DNA of 64,000 bases from Eledone cirrhosa (taxonomy: Eukaryota): assembly GCA_964016885.1 (NCBI GenBank), contig OZ024750.1:26908001-26972000 (forward strand). Direction: 5' to 3'. Positions 1 through 64,000 of the stretch are shown here, one piece after another. A model generated the notes under the pieces. That model was not told where the DNA came from and made no database searches. It saw only the letters and a program-made list of their open reading frames with translations. The translations under genes and the position numbers were made by a program. Numbering within the stretch: position 1 is the stretch's first letter; the number at the start of each line of letters is the position of its first letter.

Positions 1-102
1 TATATATGTTTGCGTGTGTATGTGTTTGTGTGTGTGTGCACGTGTTTGTGTGTGCATGTGTGTGTGTTTGTGTGTTTGATGTTTAATATAGAAATCGCTT
101 CT

Positions 103-182
103 ATTGGACTAGAATAGTTTCATCCAAAGAAATCATCAGGAAATGGCTTTTCTGATGATTACGTTTGAATGAAATAGTTCTA
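103..182. ncRNA. Degenerate fold-back pair of hammerhead-like motifs
   Basis: Minus strand CTGATGA-tttctttggat-GAAA-cta ttc tag-TC; plus strand CTGATGA-ttacgtttgaat-GAAA-tagttcta; stem I pairs poorly. Confidence 0.35.
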
Positions 183-183
183 A

Positions 184-241
<58 letters not shown>

Positions 242-428
242 TTATTTATTTACTTAAGTTTGTTGGTTCTCCACTGGATAGAACTGGTCATTCCGTATGG
301 TCAACCTCGATGTAATATTATGGTGAGCACTCGACGTAATGCAACTCAACTGTCTTCGTTTGTGTAGTTGGTGGTGCGAGTACGGAGTTAATTATTATAG
401 AATAACAGGAGTCCTTGAAAGGTTTATT

Positions 429-486
429 ATACTATGATCATTTCAATGACCGGGTTCACTATGAATCCGGTGACATCATCAGGTAT
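429..486 (-). ncRNA. Type I hammerhead ribozyme (family E)
   Basis: Reverse complement reads atac-CTGATGA-tgtcaccggattca tag tgaacccggtcatt-GAAA-tgatca-TA-gtat: paired stem I, long stem II, palindromic stem III. Confidence 0.85.
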
Positions 487-1499
487 TCAGAATATAACAA
501 AGGAATATATTAGACAAAGTCCATGGGGCTGAAAATCAGAGACATGAGGACGACCGAACATTCAACAGCTTCTACCTCGGTCGACCGCCCCAATTATTTC
601 TGTACAGATGAGAGACGTGTATTTACGCTTAAACAATGAATCAATCTGTTACAATTAATAATTATTCGCAGAGAATTAATATTGAAATGCATTTATTCGG
701 AAGTGTGACAGAATAAATTATTTCTTCACAAGTAGCAAGATTATAAGCAAGAGAACAAATGGAAGTAGATAAATGGGAAATATAGTGAAACATTATTTTA
801 AGGCATGAGACTTATAGCCTTAAAACTTATATCCATATATTTGTATAGCAGCTGTATCATGTATTAAAAGACGGATTGAGAGAAAAATGTGTCATGCGAT
901 AATCAAAGATCGTACTCTAGAATTTGAAATCATTAAACTAAGGATGAAGACTTCTGCAAAAGTAGACTCATTATTGTTTAATCTTGTTACTCAGAGATAA
1001 ACGAAAATCTGAAGTTGAAATCATTTTCACCATGGTAGGAACAGCAGTTATTATTATAACAGTATGGGATTAATGAATTCAAATATAGCGGTGTTATTAC
1101 GCCAATGGTGATTTTTTTTTTCCCTTAAGTGATCTGTTAAATTTATGTCCGGTGTTACTGCTTTAGCATAGCAAATTGCATTAATAATGACTTAGAATAG
1201 TGATACTTTTACTATTATGAGTGTGAATTGCAGCTTTGAAAGATGTAGTGAACAATTAAGTGGATATAATAGACTTAAACATGCTTAAGTTCAATTATAT
1301 CATATCATATATATAAACGCAAGCCTCTCCGAGATATTACCATACCAAACACGTTAGAGGTGTAATATCTTAGACGGTTATCATAAGACCATACGTTAGG
1401 AAGAACGTCTGTAGACGCATAGCTTAAAAAATACGCACGGGTGGGTAATAGGAGGTACCTAATTTAGTTAGTACCAGTTATAAGACACAAACCAGTATT

Positions 1500-2620
1500 C
1501 ACTCACACGCCGTAGTGCATTTTGATAGAATTCTTTATATTTCCGGAAATATTGGTCGTCCGACCTTAAAGAAGGGGAAAATTGTGAATTTTCCCTTCCC
1601 GCATGATACGATGGTTTCTCTGCATGTGGTGTTTCTGACAGAGGGATCTCTAATTTATTTTTTATGGACCCCAACCCTATCATGTAGACCCGTTCTCAAA
1701 TGTAGTATTCTTCACGTTGTGGCAGGGCACAAAATAAATTAAGGTTTTTGTTTTGCAATTCACAATTGCCTTAAATTTGAAAATGTCATTGATTCAAAAG
1801 GAGATTTGCCCTCTCTCTTCAATGAATGAACAAGTTCCGTATCAAGGGTTCCCGCATTTCTTAACTTGCATTGATTCATTGTCAGACGTAAATTTCGCCT
1901 TAATAAACAGTATTTTTAAAGTTAGGTGCTTGGCGTCTACTATATAGTATTTGTGAGTCTTTTATGAGTGCTTTCATTTTGGAGGACTGCTTGAGAATCG
2001 GGAGATATTGTTTAGCGTCTTTCACGATGTTGAAGTTCCATGGATTGTAAGTGACGATAAAAGGGATAACTGCTTTTTCCCTTTTATTTTGTATATTTAT
2101 TTTCCCTCAGTTTTATCACTGGGCTATTCTGGGCCTTGGAGATGGCCGTATTGATGAAGATCACCGGATAGTCTATTAAGGAGCTCTTTTAGTTCATATA
2201 ATCCTTTTTCCTATAGTGTGGTTTGTGTTACTATGGTGCAAATGCGTTTTATCATATAAAAGGGAATGTACCTTTTGGTATGTGAGTGGTGTGCTGACCG
2301 GAAATTCAAGTACTGGTGTGTGTCTGTTAGTTTGTAAAATAGGTTTTTTTTAATATTTTCCCCTTCTTTAATGATAGAGATATCCCAAAACGGTCGTTCC
2401 TTTTTATTTCAATCCATGGTAAATAGTCTTGCTTCGTGAAGCCTGTTTATGATGAAATGGAATCTTTGTAGGTCTCCTTGGCTTCTATTAAAGAAGATGA
2501 AGCAGTCGTCTAGGTAACATTTCCAGTTGTTATTAATGTAGGTGGCAAAGTCGTGACTGAAAGCTTCTTGCAGCTGGGAATATAATTTTACCTCTAGGTA
2601 ACCCAAGACGAGTGTTGCAT
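1500..2620 (-). mobile_element. Decayed Penelope-like element (RT C-terminal half plus GIY-YIG remnant)
   Basis: MGYLE..WKCYLDDCFIF and TDTHQYLNFRSAHHSHTKRYIPF; Cys-rich linker and EEYYI remnant; many stops and frameshifts. Confidence 0.8.
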
Positions 2621-3066
2621 ATGTTGGGGTTATTTGGTGCCCATCGCTGTTTCTTTTGTGTATGTATGTGTATATATATATTCCTGCGATTTTCTGTTTT
2701 TTCTTTTTTCTTTTCTGTTATTCCGAACTATATATATATATATATATATATGTATATACATAATATTTTACCTTTGAACAGAAATACACGGACTACATCC
2801 CGGTTATATCGCGCTCATTTTGTTGGTCCTACTTCTGTTAATTTTAGGTGTGATTGCAGCGATCGTCTACAGGTATGTGATTTCTTGTATCAATACAATT
2901 GTTAGAAGTAATTGGTGAATTTCAATCTGTCTGATGTTTAGATTTAGAATCAATAAAATTGTATTTTTCTTTTATATTTCTATATTGTGTGATTGACCTC
3001 CGTATGTTTCCGCGATGAGTTTTCAATATGAAAACTTATTTTTCCAGTTAGGTTGTTCGGTGAATA

Positions 3067-3279
3067 TTAATGACCACGTATAATATTAAATGTACTAATT
3101 GCAGTCGTTTGACTAATTATTGCCTCATAATTTGACCAGGACATTTTAAAAAAATGTCTTTCACACAAACATAGTAATTGTGTCTGATAGGCTAAAACAA
3201 GCTTTGCCTTGATGTTATTTGAATAGAGATACATCAGGCATAATGTTGGAAACTGTAAAGTATTACATCTAGTTCTCAA
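3067..3279 (-). mobile_element. Possible hAT transposase dimerisation-domain remnant
   Basis: LCERHFFKMSWSNYEAIISQ loosely resembles the hAT motif CERSFSKL..KNYLRS.MSQ. Confidence 0.3.
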
Positions 3280-3861
3280 TATTGTGAATTTCCTATATAT
3301 TTCATATGAGTATTTTATTGTTTTGACTAGAAATATTTTGATTAACTAATTACATTTTCTATAGCGCAAGCAATATCAAGTTTATTTTTTATACCGTTAC
3401 AAGTACAAAATGTCACGAGTCATAGGCATACTTATTGAAACAGTTTATAATTCAGTCTAATATGTTAGAATATTTTAAAAGTATCCTTAAATAATACTCG
3501 TACGAATTAAATACAAAATTTTCAGTCGAAAGCAAAAGCAAATTATTTCAAATTATATAATTTTGAAAAATAGACGTGAATGTTCTCAAAGACTTGATCT
3601 CAGTAAAAAACATTTTTTAAATTTTTATTCTATATTTCACTGTTAACTTTTGCCATATTTGAGTGGATAGACAATTCTACAATTCAAACTGTAAAGTCAA
3701 AATACAAAAGATACAAAATGTGAAGGATTTCTTACCTTTCTCTGGAATCTCAAACTCAAGGGAAAAATAGTACCTTGCAAAATAAAGTGCTTCGGTCACA
3801 AACTTAGTTGCAAAGAATAAATTGAGATGCTTGATGACAGTGAGCAAGAAAAATCTGTATC

Positions 3862-3904
<43 letters not shown>

Positions 3905-4119
3905 GATAGATACACACGCACACACATACACACACACACACACACACACATACATACACACACACACACGTGCACACACACAAACTTGTGTGTGTGTGTG
4001 CCTTGTTTTGGGTACAGAAAGAATTTTGGCTCCAGTTTATATTGCCGGGTCAAAAGCCACTGTTCTGTTCAACAACGTAAAATAACAACGCCATACAACA
4101 CACACACATATATATATAA

Positions 4120-4178
<59 letters not shown>

Positions 4179-4270
4179 GAACACTGGAAAGTAATATCTG
4201 TAGTGGTAGAGCACTCTGTCCATGGGACGAGTTAGGTAGAAGTGGTTTCACAACAGTTAGTTCACCATAC

Positions 4271-4308
4271 CGAGAACAATTGTTTCATCTTAGCGGATCC
4301 TCAGCTCG
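4271..4308 (-). ncRNA. Minimal type I hammerhead ribozyme (family A) in the inverted pLTR
   Basis: cgag-CTGAGGA-tccgctaagat-GAAA-caattg-TT-ctcg. Confidence 0.8.
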
Positions 4309-6441
4309 TAATGAATATCGTTATACGTAACAGGAAGTACAACCGTACGAACGCGCATGCCCAGAAACGATCACTTCACACAGGCAATACTAAATTGCGT
4401 GTGAGCGGTGTGAGGGAGATAACTGCGAAACACCCTAGCACCTTTCAAACTAAACTTAGAAATGATAGTAAGAAATTTAGGTCTTCTAATATCATTTTCA
4501 TTCTTTCCGACAAAACTAATAATATTTACGAAGTCGACAACACCACTTTCCGCCACTTGGCACATAACGCTATTACTTCCAAAAGCTAACCCTATGGCCT
4601 ACCACGACATTAATACAGAAACCAAAGAACTTGCTGCCGCCCTTAACGTAGATAAGAAGCTACAATCTCTATCTAAGCGGGAAGCGTTCCTCACCCTGAA
4701 AGATCACGAGGTAGACTTTACTTCTAACCCCACATGTAGACTAATAAACCCGGCACGCACATATATGGGACTAGTCAGTAAGGCCATACTTAGAAACATA
4801 GTTAAGACCATTTGGACCAAGTCCAACCTGTCCCAGGGGGAGAACAACGACTCCTTAATTAAGTGGTTTAACTCCTTCAAATACAAAAAAGCGAAGTTCA
4901 CACAGTTTGACATTGTTTATTTTTACCCGTCGATATGAGAGACCCTGTTAAACAAAACGTTGGACTTTGCTACCACTTACACTACCGTCGATGGTTTAGA
5001 CAGGGAAATCATCGCTCACTGCCGGAAAACCCTCCTCTTCAACAGCGGATTAGCGTGGGCAAAGAAGTCAAGAACTTCAGACCTATTCGACGTCTCCATG
5101 GCATCGTTTGACAGTGCTAACGTATGCAACTTGTTTGTCCTATTTATTTTAGACATATCACGTGTTAGATTCCCGGACCTCCACACGGGAATATACCGCG
5201 ATGATGGACTGATATTATAGAGCCATAAAAGTGGTCATTACCTCGACAGGTTTAAAAAAGACTTAGCTTCTAGCTTCAATGAGCTAGGACTTAGGATAAC
5301 AGTAGCTACCAACCGCTCTAGCGTAGATTTCTTAGACATTAGTTTAGACCTTCGCACACACACCTACAGACCCTTCCATAAGCTAAACGAAATACTCAAT
5401 TACATACACAAGGACTCACGCCACCCTCCCACTGCTTTTAGAAACTTTGTAAATAATATCAGTACTAGAATCTCAAACCTTTCCTCTAATAAGGCTATCA
5501 TTGACAGGGCGGCACGCTATTATAACACGGCGTTATCTAACAGCGGCTTCTCGCAACCTATCACTTACTCTCCCACTAACAACAACAGCAATAAGAAAAG
5601 AAAGCGTAACAATAGACAAACTATCTGGTTCTCTCCTCCCTTCTCACTCAACGTTAAAACCAATGTAGGCAAAAAATGTCTAGCCCTCTTAGATAGACAT
5701 TTTCCTATAGGTCATACATACTGCTCCATCTTTAACCGACACAAAGTAAAACTAGGATACATCTGCGCTAAGAACATGAAAGCCGACATCATCAACAGCC
5801 CTAAGAGCAACACCCCACCAGGGTGCTCTTGCCGTAAGCCCGAAGCTTGTCCCCTTCAACAGCAATGCAACACACCCGCTGTAGTTTATGAAGCTGTGAT
5901 CACTTCCAACCGACCAAATCAACCACAGGAGGTCAAATCCTATGTGGGTATGGCGGAGGGCTGATTTAAGGAACGCTTCCTGAACCACCAGTCGACCTTT
6001 AAGTACCCGGATAGACGTTCATCCACGAAACTCGCTAGCCACGTATGGTCCCTCAAGGACTCAAATATAGACTACTCCATTCAATGGAAAGCCATCACTA
6101 AGTCCAAACCATACGCAAGGGGCAATCCGTCGTGTGGACTATGTATTGATGAACGAATAAATATTCTAAAGAGATTACGCAATAGTGATTGCATAAACAC
6201 GAAAAATGAATTCTTCACACGTTGTCCACACGTCTGCAAACACCTCTTACATAACTATAAAGCTCCGGATTGAATTACAACAACATCCTAATTTTCTTAC
6301 CAACTAGAAAATTTCGGACTTTCGCAGTTATCTCCCTTACACCTCTCGCACGTAATTTAGTACTGCCTGTATGAAGTGATCGTTTCTGCGCATGAGCATT
6401 AGTACGGTTGTCCTTCCTGTTCCGTATAACCATGTCCATTA

Positions 6442-6479
6442 CGAGCTAAGGATCCGCTAAGGTGAAACAATTGTTCTCG
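6442..6479 (+). ncRNA. Family A hammerhead in the 3' pLTR, core mutated (CTAAGGA)
   Basis: cgag-CTAAGGA-tccgctaaggt-GAAA-caattg-TT-ctcg; G5>A is probably inactivating. Confidence 0.7.
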
Positions 6480-6531
6480 GTATGGTGAACCAACTGTTGT
6501 GTAACCACTTCTATATATATATACATATATA

Positions 6532-7113
<582 letters not shown>

Positions 7114-7639
7114 CTTCACGCATGGTTTAAATAATTGAAATAATTAATTGACCCGCGTGCATATTATTTTATTCTTTTATGTTTGCGATGACCTCCCCTT
7201 TCCGCTCGATGACAGTGTGAGATTTCTCATTGTGAAACTGCTGGAATTTCAAAATTGGCGTTAATTCTAGCACGGAGGGGTACCATCGCTGATCATTAAT
7301 ATCGGTAAGGATTTTTTTTTATATCGATATTTGTCGGGGATCCACTGATTATTTATAATTGCCCACCTACATATATTCCTACGGACTATGTGTAGGCTTC
7401 TACATAACCTAGACATTATTTTCCCAAATTGTAGAAAACTTATAATGAAACGATCGTTTGGAAAGAGAGATGTATTTTAATTATGTCTCATATAAAATAA
7501 TACAACTGGCTATCCGCAAAATACGTATAGTTAGCACCCTAAACGCATAATTGGGATTATACTAAGGTATATCCTAATGTTTGTTGAGTGAGACGGAAGC
7601 CGGTCGGAGTATTGCTTAAAGCTTTCTCTGTTAATGTAT

Positions 7640-7993
<354 letters not shown>

Positions 7994-8105
7994 TAAGAGG
8001 AATTCCAACTTTGTCTGATTTACCCGTTTTATTTACAATCCTTTAAAATTTATAATGGTATTATAATGAAATAGTATGATAGAATATTAAATGTTAAGTG
8101 TTAAT

Positions 8106-8144
8106 TGAACAAGTACTTTCATGCTTTCGCAATCTTCAGTTTCA
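8106..8144 (-). ncRNA. Minimal type I hammerhead ribozyme (family G)
   Basis: tgaaa-CTGAAGA-t tgc gaaa gca t-GAAA-gtac-TT-gttca: GNRA-capped stem II, palindromic stem III, one mismatch at the base of stem I. Confidence 0.72.
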
Positions 8145-8329
8145 TAATGTGTGGTGACAGTCAAGTTTGCAATTTTCAACTGTAATGAGATGGGTAAATT
8201 ATATAAATTATATACAGTGAAAAGTGGCTCCAGAATGCTAAATCTTTCAAACTGTATTTCGACCAATCGGTGTGTAGTTCACTGAATTACTAAAGCTGAT
8301 TGGTTTAGGCGTCACGGTTGGGTGAGCAT

Positions 8330-9090
8330 GTTTAACGACCATGATTTAGGAATAAAGGCGGTTAAATACTGGGTGGAAAAACATAGAGAAGTGATTCCCA
8401 TCAGATTCACAGCGCCATTTATATTAGACGCAGTTAAACTTATTCTGGAACACAACACTTACTTCTTCAATGGAAAGAATTACATCCAAATTAGAAGCAC
8501 AGCCATGGGAACGAAGTTTGTTCCCGTTTACGCGAACTCTGTAATGGGATACTTAGAACAAAAACTCTACCAAGAAATAGAAGAAAAATATAGTACTGAC
8601 TTTAGAGAGTACATTGAAAAATCTTGGAAGAGATACGTTGACGACTGTTTCATCATCTGGACAGAATCTCTAGATACTCCGGATGAGTTCAATATCCTCC
8701 TGAATAACCTACACCCATCTCTCCAATTCACAAAAGAGATGAGTAGGACCAAATTACCATTCCTAGATATAATTGTTTCTACTTTAGGCACAAGGCCACC
8801 AAATACCCAGTGCATTACTGGTACTTTATTTTATCGAGCCCGTAAGGATGAAAGGTAAAGTCAACCTCGGCGGGATTTGAACTCAGATCGTAAAGGGACG
8901 TAACTATGCTGGAAAACATGGCGTCCGACCCTCTACCGATACTGCCAATCCCCCGCCTTTCCTAGATATAATGATAATAAAAAACGACACCTCCATTACC
9001 ACGGATATATATTATAAACACACCGACACCCATCAATATCCGAATTTTAAGTCGTGCCATCCACCTCATACAAAACGCAACATCCCTACA
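8330..9090 (+). mobile_element. Penelope-like RT fragment, interrupted by a SINE and truncated by a Tx1 element
   Basis: STAMGTKFVPVYAN, WKRYVDDCFIIW, LPFLDI|IIK..TDIYYKHTDTHQY. Confidence 0.88.
8774..8958 (-). mobile_element. tRNA-derived SINE (octopus OK-like) with a 14-bp TSD
   Basis: A-box-like tggcagtatcggt and B-box gagttcaaatc on the minus strand; ttcctagatataat repeated at 8760-8773 and 8959-8972. Confidence 0.9.
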
Positions 9091-9094
9091 TACA

Positions 9095-9873
9095 TGGGTA
9101 GAAGAACACAAAAAATAAAAATCCACACCATCCTGCCGATTATGGACATATGGTGGGTTTTGACAGGTTTCCTGGACCTGGATGATGACACGCTGGTGTC
9201 CATGGGAAAGGCATCGGGTGACGCGTTCAGTGGAACGAGCCTCGAACTTGTAGTTCAAATGAGGCCCGAAAGGATCGCCCAGATCCCTGAAGGCGTCATA
9301 CTGGATGATCAAACTTTCATCAACATTACCGTTGAGGGTAGGCGGCCCTCGTGTTACCTCTGCGGAACCAGAGGTCACCTGAGGGCTGTCTGTCCCCAAC
9401 TTAATAAGAAAACCCCAATCCTGCCTACACCACCAACAACTGCACAACCAACACAATCACCACAACTACCACTACAAAAACAACCACCACAGCTCAAACC
9501 AAAACAAAACAATGTCCAACCCATCCCCCCACTCAAAAAACAAAAACAATTTCCAAAACACCCGCACCGCAAACACAACTCGAAAATATACCCCTCCCCT
9601 CCAACGCGGAAGATGACCCTAGTTCGTCGTCAGACGAGGAGGAGCACTTCCACACAATCAAAAGAAAAAAAGAAAACACACCTCAGACACACAAATGAAA
9701 ACAACCCCTCCCCAAAACATAACACTGACACCAACACAAAAGAGCTCACAACAACAGCAAACAAAAAACACCACACAAAAACAAAAACATGCATACACAT
9801 ACATAAACACAAGAAACAAAAAACTGTTAAACATTGTGTACAACAACAATCTAATAAAAACCCAAGGGCCTAA
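9095..9873 (+). pseudogene. Tx1 ORF1 (partial, zinc knuckle)
   Basis: TVEGRRPSCYLCGTRGHLRAVCP followed by a Pro/Gln/Thr/Lys-rich tail. Confidence 0.8.
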
Positions 9874-10195
9874 CTTCACCCAGGCAGGGGATTTCCACCA
9901 CCTCAAAATGATTAAGGCCCCACAGGACACCTATAAAACTTTAAAAAACAACTTTAAAGAGGACGTGGGTCCCCCCTGCGTCGGGCCCATTAACCGCGTC
10001 CTCCTAAAAAAACTACCCCACCCCCTCCCCAAACACCCACACAACTCCAAACTCCCCAACCACACAACACACTGATGCCCCTACACTTCCACAAACCACC
10101 ACCCACCCAACAACCCATCGCCCACCCTAATGGAAATTGTGCAGCCCAATACCCGGGACGCAGAGAGGTAAGTGCCTTTTCTCTTCACCACCAAC

Positions 10196-13100
10196 ATGGC
10201 TATGCTAAGAGTAGGCTGTTTAAATGCGCGTGGCCTGGGCTCAACTTGGAAGCAAGCAATGCTTCTAAATGACCTCAGGTCACAACGTATAGATGTGATG
10301 GTTATTTGCGAGACCCGGATCAGCAACGTGCGACAGCTGGCCCCCACCTTTGATGACTTTGAGATGCACGCATCTCTCTGTCAGCCCGGAGGTGGGGGTG
10401 GGGTTGTCGTTCTGCTGCAAAAACATCTGGGTCTCGCAACACAGATGGTACATTTGGACCCGGAGGGTCGACTAGTGGTTCTGGACCTTGGCAGTGGTAA
10501 AGGCGGAACGTTTAGGTTGGTAGCCGCCTACGGCCCTTTCGGGTCAATGCGGCCGGACTTCTTCCATCGTCTGGAGACTTTTCTAGGGACGTCCCGCTCC
10601 TTGCTATTAGTGGGGGACTGGAATGGTATCCTACATGCACGCTGGGACTACGTAGGGGGCTGTCCCGATAGAGAGGGGTGTAATAGCCTCAAAGGGTTAA
10701 TCGGTCGATTTGACCTGGCCGATAGATATCGACTAGATTTTCCGACTGCGCCAACCTGGACTTGGGCAAATCGTAGCGGATCATCTAGGTCGTACCTAGA
10801 TAGGTTCTTAGTTAGAATTAAGGATAAGGACTTTTTAAGTTGTCCAAAAATGCGCATGGTTGGTTATTCAGACCACAAATTAGTGACCTGCATGGTCAAC
10901 CTTGACAGAACTCATAGACAGGGAACCGGTTACTGGAAGCTCAACTTGTCCTTACCGGCAAGTAAGGCTTACAGGGACCGGATTAGCACTTTAGTTAAGG
11001 AGCGGTTGACGGGCGCCATCGTCAACAGCAGGTGGTGGGGATCTCTCAAAAGAGAGATTAGAGTAGTCTCTATAGAATTTAGTAAGGAGTTAGCCTCAAA
11101 TAGAAATAGGAAGGAAAGGGAGTTGGTAGATAGTGTAGAAGAGGCAATTAGAAGCGGCGACGTAGCCAGAGTGCTAGCGTCGAGAACGGCCCTGGGCCAG
11201 TTCTTCGACGCGAAACACGAAGACTGCAGCGTCCGAAGCAAAATACGTGCTCTGGGAAACGAGGGGACCAAAGCTGTTAGCTGGGCCCGCGTGACAGAAG
11301 CCAAAAGAGGGAGCAGATCCACTATCCGGTCTTTGCGAGACCAGGATGGACGGGTGATCCTTGAACCTAAGCAGATGTGCGAGGCTTTTCAAAAGCACCT
11401 TGCCGGATTGTTCGGAAGGGGCGGGGAGCCGGTTGGGGATGTGGACTTCGGTCCATACCTCGACGGCCTGCCGCGTCTCTCGGACAGGGAGGCGAAGTCC
11501 TGCGAGGAGCCGATTTCAGCCGCTGAGATAGAGGACGTGCTGAGCCAATGCGGCAAACGCAAATCCCCGGGTCTCGATGGTCTTCCATACGAACTATATC
11601 TAGCTATGCCGGACTTGTTCCCCGATCTCCTCGAGGCGGTCTACTGCAACTGGCAACAGAAGGGGAGAATTCCCTGTGCTGTGACCAAGGGCGAAGTCAC
11701 GCTAGTGAGGAAGGACGAGAACAAGGGGGACGATATAAATAATTTTAGGCCCATAACTCTGCTAAATACAGAGTTACAGATTTTGGCAAAGGTGCTAGCA
11801 AAGAGGTTGGCGCTTGTCGTGGGTAACCTGGTGGTAGATGCGCAGACATGTGCTATCCCGTCCAGGTCCATCCATGACAACCTCCACCTCATGCGATACA
11901 TCATAGAGAGGGTTGGGAACGAACCCGGCTTTGGTGGGGCCCTGATCAACTTGGTTCAATCTAAGGCATTCGATAGGGTCGACCATGGTTACCCGGATGC
12001 GGTGTTAGCGGCGGCAGGCTTCGGACCCATTTTCAGGGGCTGGATCAATGCCATGCACAGCAGCCGCATCTGCTCTAGGGTCAAGGTGAACGGCTACCTC
12101 TCGGAGCCGTTCGAAATCGCGCGGTCCATCTGACAGGGGTGCCCTCTCTCCTCCCTTCTGTATGTAATGACTCTAGAGCCACTGCTGCGGAAGTTGGAGT
12201 TGTTGCAGGGCATTCCGTTGGAACCGGGATTGCGGAAAGCGGTGTCAGCCTACGCCGATGACGTAACAGTAATGGTGTCGACGGCCTCGGAAATCGGGGC
12301 GATCGGCACCTTACTGGAGGAGTACGAAAGGTTTACAGGGGCTAAGCTGAACCGGGACAAGTCGATCGGTCTGCAACTCGGTACGTGGAGGGGAAGATCG
12401 ATGCCCTCCGAAGGCGTTGTCGGGCGCTGGACGGAGGGCCCGGTGAAGTTGCTCGGGGTCTGGTTCGGACCAGACCTCCAGGTGGAGAAGAACTGGGGTG
12501 AGGTAACGAACAGGGTGTTTGCACTGACCCAGAAGTGGGCCGAGTGCAAACTGTCCCTGAAAGGTCGGGCGGAGGTGGCGAACACTTATATAGCGTCCGT
12601 CATCTACTACCGCCTGACCGTTGTGCCTTGCCCAAGGGAAACGCTCGCCAAATTGGAGCGCGCACTCTTCCAATTCCTTTGGAATATTCCAATTCCTTTG
12701 GAAGAAGCGGGCTCCTATGGTGAGGAGATCCATCTGCTGTCAACACCCTTCGAAAGGAGGGCTGGGGATGCCGTGGCTAATGATACGTAAACACGCATTA
12801 AGGCTACGGCACCTTCAGGTATTCCTCTCCGGTCAACCGGTGTGGGCCCCGTTTGTGAGGCGAGCCTTTCCCAGACTCGTCTCACTCACCGAGCTGCAAT
12901 CCTGGGTCAAGCAAAGAGCGAGAAAACTGTGCGCCTGGCACACCGGGTGTGCCCAGGTGCTCACGGCTCTCTGGCAGGCGGACCCGGATGTCAGTGGAGA
13001 ATCCACCTCGTCATTCTATAGAGGGCTGGTGGTTAGCAGGTGCGACGACGCCCTCGGAGAAGCCCTAGGCATGGAGGAAGACGAGCTGGCAAACCTATCG

Positions 13101-13650
13101 GTAGGACATTCAGCCCGGGACCCATGGACAACTTCCAGAGGTCCCTGGCCTGGCAATGCTACAGAAGGGCTCTCCCGTTCGAGAAAGGCTATACAGACAC
13201 GGGCGCCCGGGTAGGGACCCCTCGAAAAAGATCTGTCCCAGATGCGTGAGCGACGAGGAAACAGTTGCACACGCATTGGTACACTGCTCGGGCATTGCCG
13301 ATCTGTGGGGCTATGTCGAACAACTGCTGTCAAGGGTGGGACCGATCCGGTTGACCCCCGAGTCTATTGTAACGATCAAGCCGCCTCCCCTCTTCAAAAA
13401 CGAAGAAGAGGCGGTGTTTCTGTGCGTAATAGCCATGGCGAAAGAGGTTGTATGGTGGACGCGTCTGAAAGGACTGAGGTCAGACACCTTTCTCTCTGGC
13501 CAACAACTGGTCCGTTTCTTCCGATATCATTTCGGAAGAAGGATCAGGATGGAGAGAGAGGTGCTGCACCCCAGCCGTTTTTATGAAAGATGGGTGAAAG
13601 TGGCGAGAATGGCCCGTGTGAATGGGCCTTCACTCTACATCAGACTATAG
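10196..13650 (+). pseudogene. Tx1 ORF2: AP endonuclease, reverse transcriptase, C-terminal zinc motif
   Basis: CLNARGL, GDWN, SYLDR, SDH, SPGLDG, NFRPITLLN, AFDRV, QGCPLS, YADD, CPRC..H..C; TGA at 12131, a 19-bp tandem duplication frameshift near 12668-12703, another frameshift near 13100. Confidence 0.93.
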
Positions 13651-13920
13651 GTGAGGAAGATGAAAGACCTAGGGAGCACCCCTTCTCTGTGCTCCCGAGG
13701 AAAGGGGTTGCACACTTTTTTTCGGGGGTGTGTGCGACCCCCCAAGGCGCCTCCTCTCTATTGAGGACTTTGTTATGAATTTTATTTTTATATATTGTTA
13801 TTGCCTCCTCCTTATTGAGGACGCCTTGTTTTGTAAACTCCCCCCATTGTACTTGTCCCACTTTTGATGCCCTGGTCGCAAATAAAAGAAACATATCTAT
13901 ATATATATATATATATATAT

Positions 13921-13972
13921 AATATAAGATCAAAAGATGGTTAAAGGAGTTCCATGTATTTTATTATGCGCA
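13921..13972 (-). mobile_element. Short fragment of family C HHR element
   Basis: Matches 22178-22229 (aatataagatcaaaagatgg...tatgcgcat). Confidence 0.8.
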
Positions 13973-14684
<712 letters not shown>

Positions 14685-14685
<1 letters not shown>

Positions 14686-14790
14686 AACGAAGGAGATGTG
14701 GTAAGGAACCAGGTGGACCATAACGCACCGAAGTACTCAATACTTAGGGTAGTAGAGTGGGTAATAGGAACGAGTAGGTCCTACTCGTTC

Positions 14791-14792
<2 letters not shown>
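14685..14792. mobile_element. Family F element with short terminal hairpin
   Basis: Same tail as 6532-6620, ending in palindrome taggaacgagtagg-t-cctactcgttccta. Confidence 0.75.
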
Positions 14793-14823
<31 letters not shown>

Positions 14824-15007
14824 CATATATATAAATGAAGAGAGAAAGTGGGTAGGACAGAGAGAGTAAGAAATGTGTGTGTGTGTTTGGTACACGTCTA
14901 TCTATCTATCTCTCCAACAGGGGGCTGAAACATACGGCCCCGCAAACTACTTTTCTATGGCCCGTGGTAGAACCAATATTTCATATTCCATTATAACTGG
15001 TGAAAAT

Positions 15008-15222
15008 AAGGCGGTGAGCTGGTGGAATCGTTAGCACATCTGGCGAAATGCTTAGCGGTACTTCTTCCGTGTTTACGTTGTTTGTTCAAATTCCGCCGAT
15101 CTCAACTTTGCTTTTCATCCTTTTGGAGTCGATAATCTAAGTACCAGTTTTGAACCGGGATCGATGTAAGCGACTGGACCCTAAACCCCAAATTTCCTGC
15201 CTTGTGCCTATAGTAGATATAA
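15008..15222 (+). mobile_element. OK-like SINE
   Basis: aaggcggtgagctggtggaatcgttagcac...gttcaaattccgccga...gtcgataa..aagtaccagt. Confidence 0.85.
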
Positions 15223-15349
15223 TTGTAACAGGTGAAAGTCATCACCCACCACAATGTTTGGACCACTGTGCCTCTCCTCCAGGACGTAATGGCCGTTTTA
15301 TGACCCTGAGTTTGAGATTCCTCTTCTACACACACTCATATATATGTAT

Positions 15350-15607
15350 CCACTTTACTTTTTTTCTGTCTCTGGACTACGCCCATGCTGGAGCATCACC
15401 TTGGTAAGTTATGGGAACATCAACAAACCAACAAGTATTCGTGCGAGGGCAAACACAAACGCAAAGACACACACAGGCATATATACATATATACGACGAG
15501 CTTCTGTTAGTTTCGGTCTATCAAATTCCCCCACTGGGTTTGGTCGGCCCGGGCAGTGTGACTGAACCCGGAAACATGTGTTTGGGAAGCAAGCTTCCTG
15601 TCACACT

Positions 15608-15610
<3 letters not shown>
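15350..15610 (-). mobile_element. Second octopus SINE family (OR-like), degenerate
   Basis: cgacgagcttctgttagtttcggtctatcaaattcc...gactgaacccggaaacatgtgtttgggaagcaagctt. Confidence 0.65.
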
Positions 15611-15649
<39 letters not shown>

Positions 15650-15654
<5 letters not shown>

Positions 15655-16367
15655 TGGTTAAGTTTAACGTCCTCGAAAATGAAAGTATGTTTTCTGACAA
15701 GTGAAAGTGTTTTTTTGTTTTTTTACAATGAAATTTACGATACACTCTTTGTTTATTTACAAAAGGTCTCTTTAGTGATATGGTGTTAATTAGTATTGCG
15801 TGTGTGATTATTTTCTCTTATATATATGTGTGGGTGTGTATATGTGTGTATATATATGTGTGTCTGTATGTATATATATATGTGTGTTTGTATATATATA
15901 TGTGTTTGTGTCATCATCATCGTTTATATGCTTTTGTAATATCTTGCCAAAGTTGGCACCAACTATAAACAAATTAAGGCCGGGTCATAAGAAGGACAGA
16001 GAATGATAAGGGATTTGGGTAAAAACATCTAAACGATGATGATGACACAAACACATATATATATACAAACACACATATATATATATATATATATACATAC
16101 AGACACACATATATATACACACATATACACACCCACACATATATATACAGACACACATATATATACACACATATACACACCCACACACATATATATATAA
16201 GAGAAAATAATCACACACGCAATACTAATTAACACCATATCACTATAGAGACCTGTTGTAAATAAACAAAGAGTGTATCGTAAATTTCATTGTAAAAAAA
16301 AAAAAAACACATTCACTTGTCAGAAAACATACTTTCATTTTCGAGGACGTTAAACTTAACCAATGCC
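15650..16367. repeat. Long inverted repeat (arms about 290-350 bp, spacer about 85 bp) in (TA)n
   Basis: 15650-15935 is the reverse complement of 16021-16367. Confidence 0.9.
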
Positions 16368-18597
16368 TATATATATAAAGTCAAGTTACTTTATAACTTC
16401 GTTGTTTTTAATTTGTTTTATTTTCATTGTTAATTTAATAAATAATATCTGACGCTGTATCTAAAGAATTAACTCAGCGAAACACAGAACTTCACTATGG
16501 GTTTTACTTAATAAGATTGAGTTTTATCTACGGTAGGGACCCTACTACCAGTGGTAGACCACATTGAAAAGGAAAAGAACATTATATATAAGTGTGTGGG
16601 TGTGTGTGTGTGTATTATATATATATATATTTATATATATAAAACTACATACATATGAACATACATTTACGTATGTGTATAACTATACATTTATATATGT
16701 CTATATATGCATGCATTTATGTTTAAGTGTGTGTATATGTGAGATGATTTATATTGTTTTGTGTAAGGAGAAAATTTTGACTCCAGATTTTATTACCTTT
16801 AATACAACAGATGTTCCTCCTCATCAAACACCAACGCCGGCCTGTATCTAGTATACATGTGTATGTATGTATGTATGTATGTATGTATGTATGTATGTAT
16901 GTATGTATGTATGTATGTATGTATGTATGTATGTATCATCACCATTGCTTCATTTTCTTACCATTTCTGTTGGTGTTGTTCTTGTAACTGTTGTCATAGT
17001 TGAGTAGCCCTTATTTTCATTTTCTTTGATTTCTTTAGTTTTTTTCTTTCATCTCTCTAAGGAATTCGTTGACAAGCTTCTTTTATTTATTTTCTTCGTT
17101 TTCTTCATTCAAATGCGTCCACACTGGCTGTCTCAGAGACGTACATATATGGCTTATAAATTTACCAAAGTAAAGAACCTTCCAGCGCCCCCAAAGCTTC
17201 AAACACCCCCCTAACGACCCTTGCTCCCTAACGACCCCTTGCTCCCAAAGGACCCTACTGGAGCTCCGAAACGCTCCCGGGAGTTCATATGCCCCCGTTG
17301 AGAACCTTTTGGTTTAGACATATAGATTGTATAATAAAAATCATCGATTTGGCTGAAGACCAAACAATTCCAATGGGGATGTAATTGTTTAAAACTAACG
17401 CAGGATAAACAGATAATTTGAGCACAATTCAAGGACACATATTTTAGGGCGAGCTAGAGTTAAATATATCAAGCTCACTACTCATAGAAAGTTTGTCAGG
17501 GACGAAAGAATGGAAGTCAAGTTTCTACTGAATGAGGTATAAACTGTGTATGTGAAAGGATATATGTCATTACAACATGTCATTAAGAAAAGCTCGCTAT
17601 CGCCTCTGTTAACCGAAAACTTTCGGAAATTAAATAATATCCTAATTATGAAGAAACCAAATGTAATATTCTATTATAGCTTTTCACTACTACATTAGTC
17701 CATCTCAAACCCATCTTAAGATAATTTCCTGTTTAATAACTGTATAATTTACTGGAGTTGTGGTTTACTAATTGTATCCCTTTTCTGTTGTTGTTTAGGT
17801 CAGTCATAACTAAGAACACCTGTCATCAAAAACATTTCAGTGCCTTACGAGCAACATTATGTGTTTTTGACTGCTTTATCTAGCGGTTCGAACGGCTATA
17901 AAGAAAGTGTCTGTTCCCACTTTTAATAAATATGTTAACCATTCAAATGACTTTCTAACAAATAAATACGCAGAACCAATTAGATATACCCAGATCTCAG
18001 ACATTTGTATCTGTCAGGTTTTGACTCATACAAGACACTCAAATACATTTACCTCATGCATTATCCTTATTCAATAGATCATGTTATAGACATTATCTCA
18101 ATAACTATATATTTCCCAAACCCAGTTAAAATAAATTTAAAATATGGGATAACACTCAATCTGATGAAGTCTCAGCCAAGTAACATCAAATATATTATCC
18201 AGAAATCTAATTATATAAGAAGATTAACAATTTTTTAAACAGTTACCAATTTGCATCAGCACTGATATATGTACGTAAGGCCTATAAGAAATATGACTTA
18301 CATGGCCACGATAATATAAACTGGCATGACATATGTATTGCGAAACCGAACCGGTTTGCAATACAAAACTGTTACGTATTCTATCGACTATTCAGTAGCG
18401 GTGAAAATCACATTCGTATCAGAACATAAATGAGTGAAAATAAATGACACAAGAACATATTTTATATTGGTTAAAATAATTATCTTACCTAGGTTAATTG
18501 TTTCAATTATATAAGAATGGAGGAATTAGATTGTTCGATGAGAATATCTCTCTGGAAATTATTAATGATACGAGAAGTTGTCTTCGGTTAGAAATAA

Positions 18598-18765
18598 ATA
18601 ATTGTTTCTACCTTTGGCACAAGGCCAGCAATTACCTAGTGCATTACTGGTACTTTATTTTATCGACCCCGTAAGGATGAAAGGCAAAGTTGACCCCAGC
18701 GGGATTTGAACATAAAGGGCCGTAACTCTTTGCTGTAAAGCATGGCGTCCGACCCTCTACCGATA
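18598..18765 (-). mobile_element. OK-like SINE
   Basis: ggcacaaggccagc..actggtactttattttatcgaccccgtaaggatgaaagg. Confidence 0.85.
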
Positions 18766-19063
18766 ATGTGTTATACATATGACTGAATATGAAATTGTGA
18801 TCAAGTCGTTATTCCCTCGTCAATTATTTTTATTTTGTTAAGTACAATGTTATTTAATAATTTTTTAATTTCCTTTTGCTGTAATAAAATTAATAATTAA
18901 TTTGTAATTTAACTGTAACATCTGTTTTTCTTTTGTCTTAATCTGAAAAACATAGTTCTCAACACTATATTCTAGTTCTCACTGTTAACACTCACTTGTT
19001 CAATATATAGCCACTTTCGCAAAAAAAAGGAAACAAGCATATGGAAAAAGTAGAGTAAACATA

Positions 19064-19225
19064 GAGCGGAAAAGACAGGGGAAAAGACATCAAAACAGAC
19101 ATAGGTAAAAACAGCGGAAAAGACAGCGGAAAAGACAGTGGAAAAGGCAGTGGAAAAGACAGCGGAAAAGACAGTGGAAAAGACAGTGGAAAAGACAAAG
19201 GAAAAGAGAGCGGAAAGGACAGAGG
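19064..19225 (+). repeat. 12-bp tandem repeat (ggaaaagacagy), reading GKDS in one frame
   Basis: About 13 imperfect units. Confidence 0.85.
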
Positions 19226-19708
19226 AGAAAAATCTGGAAAGAAGGGAAATTAGACCACCTAAAAGATATTTCTAAAGATACGGGTGAGTTGATTGTTTTA
19301 TTAACTGTTGAATGTCTATACTTAGTTTAATATTCTCGAAAACCAAAGAAATTTTTTTATTACAGTCTTTGTTATGTGACTTTTACTCATATATGTTTTC
19401 CCTAAATGTCATGAATTTACGTAGATAAGACCTGTAGATGATAAGGATATCCACCGAGCGAATTCCAGAGGAATCTATATACTGGAGGAAACCGACTGTA
19501 TGTTGTGATTTATGTGGACACTAAGGTGGAAGACGACACACATGTTCTTTTAAAAATCCTCTAAATTTGTATTCTGTGGCGTGATATTGCTAGACTTAAA
19601 TCAAATTATCAATACACGCAATATGAAAGATCAGCAAGGAACAGAAATTTTAACTTACATGAGGAAACCGGAATTTTGTAGTGAACTGCCGGAAGTATAA
19701 ATTTAAAT

Positions 19709-19782
<74 letters not shown>

Positions 19783-19829
19783 TCACACACTCACGCACAC
19801 ATACACACATACTCACACTGACGCACACG

Positions 19830-19927
<98 letters not shown>

Positions 19928-20039
19928 CTTGATCACCTTGATCGACCAGTCTGTCAGGCACCATTGTTGTTCATTTGTTCAACACTGGCAGGAAGGTATA
20001 CGTTGCAGGAAGGTATGCAATCATCTGCAGGAAGGTATA

Positions 20040-20080
20040 CGTTGCTGACGATAACTAATAAGCTTGAAACTAGTACAGCG
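20040..20080 (+). ncRNA. Minimal type I hammerhead (family R, copy 1)
   Basis: cgttg-CTGACGA-taactaataagctt-GAAA-ctag-TA-cagcg. Confidence 0.85.
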
Positions 20081-20470
20081 CTCCTTTTTCAGTGTTGAAC
20101 AAATGAGCAACGATGGTTGCTAGACACTGTACGGCTTAATTCGGGATGTTTGTTTACAAACACACCGAACATTATAATAAATGTTCGGTGAATCCATACG
20201 TACATATATATATGTGTGCATGCATGTATATATATATACATACTACTGTACGTCTGTATACATATATGTATGTACGTATACATACTTATATTTAAGTAAC
20301 AGCCGTACTAAGAGTGAGAAATGAAATTTCGTTTCAATTTTTCCGTTTATCGTTTTCGGTGCGCCCGGCCGATTAACTCACTCGATATGCAAATTAGGCT
20401 GTTCAGCCGCTAATATGCATAAGGAAAGTATATACTTTCAGACGTTCAATCATCCTGGCAGGAAGGTATA

Positions 20471-20510
20471 CGTTATGACGATAGCTAATAAACTTGAAAC
20501 TAGTACAGCG
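20471..20510 (+). ncRNA. Family R hammerhead copy 2, damaged core
   Basis: cgtt-ATGACGA-...-GAAA-ctag-TA-cagcg; C3 and one stem I base lost. Confidence 0.7.
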
Positions 20511-20899
20511 TTCCTTTGTCAGTGTTGAACAAATGAGCAACGATGGTTGCTAGACACTGTACGGCTAAATTCGGGATGTTTGTTTACAAACACACCGAGC
20601 ATTATATTAAATGTTCGGCAAATCCATACGTACATATATATATGTGTTCATGTATGTATATATATATACATACTACTGTACGTCTGTATACATATATGTA
20701 TGTACGTATACATACTTATATTTAAGTAACAGCCGTACTAAGAGTGAGAAATGAAATTTCGTTTCAATTTTTCCGTTTATCGTTTTCGGTGCGCCCGGCC
20801 GATTAACTCACTCGATATGCAAATTAGGCTGTTCAGCCGTTAATATGCATAAGGAAAGTATATACTTTCAGGTGTTCAATAATCTGGCAGGAAGGTATA

Positions 20900-20940
20900 C
20901 GTTGCTGACGATAGCTAATAAACTTGAAACTAGTACAGCG
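20900..20940 (+). ncRNA. Minimal type I hammerhead (family R, copy 3)
   Basis: cgttg-CTGACGA-tagctaataaactt-GAAA-ctag-TA-cagcg. Confidence 0.85.
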
Positions 20941-21229
20941 TTCCTTTGTCAGTGTTGAACAAATGAGCAACGATGGCTGCTAGACACTGTACGGCTTAAT
21001 TTGGAATGTTTGTTTACAAACACACCGAGCATTATAATAAATGTTCGGCGAATCCATACGTACATATATATATATGTGTGTGGATGTATGTATATATATA
21101 TATATATATATACATACTATTGTACGTCTGTATACATATATGTATGTACGTATGCATAAATATATTTAAGTAACAGCCGTACTAAGTGTGAGAAATGAAA
21201 TTTCGTTTCATTTTTTCTGTTGATATATA

Positions 21230-22091
<862 letters not shown>

Positions 22092-22213
22092 AGGAGGTGA
22101 GTTTTATTGTAGTACAATAAAGCAATGCAGATATCGGATAAGAAGCACTCTACAGTTTGTAGGACTGGAGTATACATAATATAAGATCAAAAGATGGTTA
22201 AAGGAGTTCCATG

Positions 22214-22284
22214 TATTTTATTATGCGCATTTCAAAAACAAACATCATCATGCAATAATATTTGTGTTTTCATCAGATAAAACA
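22214..22284 (-). ncRNA. Type I hammerhead (family C, left arm)
   Basis: Reverse complement tgttttat-CTGATGA-aaacacaaatattatt gc atgatgatgtttgttttt-GAAA-tgcgca-TA-ataaaata. Confidence 0.88.
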
Positions 22285-22392
22285 GGAGAACATGATATGA
22301 AGGTTAAAAAACACTTGTGGATAGTGCAGTTTTAAATCAACATATAACTGCACTATCCACAAGTGTTTTTTAGCCTTCATATCATGTTCTCC

Positions 22393-22463
22393 TGTTTTAT
22401 CTGATGAAAACACAAATATTATTGCATGATGATGTTTGTTTTTGAAATGCGCATAATAAAATA
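22393..22463 (+). ncRNA. Type I hammerhead (family C, right arm)
   Basis: Same motif on the plus strand: CTGATGA 22401, GAAA 22444, tgcgca, TA, ataaaata. Confidence 0.88.
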
Positions 22464-22659
22464 CGTGGAACTCCTTTAACCATCTTTTGATCTTATATAT
22501 TATATATAGATATATATATATATATATATAAACACACGCACACGGACACACACACATATATATACATAGATATATATATAAAAAAAGAGTCAGGAGCCCG
22601 ACGGCTGAGCTCCGGACGTTTCGGCAGCTAAATCCGAACTAAGCCACCAGTATTAGAAC

Positions 22660-22840
<181 letters not shown>

Positions 22841-23147
22841 TGTTTATTTATACATTTATACAAACTAACACACTTTCAAATATTAATAAGAAAATATATG
22901 ATCACGTGACAACCTGGTTGAGCTTGTTTTGTTTGGGAAGTCTGAATTTCATGATGGGTGCATTTCGATATATTGGGTCCTACATCTATCTCCCACACAC
23001 TGTTGATATGAAATATCCATCTGCACAGTGGTATAGCACAGCTATATTTATGTGTATCTATATCTCTTCAAATAATAAACGCAACATATATATCTCGGTT
23101 TATCTATTTAGCTGCAGTTCATCTATCGATTTTCTAACTATCTATCC

Positions 23148-23695
23148 TTTCTTGAAAGGTCGAGCGGAGGTGGCGAACACTTACATTGCGAATTTCTGTT
23201 GTCCTCTGTATAGTGGCTATGGTAAAAGAGGCTATATTGTGGACAAGATGGAGAGGGCTGAGGACAGATGCATTTCACTCCGGACAACTCATTCCCTTCT
23301 TTAGGTACCACTTTAGAAGGAAAATCAGAGTGGAGAGAGAGGGACTGCACCCCAGTAAATTAAACTGGAATGTGGGTGAATGTAGTAAAAGTGGCCCGAG
23401 AGATTGGGCCTTCTCTGTATATAAACCTGTAGGTTGAAGAAGAGAGCAAAAGAAAGAATGGTGCACTTGCACAACACGCTCCTGGAGTTGAGGGTTGTTC
23501 AATCTACGGGGTATAAAACAATACATTTGTAACGCCTCCCACCTGTTGGGGATTTTAATTGTTGAATTTGTGAATTTGTTTGTCAAATTGTTTTTACACT
23601 TTTGTATGTAAAATTCCCGGCATATATCCTTGTATTGTCCCCTTTTCTTGTGCGCCCTTGTGGCAAATAAAGAAATCTATCTATCTATCTATCTA
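23148..23695 (+). mobile_element. Tx1 3' fragment with an internal deletion and (TATC)n tail
   Basis: LKGRAEVANTYIA joined to AMVKEAILWTR; 3' UTR homologous to 25775-26010. Confidence 0.85.
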
Positions 23696-26007
23696 AGATA
23701 CGGGACGCTCAGGGCCGCTGCGGGAAACGCAAGTCACCCAGTATAGATGGTCTACCCTACGAATTTTACATAGGCATGCCGGACTTGTTCTCTGGCGTCC
23801 TCGAAGCCGTCTACTGCAATTGGCAGCAGAACGGGAGAATTCCAAGTTCAGCAGGCAAGGGCGTAGTAACGCTGATCAGGAAAGACGAAAACAACGGGGA
23901 CGAAATTAACAACTTCAGGCCCATAACTCTGCTCAACACAGAGTTAAAAATGTTGGCCAAGGTGCTAGCGACGAGGTAGGGAAAGCGCAAACGTGTGCAA
24001 TCCCGACCACGTCCATACACGACAACCTCCACCTCATGCGATACATCATAGAGAGGGTGGGTGGTAAACCCGGCTTCGGTGGGGCTCTGATCAAATTGGA
24101 TCAGTCTAAGGCATTCGATAGGGTCGACCATCGATACTTGGAAGCGGTTCTCAAGGCGGCCGGTTTCGGTCCCGTGTTCAGAGGATGGATCGATGCGATG
24201 CACACCAGAATCTGCTCGAGGGTCAAGGTGAACGGCTACCTATCGAAGCCGTTCGCAATCACGCGTTCCATTCGACAGGGGTACCTTCTCTCCTCCATTC
24301 TGTATGCATTGACACTAGAGCCACTACTGCGGAAATTGGAGCTGTTGCAGGGCATCCCTCTAGAACCGGGACTGCGCAAAGCGGCGTCGGCTTATGCCGA
24401 CGACGTGACGGTAATGGTGTCGAGCACCTCGGAAATCGGGGTGATCGACAACTTACTGAAAGAATACGAAACGCTGACGGGAGCAAAACTAAACCCGGAC
24501 AAGTCTGTCGGTTTGCAACTCGGTACGTGGAGAGGCAAGCCGATGACGTCCGACAGCGTCGTTGGACGCTGGACGGACGGACCGGTGAAATTGCTCGGGG
24601 TCTGGTTCGGTCCAGACCTCCAGGTGGAGAAAAACTGGAACGAGGTCACGGCCAAGGTGTTTGCACTCACCCAGAAGTGGGCAGAGTGCAAACTGTCCTT
24701 GAAAGGTCGAGCGGAGGTGGCGAACACTTTCATAGCGCCCGTCATCTACTACCGCTTGACTGTCGTGCCTTGTCCCCGTGAACCCCTCGTCAAGATGGAA
24801 CGCATGCTCTTCCAGTTTCTGTGGAAGAAGCAGGCTCCGCTGGTGAGGAGATCCGTCTGCTGTCAGCACCCTTCGAACGGAGGGCTGGGAATGCCGTGGC
24901 TGATGATGCGCAAGCATGCGCTGAGGCTGCGGCATCTCCAGGTATTCCTCACCGACTCCCAACCGGTGTGGGCACCGTTTGTGAGACAGGCTTTCCCACA
25001 GCTCGTCTCGCTAACGGAGCTGCAGTCCTGGGTGAAGAAAAGACCGAAAACGATGGGCGCCTGGCACATTGAATGCGCTCAGGCGCTCACAGTCCTCTGG
25101 CAAGCGGGCGCAGCAATCAGTGGAGACTCCACTTCGACATTCTATAGAGGGATTGTACGTTACAAGGGCGACGACGTGCTCGAAGAGACTCTGGGCGTCG
25201 AAGACGATGAGCTCACCAGTATGTTTGGTAGGACTTTCCGCCCGGGACCTATGGACAACTTCCAGAGGTCCCTGGCCTGGCAGTGCTACCGAGGAGCTCT
25301 ACCGGTTCGTGACAAGATCTACAGGCACGGACGCCCTGGCAGAGATCCTTCCAAGAGGACGTGTCCAAGATGTGCGCAGGACATTGAAACAGTTCTGCAC
25401 GCAATTGTACACTGCCCGGGCGTAAGCGACCTGTGGAACTATGCAGAACAACTGCTGTCGCGTATGGGACAAATACAGTTGACTGCCGAGTCCATAGTAA
25501 GGATCAAACCGCCAGACTCTTTCAAAAAGGAGAGGCGGTTTTCCTCTGTACGGTGGCTATGGTGAAAGAAGTTATATGATGGACGAGGTTGAGAGGACTG
25601 AGGTCAGATGCCTTTCTCTCCGGACAACAATTGATTCCCTTCTTTAAGTATCACTTTAGAAGGAGAATCAGGGTGGAGAGAGAGGCACTGCACCCCAGTA
25701 AATTTACTGAAAGGTGGGTGAATGAAGCGAAAATGGCCCGAGTGATTGGGCCTTCTCTGTTTATAAGCCTGTAGGTTGGGGAAGAGAGCAAAAGGAAGAA
25801 AGGAGCACTTGCACAACACGCTCCTCCAGTTGAGGGTTGTTCTATCGACGGGGTATTAAACAACCCATTTGTGGCGCCTCCCCCCTATTGGGGATTTCGA
25901 TTGTTGAAATTGTTGGTTTTTATAATTTTTACACGACTGTATGTAAAATCCCCGGCATGTCTTTGTATTGTCCCCTTTCTTGTTGCGCCCTTGTGGCTAA
26001 TAAAGAA

Positions 26008-26066
<59 letters not shown>
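23696..26066 (+). mobile_element. 5'-truncated Tx1 element (RT to 3' UTR) with (TATC)n tail
   Basis: RT frames 23776-23979 and 24036-25565 (DQSKAFDRV, YADD, CPRC..H..C), homologous to 11550-13890. Confidence 0.92.
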
Positions 26067-26067
<1 letters not shown>

Positions 26068-27879
26068 CTTTACCTATATATCTACCTATCTACCTATATA
26101 TCTATATGTCTGTCCTGTTAGTCCGTACGTCCTTCCGTCCATTCGTCCATCCATCCATCCCGGCTTTTTAGTGTATTGTTTATTGTCAATTACGTGCGTT
26201 GAAGCTGTTAAATTAAATTTACGTAAATTCAAAAAAATTGCAAGGCACACAATGGACCGATTAATCTTATGTCCACTAATAAATGCAGAAGTATCTTATA
26301 TCTTTACTGTTTTTTTAAAAGTAGGAAATATTGCTCGAGAGACTACAATAGGCACGCCTAGCTAAAACAACATTATTTTATAATCTTCTCTACGTACGCT
26401 CACTTCTCAATTTCATTTCCTTCTCTACATTTCTTTTGACTCTCACTTTTGCTCTTTCTTTTTTTCTGACCCATCTCTCCTTTCTTAACATCACGCCCTC
26501 TCTTAGTTTTTGAGTGACTACTTCATTGGTTGTCTTGCAAACGTGTAACTAACTACTTAGAATAAGCATGACATCTTCAGCTGCATCTGTATATATCTGT
26601 TACTAAATCACATAAGAGAGACGAAATGTGGCTCGAGATTAGTGAGATAAAATCTCTTGTGGTGGTACCATTTGAAATAGTATAACAGTTTATATATTTT
26701 TGTGGGTTGCTCAGATGTCTAGCCACCCTATATAAAACCCGAATGTTATTAATGAACATGATTGTACATTTTTGGACAAAGGTTTCAGTGTGAGAATAAC
26801 ATGATAGCTTGCCGTGTTCCTTTCAGGATCATCTTCTACTTCCACTGACTTCATATTTCCACTGACTTTCAAGGAGGGCAAAGATAAAATATCTCCCATT
26901 GGAAACTTTTAGCTAGACAAAGCAGAACTATACAATGTACGTCAACTTTTGGAAGACTATATTTTCTCTTAGGGCTTACTTTTGACTCATGTTTTCTTTT
27001 AATCATTACAGGCTTTCGATAGAAGAATGTAGACGACTACAGTTTTCCGGCTGGATCAGCTACAGATATCAAAGGAAGAGTTACTTGCAACTTTAATGTG
27101 TCGCATTTCTCTTTCAATGTTTATAATATTAATAATGGAAACTATCAATATTTCAAATTCATTAAACAATAAAAAAAAGTTGAGGATCAGATTCTCACAT
27201 TTTTTTTTCCTTAAAAGTTTGTCAAAATCAAAGAGAAATTCCCACATGACACTCTCATCTGAATTTCTTGTTTGATGTTCAAGTTGAACATCTGTAAATC
27301 ATTGTTAAAAACATGAGTCGGGATATAAAACTAGGTGGGCATTGTTCTGGACAGGAGAGATTATGGGGAAAGAACAATATTAAGAAGAAAAAATATGAGA
27401 GTTGGCGAGGATACGATGAATACGCATGAGGTGAAAAAGTTATGCAAATATCTAGAGCAGAACAACAGATCATTATACTAATGATGTAAACATAAAGAAG
27501 AATAACAGACGGCAAGTCTATGAATGTCCTTTCTGATTTGTTTAATAATGATTGTGTGTATTAGTAGCATTGTTGTGGAGATTTGAGCTGTAGTATAATG
27601 TGCGTTTAAGTTGAACCTAGTAGAGTGTTAGAAATTGAGTGGGATTGATGTATTTTCTGGCTCTATATATGGAATTTAATGTGTGTGAAACAATTTATTC
27701 ATGTGTTATTTCTTAGGTTTCATCAGATGTTCCAATATTTGTATCAATGTTGAAAGTCTTAAGTGTATGTTAATCAGAAGAAACCGAAGAAGAAACCGAA
27801 ATTATAAATCGCATTTCTCTTGGAGTTGCGAACTTAATAATGATTTATTTAATTGTTATAAAATGGTAAAAAAACACCT

Positions 27880-28545
27880 TTTAGTGGACTATTGTATGCG
27901 CCTTGCACTGGAGAAACACCAGGACTCTGGTTTTACTGTAACACCGGCTCAGAGCAGCAGAGTTAAGGCCAAAAAATATCGGATACTGAATTTGCCGACG
28001 ACATAGTTTTGGTGAGAAACAGAGTGAAGGGGGCAGAGGATTTTATGCTGGAGGTTGAAACTGTGTCAATGAGTGTGGGGCTGAGAATGAATGAGATTAA
28101 GACAAAATATCTGGTAGAGAATCTTGAGAAGCCAGAGGGGATTACGAATGTAGGCGGGAAGCCGCTAGAATTGATTGAGGTCTTCCTGTATTTGGGGGCA
28201 AAGACTGGGAATACGGAAGATGATGTGGTCGAGAGGAAGCCTAGATGGCGTGCCACAGCTTGAGATCGTAGTGGAAGTCGGATCTTCGTAAAGATCCGCC
28301 TCTTCATTGCTGTAGTGGAGTCTGTGCTGCTGTACGGTTCTGAGACTTGGCCACTGATAAAGAAACTCACTCAGATGGTGGATGGGTGCTATATGAGAAT
28401 GCTGAGGATGGCTCTGAACATTAATCAGTATACACTGAGGATGAAAATCTCAGAGCTGTATGAGAGCCTGCCAAGAGTCGGCTAAAAATTGACACAGAGG
28501 AGAGTGAGGTTAGTTGGACATGTTCACCGACATCCAGAGTTGATA
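27880..28545 (+). mobile_element. RTE-group LINE RT fragment
   Basis: EFADDIVL, VGLRMNEIKTK, FLYLG, KIRLFIAVVESVLLYGSETW. Confidence 0.85.
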
Positions 28546-28659
28546 GCTTTAAAAGGTTTCGGCAGTATTGGCCGAAGCAATGTCTAACATAATAACACCA
28601 CCTGGCTAAATCTTGAAAATCAGGATTTGGACACCATGGGCCACTCAAGTAGAGAGTTA

Positions 28660-31140
28660 TTGTTTACGGAGACATATCCAGGTGTAGGAGGTTTATACGG
28701 GATTTCTTGAAGGAACTTGTTCAAAGACGTCTTGAACTTTATGTGGTCTGTTTCTGTTTTAATATGTTTTGGTGTAATGTTAGAGAGAGTGGTGGCCAAT
28801 TGAGGTGAAATAATTGTGCCGTATTATTGTTATGAGATACAAGTGTGATTTTTGTTGTGAGCGGATAGCCCAAGCCTTAAAGCTGATGGATGCAAACATC
28901 ATTTGGGCAATGCTGATGGAATATTTTCCACATCATGCAGATGATGTAGCGCTCACGTCGACTTTGGAGAAATTAAAGCTTGAGTTTTTCTAGTTGACCC
29001 CAATAGCCAAGTCCTTACATGACATCGATCTTTTTGTGCTTGACATTTGAGGTGCTTAAACTTTCATGATACTTTGTTGCGTGTGGGGAGACCACACTGG
29101 GATACATATCCGGTAGGTTCTGGCGAAATTGGAGAAGAGAAGGACAATTGTGTGGATATGCCTCGACTGGAAAGTTCCGAGAATCCAGGAACACATTCTG
29201 CGGGCCATGTTAATTTTTCAGTTTATATGTTTGGCCCAGATTATGTTGTTGTCTACAATTACTCCCTACTCTTTGATGTTGTTGGTTGCCATAAGAGTTT
29301 CACCTGAAGGAACGGAGTATGGGAGTTTCAGTGCTTCCTCTTTTCCAAAGTGGATTAATTAAAATTTATCACTATTCAACACCATATTGTTCTTTTCCGC
29401 CCATTGGATAACAGTCAGTAAATCTGTTTGAAGGCATATCCGGTCACCCACTCCATTGATGACCTTCTAGAGCTTGGAATCATTTAAAATGTTTATTATA
29501 TTACTGTGCTTGATGATGTCATTAATATCATTTGTATACATGATTAAAAGAAGTGGGCCCAACACAGTGCCTTGTGGAACGTCACTACGGACTTTGGCTG
29601 TGCTTGATTTTTCTCCTTTGATTACAACATGTTAGGCTTTGTCCGTCAGGAATTACATGATCCATTGCAGTAACGTTCCAGAGACACCAATGCTGGATAG
29701 TCTTCTATTCATTACAATCTTGTGGTCAACCCTGTCACAGGTGTTACTTAAATCAAGGTAGAAGAAATCTGTGTTGGTGTCCTCTCCCAATGCTCTCAAA
29801 ATGTCATTAAACTGGTGTAGAAGCTGCGTTAGGCAGTCCATTCATTTACGAAACTCATATTGTTTGGAGTTCAGCAGTCTTTTTCTTTGTGCGTTGGAGA
29901 TTAACACCACTGATACAGCACACATCGGCCATATCAGGATTGCTGAAAACAGAGCAGTATTGTTTCTGCAGTATCTCTCCCATGTTTAGGCATTATCTTG
30001 GAGAGTGCAATTTTCATTAATAAGAGGGCTAGCATTGGAGACAGTGATCTTGTGTTTTTTTCGCAAATGAAAATAACACTTTGGGATTGAGTTTGAGTTT
30101 CTCAATGGCCTATTTCTCTTCAGCTGTTCTTTGGTTATTGATTTTGGTCTTCATACATTCTTGGAAGTTATATCTTTTTTAAACGAGCAGTTCGGTAGCC
30201 ATCGAATGTGTGTGTTGCTGTTGGCAGTATCTTAGTTTAACTTTTTGTTTGTTCTTCGTATTTTTCTGGTAATAGTTTTTCTGTTTGGAGGGATTCTGGA
30301 CTTAGTTTTATTCACAGGTCTTGGCGGAGTGTGTTTTGCACATATGTTTGTGACACTGTCTACAAAGATCTGCCAAGCTGTTTTCATGTTGGTGGAGATG
30401 TGTGCGTTTGTAAAAGTCCAGTCAACATGTGATAGCTCATTCATGATTGCATCCCAATTGGCATTATAGAGATCCATGTTATCAAATGAGTGAGCTGGAT
30501 TAGATTTCGTCTGAAAGAAGGGTTTTTCGACTGTAATATTTTGTATAGTGTTAGTGCGGTTATAAACAGTAGGTCCAAAAGTTTCTTCTGATATCTTGTT
30601 GGTGCAAGAACAAGTTGGGAAAAGAAAATCTCATTAATAAAGTGGAGAATTGACTCTAATGCTTCTTTGTCAGCAGTTGAGGTGGGGATGCCTGGTTTCA
30701 GACTGTATGTAGACCAATCAACACAGGGTAGATTAAAGTCTCCCATCATAAGTATGTTACCAGAATGGCACTGTTGAGTAAAGCACTTAATACGGTTGAA
30801 GCATTCTTTAAAGCGCAGTATGGTTGTTTCAGGTGGCCTATAGAGCCCAACTACTATCAGGTCATTGGCATTGTCCTGCACGGTGACTGATGCACAACAG
30901 CCATTAGAGAATGCGGTATTTCCATCTGGCGTAAAGGAATCATTCAGGAAATTGGCAGATCCACCCTTCCTTCTGTCGATACTATCCGCGCGAATGGTTG
31001 TGAAATTCCTCACTTTCATTTCGGCTTACAAATGGCAGTTGTCAAGGTGGGTCTCTGTAAGAATGAAGAAAGGGATATGGTGTGGATGGTTACGAACCCA
31101 ATTCTTAATGAATTGGACCTTCCATTTTTGTGCATTGAGT
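28660..31140 (-). mobile_element. Decayed CR1/L2-group LINE ORF2 (APE plus RT)
   Basis: VVGLYRPP, MGDFNLPCVDW, PTR..LLDL, YLDLSNTCDRVDH, VPQGTVLGPLL. Confidence 0.85.
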
Positions 31141-31309
31141 AGAAATGTGGAGGCTAGTGTAGTGGGTGGGTTTGACTTGTTTTGTGTTTGCGCGTTAGTG
31201 ATTGCTATGTGGGGAGTTGGTGCAATGGGGTCATAGCATAGGATGGTGTTATGTGACAGCTAGAAGGTTCTTTTGTGTGTTTTGTGCCAGGTGCATCATG
31301 GCTAAAAAA

Positions 31310-31378
<69 letters not shown>

Positions 31379-31424
31379 GGGTTAAATATATATATATAAC
31401 TTTCAATAGATAATAAAATAATAA

Positions 31425-33820
31425 AAATCCCCAGGAAAAGACAAAATACAAAACTTTTGGATAAATGCCTTCACAGAGTCTCAAGAGCTGTTAGCCCAAC
31501 TTTACAATGAAATAGTTAAGGAGCCAGAAAAGATACCTTCATGGCTAGTTAACGGCATTACATTCCTGCTTCCGAAGAATGATGAGACAAACAATCCCCA
31601 AAATTACAGACCGATAACTTGCTTGACCACAATGTATAAAATGTTAACATCAGTCCTAACTGAATACACATATGACCACCTGATAACAAATGACCTATTT
31701 CCCATTGAGCAGAAAGGGTGTAAACGAGGCTCATATGGCTGTAAGGATCAGCTTTTGGTTAACAAAATGATACTGGAAGATTGTCATAATAAACACAAAA
31801 ATCTATCGATTGCTTGGATAGATTATAAAAAAGCATTCGATAGTTTGCCACACAGTTGGATTGAAAAATGTTTAGAGATTTTCAAAATATCCCCCGTTGT
31901 CAGGAGGTTTTTGTCATTCAGTATGAAGACATGGAAAACGAGACTCCTTTTGAATAGTGAAACAAAATCACTGGAAGCTGGAGAAGTTAATATTAATTGT
32001 GGAATTTTTCAGGGTGACTCTTTATCACCGCTTTTATTCTGCATCGCACTTATACCATTAAGTAAAATGCTCAATGAAACAAAACATGGATATAAAGTCT
32101 ATGACAAAACCATTAATCACTTGTTCTACATGGATGACCTGAAACTATTTGCAAAAAATGATGAACAATTGCAAGGTCTATTATCCACTGTGGAGCAGTT
32201 CAGTGATGACATTAAAATGGAGTTTGGACTAGATAAATGCGCCAAAGCAACGTTCACCAGAGGAAAGCTGCTGAAGAGTTCAGACATTAATCTTGATCGG
32301 GGGAACGTGATAAGAGAACTTGATCAAGAAAAAACTTACAAATATCTAGGTGTTTGTGAAGGAGACGGAATCAAGCACTCGACAATGAGGGAAAGGATAA
32401 GGAAGGAATGTTACCGCAGAGTAAGAGCAATCTTAAGAACGGAATTGAATGCAAGGAATAGGATCGATGCCATAAACACGCTTGCCATACCAGTAGTAAC
32501 CTACAGTTACAATGTCATCAACTGGTCAAGCACAGAGATCCGTAGGCTCGATACAAAAATTCGAAAATTCTTAACCATGCACAGAATGCATCACCCTAAG
32601 GCAGATATAGATAGAATATATCTCCCTAGGAAAGAAGGAGGACGTGGGTTAATGTAGTTAGACATTGCGTTGAAAACTGCAACAATTGGATTATCTACAT
32701 ATCTAAGGGAATCACATGATTGGATGATCAAACTCGTTTTGAAACACGAAAGCATCAAAAGATCATATTCCATTACAAAAGATGCACAAAGATACAGTAA
32801 TGGACTACAAATTTCAGAAGTCTCATTTACTGCTGAAATGGAAAACACAGAAAAAGCAAAGCAGGTAAAAGTAACTGCAAAGAAAGAACTGCTACAGAAA
32901 CTGGCTAAGAAATGGCAAGAAAAGCCTCTGTATGGAAAATACCCAGAGCGAGCTAACAATCCTGATGTTGACAAAACTTTAACCCATCAGTGGTTGGCAT
33001 CCTCTGGACTGAAATCGGAGACTGAAGGACTGATTATATCAGCACAAGATCAGTGTCTGCCAACAAAAAATTACCAAGCCAACATAATAAAAAATGGATG
33101 CAGCCCATTATGCCGTGTATGCAAAAAACAACCAGAGACCATTGACCATATAATTTCAATGTGCAGTCCTATAGCTCCAACCGAATACCTAAACAGGCAT
33201 GACAGAGCTACACAATACATACATTGGATAATGTGTAAGCATTTTGACCTGCCCCATCAAAAGAATTGGTGGGAGCATCAACCACCTCCCATACTTGAAA
33301 ACGATCACATCTCAATCTTGTGGAACTTTAGCATCCAAACAGACCGAAAAATAGATGCGAATAGACCTGATATAATATTGAAGGACTTTAAAAAGAGGGT
33401 ATGCCTGCTAATTGATATGTCTGTTCCAATAGACAAGAATGTATCTATAAAAACATTTGAAAAATTGAGCAAGTATAAGGACCTGGAGATAGAAATTGGA
33501 AAAATGTGGAAATTGAGAACTAAAACAATACCAGTGGTTGTAGGCGCTCTGGGAATGATACCTAAGGGGTCTAATGATTACTTATCGCAAATCCCAGGAA
33601 ACCCGCGTATAGGAGAAATACAAAAGATAGTACTAATGGGAACTGCCCATATACTAAGGAAGATTCTGTCAATATAAGTACATCACAAGTCTAAACACTA
33701 AAGATGCATGTGTGAGTATGTATGTTCTTTCTTGAACATGGCGGACCTTGTTGTCTCTTGAGGTCACTGGTTGTGACTTGGTGATAACTCGTATGAACAT
33801 AAAGCAAGATAAATGCAACT

Positions 33821-33821
<1 letters not shown>
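31425..33821 (+). mobile_element. R4/Dong-clade non-LTR retrotransposon (RT plus restriction-like endonuclease), 5'-truncated
   Basis: One frame 31425-33677 with a single TAG at 32655: NYRPITCL, IDYKKAFDS, GIFQGDSLSP, YMDD, CRVC..H..C, RHD, RPDIIL..LID, KLSKY; followed by (TAA)n. Confidence 0.93.

Positions 33822-33905
<84 letters not shown>
33822..33905. repeat. (TAA)n microsatellite (target or tail of the R4/Dong element)
   Basis: Direct inspection. Confidence 0.95.
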
Positions 33906-33907
<2 letters not shown>

Positions 33908-34049
33908 GGCATGCTTGCTTGGAACGGCAAGAACCCTCCGATACGTCCTGAATATCTGAGGCTGCAGGTAGTGGCTTGATATTCAATCCAACGGACTTTC
34001 CAGTTAACCAACATCAATGACTGAGATTCAAGGAATAACAATAATAGTA

Positions 34050-34080
<31 letters not shown>

Positions 34081-34081
34081 T

Positions 34082-34200
34082 GATTTCTTTATTAACCGCA
34101 AGGGTTTACACAAAGTAAGACATTAAGGACAATACAGGACAGTACAAATGGGCATTTCTGCGTGTAAAAAAACAAAAACAGAGGATGTAACCAAATAAAT
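34082..34200 (-). mobile_element. Tx1-like 3' UTR end followed by (ATT)n
   Basis: Reverse complement cccttgcggttaataaagaaatc matches cccttgtggctaataaagaaatc at 25988. Confidence 0.6.
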
Positions 34201-34939
34201 AAATAATTTAGACACCCTGATATACTCTCAAACCTTACTTCTAAAACAATATATAACACTAATTAAATAGTTGACAACAGTGTATCTAACACTAATTACT
34301 CCATTATATATTATATAAATCCCTATCTTGTTATTAAAATGTTTAACTCTCTCTACACAATCTGAATATATATATGTATAAATATTATATAAATCCCTAT
34401 ATTGTTATTAAAAAATGTTAACTCTCTCTACACAATATGAATGGATAAGAATAACAAATAACTTTTATATATAATTATTTAACAATCATTAATAATATTT
34501 TATAATTTATAAATATTAATTCATAACACTATTTAATGAAAGATAACTTTCAATAGATAATAAAATTCATTTACAATAATAAAACAACCCTCATTTTATT
34601 AACAACTTTAAATACTTCCTTAATTACCTCCCTTTTTTATTAACTCCCCTTGAGAATATCGTTTCGTTTATTTTTTTAAATTCATAACGTTAAAATTAAT
34701 TAATTAGTTTTAAGTTATATTATATGATAAAATAAAATGACAGAGATGAAATAAATTAAGAGTGAAAAATAGAGATATATAAAATAAGAATGTAAATATA
34801 AGAGATTTGATGTTGTTCTTTGATAGATGATGACAATTATAATTATAATTATAATTATAATGATGATGATGTTGATAATGGGATATTATAATAGATCCAA
34901 GTGGTATAATCTGGGTTATGGATTAGATAAGATGGAATT

Positions 34940-35960
34940 AAGCTGGTCTAAAGTTCTCAAATTTAGTCGCTGATTTATGTCGACAAAAAATGTTTTTTTC
35001 AATTTTACTGTTAAGAAGAATTTTTTTTATAATTTAAAATTTGGAAAAGTTCCATATTACAGAGATCACAGTGGGACATACAAATTTAATAGGCCTTTGC
35101 TTATGATAGCTTTGTCCAGCTGATTTTATATTCCATGTTTGCATCTTTAAGTTGCCAGATTTTATTGGCGAGTCGTTGTCTTTGAGAGATTCCTGTTAGT
35201 CATAGAATGTCTATGTACGTACCACCTTTTCTTAAACTCCCCAGATGTGGAGCCAATGTAATCCCATGCTAAGCTACCTGAATTTATAGTACATAGTATA
35301 CTGTATTTGTCTCTAGGCATCTGTTTTGTAAAGGGCATTTGTCAGGTAGATGGCAGTTACAATTAGATGCTTTTCTATGCGCCGGTTCTTCTATATGGTT
35401 TTGTAGGTTGCTATGTATGGGCTGAGAATTAGGTTTGTTGATGTATTGTGGTGATGTGCTCTGACGTGTGTTTGGTTGTGATGATGTTATATGCTTATGT
35501 TTTGTATTAGGTGTTATGGTACTTATTTGCGGGCCACTTGTATTATAAATTCATTTATAGTTAATTTTATGTATGTGCGATTCTATGTTGTTGGCAGTGG
35601 AGTATGATAGTTTGATAGTTTTTCTATTAAAGATTTTAGGATATTTATGTTATGAATTTTAGGGAAATGTTGTCAACTAATTTGAAGAAAGTGTAAGGTA
35701 GCTTAGTTTTTATAGAAGAGTTAAACATTGGATTGAACCATAAGTAGTTTCTATTTCTGCATCTTCTATAGTTATTAGTGGTCTTTGTATTAGTATTCTG
35801 TTCCTTTAATTTACATGCTTGTTGCCAATTTTTATGTTTAGTCCTAGATTTGTTATTTCTGTAGGTGTGGATGGTGCTATAAATTATTAAGTGTGTTGTT
35901 ATTTGTTGTATCTGGTATGTATTTGAGTCTCTCTTTATGGCCTGCCTTAAGTAAAGTTAT
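34940..35960 (-). mobile_element. Decayed Penelope-like 3' fragment with GIY-YIG
   Basis: LWFNPMFNSSIKT, Cys linker, WDYIGSTSGEFKKRWYVHRHS. Confidence 0.8.
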
Positions 35961-36869
35961 GTTGTAGTAGTTCAGTGGTTGTAGTGTTTCAGTGGTTCTC
36001 GAGTGTATATGTGTAGTGGATGCCGCATTGGGGAGAACATATGGGGGAAGTAATCATAGGAGGGAGGGTGTACTTCATGGATGGGTCAGGTCATATTTTA
36101 TGATTCTGGTCAGGTCTTTATTAACACAGCATAGCGCCAGCCACATCTCTTGTGAGTCCATCGATTTCACTCTGTGCACCTTATCTAACACAGCCATCTC
36201 CCTGATTGTATCCCCTTCTTGTCCTCTTTCGTACTTAGGCCTTTTGCCTCTGATGCGATTAGTTTTAGGCTTTTCAACTTTAGGTTCTTGCATGTTTGAA
36301 GTTTTGTCCCTTACCATCCTACGGATTCAGTTGAAGTACTCAGTACAGTTTTGAAATACTCAGTAAAGAACAGTGAAGAACAGTGATAAATAGGAGATGA
36401 CTAAGGACTGAGCCCTGCTGGACATCGAACTGCACGTCATCACTCTACTGGCATCCAGCTTTTTTATACATGGCCCAAACTGCTTTCACAAGTCATTTAT
36501 CTACTAGTGTATTCTTTACACTGACATCACCAATATACAGACTAAGAAGTAAAACTATTGCCTTTCCTTTCCTTGAACCGTCTTTAGACTCTTCGTCATC
36601 GCCCTTACAAGCCACGAAAGGGGAAGATGAGTCGCTATTATAAGCAATCAACAAAGGTCCCTTGTTCTATTATGACTGCTGTCATATTAAATCATTTGTG
36701 TGTCAGCCATCTGTGGCCCTTATTTCTTTTTATCTCCCATTTCCACACAGATTTATTTGAACAGACACTAATCTCTATTGCTTTTCGGGGTCAATCATTT
36801 TTGACGCCAATCCGTAGGTGAAACTATTTTCTTCTTGTGTCTTGGAATGGAACGGCAACTGGAGGAAGA

Positions 36870-37148
36870 TGGGGTGGGATTGGGTAGGAGAGGTGAGATG
36901 GGGTATGTGGGGTTGGGTGGTGAGGTAGGGTGGGTGAGGTGGGGTGGGTAAGGTAGGGTGGTGAGGTAGGGTGGGTGAGGTGGGGTGGGTAAGGTAGGGT
37001 GGTGAGGTGGAGAGGTAGGGTGGTGATGTGGGGAGGGTGCGGTGGGGTGGTGAGGTAGGGTGGTGATGTAGGGAGGGTGTGGTGGGGTTGTGAGGTAGGG
37101 TGGTGAGGTAGGGAGGTTGTGGTGGGGTGGTGAGGTAGGGTGGGAGTG
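36870..37148 (+). repeat. G-rich imperfect tandem repeat (ggtgaggtagggtg)
   Basis: Direct inspection. Confidence 0.85.
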
Positions 37149-37307
37149 GGATTTTATAAAAAAAATTGCCTTTAGAGTTGATTATAATGAGAGCGGTAAT
37201 ATTGTCGTCATAGTTGTTGTTCAAGTCAGTGATGACGAAGATGGTGATGCTGGGAAATAGGTATATTAGATCGAAAGATTATGGTGGAGTTGGACGAGAG
37301 GTAGTAA

Positions 37308-37415
37308 TAGTTGTTTCTACTTTTGGCACAAGGCCAGCTATTACCCAGTACATTACTGGTACTTTATTTTATCGACCCAATAAGGATGAAAGTAAAAATT
37401 AACCTCGATGGGATT
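37308..37415 (-). mobile_element. OK-like SINE 3' part
   Basis: ggcacaaggccagc..actggtactttattttatcgaccc. Confidence 0.8.
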
Positions 37416-37514
37416 GACTAATAATAGTGAAACAACACAATAAACCTTTGATGTCATATTTCTCTTGAGCAAAAGACAAATATATTACACACATACTCAG
37501 GCGTATATATATAC

Positions 37515-37604
<90 letters not shown>

Positions 37605-37938
37605 TAATAAAAACAATGAATAAAAAAAGAAACAGTTCCTTATATTAAAAAATTGATAATTCTACGATCGATTCTAGGATATATATGTGTGTGTTGGTCA
37701 TGTATCATATAGATATATGTAAACATTTTACAAACTATCAGAGGGAATATACATACCTAGACATATATATGCTGTCTTCAGAAATTGACTCTGTTTTCCT
37801 GTGATTTTCATCGAAAAAATTTTGAATACATCTCTTTTCATGATATTTGGATTACATTGAATTCTTCATACGGATTGGACACTACCGTATATTTTGGTAG
37901 ATTTATCTACACACACACACATATATGTATATATATAT

Positions 37939-37988
<50 letters not shown>

Positions 37989-37993
<5 letters not shown>

Positions 37994-38531
37994 AATCATT
38001 TTTTAATTTATTTAAAGGATTGTTTAATGTTTGTTTGTTCTGCTCATCAATTTTTATAGTTCTGGTATCTCAAATTAGTACCATAGAACAACAATTATAT
38101 TATAAACACCCTATATATCTCTATGGGTACTTAGTACTCAGTGAGATATTTACCTCATTTTTATACATTCTCCAATGTATGTAGAGAAAAAAATTCGTTG
38201 TTGCTTACTGCTATTTTTTTAGCAGCCAACCCATCAACAAGTCTGTAATATTCCCGCTTGCACTAGCGGCCGGGTCACGTGTGGGTCACTTTAACGCCCA
38301 TAACTCATACGAGCTGGTAGTTGGCATTATATTTGCGGACCGTGGGACGTTTGTCCTATAGAAAGGAAATAGCTATCTGATGAAATCTACTTTCCGTTGG
38401 AAATTCTCTGAATTTCCAATCTTTTGTAGATGGAAACCGCCGGTAATAGCATTATGAACAGGTAGATATTTAAATCATTTTTTAATTTATTTAAAGGATT
38501 GTTTAATGTTTGTTTGTTCTGCTCATCAATT

Positions 38532-38532
<1 letters not shown>
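37989..38532 (+). mobile_element. Retrozyme-like monomer (family B relative) with an about 64-nt terminal redundancy, period 479, in (TA)n
   Basis: 37989-38052 recurs at 38468-38531; homologous along its length to 21460-21986. Confidence 0.85.
38372..38450 (+). ncRNA. Type I hammerhead with extended stem II (family B)
   Basis: gctat-CTGATGA-a atctac..ttggaaatt ctctg aatttccaa..gtagat g-GAAA-cc gcc gg-TA-atagc. Confidence 0.9.
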
Positions 38533-38613
<81 letters not shown>

Positions 38614-38617
<4 letters not shown>

Positions 38618-38813
38618 AAACAAGGGCCTGTGTGGTTACTTGATAAAGTGTATTTAGAAATAAAAGGAAAGCACAAACAAGGGACAGTCACCTCTTCAGT
38701 TGTCTGTTGGAGATCACGGATATTTCAACGCATTAAAGACAAATGTGTTGAAATGTTCGTGATCTCCAGCAGACAACTGAAGAGGGGACTGCCCCTTGTC
38801 TGTTCTTTCCTTT

Positions 38814-38820
<7 letters not shown>
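38614..38820. repeat. Fold-back element (arms about 78 bp, one-sided tail) between microsatellites
   Basis: 38656-38733 is inverted at 38742-38820. Confidence 0.85.
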
Positions 38821-38877
<57 letters not shown>

Positions 38878-39034
38878 AGTAAAAAGTATCGAGAATCGAA
38901 TTTCAGCTCAGGAATTAACGAGAATCACTTCCGAGTTGTGTGGCAAGCGCTCGATAATTCACATGAATTAGAGCTTACAACTTACGTTAAAGGCCAAACA
39001 CACTGTTTGTGTGTTTGTGTGTGTGTGTGTATCA

Positions 39035-39790
39035 TTATTGGCAGTATCGGTAGAGCGTCAGACACAATGCTTTGCAGTATAGCGTTATGGCCCTTTATGT
39101 TCTGAGTTCAAATCCCGCCGACGTTAACTTTGCCTTTCATCCTTTCGGGGTCAATAAAATAAAGTACCAGTAATACACTGAGATAATTGCTGGCCTTGTG
39201 CCAAATGTAGAAACAATTATTATTAAATTGACAGTCTCGATAGAGCGTCGGACAATATGCTTTATGGCATAGGGTTACGTCCCTTTACGATCTGAGTTCA
39301 AATCCCGCCGAAGTTAGCTTGGCATTTCATCTTTACAAGGTTGATAAAATAAAGTACCAGTAATGCACTGGGGTCAATCTAAACAATTAAATAATTGTTG
39401 GCCTTGTGTCTAAAGTAAAAACAATTATTATTATTATTATTTGCGGCATAAAATAAAGTACCAGTAATGCACTGATATTTGCTGACCTTGTGCCAAAATT
39501 AGAAACAATTATTATTTGCGGCATATAGTTACGTCCCTTTATGTTCTGAGTTCAAATTCTAGCCTTTCATCGTTACGGCGGTCGATAAAATAAAGTACCA
39601 GTAATACACTGCTTCGATTTAATCGACTTTCCCCTTCCTCAGCATTGTTGCCCTTGTCCCTTTACGGTCTGAGTTCAAATCCCGTCGAGGTTAACTTTGC
39701 CTTTCATCCTTACGGGGTCGATAAAATAAAGTACCAGTAATGTACTGGAATAATTGTTGGCCTCGTGATAAAAGTAGTAATAATTATTTA
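39035..39790 (+). mobile_element. Head-to-tail cluster of about 5 OK-like SINE copies and fragments
   Basis: Repeated ctgagttcaaat...gataaaataaagtaccagtaat blocks. Confidence 0.85.
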
Positions 39791-39852
39791 GCCTTAATAA
39801 AATGAATATACATATATAGTATGTTGTTGTTGTATCTGGGTGGACGAATATA

Positions 39853-41805
39853 ATGCAGCCCAACAAAAGGACTGCCAACAACTTCCAGGCCTGGAACAAT
39901 GACGTGCCGGCGTTGTATGGGCTCCGAAAAGACCATAAAACGGGCTGGGACCCTGTCGCGGGACCACCAACACGGCCAGTCTGTGGGGCTAACATTGCTA
40001 GTAACTACAGACTGTCCTACTTCCTCTCCCTGATCATACGCCCCATTATTGAGATGTCCCCAGATGTGTGTGACAGCACGGAGGACCTCCTCAGCAGAAT
40101 CGGCGCGGGTAACCGATCTGGGGACCTAACAAACTGCATAATAGGCAGTATGGATGTTGTGTCCCTGTATCCATCTATTGACGTGGATTTTGCTGTGGAG
40201 AAATGCGTCGAAATGATCAGCGAGAGCAAGGTTGAGTTCCGTGGGATTGATACCAGTGAGCTGGGACTTCTACTTAAGCTTACCCATAGTAATAGTTACC
40301 TAGACACTTATGATATTAGCAACCTGTGCCCTACAAGACCAGCAAGGGGCAGACCACCTACCATTACCTCAATGGCCAAGAAAACCCACACAGATAGATG
40401 GAACGGGTGGACCAGAGCCATACGGACACCCGAAAACCACGATGAACTGAAGAAAATGATTGCACATGCGGTAGGGGCCAGCATAAAATTAACCCTTAAG
40501 GAACATATGTTCAAATTTAATGGTAAAACATATGCCCAAGAGGAAGGAGCAGCCATTGGTGTTAGCATTGCAGGCGACATAGCTAACTTATTCATGGTAT
40601 GGTGGGACAGTAGACTTAAACAAAAACTTAATGAACAATTAGAAGACAGCTTAACCCTGATAATGTACTCCCGCTACGTAGATGATATAAACATCGTAGT
40701 TAAGACACCCCCACTAAAGAACAGTCAGGAACTAGAGAAAAACACAATGGAAAGCATCCAGCAAATAGCAAACTCCATCCACCAGAGCAATAGAGTTACT
40801 ATAGACTACCCAAGTAGACACCCCAACCATCGATTACCTGTACTAGACACAGAGCTCTGGTTAGATACCATTAACAACCAAAAACAAATCCTCCATTCCC
40901 ATTATGCCAAACCCATGACTTCCAAACATCTGATCCACCGAAACTCGGCCATTTCGGACCATACCAAAATCAACATACTGATTGCGGATTTGGTACGGGT
41001 GATGAGAAATGTGTCCCGCATGTGCAACCCCGAAGAACTAGAGAGACACATACAACACTTCATCCACCGTATGCAGTTCTCTGGCTACAATCAGAGAGAT
41101 AGGACCAGAGTGTATAAAGGAGCCAGAACCAAATGGGAAAAAATGTTAAATAATGACATAAATGGGACCTGCCCCTTGTATAGGAGCAAATTTTGGAATA
41201 GAATAGAAAGAACTAGGAACAAGGCCAATAGAATAAACTCATGGTATGATAGCAATAAATACCAGAGTGTAATGTTCATCAATACAACCCCTAGAGGCGA
41301 ACTAGCCTACAAATTTAGAAGGGCCCTAAATAAACATAATCTCAATATTAAGATAGTAGAAAGACCTGGTACCTCCATAAAAACACTTATTAGCAAGACA
41401 TACCCGTTCCAAAGACCCTCATGTATAGATAAGAAATGTATAACCTGTAAAATAAGCCCCCATATTAACTGTAAAACTAGAAATGTAGTGTATAGCATAA
41501 GATGTACTGAAGGACAATGTAGAAACAAAAATATAGTGTACATAGGTGAGACAGCTCGTAGTATAAAGGAACGAATAAATGAACACTGGCGAGACCTCCA
41601 AGATAATAAAGAATCATCTGTGCTCTACCAACATGCTAAGATGGAACACAGGGGTAGATTAGAGAGCATAGAAATAAAAATAGAATCCACACACAGAAAA
41701 GACGCAATGTTTAGGCAAATTACAGAGGCAGTAAGCATAAAAGAATTAAAACCAAAATTAAATAGAAAATATGAGTGCAACAGCAACATCACAACTTACA
41801 ATTAA
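39853..41805 (+). CDS. Penelope-like (probably Naiad clade) RT plus GIY-YIG endonuclease, uninterrupted 650 aa, probably 5'-truncated
   Basis: GLRKDHK, RPVCGA, SMDVVSLYPSI, GAAIG, RYVDD, LPVLD, HYAKPM, C-x4-C-x2-C linker, VVYSIRC..C..YIGETARSIKERINEH. Confidence 0.9.
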   Translation: MQPNKRTANNFQAWNNDVPALYGLRKDHKTGWDPVAGPPTRPVCGANIASNYRLSYFLSLIIRPIIEMSPDVCDSTEDLLSRIGAGNRSGDLTNCIIGSMDVVSLYPSIDVDFAVEKCVEMISESKVEFRGIDTSELGLLLKLTHSNSYLDTYDISNLCPTRPARGRPPTITSMAKKTHTDRWNGWTRAIRTPENHDELKKMIAHAVGASIKLTLKEHMFKFNGKTYAQEEGAAIGVSIAGDIANLFMVWWDSRLKQKLNEQLEDSLTLIMYSRYVDDINIVVKTPPLKNSQELEKNTMESIQQIANSIHQSNRVTIDYPSRHPNHRLPVLDTELWLDTINNQKQILHSHYAKPMTSKHLIHRNSAISDHTKINILIADLVRVMRNVSRMCNPEELERHIQHFIHRMQFSGYNQRDRTRVYKGARTKWEKMLNNDINGTCPLYRSKFWNRIERTRNKANRINSWYDSNKYQSVMFINTTPRGELAYKFRRALNKHNLNIKIVERPGTSIKTLISKTYPFQRPSCIDKKCITCKISPHINCKTRNVVYSIRCTEGQCRNKNIVYIGETARSIKERINEHWRDLQDNKESSVLYQHAKMEHRGRLESIEIKIESTHRKDAMFRQITEAVSIKELKPKLNRKYECNSNITTYN

Positions 41806-42111
41806 GGACAAAATGAAAACACACACACACATAGAACAAACAACTTACAATTGAAAACACACACAAAATGAAAACACACACAGGACAAAATGAAAACACA
41901 CACACACATAGAACAAACAACCAACCAACAATAAATAAATAAATAAATAAACAAATAGAAAAATATGAATAGAAAAATAAAAAATAAACACAAACACACA
42001 CAGACACCCGGATGTGGCGCATGCACAAACTGAGCACACAACACACACACAGAAACAAAATGGCGTAGGATAGAAGAAAGCAAAGGCACAGAAACGAAGA
42101 AAGGAATCCCC

Positions 42112-42156
42112 AGTCACTGAAAAGGTCACAGAGTGTGTGACGAAAGGACTATGACT
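42112..42156 (+). ncRNA. Hammerhead-like motif in the Naiad-like 3' pLTR, variant core CTGAAAA
   Basis: agtca-CTGAAAA-g gtcaca gagtg tgtgac-GAAA-ggac-TA-tgact; stems I and II pair perfectly. Confidence 0.72.
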
Positions 42157-42305
42157 ATATATATAAACAACTATCTGGTTGCGGAACCAACCAACCAACC
42201 AGAAATTTATAAGTTTGTAGATTTGTAAATTTGTAAATTTATGAATTTATAAATATATAATAAATTGAAGTGAAAGCAGCTGGTGCGTGTGTTTCTTATT
42301 GGCAA

Positions 42306-42505
42306 NNNNNNNNNNNNNNNNNNNNNNNNNNNNNNNNNNNNNNNNNNNNNNNNNNNNNNNNNNNNNNNNNNNNNNNNNNNNNNNNNNNNNNNNNNNNNNN
42401 NNNNNNNNNNNNNNNNNNNNNNNNNNNNNNNNNNNNNNNNNNNNNNNNNNNNNNNNNNNNNNNNNNNNNNNNNNNNNNNNNNNNNNNNNNNNNNNNNNNN
42501 NNNNN
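42306..42505. other. Assembly gap (200 N)
   Basis: Run of N. Confidence 1.
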
Positions 42506-42509
42506 CATC

Positions 42510-43560
42510 CACACGTACATACTTGCATACATACATAGATAGATACATAAATGCATATATACATACATGCATATATAAATACATACATAGATACATACAT
42601 ACATGCATATATATATATACATGCATATATAAATACATATATAGATACATAGATACATACATACATGCATATATACATACATGCATATATAAATACATAC
42701 ATAGATACATACATACATGCATATATACATACATGCATATATAAATACATACATAGATACATACATACATGCATATATACATACATGCATATATAAATAC
42801 ATACATAGATACATACATACATGCATATATACATACATGCATATATAAATACATACATAGATATATACATACATGCATATATACATACATGCATATATAA
42901 ATACATACATAGATACATACATGGTGGCTGCCAACTCGTTTTCGAGTACGGCCACTACTTTATATCCATGTAGGAGAACCCCTACCAATGCGCTGAACGA
43001 ATGTGACTTTTTAGTCCAGCCAGCGACTTGAAAACTCTGGTACAAACACTACACTTGTGACAAATATTGACACATAGTGCTGGGCCCATGGTACCATGTG
43101 ACGACAAGTGCAGAGAGATTTCCAGATATAAAGCAATGCCTGTGCCGTGAAGCTTTATAGTGAGCAAAGGCACTGCACAAAGCCAGTCCCACTCTCTTAA
43201 CCAAGATGATATTTACCAAAAAGAAGAACAAGTCAACATCATTGGATACCATCAGAGTTGCAGGTGTTACATCAGAGTTTTCCATACATAGATACATACA
43301 TACATGCATATATACATACATGCATATATAAATACATACATAGATACATACATACATGCATATATACATACATGCATATATAAATACATACATAGATACA
43401 TACATACATGCATATATACATACATGCATATATAAATACATACATAGATATATACATACATGCATATATACATACATGCATATATAAATACATACATAGA
43501 TACATACATACATGCATATATACATACATGCATATATAAATACATACATATATACATACA
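42510..43560. repeat. 48-bp minisatellite built from (ATAC) units, interrupted by an RTE fragment
   Basis: Unit atacatacatgcatatatacatacatgcatatataaatacatacatag. Confidence 0.85.
42922..43283 (-). mobile_element. RTE LINE 3' end with C2H2-like motif and (ATGT)n tail
   Basis: HKCSVCTRVFKSLAGLKSHIRSAH followed by a short 3' UTR. Confidence 0.65.
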
Positions 43561-43967
43561 TACATGCATGTATGCATACATACATACATGCATGTATGCA
43601 TACATATATACAGCCAGTCATATACACGTACATACATATATATATACATATACATCTATCCGTCCACATATACACGCGTACATACATACAAAGCTGGCCA
43701 TATAGATGTTTGCGCGTGTGTGTGTATATTGTGTGCATGGTAGTTTGTGTATGTATACACACTCACACGCCTGCACACTCACCACACACACGCCTGCACA
43801 CTCACACACACGCCTGCACACACACAGACTCACACATATTTATATATTTAATTATATGGCTGTCACAATATATATATACACACACACACATATATATATA
43901 TATTTATATATATATATATGTATGTATGTCTATATATGTATATATATATATATTACATATGTATATA

Positions 43968-44157
43968 TAATTGTTTCTACTTTTGGCACAAGGCCAGGAA
44001 ATTACCCGGTACATTACTGGTACTTTATTTTATCGACCCCGTAAGGATGGAAGGCAAAGTCAACCTCGGCGGGATTTGAACTCAGATCGTAAAGGGACGT
44101 AACTATGCTGCAAAGCATGGCGTCCGACCCTCTACCGATACTGCCAATCCACGGCCA
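43968..44157 (-). mobile_element. OK-like SINE, full length
   Basis: Closely matches 8774-8958. Confidence 0.9.
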
Positions 44158-44179
44158 CTATATATATGTATATATAATG

Positions 44180-44220
<41 letters not shown>

Positions 44221-44298
44221 CAAAAAACTTGTTGAGTGCTTTTATATCAGTTATAAAATATTTACTCGTTGTAACCCAACAATTTTAAATAAAACTTT

Positions 44299-44332
<34 letters not shown>

Positions 44333-44604
44333 GTAGGAGGTGAGTTTTATTGTAGTACAATAAAGCAATGCATATATCGGATAAGAAGCACTCTACAGTT
44401 TGTAGGACTGGAGTATGCATAATATAAGATCAAAAGATGGTTAAAGGAGTTCCATGTATTTTATTATGCGCATTTTAGCCTCCATATCATGTTCTCCTGT
44501 TTTATCTGATGAAAACACAAATATTATTGCATGATGATGTTTGTTTTTGAAATGCGCATAATAAAATACATGGAACTCCTTTAACCATCTTTTGATCTTA
44601 TATT
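44333..44604. mobile_element. Family C fold-back HHR element with a shorter inverted arm
   Basis: Homologous to 22089-22498 with a different inversion junction; flanked by (TA)n. Confidence 0.9.
44498..44568 (+). ncRNA. Type I hammerhead (family C)
   Basis: tgttttat-CTGATGA-stem II-GAAA-tgcgca-TA-ataaaata. Confidence 0.88.
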
Positions 44605-44610
44605 ATATAT

Positions 44611-44691
<81 letters not shown>

Positions 44692-44854
44692 TATATATGT
44701 ATATATAATAATCCAGACAACATTTTCCCTCTATTTCCTTCTATAAAGACTTAACCACTTTAAGGAGAAAACTTTACTTTCTTTCCTCTTCCTGTAACAA
44801 CAGATCTTACATGAAATATTCAGATATCCTAGTTACAACTATCAGGCTTGTTCC

Positions 44855-44916
<62 letters not shown>

Positions 44917-44929
44917 CTGCTTCTTACTC

Positions 44930-45127
44930 TCTCTCTCTCACTCACTCTCTCTTGCCACCACCACTCTCCCACCTCTCTCACGCTCTATGTCGCTTTCTGT
45001 CACTTTATCACTCTCTCTCAATCTCTCTCGCTCTCTCTCTCCGTCTCTCTCTCCCTCTCCGTCTCTCTCTCTCTCTCTCTCTCTCTCACCCTATCTCGCT
45101 TTCTCTCACTCTATCACGCTCTCTCAA

Positions 45128-45185
<58 letters not shown>

Positions 45186-45583
45186 CTCTCTCTCCCTCTC
45201 TCGCGCTCTCTCGTCCTATCTCACTTTCTCTCTCTCTCCCCCACTCTCTCTCACCCTATCTTTCTCGCCCTATCTCGCTTTCTCTCACTCTTTCTCTTTA
45301 TATCTCCATCCCTCTCACTCTTTCTCTCTCTACCTCCATCCCTCTCACTCATTCTCTCACTCTATCTCGCTCTCTCTATCTCTCGCTCTTTTTCACCCAA
45401 TCTAGCTGCTTTCTCTCACTCTATCTCGCTCTCTCTCTCTCTCTCTCCGACACCTCTCACTCTTTCTCTATCTCACTCTCTCTATTTCCGTCTCTCCCTC
45501 TCCCGCTCCCTCTCACCCTATCTCTTTCACCCTATCTAGTTTTCTCTCACTCTCTCTATCTCTCTCTATCTCCGTCTCTCTCT
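44930..45583. repeat. (CT)-rich polypyrimidine tract
   Basis: Direct inspection. Confidence 0.9.
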
Positions 45584-45707
45584 GTAATTAGATGTAACTA
45601 TGTATATATGTTATGACAGAGGCGAGGAGATGTATATAATGCTAAATGCATGTATTTGCATGTACTGCTCTACGTCCATATATATTAATAAAAGTGCATC
45701 TGTATTC

Positions 45708-45780
<73 letters not shown>

Positions 45781-45845
45781 TTATACTCTGCAATGTATTG
45801 AGTACCTTACAAACTGTGGTTACCTCCGATTCAACCCGGAATAAC

Positions 45846-46328
<483 letters not shown>

Positions 46329-47180
46329 TTATAAGAAAGTGATTAAGTTATGTACAGTCATGTGTGTGTGTATGTGGTGGGGGTGCTTACGTACACTCGT
46401 GTGTGTGTGGGTTGCTTATGTGCGTACTCGTGTGTGTGTGTGTGTGTGTGTGTATAGGTGTGCCTATGTGCACTGGTGTGTGTTTAGGTGTACTTATGTG
46501 CACTCATGTGTGTGCAGGGATGCTTATGTGCCCTCGTGTGTGCGTATGTTCTATATCCTTTGAAGGTCTCTATAGACAATTTCTAAGTGATATTATGCAA
46601 CCTTTCTTGGGGTTAGCACCGGTTTCTCGTAATAATCTTTGTCTTAGATGGTGCAATAATTAAACGATGGCTGAAAGTACGTTTCATCACAACCAGTCCT
46701 CTTTACAATATCAATATTCGACTGACTATGTTAAAAGAACCAAAGATCGGAGATAAACCTATCATCCCGTGTTGATATGTTGTACGAATATGAAGGGAAG
46801 AAACCTTCTCTAAATGGGTGTAAAATGAAAATATTTCAGTAAAACGTAGAACAAGTTAATGAATGTTGAGGATGTTAAGTACAGTGATTCAGTCTACTGC
46901 AATGAAAGATGGTTACAATAAGGTATTTTCTGAAATGGAAACAAAATGTGAAAATTTCCATCTTTGTATTTCGATAGACTTTGCAGGATTTGGAGATTTT
47001 CGGAGGTGCACAGCCTGCATCTCCTGGATTCGATAAAATAGGTTTCAAACTCACTCATTGCACACACACACACATACGCACACGCACGCACACACACACT
47101 ATCTCTCTCTCTTTCTCACACACACATACAAGAGGAAACGTGCTCAATACCAAAGTAGAGAATATTATATATTTATTATA

Positions 47181-47365
47181 TTGGCGGTGAATTGGCAGTA
47201 TCGGTAGAGGGTCGGACGCCATGCTTTGACGCATAGAGTTACGGCCCTTGCCATTCTGAGTTCAAATCCCGTCGAGGTTAACTTTGCCTGTCATCCTTAC
47301 GGGGTCGATAAAATAAAGTACCAGTAATACACTGGGCAATTGCTGGCCTTGTAGAAACAATTATA
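47181..47365 (+). mobile_element. OK-like SINE
   Basis: ggcggtgaattggcagtatcggtagag...gagttcaaatcc. Confidence 0.9.
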
Positions 47366-47518
47366 TATTTATTAGAGAAACAATTATATATTTATTATAT
47401 TACTGAGATTACTCTCTCAGTGGCAACCCGCGAAACTCGAAGAAACAACAGAAAGTACTCTCACTAGTATCATATAACATACAAACACACAGACACACGC
47501 ACATACACACAGACACAT

Positions 47519-47563
<45 letters not shown>

Positions 47564-47564
<1 letters not shown>

Positions 47565-47670
47565 ACACAAATCAATATATTTGATAAACACAAATATCCT
47601 CATATTTATGTTTGTATTGTAAACATAAATATGAGGATATTTGTGTTTATCAAATATATTGATTTGTGTT
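47564..47670. repeat. Near-perfect palindrome with about 50-bp arms
   Basis: aacacaaatcaatatatttgataaacacaaatatcctcatatttatgttt is inverted after a short loop. Confidence 0.9.
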
Positions 47671-47952
47671 AACCTATATACCACGGCTCAGAAATACTCT
47701 TTCTTTGAGCTATTTCATTGTAAATGATCGCCTGAGATTTGAACTCATTATTATTGATTATATATAAACATATATACTAAAGCAGATGTATTTAAAACAT
47801 TCGAACATTATAAAATTTATTGAAGAGGAAAGTGAAAATGATTTCGAAGTTTCAGTTTGTAGAAAACCTGGACGTCCTCGCCACCTCCGCTTTACCAATT
47901 CTACCACAATAACAACTACAACAACTACAATAACAGAAACATCAAGAGAACA

Positions 47953-47985
47953 AGTGGTAGTATTAGTAGTGGTAGTAGTAGCAAC

Positions 47986-48068
<83 letters not shown>

Positions 48069-48100
48069 TAGTAGTAGCAGGAGCAGCATCAGTAGTGGTC

Positions 48101-48160
<60 letters not shown>

Positions 48161-48266
48161 ATAGCAGTAGCAGCAGCATTAGAAGTAGAAGTAGTAGCAG
48201 TAGTAGTAGTAGCAGTAGTAGTAGTAGCAGTGAAAGCAGCAGTAGTAGTAGTAGCAGCAACACCAC

Positions 48267-48311
<45 letters not shown>

Positions 48312-48340
48312 CAGCAGCAGCAGCAACAGCAGCAGGAGCA
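47953..48340. repeat. (GTA)n/(GCA)n trinucleotide repeat
   Basis: Direct inspection. Confidence 0.95.
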
Positions 48341-48499
48341 ACAATGTCAAATAACAAGTGAAATAGAAGAAAAAAAAATGAGAGAAAAAATAAGGTTAAG
48401 AAAAGGCAATGTGATAAATCGAGCGTGGATTGGTGGAGTGGTTGATGGCGTGATGAGGAAATTTACTGAGAACAACCTGTCTATGTATGTATATGTGGT

Positions 48500-50080
48500 T
48501 GTGTCTGTGTGTCTGTGTGAGAGGGTCTCTGTGTGTCTATGTTTGTGTGAGGGTTTGTGTGTCTGTGTGTGAGGGTCTCGGTGTGTCTGTGTCTGTGTGA
48601 GGGTCTCTGTGTGTCTGTGTCTGTGTGAGGGTTTGTGTGTCTGTGTGAGAGGGTCTCTGTGTGTCTATGTTTGTGTGAGGGTTTGTGTGTCTGTGTGAGA
48701 GGGTCTCGGTGTGTCTGTGTCTGTGTGAGGGTTTGTGTGCCTGTGTGTGAGGGTCTCTGTGTGTCTGTGTGAGGGTTTGTGTGTCTGTGTGAGAGGGTTT
48801 GTGTGTCTGTGTCTGTGTGAGGGTCTCTGTGTGTCTGTGTTAGGGTTTGTGTGTCTGTGCGTGAGGGTCTCGGTGTGTCTGTGTCTGTGTGGGGGTTTGT
48901 GTGCCTGTGTGTGAGGGTCTCGGTGTGTCTGTGTCTGTGTGAGGATTTGTGTGTCTGTGTGAGAGGGTCTCTGTGTGTCTATGTTTGTGTGAGAGTTTGT
49001 GTGTCTGTGTGTGAGGGTCTCGGTGTGTCTGTGTCTGTGTGAGGGTTTGTGTGTGTGTGAGGGTCTCGGTGTGTCTGTGTCTGTGTGAGGGTTTGTGTGT
49101 CTGTGTGTGAGGGTTTCGGTGTGTCTGTGTCTGTGTGAGGGTTTGTGTGTCTGTGTGTGAGGGTCTCTGTGTGTCTGTGTCTGTGTGAGAGTTTGTGTGT
49201 CTGTGTGTGAGGGTCTCTGTGTGTCTGTGTCTGTGTGAGGGTTTGTGTGTCTGTGTGTGAGGGTCTCTGTGTGTCTGTGTATGTGTGAGGGTTTGTGTGT
49301 CTGTGTGTGAGGGTTTCGGTGTGTCTGTGTCTGTGTGAGGGTTTGTGTGTCTGTGTGTGAGGGTCTCTGTGTGTCTGTGTCTGTGTGAGAGTTTGTGTGT
49401 CTGTGTGTGAGGGTCTCTGTGTGAGGGTCTCTGTGTGTCTGTGTCTGTGTGAGGGTTTGTGTGTCTGTGTGTGAGGATCTCGGTGTGTCTGTGTCTGTGT
49501 GAGGGTTTGTGTGTCTGTGTGTGAGGGTCTCGGTGTGTCTGTGTCTGTGTGAGGGTTTGTGTGTCTGTGTGTGAGGGTCTCGGTGTGTCTGTGTCTGTGT
49601 GAGGGTCTCTGTGTGTCTATGTCTGTGTGGGAGTTTGTGTCTGTGTGTGAGGGTCTCTGTGTGTCTGTGTCTGTGTGAGGGTTTGTGTGTCTGTGTGTGA
49701 GGGTCTCGGTGTGTCTGTGTCTGTGTGAGGGTTTGTGTGTCTGTGTGTGAGGGTCTCTGTGTGTCTGTGTGAGGGTTTGTGTGTCTGTGTGTGAGGGTCT
49801 CGGTGTGTCTGTGTCTGTGTGAGGGTTTGTGTGTGTGTGTGTGTGTGTGTGAGGGTCTCGGTGCGTCTGTGTCTGTGTGAGGGTTTGTGTGTCTGTGTGT
49901 GAGGGTCTCGGTGTGTCTGTGTCTGTGTGAGGGTTTGTGTGAGGGTCTCGGTGCGTCTGTGTCTGTGTGAGGGTTTGTGTGTCTGTGTGTGAGGGTCTCT
50001 GTGTGTCTGTGTCTGTGTGAGGGTTTGTGTGTGTCTGTGTGAGTGTCTCTGTGTGTCTGTGTGAGGGTTTGTGTGTGTGT
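48500..50080. repeat. About 50-bp GT-rich minisatellite, roughly 30 units
   Basis: Unit gagggtttgtgtgtctgtgtgt plus gagggtctcggtgtgtctgtgtctgtgt. Confidence 0.92.
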
Positions 50081-50284
50081 GCGTGTGGGGGGGGTGTGAG
50101 TGTCTGTGAGAGTCTGTATAACTCTGTATATGTGAGGGTGTGTGTGTGTGTCTGTGAGTATCTGTTTGTGTGTGTGTGTGTGTGAGGGCTTGTGTATGTG
50201 TGTGTATGTGAGGGCATATTTGTATAAGTGCATGTCTGCGTGTAGTATATGCATGTGAATATATTTAAATATATATATGTATAA

Positions 50285-50366
<82 letters not shown>

Positions 50367-51240
50367 ATGTGTCTGTATATATATATATATATGTGAGTGT
50401 GTGCGTGTACATGGATGTATGTATGCATGTGTTTTTGTGAACATGTATGTATGTATATACACACACATATACATACATACATGTGTATATATGTGTGTAT
50501 GGCGATGAGGGAGGGTGGTGTTATACACCCCGGACAGAGAACCTGCTTAAAACACTCGTCAGTATTCAGTATAGATAGTATGAGAGATGGAGGGGGGGTG
50601 CTGTTTTTGTGAGTGGTGGTGGTAGGGTGGGGTGGGGGAGGGTGGAGTTGTTGTGGATGGTTGGGGCCGGTGTGTCGGGGGAGTGGGGCTGGTGTTGTGA
50701 GTGGTGGTAGGGTGGAGTTGTTGTGGATAGTTGGAGCCGGTGGCTGGGGGACTGTTGTTGTGCATGATGGTGGGGAGTTGGGCGAGGTGTGGGGGGTCAG
50801 TGTCGTCAAAGCAGCAAAGGTTTTGGCGGGAAGATTGCGAGTTAGTCTTTTTACACATACTCACTTATACTACACACGCACACATACATACATACATATA
50901 TATATATATACATACATACATACAAATGTACATACATACAAACATATATACATACTTACATACATACAGACATACATATATACATACATACATACATACT
51001 TTCATGCATACATATGTACATATATACACACTTACATACATACATACATGCTTCCATGCATGCATATGTAAATATATACATACATATATACATACATACA
51101 TACTTCCATGCATACATATGTAAATATATATATACATATATACATACATACTTCCATGCATACATATGTACATATATACTTACTTACATACATACTCTAA
51201 TGCATGCATACATATGCACTTATATACATACATACATACA

Positions 51241-51271
<31 letters not shown>

Positions 51272-51351
51272 GTAGATATATACATACATGCATACGTGTT
51301 TGCATACATTTCATATGTACATACATGCAGGCAGGGACATATGCATACATC

Positions 51352-51409
<58 letters not shown>

Positions 51410-51494
51410 CACACACATATATATATGCATGCACAGTTACGCGCATACATGCATACAAACATATATGCGTACATACATGCAAATATTCTTACTT

Positions 51495-51700
51495 AAGGAT
51501 TGGCAGTATCGGTAGAGGGTCGGACGCCATGCTTTTCAGCATAGAGTTACGGCCCTTTATGATCTGAGTTCAAATCCCGCCGAAGTTAGCTTTGCTTTTC
51601 ATCCTACGGGGTCGATATAATAAAGTACCAGTCATGAGCTGGGGTCGTTCCAATCGACTTTCCCCTCCCCCAAAATTGCTGGCCTTGAGCCTAAATAAGA
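51495..51700 (+). mobile_element. OK-like SINE
   Basis: aaggattggcagtatcggtagag...gtaccagtcatgagctggggtcg. Confidence 0.88.
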
Positions 51701-51960
51701 AACCATTCTTACATAAGGAGACATACATATATATAATGTATATATGCGTACGCGCATGCATACATACCTACGTACACATAGATTTATACCTAGATTTATT
51801 CACACATATGTACATACATATATGCATGCATGCATACGTTCACACATACATACTTACATATGTACGTGCATGCATATACATACATATATCTACATGCATG
51901 TATATGCTTGCATGCATACACATACATGCATACATACATACTTACATTCATATACATACA

Positions 51961-51994
<34 letters not shown>

Positions 51995-52212
51995 CATTAT
52001 ACATACATGCGTTAAGATACCACGTATACACTCATAAACATATATATACACACATTTCTACACGTCCCCTTTTTCTCAATATAAACTGTTTAACCCTTTC
52101 TCTCTCACTTCTCTCTCTCCTCCTCTCTCACATTTACACTATCACTGATGAAAAAACTTTAAAACAACACATATCATTCTTCACATATATATATATATAC
52201 ATATATGTAATG

Positions 52213-52323
<111 letters not shown>

Positions 52324-52369
52324 TATATATATAAGCATATATATATATATGTTTATAGGTATAAGCATG

Positions 52370-52414
<45 letters not shown>

Positions 52415-52447
52415 TTATATATATAAGCATGTATATATATATATAAG

Positions 52448-52479
<32 letters not shown>

Positions 52480-52868
52480 CATAAGTATATAAATATATAT
52501 ATATATATATACGTATCTTTCTCCTCTATTTTCCTTATCTTTCTTTCTCTCCCTTTCCTTATCTCTCTTTCTCCTCACCTCTCTCTCCTCACCTCTCTCT
52601 CTCTCTCTCTCTCTCCCTCTCTCCTTATCTCTCTCTCTCTCTCTCCTTATCTCTCTCTCCCCATTTCTCTTTCACTCATTATCTCTCGCAAACATTAACG
52701 ATAACTACGAAACAACAACAAAAATATAAAACAACATAAAAAGACACCTCACCACAAACCATTCTCTCTCACACATATTCTCTATCTCTAAGGGTGATGG
52801 TGTTTACACACACACACACACACATACACACACACACATATATATATACACTTATATATATATCTATA

Positions 52869-52906
<38 letters not shown>

Positions 52907-52992
52907 CATACACAAATATTTACACTCTTTAACTCTTTGGCTGTGTGCAATTGTGTTTATGTGTATGTGTGCATGCGTAATTGCGTGTGTAC

Positions 52993-53050
<58 letters not shown>

Positions 53051-53327
53051 ATATCTATATTTATGTATGTATGTATATATATATATATTTATATATACAC
53101 ATTAACACACTCTCTCACCCTCTACAGATCTTGGTGGTATGTTATTATTTTACACAATTTCTCCAACTATACGTTGCTCTTTTTATATTGACCCTAAATT
53201 TTTACCATTGCAAGCCCCTCTCGAATTTACTGTATATTACACCCCCCCCCACACACACACAAATATATATATAGTGTGTGTGTGTGTGTGTGCATGTAAA
53301 CAAATATATGAAATATAAATCATACCA

Positions 53328-53373
<46 letters not shown>

Positions 53374-53753
53374 GAATAATCGAGAATCGGAATATCAGCC
53401 CACGAAATCACGATAAACAATATCCGATATATGTGGCAGAGAGCTCAATAATTTGGAAAAATCAGAGCTATAACTATCGTTAAAGTACCAACACATAGAG
53501 GTCATGCCTAAAATCACCCATGCAGCCGAAAATAAACGACCAGGAAGATTAGGGTCACTCAAATAAAATATCAATAAATTAATAAATTAAATGAATGTAA
53601 AACTTACCCGGACCCGCTAGAATGATGTTAAATCTAGCTTCTTGGGTTTCTGCAATTCCTTAATCTAACACCATCAGCCCAATAAAAGATATATAAGGCT
53701 TATTGAGAAGAGAGGAACAAGGAAAGCTTATCAACGAGTCTTTAGTTCCAGAG

Positions 53754-53800
<47 letters not shown>

Positions 53801-53805
<5 letters not shown>

Positions 53806-53939
53806 ATGGACATACGAGCTGAGGATCCGTTAAGGTGAAACAATTGTTCTCGATGTGGTGAACTAACTGTTGTGTAACCACTTCTACCTAACTCTACTGA
53901 GTGCTCTACCACTACGGATGTTACCTTCCAGTGTTCTAC

Positions 53940-53945
<6 letters not shown>
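53801..53945 (+). mobile_element. Solo family A pLTR 3' end with HHR, in (TA)n
   Basis: Homologous to the reverse complement of 4172-4310. Confidence 0.88.
53815..53852 (+). ncRNA. Minimal type I hammerhead (family A), intact core
   Basis: cgag-CTGAGGA-t cc gttaa gg t-GAAA-caattg-TT-ctcg. Confidence 0.85.
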
Positions 53946-53982
<37 letters not shown>

Positions 53983-54127
53983 ATATTAATTGTTTCTACT
54001 TTTGGCACAAGGCCAGCAATTACCCAGTACATTACTGGTGCTTTATTTTATCGACCCCATGATGATGATGAACAATCCCGCACCAAGTGGAACAAAACCG
54101 TCTAACCCATGCTTGCGTGGAAGATGG

Positions 54128-54336
54128 AATATATTAATAAATGGAAAGTATATTTATAAAACCATAATTTACCTTGGTCGCCCTTGAAATATGTATAATA
54201 AAATAATTATGGTTTTATAAATATAGTTTCCATTTATTAATATATTGTATATTTACTCCACTAACTTGTTGAGTGCTTTATATCAGTTATAAAAATGTTT
54301 AAGCTTGTTGAATCCCAACAAATTAAATATAACCTC

Positions 54337-54338
<2 letters not shown>
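54128..54338. repeat. Inverted repeat (54128-54246) plus a tail shared with 44225-44298
   Basis: About 43-bp arms; tail aacttgttgagtgcttt..atatcagttataaaa occurs twice in the window. Confidence 0.75.
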
Positions 54339-54415
<77 letters not shown>

Positions 54416-54469
54416 CGGCGATGAATTAGTTTTGCGAGGTTTTTTATATGAAATCGTGTGTCGAAACAG

Positions 54470-54985
<516 letters not shown>

Positions 54986-55242
54986 GTGTATATGTATGTA
55001 TGTATATACATGCACACACACACATATATATCCCATACCCACATGTATCTACATATTTATATACTTTTACTCTAAGCGAAACTAGTCGTTCTGTTGTTTG
55101 ATTTAATCTGTGATTTAACAATAAGATCTCCTTATTTACACAGCGAGGCTAAATATATGTTTATTTAACGTATGTATGTATGTAAACATATTTCTAATCT
55201 CTACCAACACACATTTACTATCTCAATACATTATTTAATATA

Positions 55243-55345
55243 CCGAGGTTAACTTTGCCTTTCATCCTTACGGGGTCGATCAAACAAAGTACCAGTAATG
55301 CATTGGGTTATTTGCTGGCCTTGTGCCTAAAAGCAGACACAATTA
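55243..55345 (+). mobile_element. OK-like SINE 3' part
   Basis: ccgaggttaactttgcctttcatccttacggggtcgat. Confidence 0.8.
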
Positions 55346-55371
55346 CTTAATATACCACGTCAACAAATGTA

Positions 55372-55525
55372 GAGTACGAGCAAGGTGGTTAGATAACATC
55401 CATGAGCTTGGCTGAACTCGCTCGGGGATCAAGCCGGATCAGTTGGAGTTGGTTGCTTCTGACAGGACCCGCTGGAGGAAGTGTTTGGGGACTCTGCTTC
55501 CACACGACCTTCTCAGGAATAAGTG
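55372..55525 (+). mobile_element. RTE LINE C-terminal fragment
   Basis: RARWLDNI..GI..QLELVASDRTRWR. Confidence 0.55.
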
Positions 55526-56355
55526 GTGGAGGGAGGGGGAGATTGAAAAGGAAAATAAGATAATGTAGTGATGATCAAATAAGTAAAAAACGGCGGTCAT
55601 TACCTATACTATTTTTACATAAGTAATTGTGACCTGTCCCTCCCCACCTCCTTAAATCTGGCAGCACTTCATAGAGGAACGGAAGATTATCAAATACCTG
55701 ACAATAACGGGCAGATTACATTTTGTACGGGTCACTGTTAAGACCTCAATACTCGGCTCCTGCTGTTTTTCACCGCCAAATCAGGAGGAAGGTGTGATGG
55801 CTGATGCAGTGGACACTGTTGACTTTGGCTGTTCTTTGTGCCAACGCATTTACCATAATTTCTTCAGGTTGCAGTTGAAATATATTGTCCAACCAACGAT
55901 GCAGACTTTGTATCACAACCCATTTTTGTTCTTTCTCCCCCTCTCCACGCTAATGTTAGCTTTGCCTTTCATCCATTCGTACTGGGGTCGATTTAATCAA
56001 CTTTCTCCTTCCCTTTAAATTACTGGCCTTGTGCCAAATATTGAAGCTATTTTTGAATCAAACCAAAACGATTAAAAAATGGGGTGAAGATGGCTACACG
56101 CAAGGGCGAGCCCTGTGTGTCGGAGTGGCTATTCCAGAACGTTTCACTCGCTATCCTCTGGGGCAAGGTCTTCTCCATTCTCTCTGCCGGGACCATGAGG
56201 TGGACTAACCCTTAAACATGGAGTAGTAAATACAGATCTCTCTCTCTCCATCCCCCTGTCTCTCTCAACCTCTCTTCCTATGTCTCTCTCTCTCTCTTTC
56301 AATCCCTATGTCTCTCTCTCTCTTTCCATCCCTATGTCTCTCTCTCCCCCTATGC

Positions 56356-56406
<51 letters not shown>

Positions 56407-56944
56407 TCTCTCTCACTCTCTCTCTCTCTCTCACACACACAATCACATTCGCATACACAACCCAGAGTAAACAGTTATAAAACTCAAGATCTGAGAGATA
56501 AAAACTAAAAAAAAAAAATTATATATCTCTCTGTCATATCTCCAAGTTTGTGTGCAAATTAAACTTTGCACCGAGCACAGCGAATCACATGTGCAGAAAA
56601 CATGGTCGACAGTTATTTTACAGTCGAATTTTCATCACATCTCTGACACCAATTGTCATCATTCTATCACTCATTTCCATTTTCTTCTCGATTTCCAACT
56701 AACTTTTGTTCTAATTTTATTCTTTACATTATTTTACGTATTTCATGGCTTCTTTTTTTATTTTTATCATTATTCTACAGCAATCTCTCACTACTGAATA
56801 CTTATTCACCATATGGTACAACTGTATATACTAGCCGTGGCACTGTGTGTGACAGCTCCCACCTTTGCAGAGGTTTAGCTGGCCTCCTCCAAGGTATATC
56901 TCGTTGGAGGTCTCTTGGGTAATTTAATGATAGGGACCCCAGTC

Positions 56945-57080
56945 CTATCATCTCATTTCTACAGCTGAGTAAAATGGAGCAACGTGAAATAAAGTGTCTT
57001 GCTCAAGGAAACAACACATCACCCGGTCCGAGAATTGAACTCACAACCTTTCGATTGCAAGCCCAATGCTCTAATCAGAC
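56945..57080 (-). mobile_element. tRNA-derived SINE of a third family
   Basis: acagctgagt..ggagcaacgtgaaataaagtgtcttgctcaagg..gagaattgaactc (B-box on the minus strand). Confidence 0.7.
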
Positions 57081-57089
57081 ACTGGTCAT

Positions 57090-57167
57090 AATCACCACCA
57101 CAACAATCATCATCGTCGTCGCCATTATAATCATCATCACCACCACCATCATCATCATTATCACCAC

Positions 57168-57220
<53 letters not shown>

Positions 57221-57278
57221 CCACCACCACCATTACCACCACCACCACCACCACCACCACCACCACCATCATCATCAT

Positions 57279-57315
<37 letters not shown>

Positions 57316-57325
57316 AACAGCACCA
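57090..57325. repeat. (CAT)n/(CAC)n repeat
   Basis: Direct inspection. Confidence 0.9.
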
Positions 57326-58342
57326 CATTGGTCTTTTTTTTCACTTGAGTTTTACCATTTATCGTCAGTTTCTTTTCACTTTCCATTTTGCAGTATCTTT
57401 GAATCTCAATTAAGGTCTTCGTTGGTTTCTTCCACCACCCCACGACACCCCACCCATCCCCTCTAGTTGAGAGTAAAAGAATTGTCTGGGGAGGGGTAAG
57501 GTAGCTGGTATGTTATAATATATTTATATAATACAGACATGTCAAGTGATAAATTATAGCTAGATTTCAGTAAAAAAAAAGAGGAAAAATAACCCAAAAC
57601 AAACAGAAACTACTAAGATATACCATGACATCATATGAGATATCAAAGTCATTTAATAACAGTACAGTAATACGTAGTAATATAATAGTTAAGTAAACTG
57701 CATATCAACGATAGATGATGATAAATGAGATTGATAAGAGAGAGTGTATGTAATAAATAAAACACCATGAGGATATCTAATGACATATATATCACTATTT
57801 AATGTAGAAACTAATAATATAAAACATATCAACAGATTGTCTAACTGTAGATATGACAGATTATATTATAGATTAAATAGTGCAACTAATAGATCTGATT
57901 TTGGACTCCCTGCGGGACAAAAAACAAAACCTGACAAAGGGCGGAAGAACTCATAAGAGTCAACAGCCATCTAAAAAAAACAATAAAAAATCCTGCCAAA
58001 TCAATGGGTGGCAGTAGTTCCAGCTGCACGCATCGAAAGACTGGTGTAGAGGTTCTGAAAACAATTCGGCTTTGCAGTTGATCAATGCAAATTGATAATG
58101 GAAAGGCGCTCCCACTCGAGTTAGAAGAGAACTATTGACCTTCAGGAAAAGCAGCGGCCCCTGATTGTATTCAGCAACCGAAACAAATATAAAGTACACC
58201 AAATCCAATACTCCTAGGGGCGGCTCTGGTTCTTCCTATTTGCGAGTGTAAACTCGGCCAGATTAGATTAGATTAGAATAGATCTCTCTATAGATGATAG
58301 GTTAACTGATGACAGTGTTATGATGTTATATTATATAACCAC

Positions 58343-58645
58343 AGGCGGAGGACTGGCAGTATCGGTAGAGCGTCAAACACCATGGCCCTTTATGTTCTGA
58401 GTCCAAATCTGCCGAGGTTAACTTTGCCTTTCATCCTTACGGGGTCGATCAAATAAAGTACCAGTAATGCACTGGGATAATTGCTGGCCTTGTACCAAAT
58501 GCAGCATGGAGTTATGGCCCTTTATTTTCTGAGTTCAAATCCGCCGAGGTTAACTTTGCCTTTCATCCCTGCGGGGTCGAAAGAATAAAGCACCAGTAAT
58601 GCACTGGGATAATTGCTGGCCTTGCGCCAAAAGTAGAAACAATTA
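58343..58645 (+). mobile_element. Two tandem OK-like SINE copies
   Basis: Duplicated ctgagttcaaat..gaggttaactttgcc block. Confidence 0.85.
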
Positions 58646-58693
58646 TATAACAACAGGGGATGTAGAGGCTGTTGTTGTTGGAGAGAGAGAGAG

Positions 58694-58743
<50 letters not shown>

Positions 58744-58764
58744 GTATGACAGAGAGAGAGAGAT

Positions 58765-58807
<43 letters not shown>

Positions 58808-59264
58808 GAATAAGCAAAACAACGAGGTTGGTAAGTGATTAATTGACAAGGTCACTTCAGAAGCACTCGAAATTCCAGAACCACATCATTAGATTTATGA
58901 CTGGCAAGCAAACAGCTCAGCGACCGTATCTGTATCAGTGAGCTGCTCAACATTACCAAATTTAGACCAATTATATCAATTATCAAGTCAATAGTACTGA
59001 AACTATGCGGTCATATAAAAAGATCAACTCGTGGTGTGAGTAGGTTATGCCTGGAAGGAAGGTTGGCTGGTAAGAGAAGCAGAGACCGGCAGCCAAAACG
59101 ATGACTTGATAATGTCAACTTATGGACTGGACTTGATCTTTGTTCTGTAAACTTTGCTGTTGGTGATCGAACTTTATGGAGAAAAATATATCATGTTGAT
59201 GCGCAGCCTGCAACTGGCGGAGTTTAGCGTCTAAGAGGAAGGTGGTTACATTTTGGGGATGTGG

Positions 59265-59555
59265 TGTCTAAGGTGTTGTTTGTGTGAAGAGTATCACTAA
59301 AGACAAAGCTATTGTGGTACGGGGTTTTGTTTTTGTGGAGAGCGTCAGTTACAACAAAGCTAGGTGATTTAGGGTGGTGTTTTTATGTTGAGCTTATTAC
59401 AGCAAAGCTATTGGTTGTTTCCTAGGGTTGTAGTTGTGTGTAGAACTTCAGTGGTAATAAAGCTATGTGGCCCAGGGTGATGTTTGTGTGTAGAATATCA
59501 GTTACAACGAAGTTATGTGATCTAAGGTGATGTTGTGTATAGAGCATCACTAACT
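59265..59555. repeat. Old about 50-bp tandem repeat, about 6 units
   Basis: Recurrent ctaaggtg(a/t)tgtttgtgt..agag..tca..acaaagctat. Confidence 0.7.
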
Positions 59556-59759
59556 AACTTTTCTCCAGTAAAACGGAGAGGGCGGGGGAGAACAGCCCCC
59601 CCCCCCCCCGCTCACTGGACCACCCCTCCCGATCATGCCCGCGCTTCGGGAGTTTTCTCTACCATTTTTTTCTCTACCATCGTTATCAACGAATATGAGC
59701 TCCAGACCAGTCAGAAACGTACACTTGTCGCATTTTGTAGGAAATAATTAGTTTCCCAA

Positions 59760-59935
59760 GTTTTTCTTTCGTGTGCTGCCAACTAATCTGACTTCCTAGA
59801 TGCTCGCAATCGACTTTTTTCCCCCCGGAAAACGGAAATACCAACCCTAAATCGACCATAACCCTAATCAGGGAAAAAATGTCGATTGCGAGGATTTTTA
59901 AGGTTAGATTAGTTGATAGCTTACGGAAAAAAAAA
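59760..59935. mobile_element. MITE-like inverted repeat with a central aaccctaa motif
   Basis: caactaatct..ctcgcaatcgacttttttccc versus gggaaaaaatgtcgattgcgag..agattagttg. Confidence 0.55.
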
Positions 59936-59974
59936 GGTGTGTGTGTGTGTGTAGGGGGTATTCTATAATAATAA

Positions 59975-61870
59975 TTTCTAGTATAGGCACAAGGCCAGTA
60001 ATTTGGGGGGAGAGGAAAGTCGATTAAATCGACGCCAATACGTTACTGGTACTTTATTTTATCGACCCCGTAAGGATGAAAGCTAACCTTGGTGGGTTTT
60101 TCACCCATCGATCTTCTGTGTCTCAAAATTAATAAATGTTTACAGCATTCATTCTGTTGTTTTATTCAGTATAACAATAATTAAATAAAAATGATACCAT
60201 CTTAAAGCAATTTAAATACCATATCTCGGATACTATTTGAGATTTTACTATTTCATTGTCATTGTTTTAATTTATAATTTATAATTTTTCTGAAGATGTT
60301 TTACATTCTTTCTTCTTCAGGAAGTAGTTGTAATGTAAGGCAACAAAATGGCGTTTTATTCTATCTTGTTTTCTATCTTGCTTATGTTTTGCTTAATAAA
60401 GGTTAATAATCAGGGAAATACTTTATACTCACCCTGTATTTATTAAAGAGAATTATGTAAATAGCAACACGTGATATAGTAATATTTATGGAAAGATATC
60501 AACAGATAGGGCCAAAAATAACATTTTAACAGATGTTCTTGGAACAAGATAGAATGATATGATAGCAACAGATGCCACCATCGAAATAGTTGATATGGGG
60601 TGTAGGAGGGTTTATGTTCATAAGGCTCCGAACGGCATGGAAATATATATCTACTCCTAGAACAGGTGGATATCGTTGCAGATGATATAGTAATAAATTA
60701 GAGTTAGAAGACATAACTATACAGAGTTTATCTTTAGTTTGTTTCTTCGGGTAATAAAAACATCGAGAATGGCTGATTTGTGATGCGCCTGTTAATATTG
60801 GTCGTGACAATGGCGTTTCTTTCAGTACTGGTTACAGAAGATAACGTTGATAAATCCAAAGAATAAATCTGTGTAATGTGACAAGCGTTCATGTATGAAA
60901 ACAGATAATATAATGGTTTAGGTACAAAGCCAACATCTCTGGGGAAAAGGGAAAGTCGATTAAATCGACTCCAGTGTATTACTGGTACTTTATTTTATCA
61001 ATCCCGTGAGGCTGAAAACCAATGCTAACCTAGACAGGATCTGAACTCAGAACGTAAAGTACTGTAACTCTATGCCACTAAGCTTATTGTTCGACGCTCT
61101 AACGATTCTACCAATCCACCGCCCTTTATAGATATAATAATGGCTTCTGATTTAGGCACAAGGCCAACATCTTGACCATAATGATGATGGCCATGGTTGG
61201 TGATGAAAATGATAATGATGATAATGACTGTTTTTTATTTGTTACAAGAACACCGACAACATTTGGGGCATAAGGACAAAACAACAACACAGATTAGGGG
61301 TTACTTCAAATAAAAAAGGGAGATATTATCAAAGAGAAAACAGTAGATAATAATAATTGTTTCTACTTTTGACACAAGGCCAGCAAATACCCAGTGCATT
61401 ACTGGTACTTTATTTTATCGACCCCGTAAGGATGAAAGGCAAAGTTAACTTCGGCGGGATTTGAAGTCAGATCATAAAGGGCCGTAACTCTGCTGCAAAG
61501 CATGGCGTCCGACCCTCTACCGATACTCCCATAATAATAATAGTAATTGTTTCAATTTTTGGCACAAGGCCAGCAATTATCCCAGTGCATTACTGGTACT
61601 TTATCTTATCGACCCTGTGAGGATGAAAGCCAAAGCTAACCATGGCAGGATTTGAACTCAGAACAGAAAGTGCCGTAACTCTATACCACTAAGCTTGTTG
61701 TCTAACACTCTACCGATTCTGCCAATCCACCGCCCTTCAAACATAGATAGAATAGGAGCAATATCATAGTCTTGTCTGGAAGGGCTTCGTTGATTATATA
61801 TAAGAACACTCCTCCCAACTCCAGTACTTCATTTATCGACACCCCGAAATTAAAAGATAAAGCTGAATTT
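59975..61870 (-). mobile_element. Cluster of OK-like SINEs (59975-60095, 60910-61125, 61355-61530, 61545-61735, 61815-61870)
   Basis: Each carries actggtactttattttatcgacccc-type core sequence. Confidence 0.85.
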
Positions 61871-61998
61871 AAGGTATACCAGCCGTGATGTTGCCCCATT
61901 TGTGGGACACATATGACCCTTTTATTAAAAGTGCCCCATTTGGATTGCGTTTACCATTATTCCTTTGTTATATTCCTTTATTATATAACTTTTATACA

Positions 61999-62064
61999 AT
62001 AAACACCTGATGATGTCACCAGGATCCTACGGAACTTGGTCATTGTAATGTGCATAGTGTTTAT
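61999..62064 (+). ncRNA. Family E hammerhead with GAAA>GTAA mutation
   Basis: ataaacac-CTGATGA-tgtcaccagg..cttggtcatt-GTAA-tgtgca-TA-gtgtttat; 8-bp stem I. Confidence 0.75.
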
Positions 62065-62113
62065 AATAAATATTTGAAGGAATCTTACCACTCCAGCCTC
62101 CTGTCATTTTACT

Positions 62114-62154
<41 letters not shown>

Positions 62155-62173
62155 TATATATACACATACATAC

Positions 62174-62236
<63 letters not shown>

Positions 62237-62720
62237 TATTTATATGTATCTATACGTCGTCCATACACACACATAATACTTACACACACATCCACCATTC
62301 ACCATTCACCACTTGCACATACACAGAGATACATCTCTAAGCAATATAAAGCCAGAATTGATTCCTCTATAAGATGAGAAAAAAAAAATGAAGCCAAGAA
62401 GCGGAAAAGGCTTTGGCAGTGTCAGCGAAAGCTTATTGTTTACTCTGGTGGTTTGTCAGACATTTTGTTTTTTTTCTACTTTTCGTCATTTATTATGTTT
62501 CAGAGTTTAGCCTATCGTATGTCACGTCGAAATGGCACATGGCATTCAGCGATTGAATTTCAGACGGGGGGTAAGAAGTATTCCCCCTGGACCCAGGTGC
62601 TGGTGTGTATAGTTATGTATGTCTTACTGATTTCTATGTGTTTTTATGTCCCAATCTCTTTCTGGTTTATTACTCGTTGTTAGTATTTCTAGTCATTCGC
62701 TCCTATTTCTTTTGCTCTAC

Positions 62721-62721
<1 letters not shown>

Positions 62722-62818
<97 letters not shown>

Positions 62819-63102
62819 CTCTCTCTCTTTATCTTTCTTTCTCTATCTCTCTCACTTGCTCTTGCTCTCTCTTTCCCTCTCTCTCTCTTTATTTTTATTT
62901 CTCTATCCCTCTTTCCCACTCTCACATTATTTCTTTCTCTCTTTGTCCCTCTCTTTCTTTCTCTCTTTCTCTCTACTCCTCTTTATTTATTTCTCTCTCT
63001 CTCTCTTTCTCTCTATCTCTCTTTCTTTCTTCCTTTCTCTCGCTCTCTCTTTCTCTTTTTCTTTCTCTTTCTTTCTCACTCTTTATCTTACCCCCCTCTC
63101 TC
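62722..63102. repeat. (CT)-rich tract
   Basis: Direct inspection. Confidence 0.9.
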
Positions 63103-63416
63103 TATATATATATGTATGTATGTATATACACAGACACATACATATATCACCATGCCAGTATGTTCATGTCTATATATAAATGTTGTTGATAGAAATGTAT
63201 ATGCGATTGTGTGTATATATGTATGTGTATATGTGTGCTTTGTTTGCATGACAATGTATTATACTTGAGTGCCTTAATTGAAGCATATGGATACATACAT
63301 ACGTACTCTTAATGCGATATGCATTCACAGATACACACATACACATACACACGCACGTATACATATGTATTTACGTGTATATACACACACATATATATAT
63401 ATTTATATGTATATAC

Positions 63417-63496
<80 letters not shown>

Positions 63497-63498
<2 letters not shown>

Positions 63499-63917
63499 AA
63501 TAGAATGAAACGAAATTTCATTTCTCACTCTTAGTACGGCACTTACATAAAAGTAAGTATGTATGTATGTATACGTACATACATATATGTATACAGACGT
63601 ACAGTAGTATGTATATATATACATACATGCACGCATATATATATATATATGCACGTATCGGTTTACCGAACATTTATTGTAATGCTCGGTTTGTTTGTTT
63701 GTAAACAAACAAACAGCCCGAATTACGCCGTACAGTGTTTAGGCAACCACGTCACCCATTTGTTTAACACTGACACAGGAACGATGTACTAGTTTCATGC
63801 TTATTAGCTATCGTCAGCATCGTATACCTTCCTACCAGATGGTTGAACGTCTGAAAGTATATACTTTCCTTATGCATATTAACGGCTGAGTAGCCTAATT
63901 TGCATATCGAGTGAGTT
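63497..63917 (-). mobile_element. Dispersed monomer of retrozyme family R
   Basis: Reverse complement of the 430-nt unit; ends next to (TA)n at about the same position as the array. Confidence 0.9.
63781..63823 (-). ncRNA. Minimal type I hammerhead (family R), best-paired copy
   Basis: acgatg-CTGACGA-ta gct aata agc at-GAAA-ctag-TA-catcgt. Confidence 0.92.
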
Positions 63918-64000
63918 CAGTTACCTATGTAAAAGGTAAACAGAAATAACAACACAATCGGTACAATATATGGAAGGTATATATTAGGTTAACGCTTGAT

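Follow-up and report, generated by a model that had tools for sequence, protein, structure and literature searches.

Non-LTR retrozymes are an already described class of animal repeats, among which the axolotl element Rtz_353 with its hammerhead HHR_Amex2 (Cervera and de la Pena 2020, PMC7229834). According to the available text of that paper, stem II of HHR_Amex2 has a U.U pair at its base, stem III is 2 bp long, and cleavage is more efficient in the dimeric form; tails, inversions and cephalopods are not mentioned in its main text. Non-LTR retrozymes have been regarded as non-autonomous derivatives of Penelope-like elements (PLEs) on the grounds of co-occurrence and homology to PLE pseudo-LTRs (pLTRs), as set out in the accessible part of a preprint by Li, Clavereau and Pollet (bioRxiv 10.64898/2026.07.22.740005), the main text of which leaves the insertion footprint untreated. 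Arguments about which enzyme moves animal retrozymes still draw on co-occurrence and on resemblance between sequences. Inverted insertions of EN+ PLEs, carrying a tail at one end, are known (Craig 2021, PMC8557442; Arkhipova 2013, PMC3846280; available sections). In vitro, the tail corresponds to the span between two start sites of the reverse transcriptase (RT), both strands of the target are extended, and insertion does not need ribozyme cleavage (Frangieh 2024, PMC11167929).

The locus described here belongs to a known kind of element, and is decayed. It resides in a 64,000-nt stretch of DNA from Eledone cirrhosa, analysed as a whole and hereafter called the window. It is moderately probable, the circle step being included in this judgement, that it represents a decayed insertion of a non-coding 430-nt hammerhead family, spread by a Penelope-like RT which likely copies circular RNA into (TA)n. 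The assignment of the family alone, as a non-LTR retrozyme or non-autonomous PLE, is highly probable. New here is the genomic evidence for Penelope-driven two-site priming of a retrozyme; the class itself was already known. Should the two-site, circular-RNA reading be true, the family would represent, within the reach of the literature search, the first cephalopod retrozyme to be described; none was found in the search, and the supplements of PMC7229834 and bioRxiv 10.64898/2026.07.22.740005 may list some.

As documented in the available text of PMC7229834, axolotl Rtz_353 and the family have in common a tandem non-coding unit, a GC content of 36-37%, a type I hammerhead, a 2-bp stem III and the U.U pair at the base of stem II. 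Animal non-LTR retrozymes described there also resemble the family in the strongly self-paired predicted circle, the thousands of copies and the presence of PLEs in the same genome. Invertebrate retrozyme circles measure 170-400 nt in that text, and the 430-nt unit is slightly longer; in addition, the target-site duplication is unreadable in (TA)n here, and cleavage and circles of the family are predictions. The retrozymes of bioRxiv 10.64898/2026.07.22.740005 similarly co-occur with PLEs, have units of 51-972 bp, a range which includes the present one, and occur as monomers, dimers and long arrays. In the accessible part of that work the argument is built on pLTR homology and co-occurrence, whereas here pLTR homology was not found, and the evidence is the insertion footprint (tail, inversion, (TA)n).

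Tandem and ribozymes at the locus

Three hammerhead GUA sites are spaced exactly 430 nt apart, as claimed in the preliminary description, with predicted cleavage after positions 20075, 20505 and 20935. Tandem-repeat analysis of the window delimits the array to 20018-21221 (period 430, 2.8 copies, 93% matches). All units lie on the + strand: unit 1 at 20018..20447, unit 2 at 20448..20877, and a partial unit 3 at 20878..21224, which stops at the long end site of the family (unit position 333). The short (~20285-20292) and long (~20343-20352) end sites are both read through in unit 1 (20285..20352, +). The array had been correctly described as non-coding and as terminating in (TA)n, since the longest ATG ORF of a doubled unit is 49 aa in the sense and 64 aa in the antisense direction, and a (TA)n target tract is found at the 3' end, at 21223..21302. 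The internal hairpin singled out earlier is also real (20163..20190, +; z -6.16). The predicted site-to-site monomer (20076..20505, +) gives a circular fold of -133.8 kcal/mol (z ~ -8 against 60 shuffles), for which a TA-rich palindrome is partly responsible. All four units folded as circles (4/4) gave z values of -7.4 to -8.4, and the predicted circle is strongly self-paired.

The 5' side is more complex. The start previously placed at 19985 falls inside the 5' junction of the element, but the junction is stuttered, two short repeats of the ribozyme 5' strand occupying 19985..20017 (+), and is preceded by 28 nt which repeat unit positions 73-100 in inverted orientation (19960..19987, -). The inverted piece and the direct arm meet at CTG, the distal stem I complement of the ribozyme; we infer that the piece is likely a short cDNA fold-back. 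Further to the left lies the 3' end of a SINE-like repeat (19925..19964, -), unrelated to the retrozyme and provided, by inspection, with a tRNA-like head. It is joined to the retrozyme piece via a common ATGGT, a case of microhomology, and is flanked on the left by a (TA)n tract (19863..19924). A second, more diverged insertion of the family is found at 63491..63917 (-); it stops at the long site, and the covarying pair of stem I discussed below is A-U in this copy.

In the family ribozyme, stem I consists of 5 proximal bp, a 6-nt bulge and a distal stem; stem II has 3-4 bp over a U.U pair at its base, and stem III is a palindrome of 2 bp. As modelled, it is a canonical-type type I hammerhead, with an internal loop in stem I and a short stem II. 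One such ribozyme is found in each unit of a tandem with a period of a few hundred bp, the arrangement by which retrozymes are recognised. The palindrome noticed earlier in stem III is present as ACUAGU. Minimal PLE hammerheads (Cervera and de la Pena 2014, PMC4209133; available text) are similar in type I topology and in the short palindromic stem III suited to dimer cleavage; the family ribozyme differs from them by the short helix II, the 6-nt bulge in stem I and the U.U pair. A relaxed type I hammerhead descriptor matched none of 20,000 dinucleotide shuffles of the unit. Rfam at the gathering score returned nothing within the window; at E<=5, only TA-hairpin microRNA look-alikes and one weak off-site hammerhead match were retrieved, and hammerhead models failed to match even the intact ribozymes of another family locus (L069) at the same threshold. 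One stem I pair reads U.G 209 times, G.U 19 times (in 13 loci) and A-U 4 times, a covariation reflecting one or two inherited events, not many. In a 10-row alignment, the rows of which were hand-picked to include variants, 94% of the pairing cells are paired, versus 29-40% in slid controls.

The ribozymes of the locus deviate from this consensus. Copy 2 had been described as damaged, and has indeed lost core C3, but it is not the sole one, as all three ribozymes carry lesions. Hammerhead 1 (20025..20092, +) has mismatches in stem II at 20054, where A replaces the family G, and in distal stem I at 20081 and 20088. Hammerhead 2 (20455..20522, +), besides the loss of C3, has a stem II mismatch at 20492; hammerhead 3 (20884..20952, +) has an intact core and a stem II mismatch at 20922. 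The change at 20492 and 20922 (A, family G) is a rare mismatch common to copies 2 and 3. The predicted probability of stem II is 0.02, 0.01 and 0.11 in copies 1, 2 and 3, respectively, versus 0.95-0.98 in intact family sites, a set of eight sites, two of which are the same locus read twice. Because of the stem II lesions, the hammerhead is not obtained in minimum-energy folds of the window's ribozymes. On these models, little activity is predicted for any of the three ribozymes. The proposal that the locus may yield an 860-nt product finds no support, given the stem II lesions in all three cores. Such a product would require that sites 1 and 3 be cut and site 2 be spared, and the folds do not support this. 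Moreover, judging from the double-hammerhead topology, each core of a dimeric hammerhead should cut the site of its partner, and a dead core 2 would therefore not protect site 2. Intact ribozymes in consecutive units are missing at this locus and found at others, for example at L053. By the rule for active copies given in the accessible part of bioRxiv 10.64898/2026.07.22.740005 (consecutive units each with a complete ribozyme), the locus would not rank as active.

Insertion ends and candidate Penelope partners

The 430-nt repeat family is young and distributed genome-wide. In a copy-number survey of the 3.0-Gb genome, the intact 37-nt hammerhead core had 5,032 exact matches; the family counts several thousand copies. 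The unit is non-coding, low in GC and without long terminal repeats. Insertions are dispersed and short, most sampled arms being less than two units long; they feature fixed 3' ends and ragged 5' ends, 5' truncation, partial tandems and inverted 5' copies, are targeted to (TA)n, and have a tail at one end only, the traits by which mobilisation by PLEs is recognised. In the available sections of PMC8557442 and PMC3846280, EN+ PLEs exhibit the same partial tandems, 5' truncation, inverted 5' copy, one-end tail and preference for (TA)n. They differ in the length of the tail (30-40 nt, versus ~60 nt here), and the retrozyme has no ORF and a ribozyme of canonical type, not minimal.

Arms stop at two fixed sites abutting (TA)n, located at unit positions ~277 (short) and 333 (long). 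Genome-wide, exact ends abutting TA number 3,808 at the long site and 2,884 at the short one. The distance between the two sites is the tail, 59-61 nt depending on the rule adopted. In head-to-head inverted loci a short end is paired with a long end in 44 of 46 cases (p 3e-11); this set is made of simple two-arm inverted loci with both ends classed, 20 loci with one unclassified end being left out, and the same arm count leaves out insertions touching the locus edge or shorter than 150 nt, and complex multi-arm loci. In position-ordered lists the pairing is 19/19, five loci being common to the 44/46 set. The two ends and the short/long pairing are the 'tail' signature of Penelope, and the two-end pattern of the retrozyme is best set beside the two-site internal priming of EN+ PLEs (PMC11167929). 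Fixed ends, (TA)n, core copies and short/long pairing lend stronger support to the notion, present in the preliminary description, of a retrozyme family mobilised by Penelope.

Once duplicate loci are removed, there are 21 of 44 inverted loci in which each arm includes sequence absent from the other, and both arms therefore need their own template there. Fold-back copying had been considered as the general origin of inverted arms, and was rejected as it cannot account for these 21 loci; it may apply to the remaining 23, and to the 28-nt piece found here. The near-strict short/long pairing, together with arms which cannot be mutual copies in 21/44 loci, bears on the origin of Penelope inversions. 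A literature search, for sources available in part, retrieved no application of twin priming to Penelope tails.

A candidate source of the enzyme resides in the window. PLE-A, the 3' part of an autonomous PLE (RT plus GIY-YIG), spans 39820..42306 (+), and is neither adjacent nor homologous to the unit. PLE-A has 39,568 candidate matches, the best 150 of which are at 97-100%, and frames of up to 1,281 aa. It stops in (TA)n at two sites inside the start of its own ORF, with a tail of 60 nt, and outward-facing pairs are short/long in 9/10 cases, by inspection. Measured by one rule, tails are 61 nt for the retrozyme, 60 for PLE-A, 65 for PLE-N3, ~40 for N2 and ~91 for family B; a stricter rule gives 59 (retrozyme) versus 60 (PLE-A). 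The unit and the terminal region or junction of PLE-A have no significant similarity. The long-end region of the unit weakly resembles the short end of N3 (5/1,000 shuffles), this being the best of 12 comparisons. The partner is likely PLE-A or N3, with PLE-A as the best candidate and PLE-N3 as the second among those PLE families, some in number, whose tails were measured. A Penelope-specific two-site footprint is visible on a non-coding repeat, tail length points to named ORF-bearing candidates in the same genome, and the partner question becomes thereby testable with an existing in vitro assay.

Pfam detects GIY-YIG just over the cut-off, and RVT_1 under it, in the 661-aa PLE-A fragment of the window; in the 1,280-aa PLE-A frame of L170 neither RT nor GIY-YIG was detected by Pfam. 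The best named homologue of a co-resident PLE protein is an Octopus vulgaris protein (69%), a match that makes an octopod host likely. PLE-A is very abundant and young; its full frame can be seen at L170 4760-8599 (-), and it features a CxxxxCxxC linker, an Asn/Thr/His-rich N-terminal insert and, in the 3' UTR, a minimal hammerhead of its own. By the published description of the CxxxxCxxC linker, PLE-A may be classed as Neptune-like. At L045 1090-1120 a PLE-A terminal repeat passes without a gap into a retrozyme fragment, a few nucleotides short of the PLE-A short end; the junction was not counted as evidence of partnership, as template switch or target deletion could produce it. L248-L277 and L308-L327 contain at least six additional PLE families with GIY-YIG, the majority of which terminate in (TA)n. 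N1 and N3 carry, by eye, hammerhead-like cores in which position 3 is U and position 8 is A, possibly a compensatory variant of the core.

The abundance of PLEs raises the question of whether the unit may be the pseudo-LTR, or the 3' end, of a coding PLE left in the genome as truncated fragments. That it be only the pLTR of such an element had been envisaged earlier; this was looked for, and not found. The unit does have all the end marks of a PLE, Xenopus retrozymes resemble pLTRs (accessible part of bioRxiv 10.64898/2026.07.22.740005), and many PLE families, of which some were sampled, populate the genome. Yet in 134 of 139 cases, sequence running through the long site enters the next ribozyme no more than 170 nt further on, although arrays make these counts non-independent; in the remaining five, the unit gives way to different sequences or to rearranged fragments of itself. 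Among 90 loci, no upstream flank is common except further retrozyme units. No ORF runs across the retrozyme tail, in contrast to the PLE-A tail, which lies in the ORF start. Matches to the unit near 50 GIY-YIG and 30 PLE-A loci look like separate neighbouring insertions, not terminal repeats. Finally, PLE ribozymes are usually minimal (PMC4209133, available text), and that of the family is canonical-type. The organization of an autonomous PLE, an RT plus GIY-YIG ORF set between terminal repeats and with the tail inside the ORF start, was not found for the unit. A coding parent, if any, would be rare (less than ~2% of copies), and it is improbable that the unit represents leftover ends of a coding PLE.

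Nature of the template

Under the explanation preferred here, which involves Penelope copying of circular RNA, intact copies of the family would be transcribed, and would self-cleave, probably as dimers because of the 2-bp palindromic stem III; the products would then be ligated to 430-nt circles. In reads, the junction of such a circle would be indistinguishable from that between tandem units. A dimer of the Penelope protein would cut both strands of a (TA)n target, one cDNA being primed at the long site, and another at the short site. Each cDNA would circle the template over a variable distance, and the two would be joined head to head, or a single cDNA would be joined to the flank. At this locus, an arm primed at the long site may have run for 2.8 laps, and been joined via a short fold-back and microhomology steps.

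Of 152 arms, 132 extend across the cleavage site, a figure inflated because loci were chosen via the ribozyme or the sequence around it. The 5' ends do not pile up at the cleavage site, only two falling within a few bases of it. An apparent excess of 5' ends near unit positions 1-33 is in part an effect of alignment boundaries and selection. Since arms run through the cleavage site, the template was continuous there, and therefore either circular or uncleaved. The same family may have used the same Penelope machinery on an uncleaved linear multimer, the ribozyme being slow or dispensable and circles a by-product, an alternative that is possible albeit doubtful. It accounts for the crossing of the cleavage site as well as the circle does, and finds a parallel in the anole PLE, which used mostly unprocessed RNA, and of which ribozyme mutants inserted normally (PMC11167929). 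It is also in keeping with the cleavage in vitro of one of nine Xenopus elements (bioRxiv 10.64898/2026.07.22.740005, accessible part), with the rare stem II change common to two of the three window units, and with long arrays, such as that of 49 complete units on C1, as possible sources. In turn, arms are mostly shorter than two units, and few loci would be able to supply multi-lap linear templates; the core is strongly conserved, with one stem pair swapped in a compensatory manner; and circles have been demonstrated in coral, mussel and axolotl.

Sequence divergence bears on the issue, as laps inside one arm are not identical, which favors a linear template. Divergence is 3.6% between laps of one arm, 3.75% between paired arms and 5.1% between loci. 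Minor alleles are in common at 72/99 sites for laps, 74/129 for arms and 1,916/12,552 for loci. Duplicate loci were dropped from the divergence and arm-containment counts, and arrays L128 and L129 from the minor-allele concordance. The identity of laps is below that expected for one monomer circle, unless later mutation and conversion are invoked. On present analysis, the circle would be favored mainly by precedent.

A two-unit periodicity is found at some other loci. Among seven arrays with at least three complete units, three alternate two unit types, one of them with a ribozyme stem mismatch; two have 4- or 8-unit periods, one has none, and one is homogeneous. L012 and L081 stay in phase up to the last lap, as expected of a dimer circle. 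Two-unit arrays were not accepted as proof of dimer circles, because the ribozyme lesion is missing from the last lap of L123, and DNA-level duplication is visible in L053; both L053 and L123 show signs of DNA-level expansion. A fuller scenario is offered tentatively. According to it, a Penelope dimer would use the two cut strands to prime two cDNAs ~60 nt apart on circular retrozyme RNA, the tail length would identify PLE-A independently of homology, alternating arrays of intact and weakened units would be copies of 840-860-nt dimer circles, and the family would constitute a genome-scale record of insertion.

Long arrays of the 430-nt unit are found at C1:51.77-51.79 Mb (L124-L126), L128 and L129, and contain 49, 19 and 11 complete units, respectively. 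The 19-unit array has an 8-unit and the 49-unit array a 4-unit higher-order periodicity. Such periodicities, and the signs of DNA-level expansion, are what would be expected of a DNA satellite spread by unequal exchange, in which the ribozyme motif is vestigial or accidental. This origin is hard to reconcile with thousands of dispersed short insertions having fixed 3' ends, ragged 5' ends and 5' inversions, or with the failure of the descriptor to match any of the 20,000 shuffles. It is very improbable for the family, and largely refuted as the main mode of spread, but holds for the growth of some long arrays.

Other elements in the window

Two further families with hammerhead motifs reside close to the tandem. 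Family B (22086-22506, both strands, and 44380-44600) is a young element of fold-back type, each arm of which carries a hammerhead motif, with a near-fixed centre and a tail of ~90 nt; ends are short/long in 27 of 28 pairs from 30 loci. No autonomous partner of family B was found. Family C (21301-21987 and 37984-38534) is a second tandem, with a period of ~477-487 nt and a hammerhead helix II ~50 nt long. It has 1,928 candidate matches and terminates in (TA)n, one end class being seen; a guessed short end gave 0 matches. The hammerhead descriptor also matches at 482-440 (-), in a distinct (TA)n-flanked sequence, and, weakly, at 53819-53860 (+).

Remains of non-LTR retrotransposons, with RT and endonuclease domains, occupy 10172-12790, 23151-26105 and 30441-33677; in the copy at 23.2-26.0 kb the 3' end is duplicated and terminates in (ATCT)n. 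Upstream of the retrozyme tandem, at 19065-19226, a 12-nt tandem of 13.5 copies reads as repeated GKDS in one short open frame, and is followed near 19285 by a donor-like GTGAGT, possibly marking an exon.

Follow-up and report, generated by a model that had tools for sequence, protein, structure and literature searches.

Family R, a dispersed repeat of Eledone cirrhosa with a unit of 430 nt, is most probably a non-autonomous non-LTR retrozyme, moved by the enzyme of a Penelope-like element (PLE) and primed at a fixed internal site in (TA)n tracts; we assign this reading a probability of roughly 0.7. R is a new family within a known class of elements, and the mechanism has also been published.

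Family R in the analysed window

The window, that is, the whole 64,000-nt stretch of DNA analysed here, is animal-like DNA rich in microsatellites and retroelements, and its regional GC is 0.33-0.34. A SINE at 58382-58631 points to an octopus-like host. Family R is present as a tandem array and as a solo copy, with the following features:

19926..21222, plus strand: family R tandem array, about 2.8 units (TRF period 430, 93% matches)
19960..19987, minus strand: inverted piece of the R unit at the array's 5' end; read in reverse, it agrees with the unit at 26 of 28 nt
63391..63496, no strand given: (TA)n tract at the 3' junction of the solo copy, its likely target and primer (TRF, junction read directly)
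63497..63917, minus strand: solo family R copy (BLAST to array units, alignment, mismatch count)
63918..63925, no strand given: 8-nt linker that separates the R copy, at its 5' end, from the neighbouring repeat (last R-homologous position 63917, end of the neighbour 63926)
63926..64000, minus strand: family S, the 3' end of a different high-copy repeat (loose ends of reads, depth)

As the earlier note had stated (43 kb), the solo copy lies far from the array and on the opposite strand, namely on the minus strand, 42.3 kb from the array end. It is approximately 90% identical to the 430-nt tandem array: BLAST against the array units gives a local identity of 83.5-85.3% with gaps included, and its mismatch to two array units is 8.8% and 10.5%, compared with 3.3% between one array unit and another. 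It had been called a monomer, which is correct in so far as it is a single copy; however, with a length of 421 nt it lacks about 30 nt of the full unit of 430 nt, and on the 5' side another repeat adjoins it.

The array is bounded by (TA)n at both sides, and its cuts are predicted after 20075, 20505, and 20935, at a spacing of 430. At its 5' end, the inverted piece is followed by short duplications. Between the (TA)n tract and this inverted piece lie 34 nt (19926-19959) with a short direct repeat, which do not clearly belong to family R.

Family R is non-coding. The ORF list contains no ORF of 100 aa within the array units, and over the solo copy there is one stop-free frame, of 111 aa, that consists mostly of microsatellite; a short frame crossing the array unit junction, seen by eye, was taken as a chance occurrence. 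Exact-pattern scans for R returned 0 matches in viral contigs, prokaryote genome contigs, and metagenome contigs. A literature search, with Repbase and Dfam outside its scope, retrieved no prior description of family R in cephalopods, and the giant squid paper, in its account of hammerheads, gives just a count of 235 (PMC6962438).

Abundance in sequencing runs

Reads from four runs (X1, X21, X4, and X6, out of 23 candidate runs), which represent at least two organisms, were placed on the window. Family R was met in 7725 contigs of X1, 41681 reads of X21, 4479 contigs of X6, and 6 of X4. It is thus abundant, with thousands of contigs in two runs and tens of thousands of reads in a third, although depth of this kind is no measure of copy number. 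The mobility of the family, as proposed in the earlier note, is supported by this abundance in runs of at least two organisms and by a copy on the opposite strand that lies next to a (TA)n tract.

Loose ends at 63917-63921 run on into a spacer in 69 and 144 contigs (agreement 0.67 and 0.65), and 3 X21 reads continue past this spacer into the end of an R unit, which indicates that family R is tandem elsewhere as well. As other R copies continue past 63917, this position is no universal 5' end. A step in X21 depth at 63900, where 6791 of 6957 molecules end, probably reflects a RAD restriction cut at AATT and not biology. In the same run, 1983 reads depart from the reference at 63710 into other sequence; in a few reads 63710 is joined to 63897, so that 186 nt with the hammerhead are missing. 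Such reads suggest related families in which the structured 3' domain is retained and the R ribozyme is absent.

The hammerhead motif

By its core and its helix order, family R carries a type I hammerhead and is a predicted ribozyme. In the solo copy all core residues (CUGAnGA, GAAA, UH) are present, and helices I-III follow each other in type I order. Its parts, all on the minus strand, are as follows:

63770..63838: type I hammerhead of the solo R copy (descriptor scan, pair counts)
63833-63829/63781-63777: distal stem I, 5 bp
63828-63823: 6-nt bulge in helix I
63822-63818/63786-63782: proximal stem I, 5 bp
63817-63811: hammerhead core CUGACGA
63810/63797: U·U at the start of helix II
63809-63806/63801-63798: stem II, with A·A at its base
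63796-63793: GAAA of the core
63793-63788: palindromic helix III, 2 bp
between 63787 and 63786: predicted cut

The type I descriptor has 10 matches in the window, compared with a mean of 0.14 in 100 shuffles. Those that belong to R lie at 63817 (cut after 63787) and, in the array, at 20045 and 20905; the middle array unit lacks the first C of the core. Searches with Rfam gave 0 matches at gathering score in the window. The best match of the solo hammerhead was weak (HH9, 15 bits, E 0.43, gathering score 52), and no hammerhead was found among the 102 weak matches listed for the R array. The full three-stem fold was not obtained in minimum-energy folds of the hammerhead region.

These results bear on the view that the hammerhead match arose by chance in a structured satellite that spreads by DNA recombination only. 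Such an explanation is extremely improbable. The descriptor is almost never satisfied by shuffled sequence, and among the 40 of 98 variant positions listed from the reads, the only one within the core is N7 (63813), a free core position; the missing Rfam hammerhead at gathering score, the flawed stem II of every window copy, and the lost core base of the middle array copy can be cited in its favor. Loop II and stem I also vary in the reads, among the same 40 of 98 positions. Palindromic helices III such as that of R have been linked to dimer activity (PMC4209133).

Two other assignments were set aside. Rfam microRNA matches to a TA-rich hairpin were all below the gathering score and of low complexity. 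A plant-type LTR retrozyme would have type III hammerheads in its LTRs, while the R motif is of type I and lies in head-to-tail units.

Stem I, stem II, and covariation

Stem I reads CGAUG/CAUCG in the solo copy and CGUUG/CAGCG in the array, and the pair 63820/63784 is A-U in the former, while each of the three array copies has a U·G wobble at this place. The change had been described in the earlier note as compensatory. Both partners have indeed changed with pairing kept, but this is a single event and not a significant one, as a double change at 1 of 21 pairs in four sequences was reached in 120 of 500 shuffles. Calculated analytically, the chance of at least one double change is 0.03 for the 10 pairs of stem I, 0.05 for the 16 pairs of the hammerhead, and about 0.33 for the whole unit.

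Reads from the four runs place this pair in a wider context. At 63820, U accounts for 52%, 29%, 36%, and 2% of depth and G for 14%, 58%, 64%, and 36% in X1, X21, X4, and X6, respectively, with A making up the rest. The position is therefore a three-letter polymorphism, and the solo copy carries a common variant and not a private repair. The 3' partner, 63784, is not among the 40 of 98 variant positions listed, and the read variants are unlinked. Taken alone, the compensatory change is weak evidence for the fold. RNAalifold on three copies placed double changes at 5 of 132 pairs; three of them fall in poorly aligned TA-rich columns, and they were not counted as covariation. X21 reads and one X4 contig revealed a subfamily in which the bulge and the distal 5' arm of stem I (63820-63834) carry several changes; partner changes at 63777-63781 are absent among the 40 of 98 positions listed.

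Stem II, which had been called perfect, is not so in the solo copy. The majority stem has 4 bp (AGCU/AGCU), the basal one of which (63809/63798) is replaced by A·A in the solo copy. In the four runs, the share of depth with the pairing letter at the base of stem II is 100%, 99.5%, 100%, and 79%; the solo copy lacks this letter. In none of the four window copies do all four stem II pairs occur together, and 75% of the cells are paired. As a lone copy whose pair at the stem II base is broken, the solo copy probably functions poorly as a ribozyme and represents a dead end.

Fold of the whole unit

The R unit is highly self-paired, with 67-69% of its residues in pairs and z between -7.3 and -9.5 (60 shuffles each). 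Units folded as circles give z -7.3 and -8.8, again against 60 shuffles each; the fold energy comes partly from trivial TA-rich palindromes. In the fold derived from the array, 35 substitutions break 6 pairs where 14.1 are expected (P 0.0006). When the test is turned round and the solo copy supplies the fold, 9 pairs are broken and 14.0 expected (P 0.027). This sparing of pairs across the unit is better evidence for selection on structure than the stem I change.

Two hairpins within 63676-63708 and 63727-63743 show how individual pairs differ between the copies. Both arms of one hairpin are longer by a 4-nt unit in the solo copy than in the array, and in the other pairing is kept through three wobble changes.

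The 3' junctions and probable internal priming

The (TA)n tract is met 290 nt past the cut in the solo copy (after 63787) and 287 nt past it in the array (after 20935), in agreement with the earlier note, in which both 3' ends were placed at about the same point (about 280 nt). Indels aside, the R junctions lie approximately 270 unit-nt past the cut. Their distance from each other, taken from a common anchor, is about 4 nt, and both lie on an AT that is common with the tract. The chance of two random ends falling so close is 2.6-4.6% for these two junctions, which are the two of two available in the window; read placement skipped the TA-rich 3' end. Both are located just 3' of a conserved hairpin, and at the junction site a three-way junction is predicted, with a U-rich single-stranded linker and a closing helix of 7-8 bp (z -1.8).

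The solo copy extends 130 nt upstream of the cut, through the cleavage site, which rules out a cleaved linear monomer as its template; the template would have been uncut, multimeric, or circular. Priming at an internal site instead of at the cleaved end, as proposed in the earlier note, is the best reading of a copy that spans the cut and of junctions within 4 nt of each other; the fixed position of that site rests on two junctions. Internal initiation as such is not new, as it has been published for a Penelope-like element (PMC11167929) and other families of the window show it too.

Three further repeat families in the window end at fixed points against (TA)n, one of them being the pseudo-LTR (pLTR) of a Penelope-like ORF. 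Family B, which has a type I hammerhead with a long helix II and a palindromic helix III, has five such ends, three short ones at one point and two long ones about 80 nt further; at each of two loci it forms an inverted pair, in which a short and a long 3' end lie about 80 nt apart, and the fifth end is at 13926. Family C has three ends against (TA)n, one short and two long, the short one being the pLTR behind a broken Penelope-like ORF.

The R junction could also be inherited, if a UA tail read through from a master locus pairs with nicked (TA)n, or if copies move as DNA together with their tract. Microsatellite-tailed SINEs are primed in a comparable way, by pairing of the tail with the nicked target. 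Two junctions are unable to tell inheritance from repeated choice, both lie on an AT common with the tract, and both loci have TA-rich surroundings. Even so, we regard inheritance as quite improbable: the R junctions differ by 4 nt while the copies differ by about 9-10%, families B and C each have two distinct end points, as two internal start sites predict, and the PLE of a lizard starts without target homology (PMC11167929).

The 5' flank of the solo copy

The neighbour of the solo copy, family S, shows high read depth over 63935-64000 and has a single fixed (TA)n junction, exactly at 63926, in all four runs. The (TA)n loose ends before this position come from contigs in X1 (112), X4 (1), and X6 (122) and from 2610 reads in X21. 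The solo R copy thus occupies the place of the usual (TA)n tract of family S. The simplest reading is that the R copy was inserted at the edge of an existing tract; alternatively, it may have come to the S end by a template switch. Beyond the window end, what seems to be a further hammerhead, represented by its 3' half, occurs in the read consensus of family S, some 95 nt upstream of the junction.

Other retroelements in the window

Penelope-like elements coexist with R in the window, in the form of a frame with reverse transcriptase (RT) and GIY-YIG domains and of a Hydra-like remnant. The features concerned, together with those of families B and C, are listed below:

4423..6512, plus strand: broken Penelope-like ORF of family C (ORF list), with a Hydra-like remnant at 4423-6273
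4237-4430 and 53813-53886: family C pLTR copies (sequence comparison)
13926, 22183, 22494, and 44330-44599: family B ends and loci
39820..41805, plus strand: open Penelope-like frame of 661 aa with RT, GIY-YIG, and a CX4CxxC linker (Pfam)

In the Pfam search of the 39820-41805 frame, GIY-YIG was above the cut-off (E 7.8e-5) and RVT_1 below it (E 1.9e-4). A degenerate, canonical-looking hammerhead at about 42085-42125 follows this frame and runs straight into (TA)n (39820-42160). The three pieces of the broken ORF had no match in Pfam; this ORF contains the DKT and CxCx5C motifs, given as features of the Hydra clade in PMC8557442, and is followed by a pLTR with a degenerate hammerhead (damaged core) that ends at (TA)n. 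On its 5' side, the broken element as a whole (4173-6512) carries a pLTR in inverted orientation; a further pLTR copy, at 53802-53943, is an orphan. Both Penelope-like ORFs (4423..6512 and 39820..41805) are candidates for the type of helper that would serve R.

Family C is itself an example of what R might be instead, namely the pLTR of an autonomous PLE, with solo copies as 5'-truncated insertions from uncut linear transcripts, arrays formed by later local DNA duplication, and no unit-length or circular RNA. Such an origin of R is, in our opinion, unlikely. In family C a pLTR stands behind an ORF and has orphan copies, exactly as expected, whereas R units stand head to tail with no ORF between them, and within the 64-kb window R shares no sequence with either Penelope-like ORF region or with the pLTR. 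Local amplification of PLE termini has been proposed (bioRxiv 10.64898/2026.07.22.740005), and cleavage is dispensable for the lizard PLE (PMC11167929); however, contigs of two organisms run from 63917 into the same spacer, and the whole R unit is self-paired, with substitutions that spare its pairs.

Several further repeats were observed. Between 19863 and 22530, hammerhead-type repeats are piled up in successive (TA)n tracts, in the order of the R array, a diverged family E copy (21304-21986), and a head-to-head inverted family B pair (22086-22493). At 250-520 on the minus strand lies the hammerhead of family D, with a cut after 433, about 185 nt before (TA)n. Family E itself, at 37991-38533, has a hammerhead, a unit of about 480 nt, and a terminal direct repeat, and lies between two (TA)n tracts. 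Non-LTR retrotransposon frames are located at 10172-13650, 23671-25565, and 31425-33677; Pfam identified an endonuclease and an RT in the one at 10172 and an RT in the one at 31425, and the frame at 23.7-25.6 kb resembles the 10172 one by eye.

Comparison with known systems

Animal non-LTR retrozymes were described by Cervera & de la Peña (2020, PMC7229834) as tandem repeats of 150-450 bp with type I hammerheads that are expressed as circles, with PLEs proposed as helpers. R resembles them in being a short, low-GC, highly self-paired tandem repeat with one type I hammerhead per unit and PLEs alongside. It falls within a unit of 150-450 bp, one type I hammerhead per unit, and GC below 50%, the core of its middle unit being damaged. 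The closest example in that paper is HHR_Amex2 / Rtz_353 of the axolotl, which likewise has a helix III of 2 bp and, at the base of helix II, a U·U mismatch. At 430 nt, R lies at the long end of the size range, and neither a fixed internal priming site nor (TA)n targeting is among the features reported in the main account of PMC7229834. Transcription, cleavage, and circles were shown there; for R they are predicted.

The view that retrozymes derive from PLEs and are non-autonomous has been developed by Li, Clavereau & Pollet (2026, bioRxiv 10.64898/2026.07.22.740005), whose preprint gives phylogenetic support for PLEs. In Xenopus, according to this preprint, 24 of 57 families were linked to known elements, and 21 of the 22 matched were PLEs. 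Dispersed monomers, tandem multimers, and co-occurrence with PLEs are common to these retrozymes and R; unlike the linked Xenopus families, R has no parent PLE in the 64-kb window. Retrozymes are called 'active' in the preprint when they have two consecutive complete hammerheads, and the R array lacks such a pair; in vitro, 8 of 9 Xenopus retrozyme dimers tested there did not cleave. No junction map for any retrozyme was found in our literature search, which had the supplements of PMC7229834 and of the bioRxiv papers outside its scope.

Initiation within the RNA has been demonstrated in vitro for PAc, a Poseidon PLE of the green anole, for which reverse transcription starts at two internal sites with AT-rich cleavage of the target (Frangieh et al. 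2024, PMC11167929). PAc initiates without homology to the target. The R junction is similarly internal, downstream of the hammerhead, and at an AT-rich target; in PAc the two sites set a tail of 30-40 nt (PMC11167929). In contrast to R, PAc is an autonomous element, and its start lies in an AC-rich stem-loop about 85-92 nt beyond the cut (PMC11167929); R is non-coding and would start about 270 unit-nt past its own cut, in a U-rich linker.

Clades of PLEs that target (TA)n include Hydra, Naiad, and Neptune, and non-autonomous Chlamys elements such as MRC1 are known (Craig et al. 2021, PMC8557442). Inverted 5' pieces are presented in that work as a hallmark of PLEs, and tails of 30-40 bp are described (PMC8557442). 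R is like the PLEs of PMC8557442 and PMC4209133 in its apparent insertion in (TA)n and apparent 5' truncation, its inverted 5' piece, and its head-to-tail non-autonomous copies. A palindromic helix III suited to dimers is another property shared with PLE hammerheads (Cervera & de la Peña 2014, PMC4209133). R differs from the minimal PLE hammerhead in a canonical-size helix I with a bulge, a 4-bp helix II, and the absence of an ORF, and it has U·U where PLE hammerheads have G-C at 10.1-11.1 (PMC8557442, PMC4209133).

Proposed mechanism and significance

The repeat, in tandem and as a solo copy, its abundance, the hammerhead fold, and the (TA)n junctions are observed, and from them we infer the following RNA and enzyme steps. 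Tandem R loci would be transcribed into multimeric RNA, which the hammerheads would cut into units of 430 nt, perhaps ligated into circles; the 2-bp palindromic helix III would favor action in pairs. A PLE protein would then nick a (TA)n tract, and a short AT match would prime reverse transcription at a fixed internal position, some 270 unit-nt beyond the cut and just 3' of the conserved hairpin. The RT would pass the intact or religated cleavage site, completing several rounds at the array and just under one at the solo copy. For the solo copy, the landing site would have been the margin of a (TA)n tract that formed the end of another repeat by then.

Circles are not required by this scheme, since for PAc cleavage is dispensable for insertion and the main substrate is unprocessed RNA (PMC11167929). 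Tentatively, and with the predicted folds in mind, R may be a circular-RNA retrozyme whose helper starts reverse transcription at the structure-defined U-rich linker, the missing 30 nt being a PLE 'tail' bounded by two start sites or the result of a stop shortly before a full lap; this form of the model has a modest chance of being correct.

The integration of animal retrozymes is still an inferred step: the 2020 paper proposes PLE helpers and the 2026 preprint adds phylogenetic support, with no priming site mapped in the accounts that they give. To this question, the solo locus contributes one junction and one weak compensatory change. If a circular template and a structure-defined start are true of R, both ends of solo copies would be fixed, and this would be a direct genomic proof of a PLE enzyme mobilising retrozymes. 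With its abundance and a narrow 3' junction at (TA)n, a young family of this kind would be a convenient test case for linking retrozymes to the internal initiation demonstrated for one PLE.
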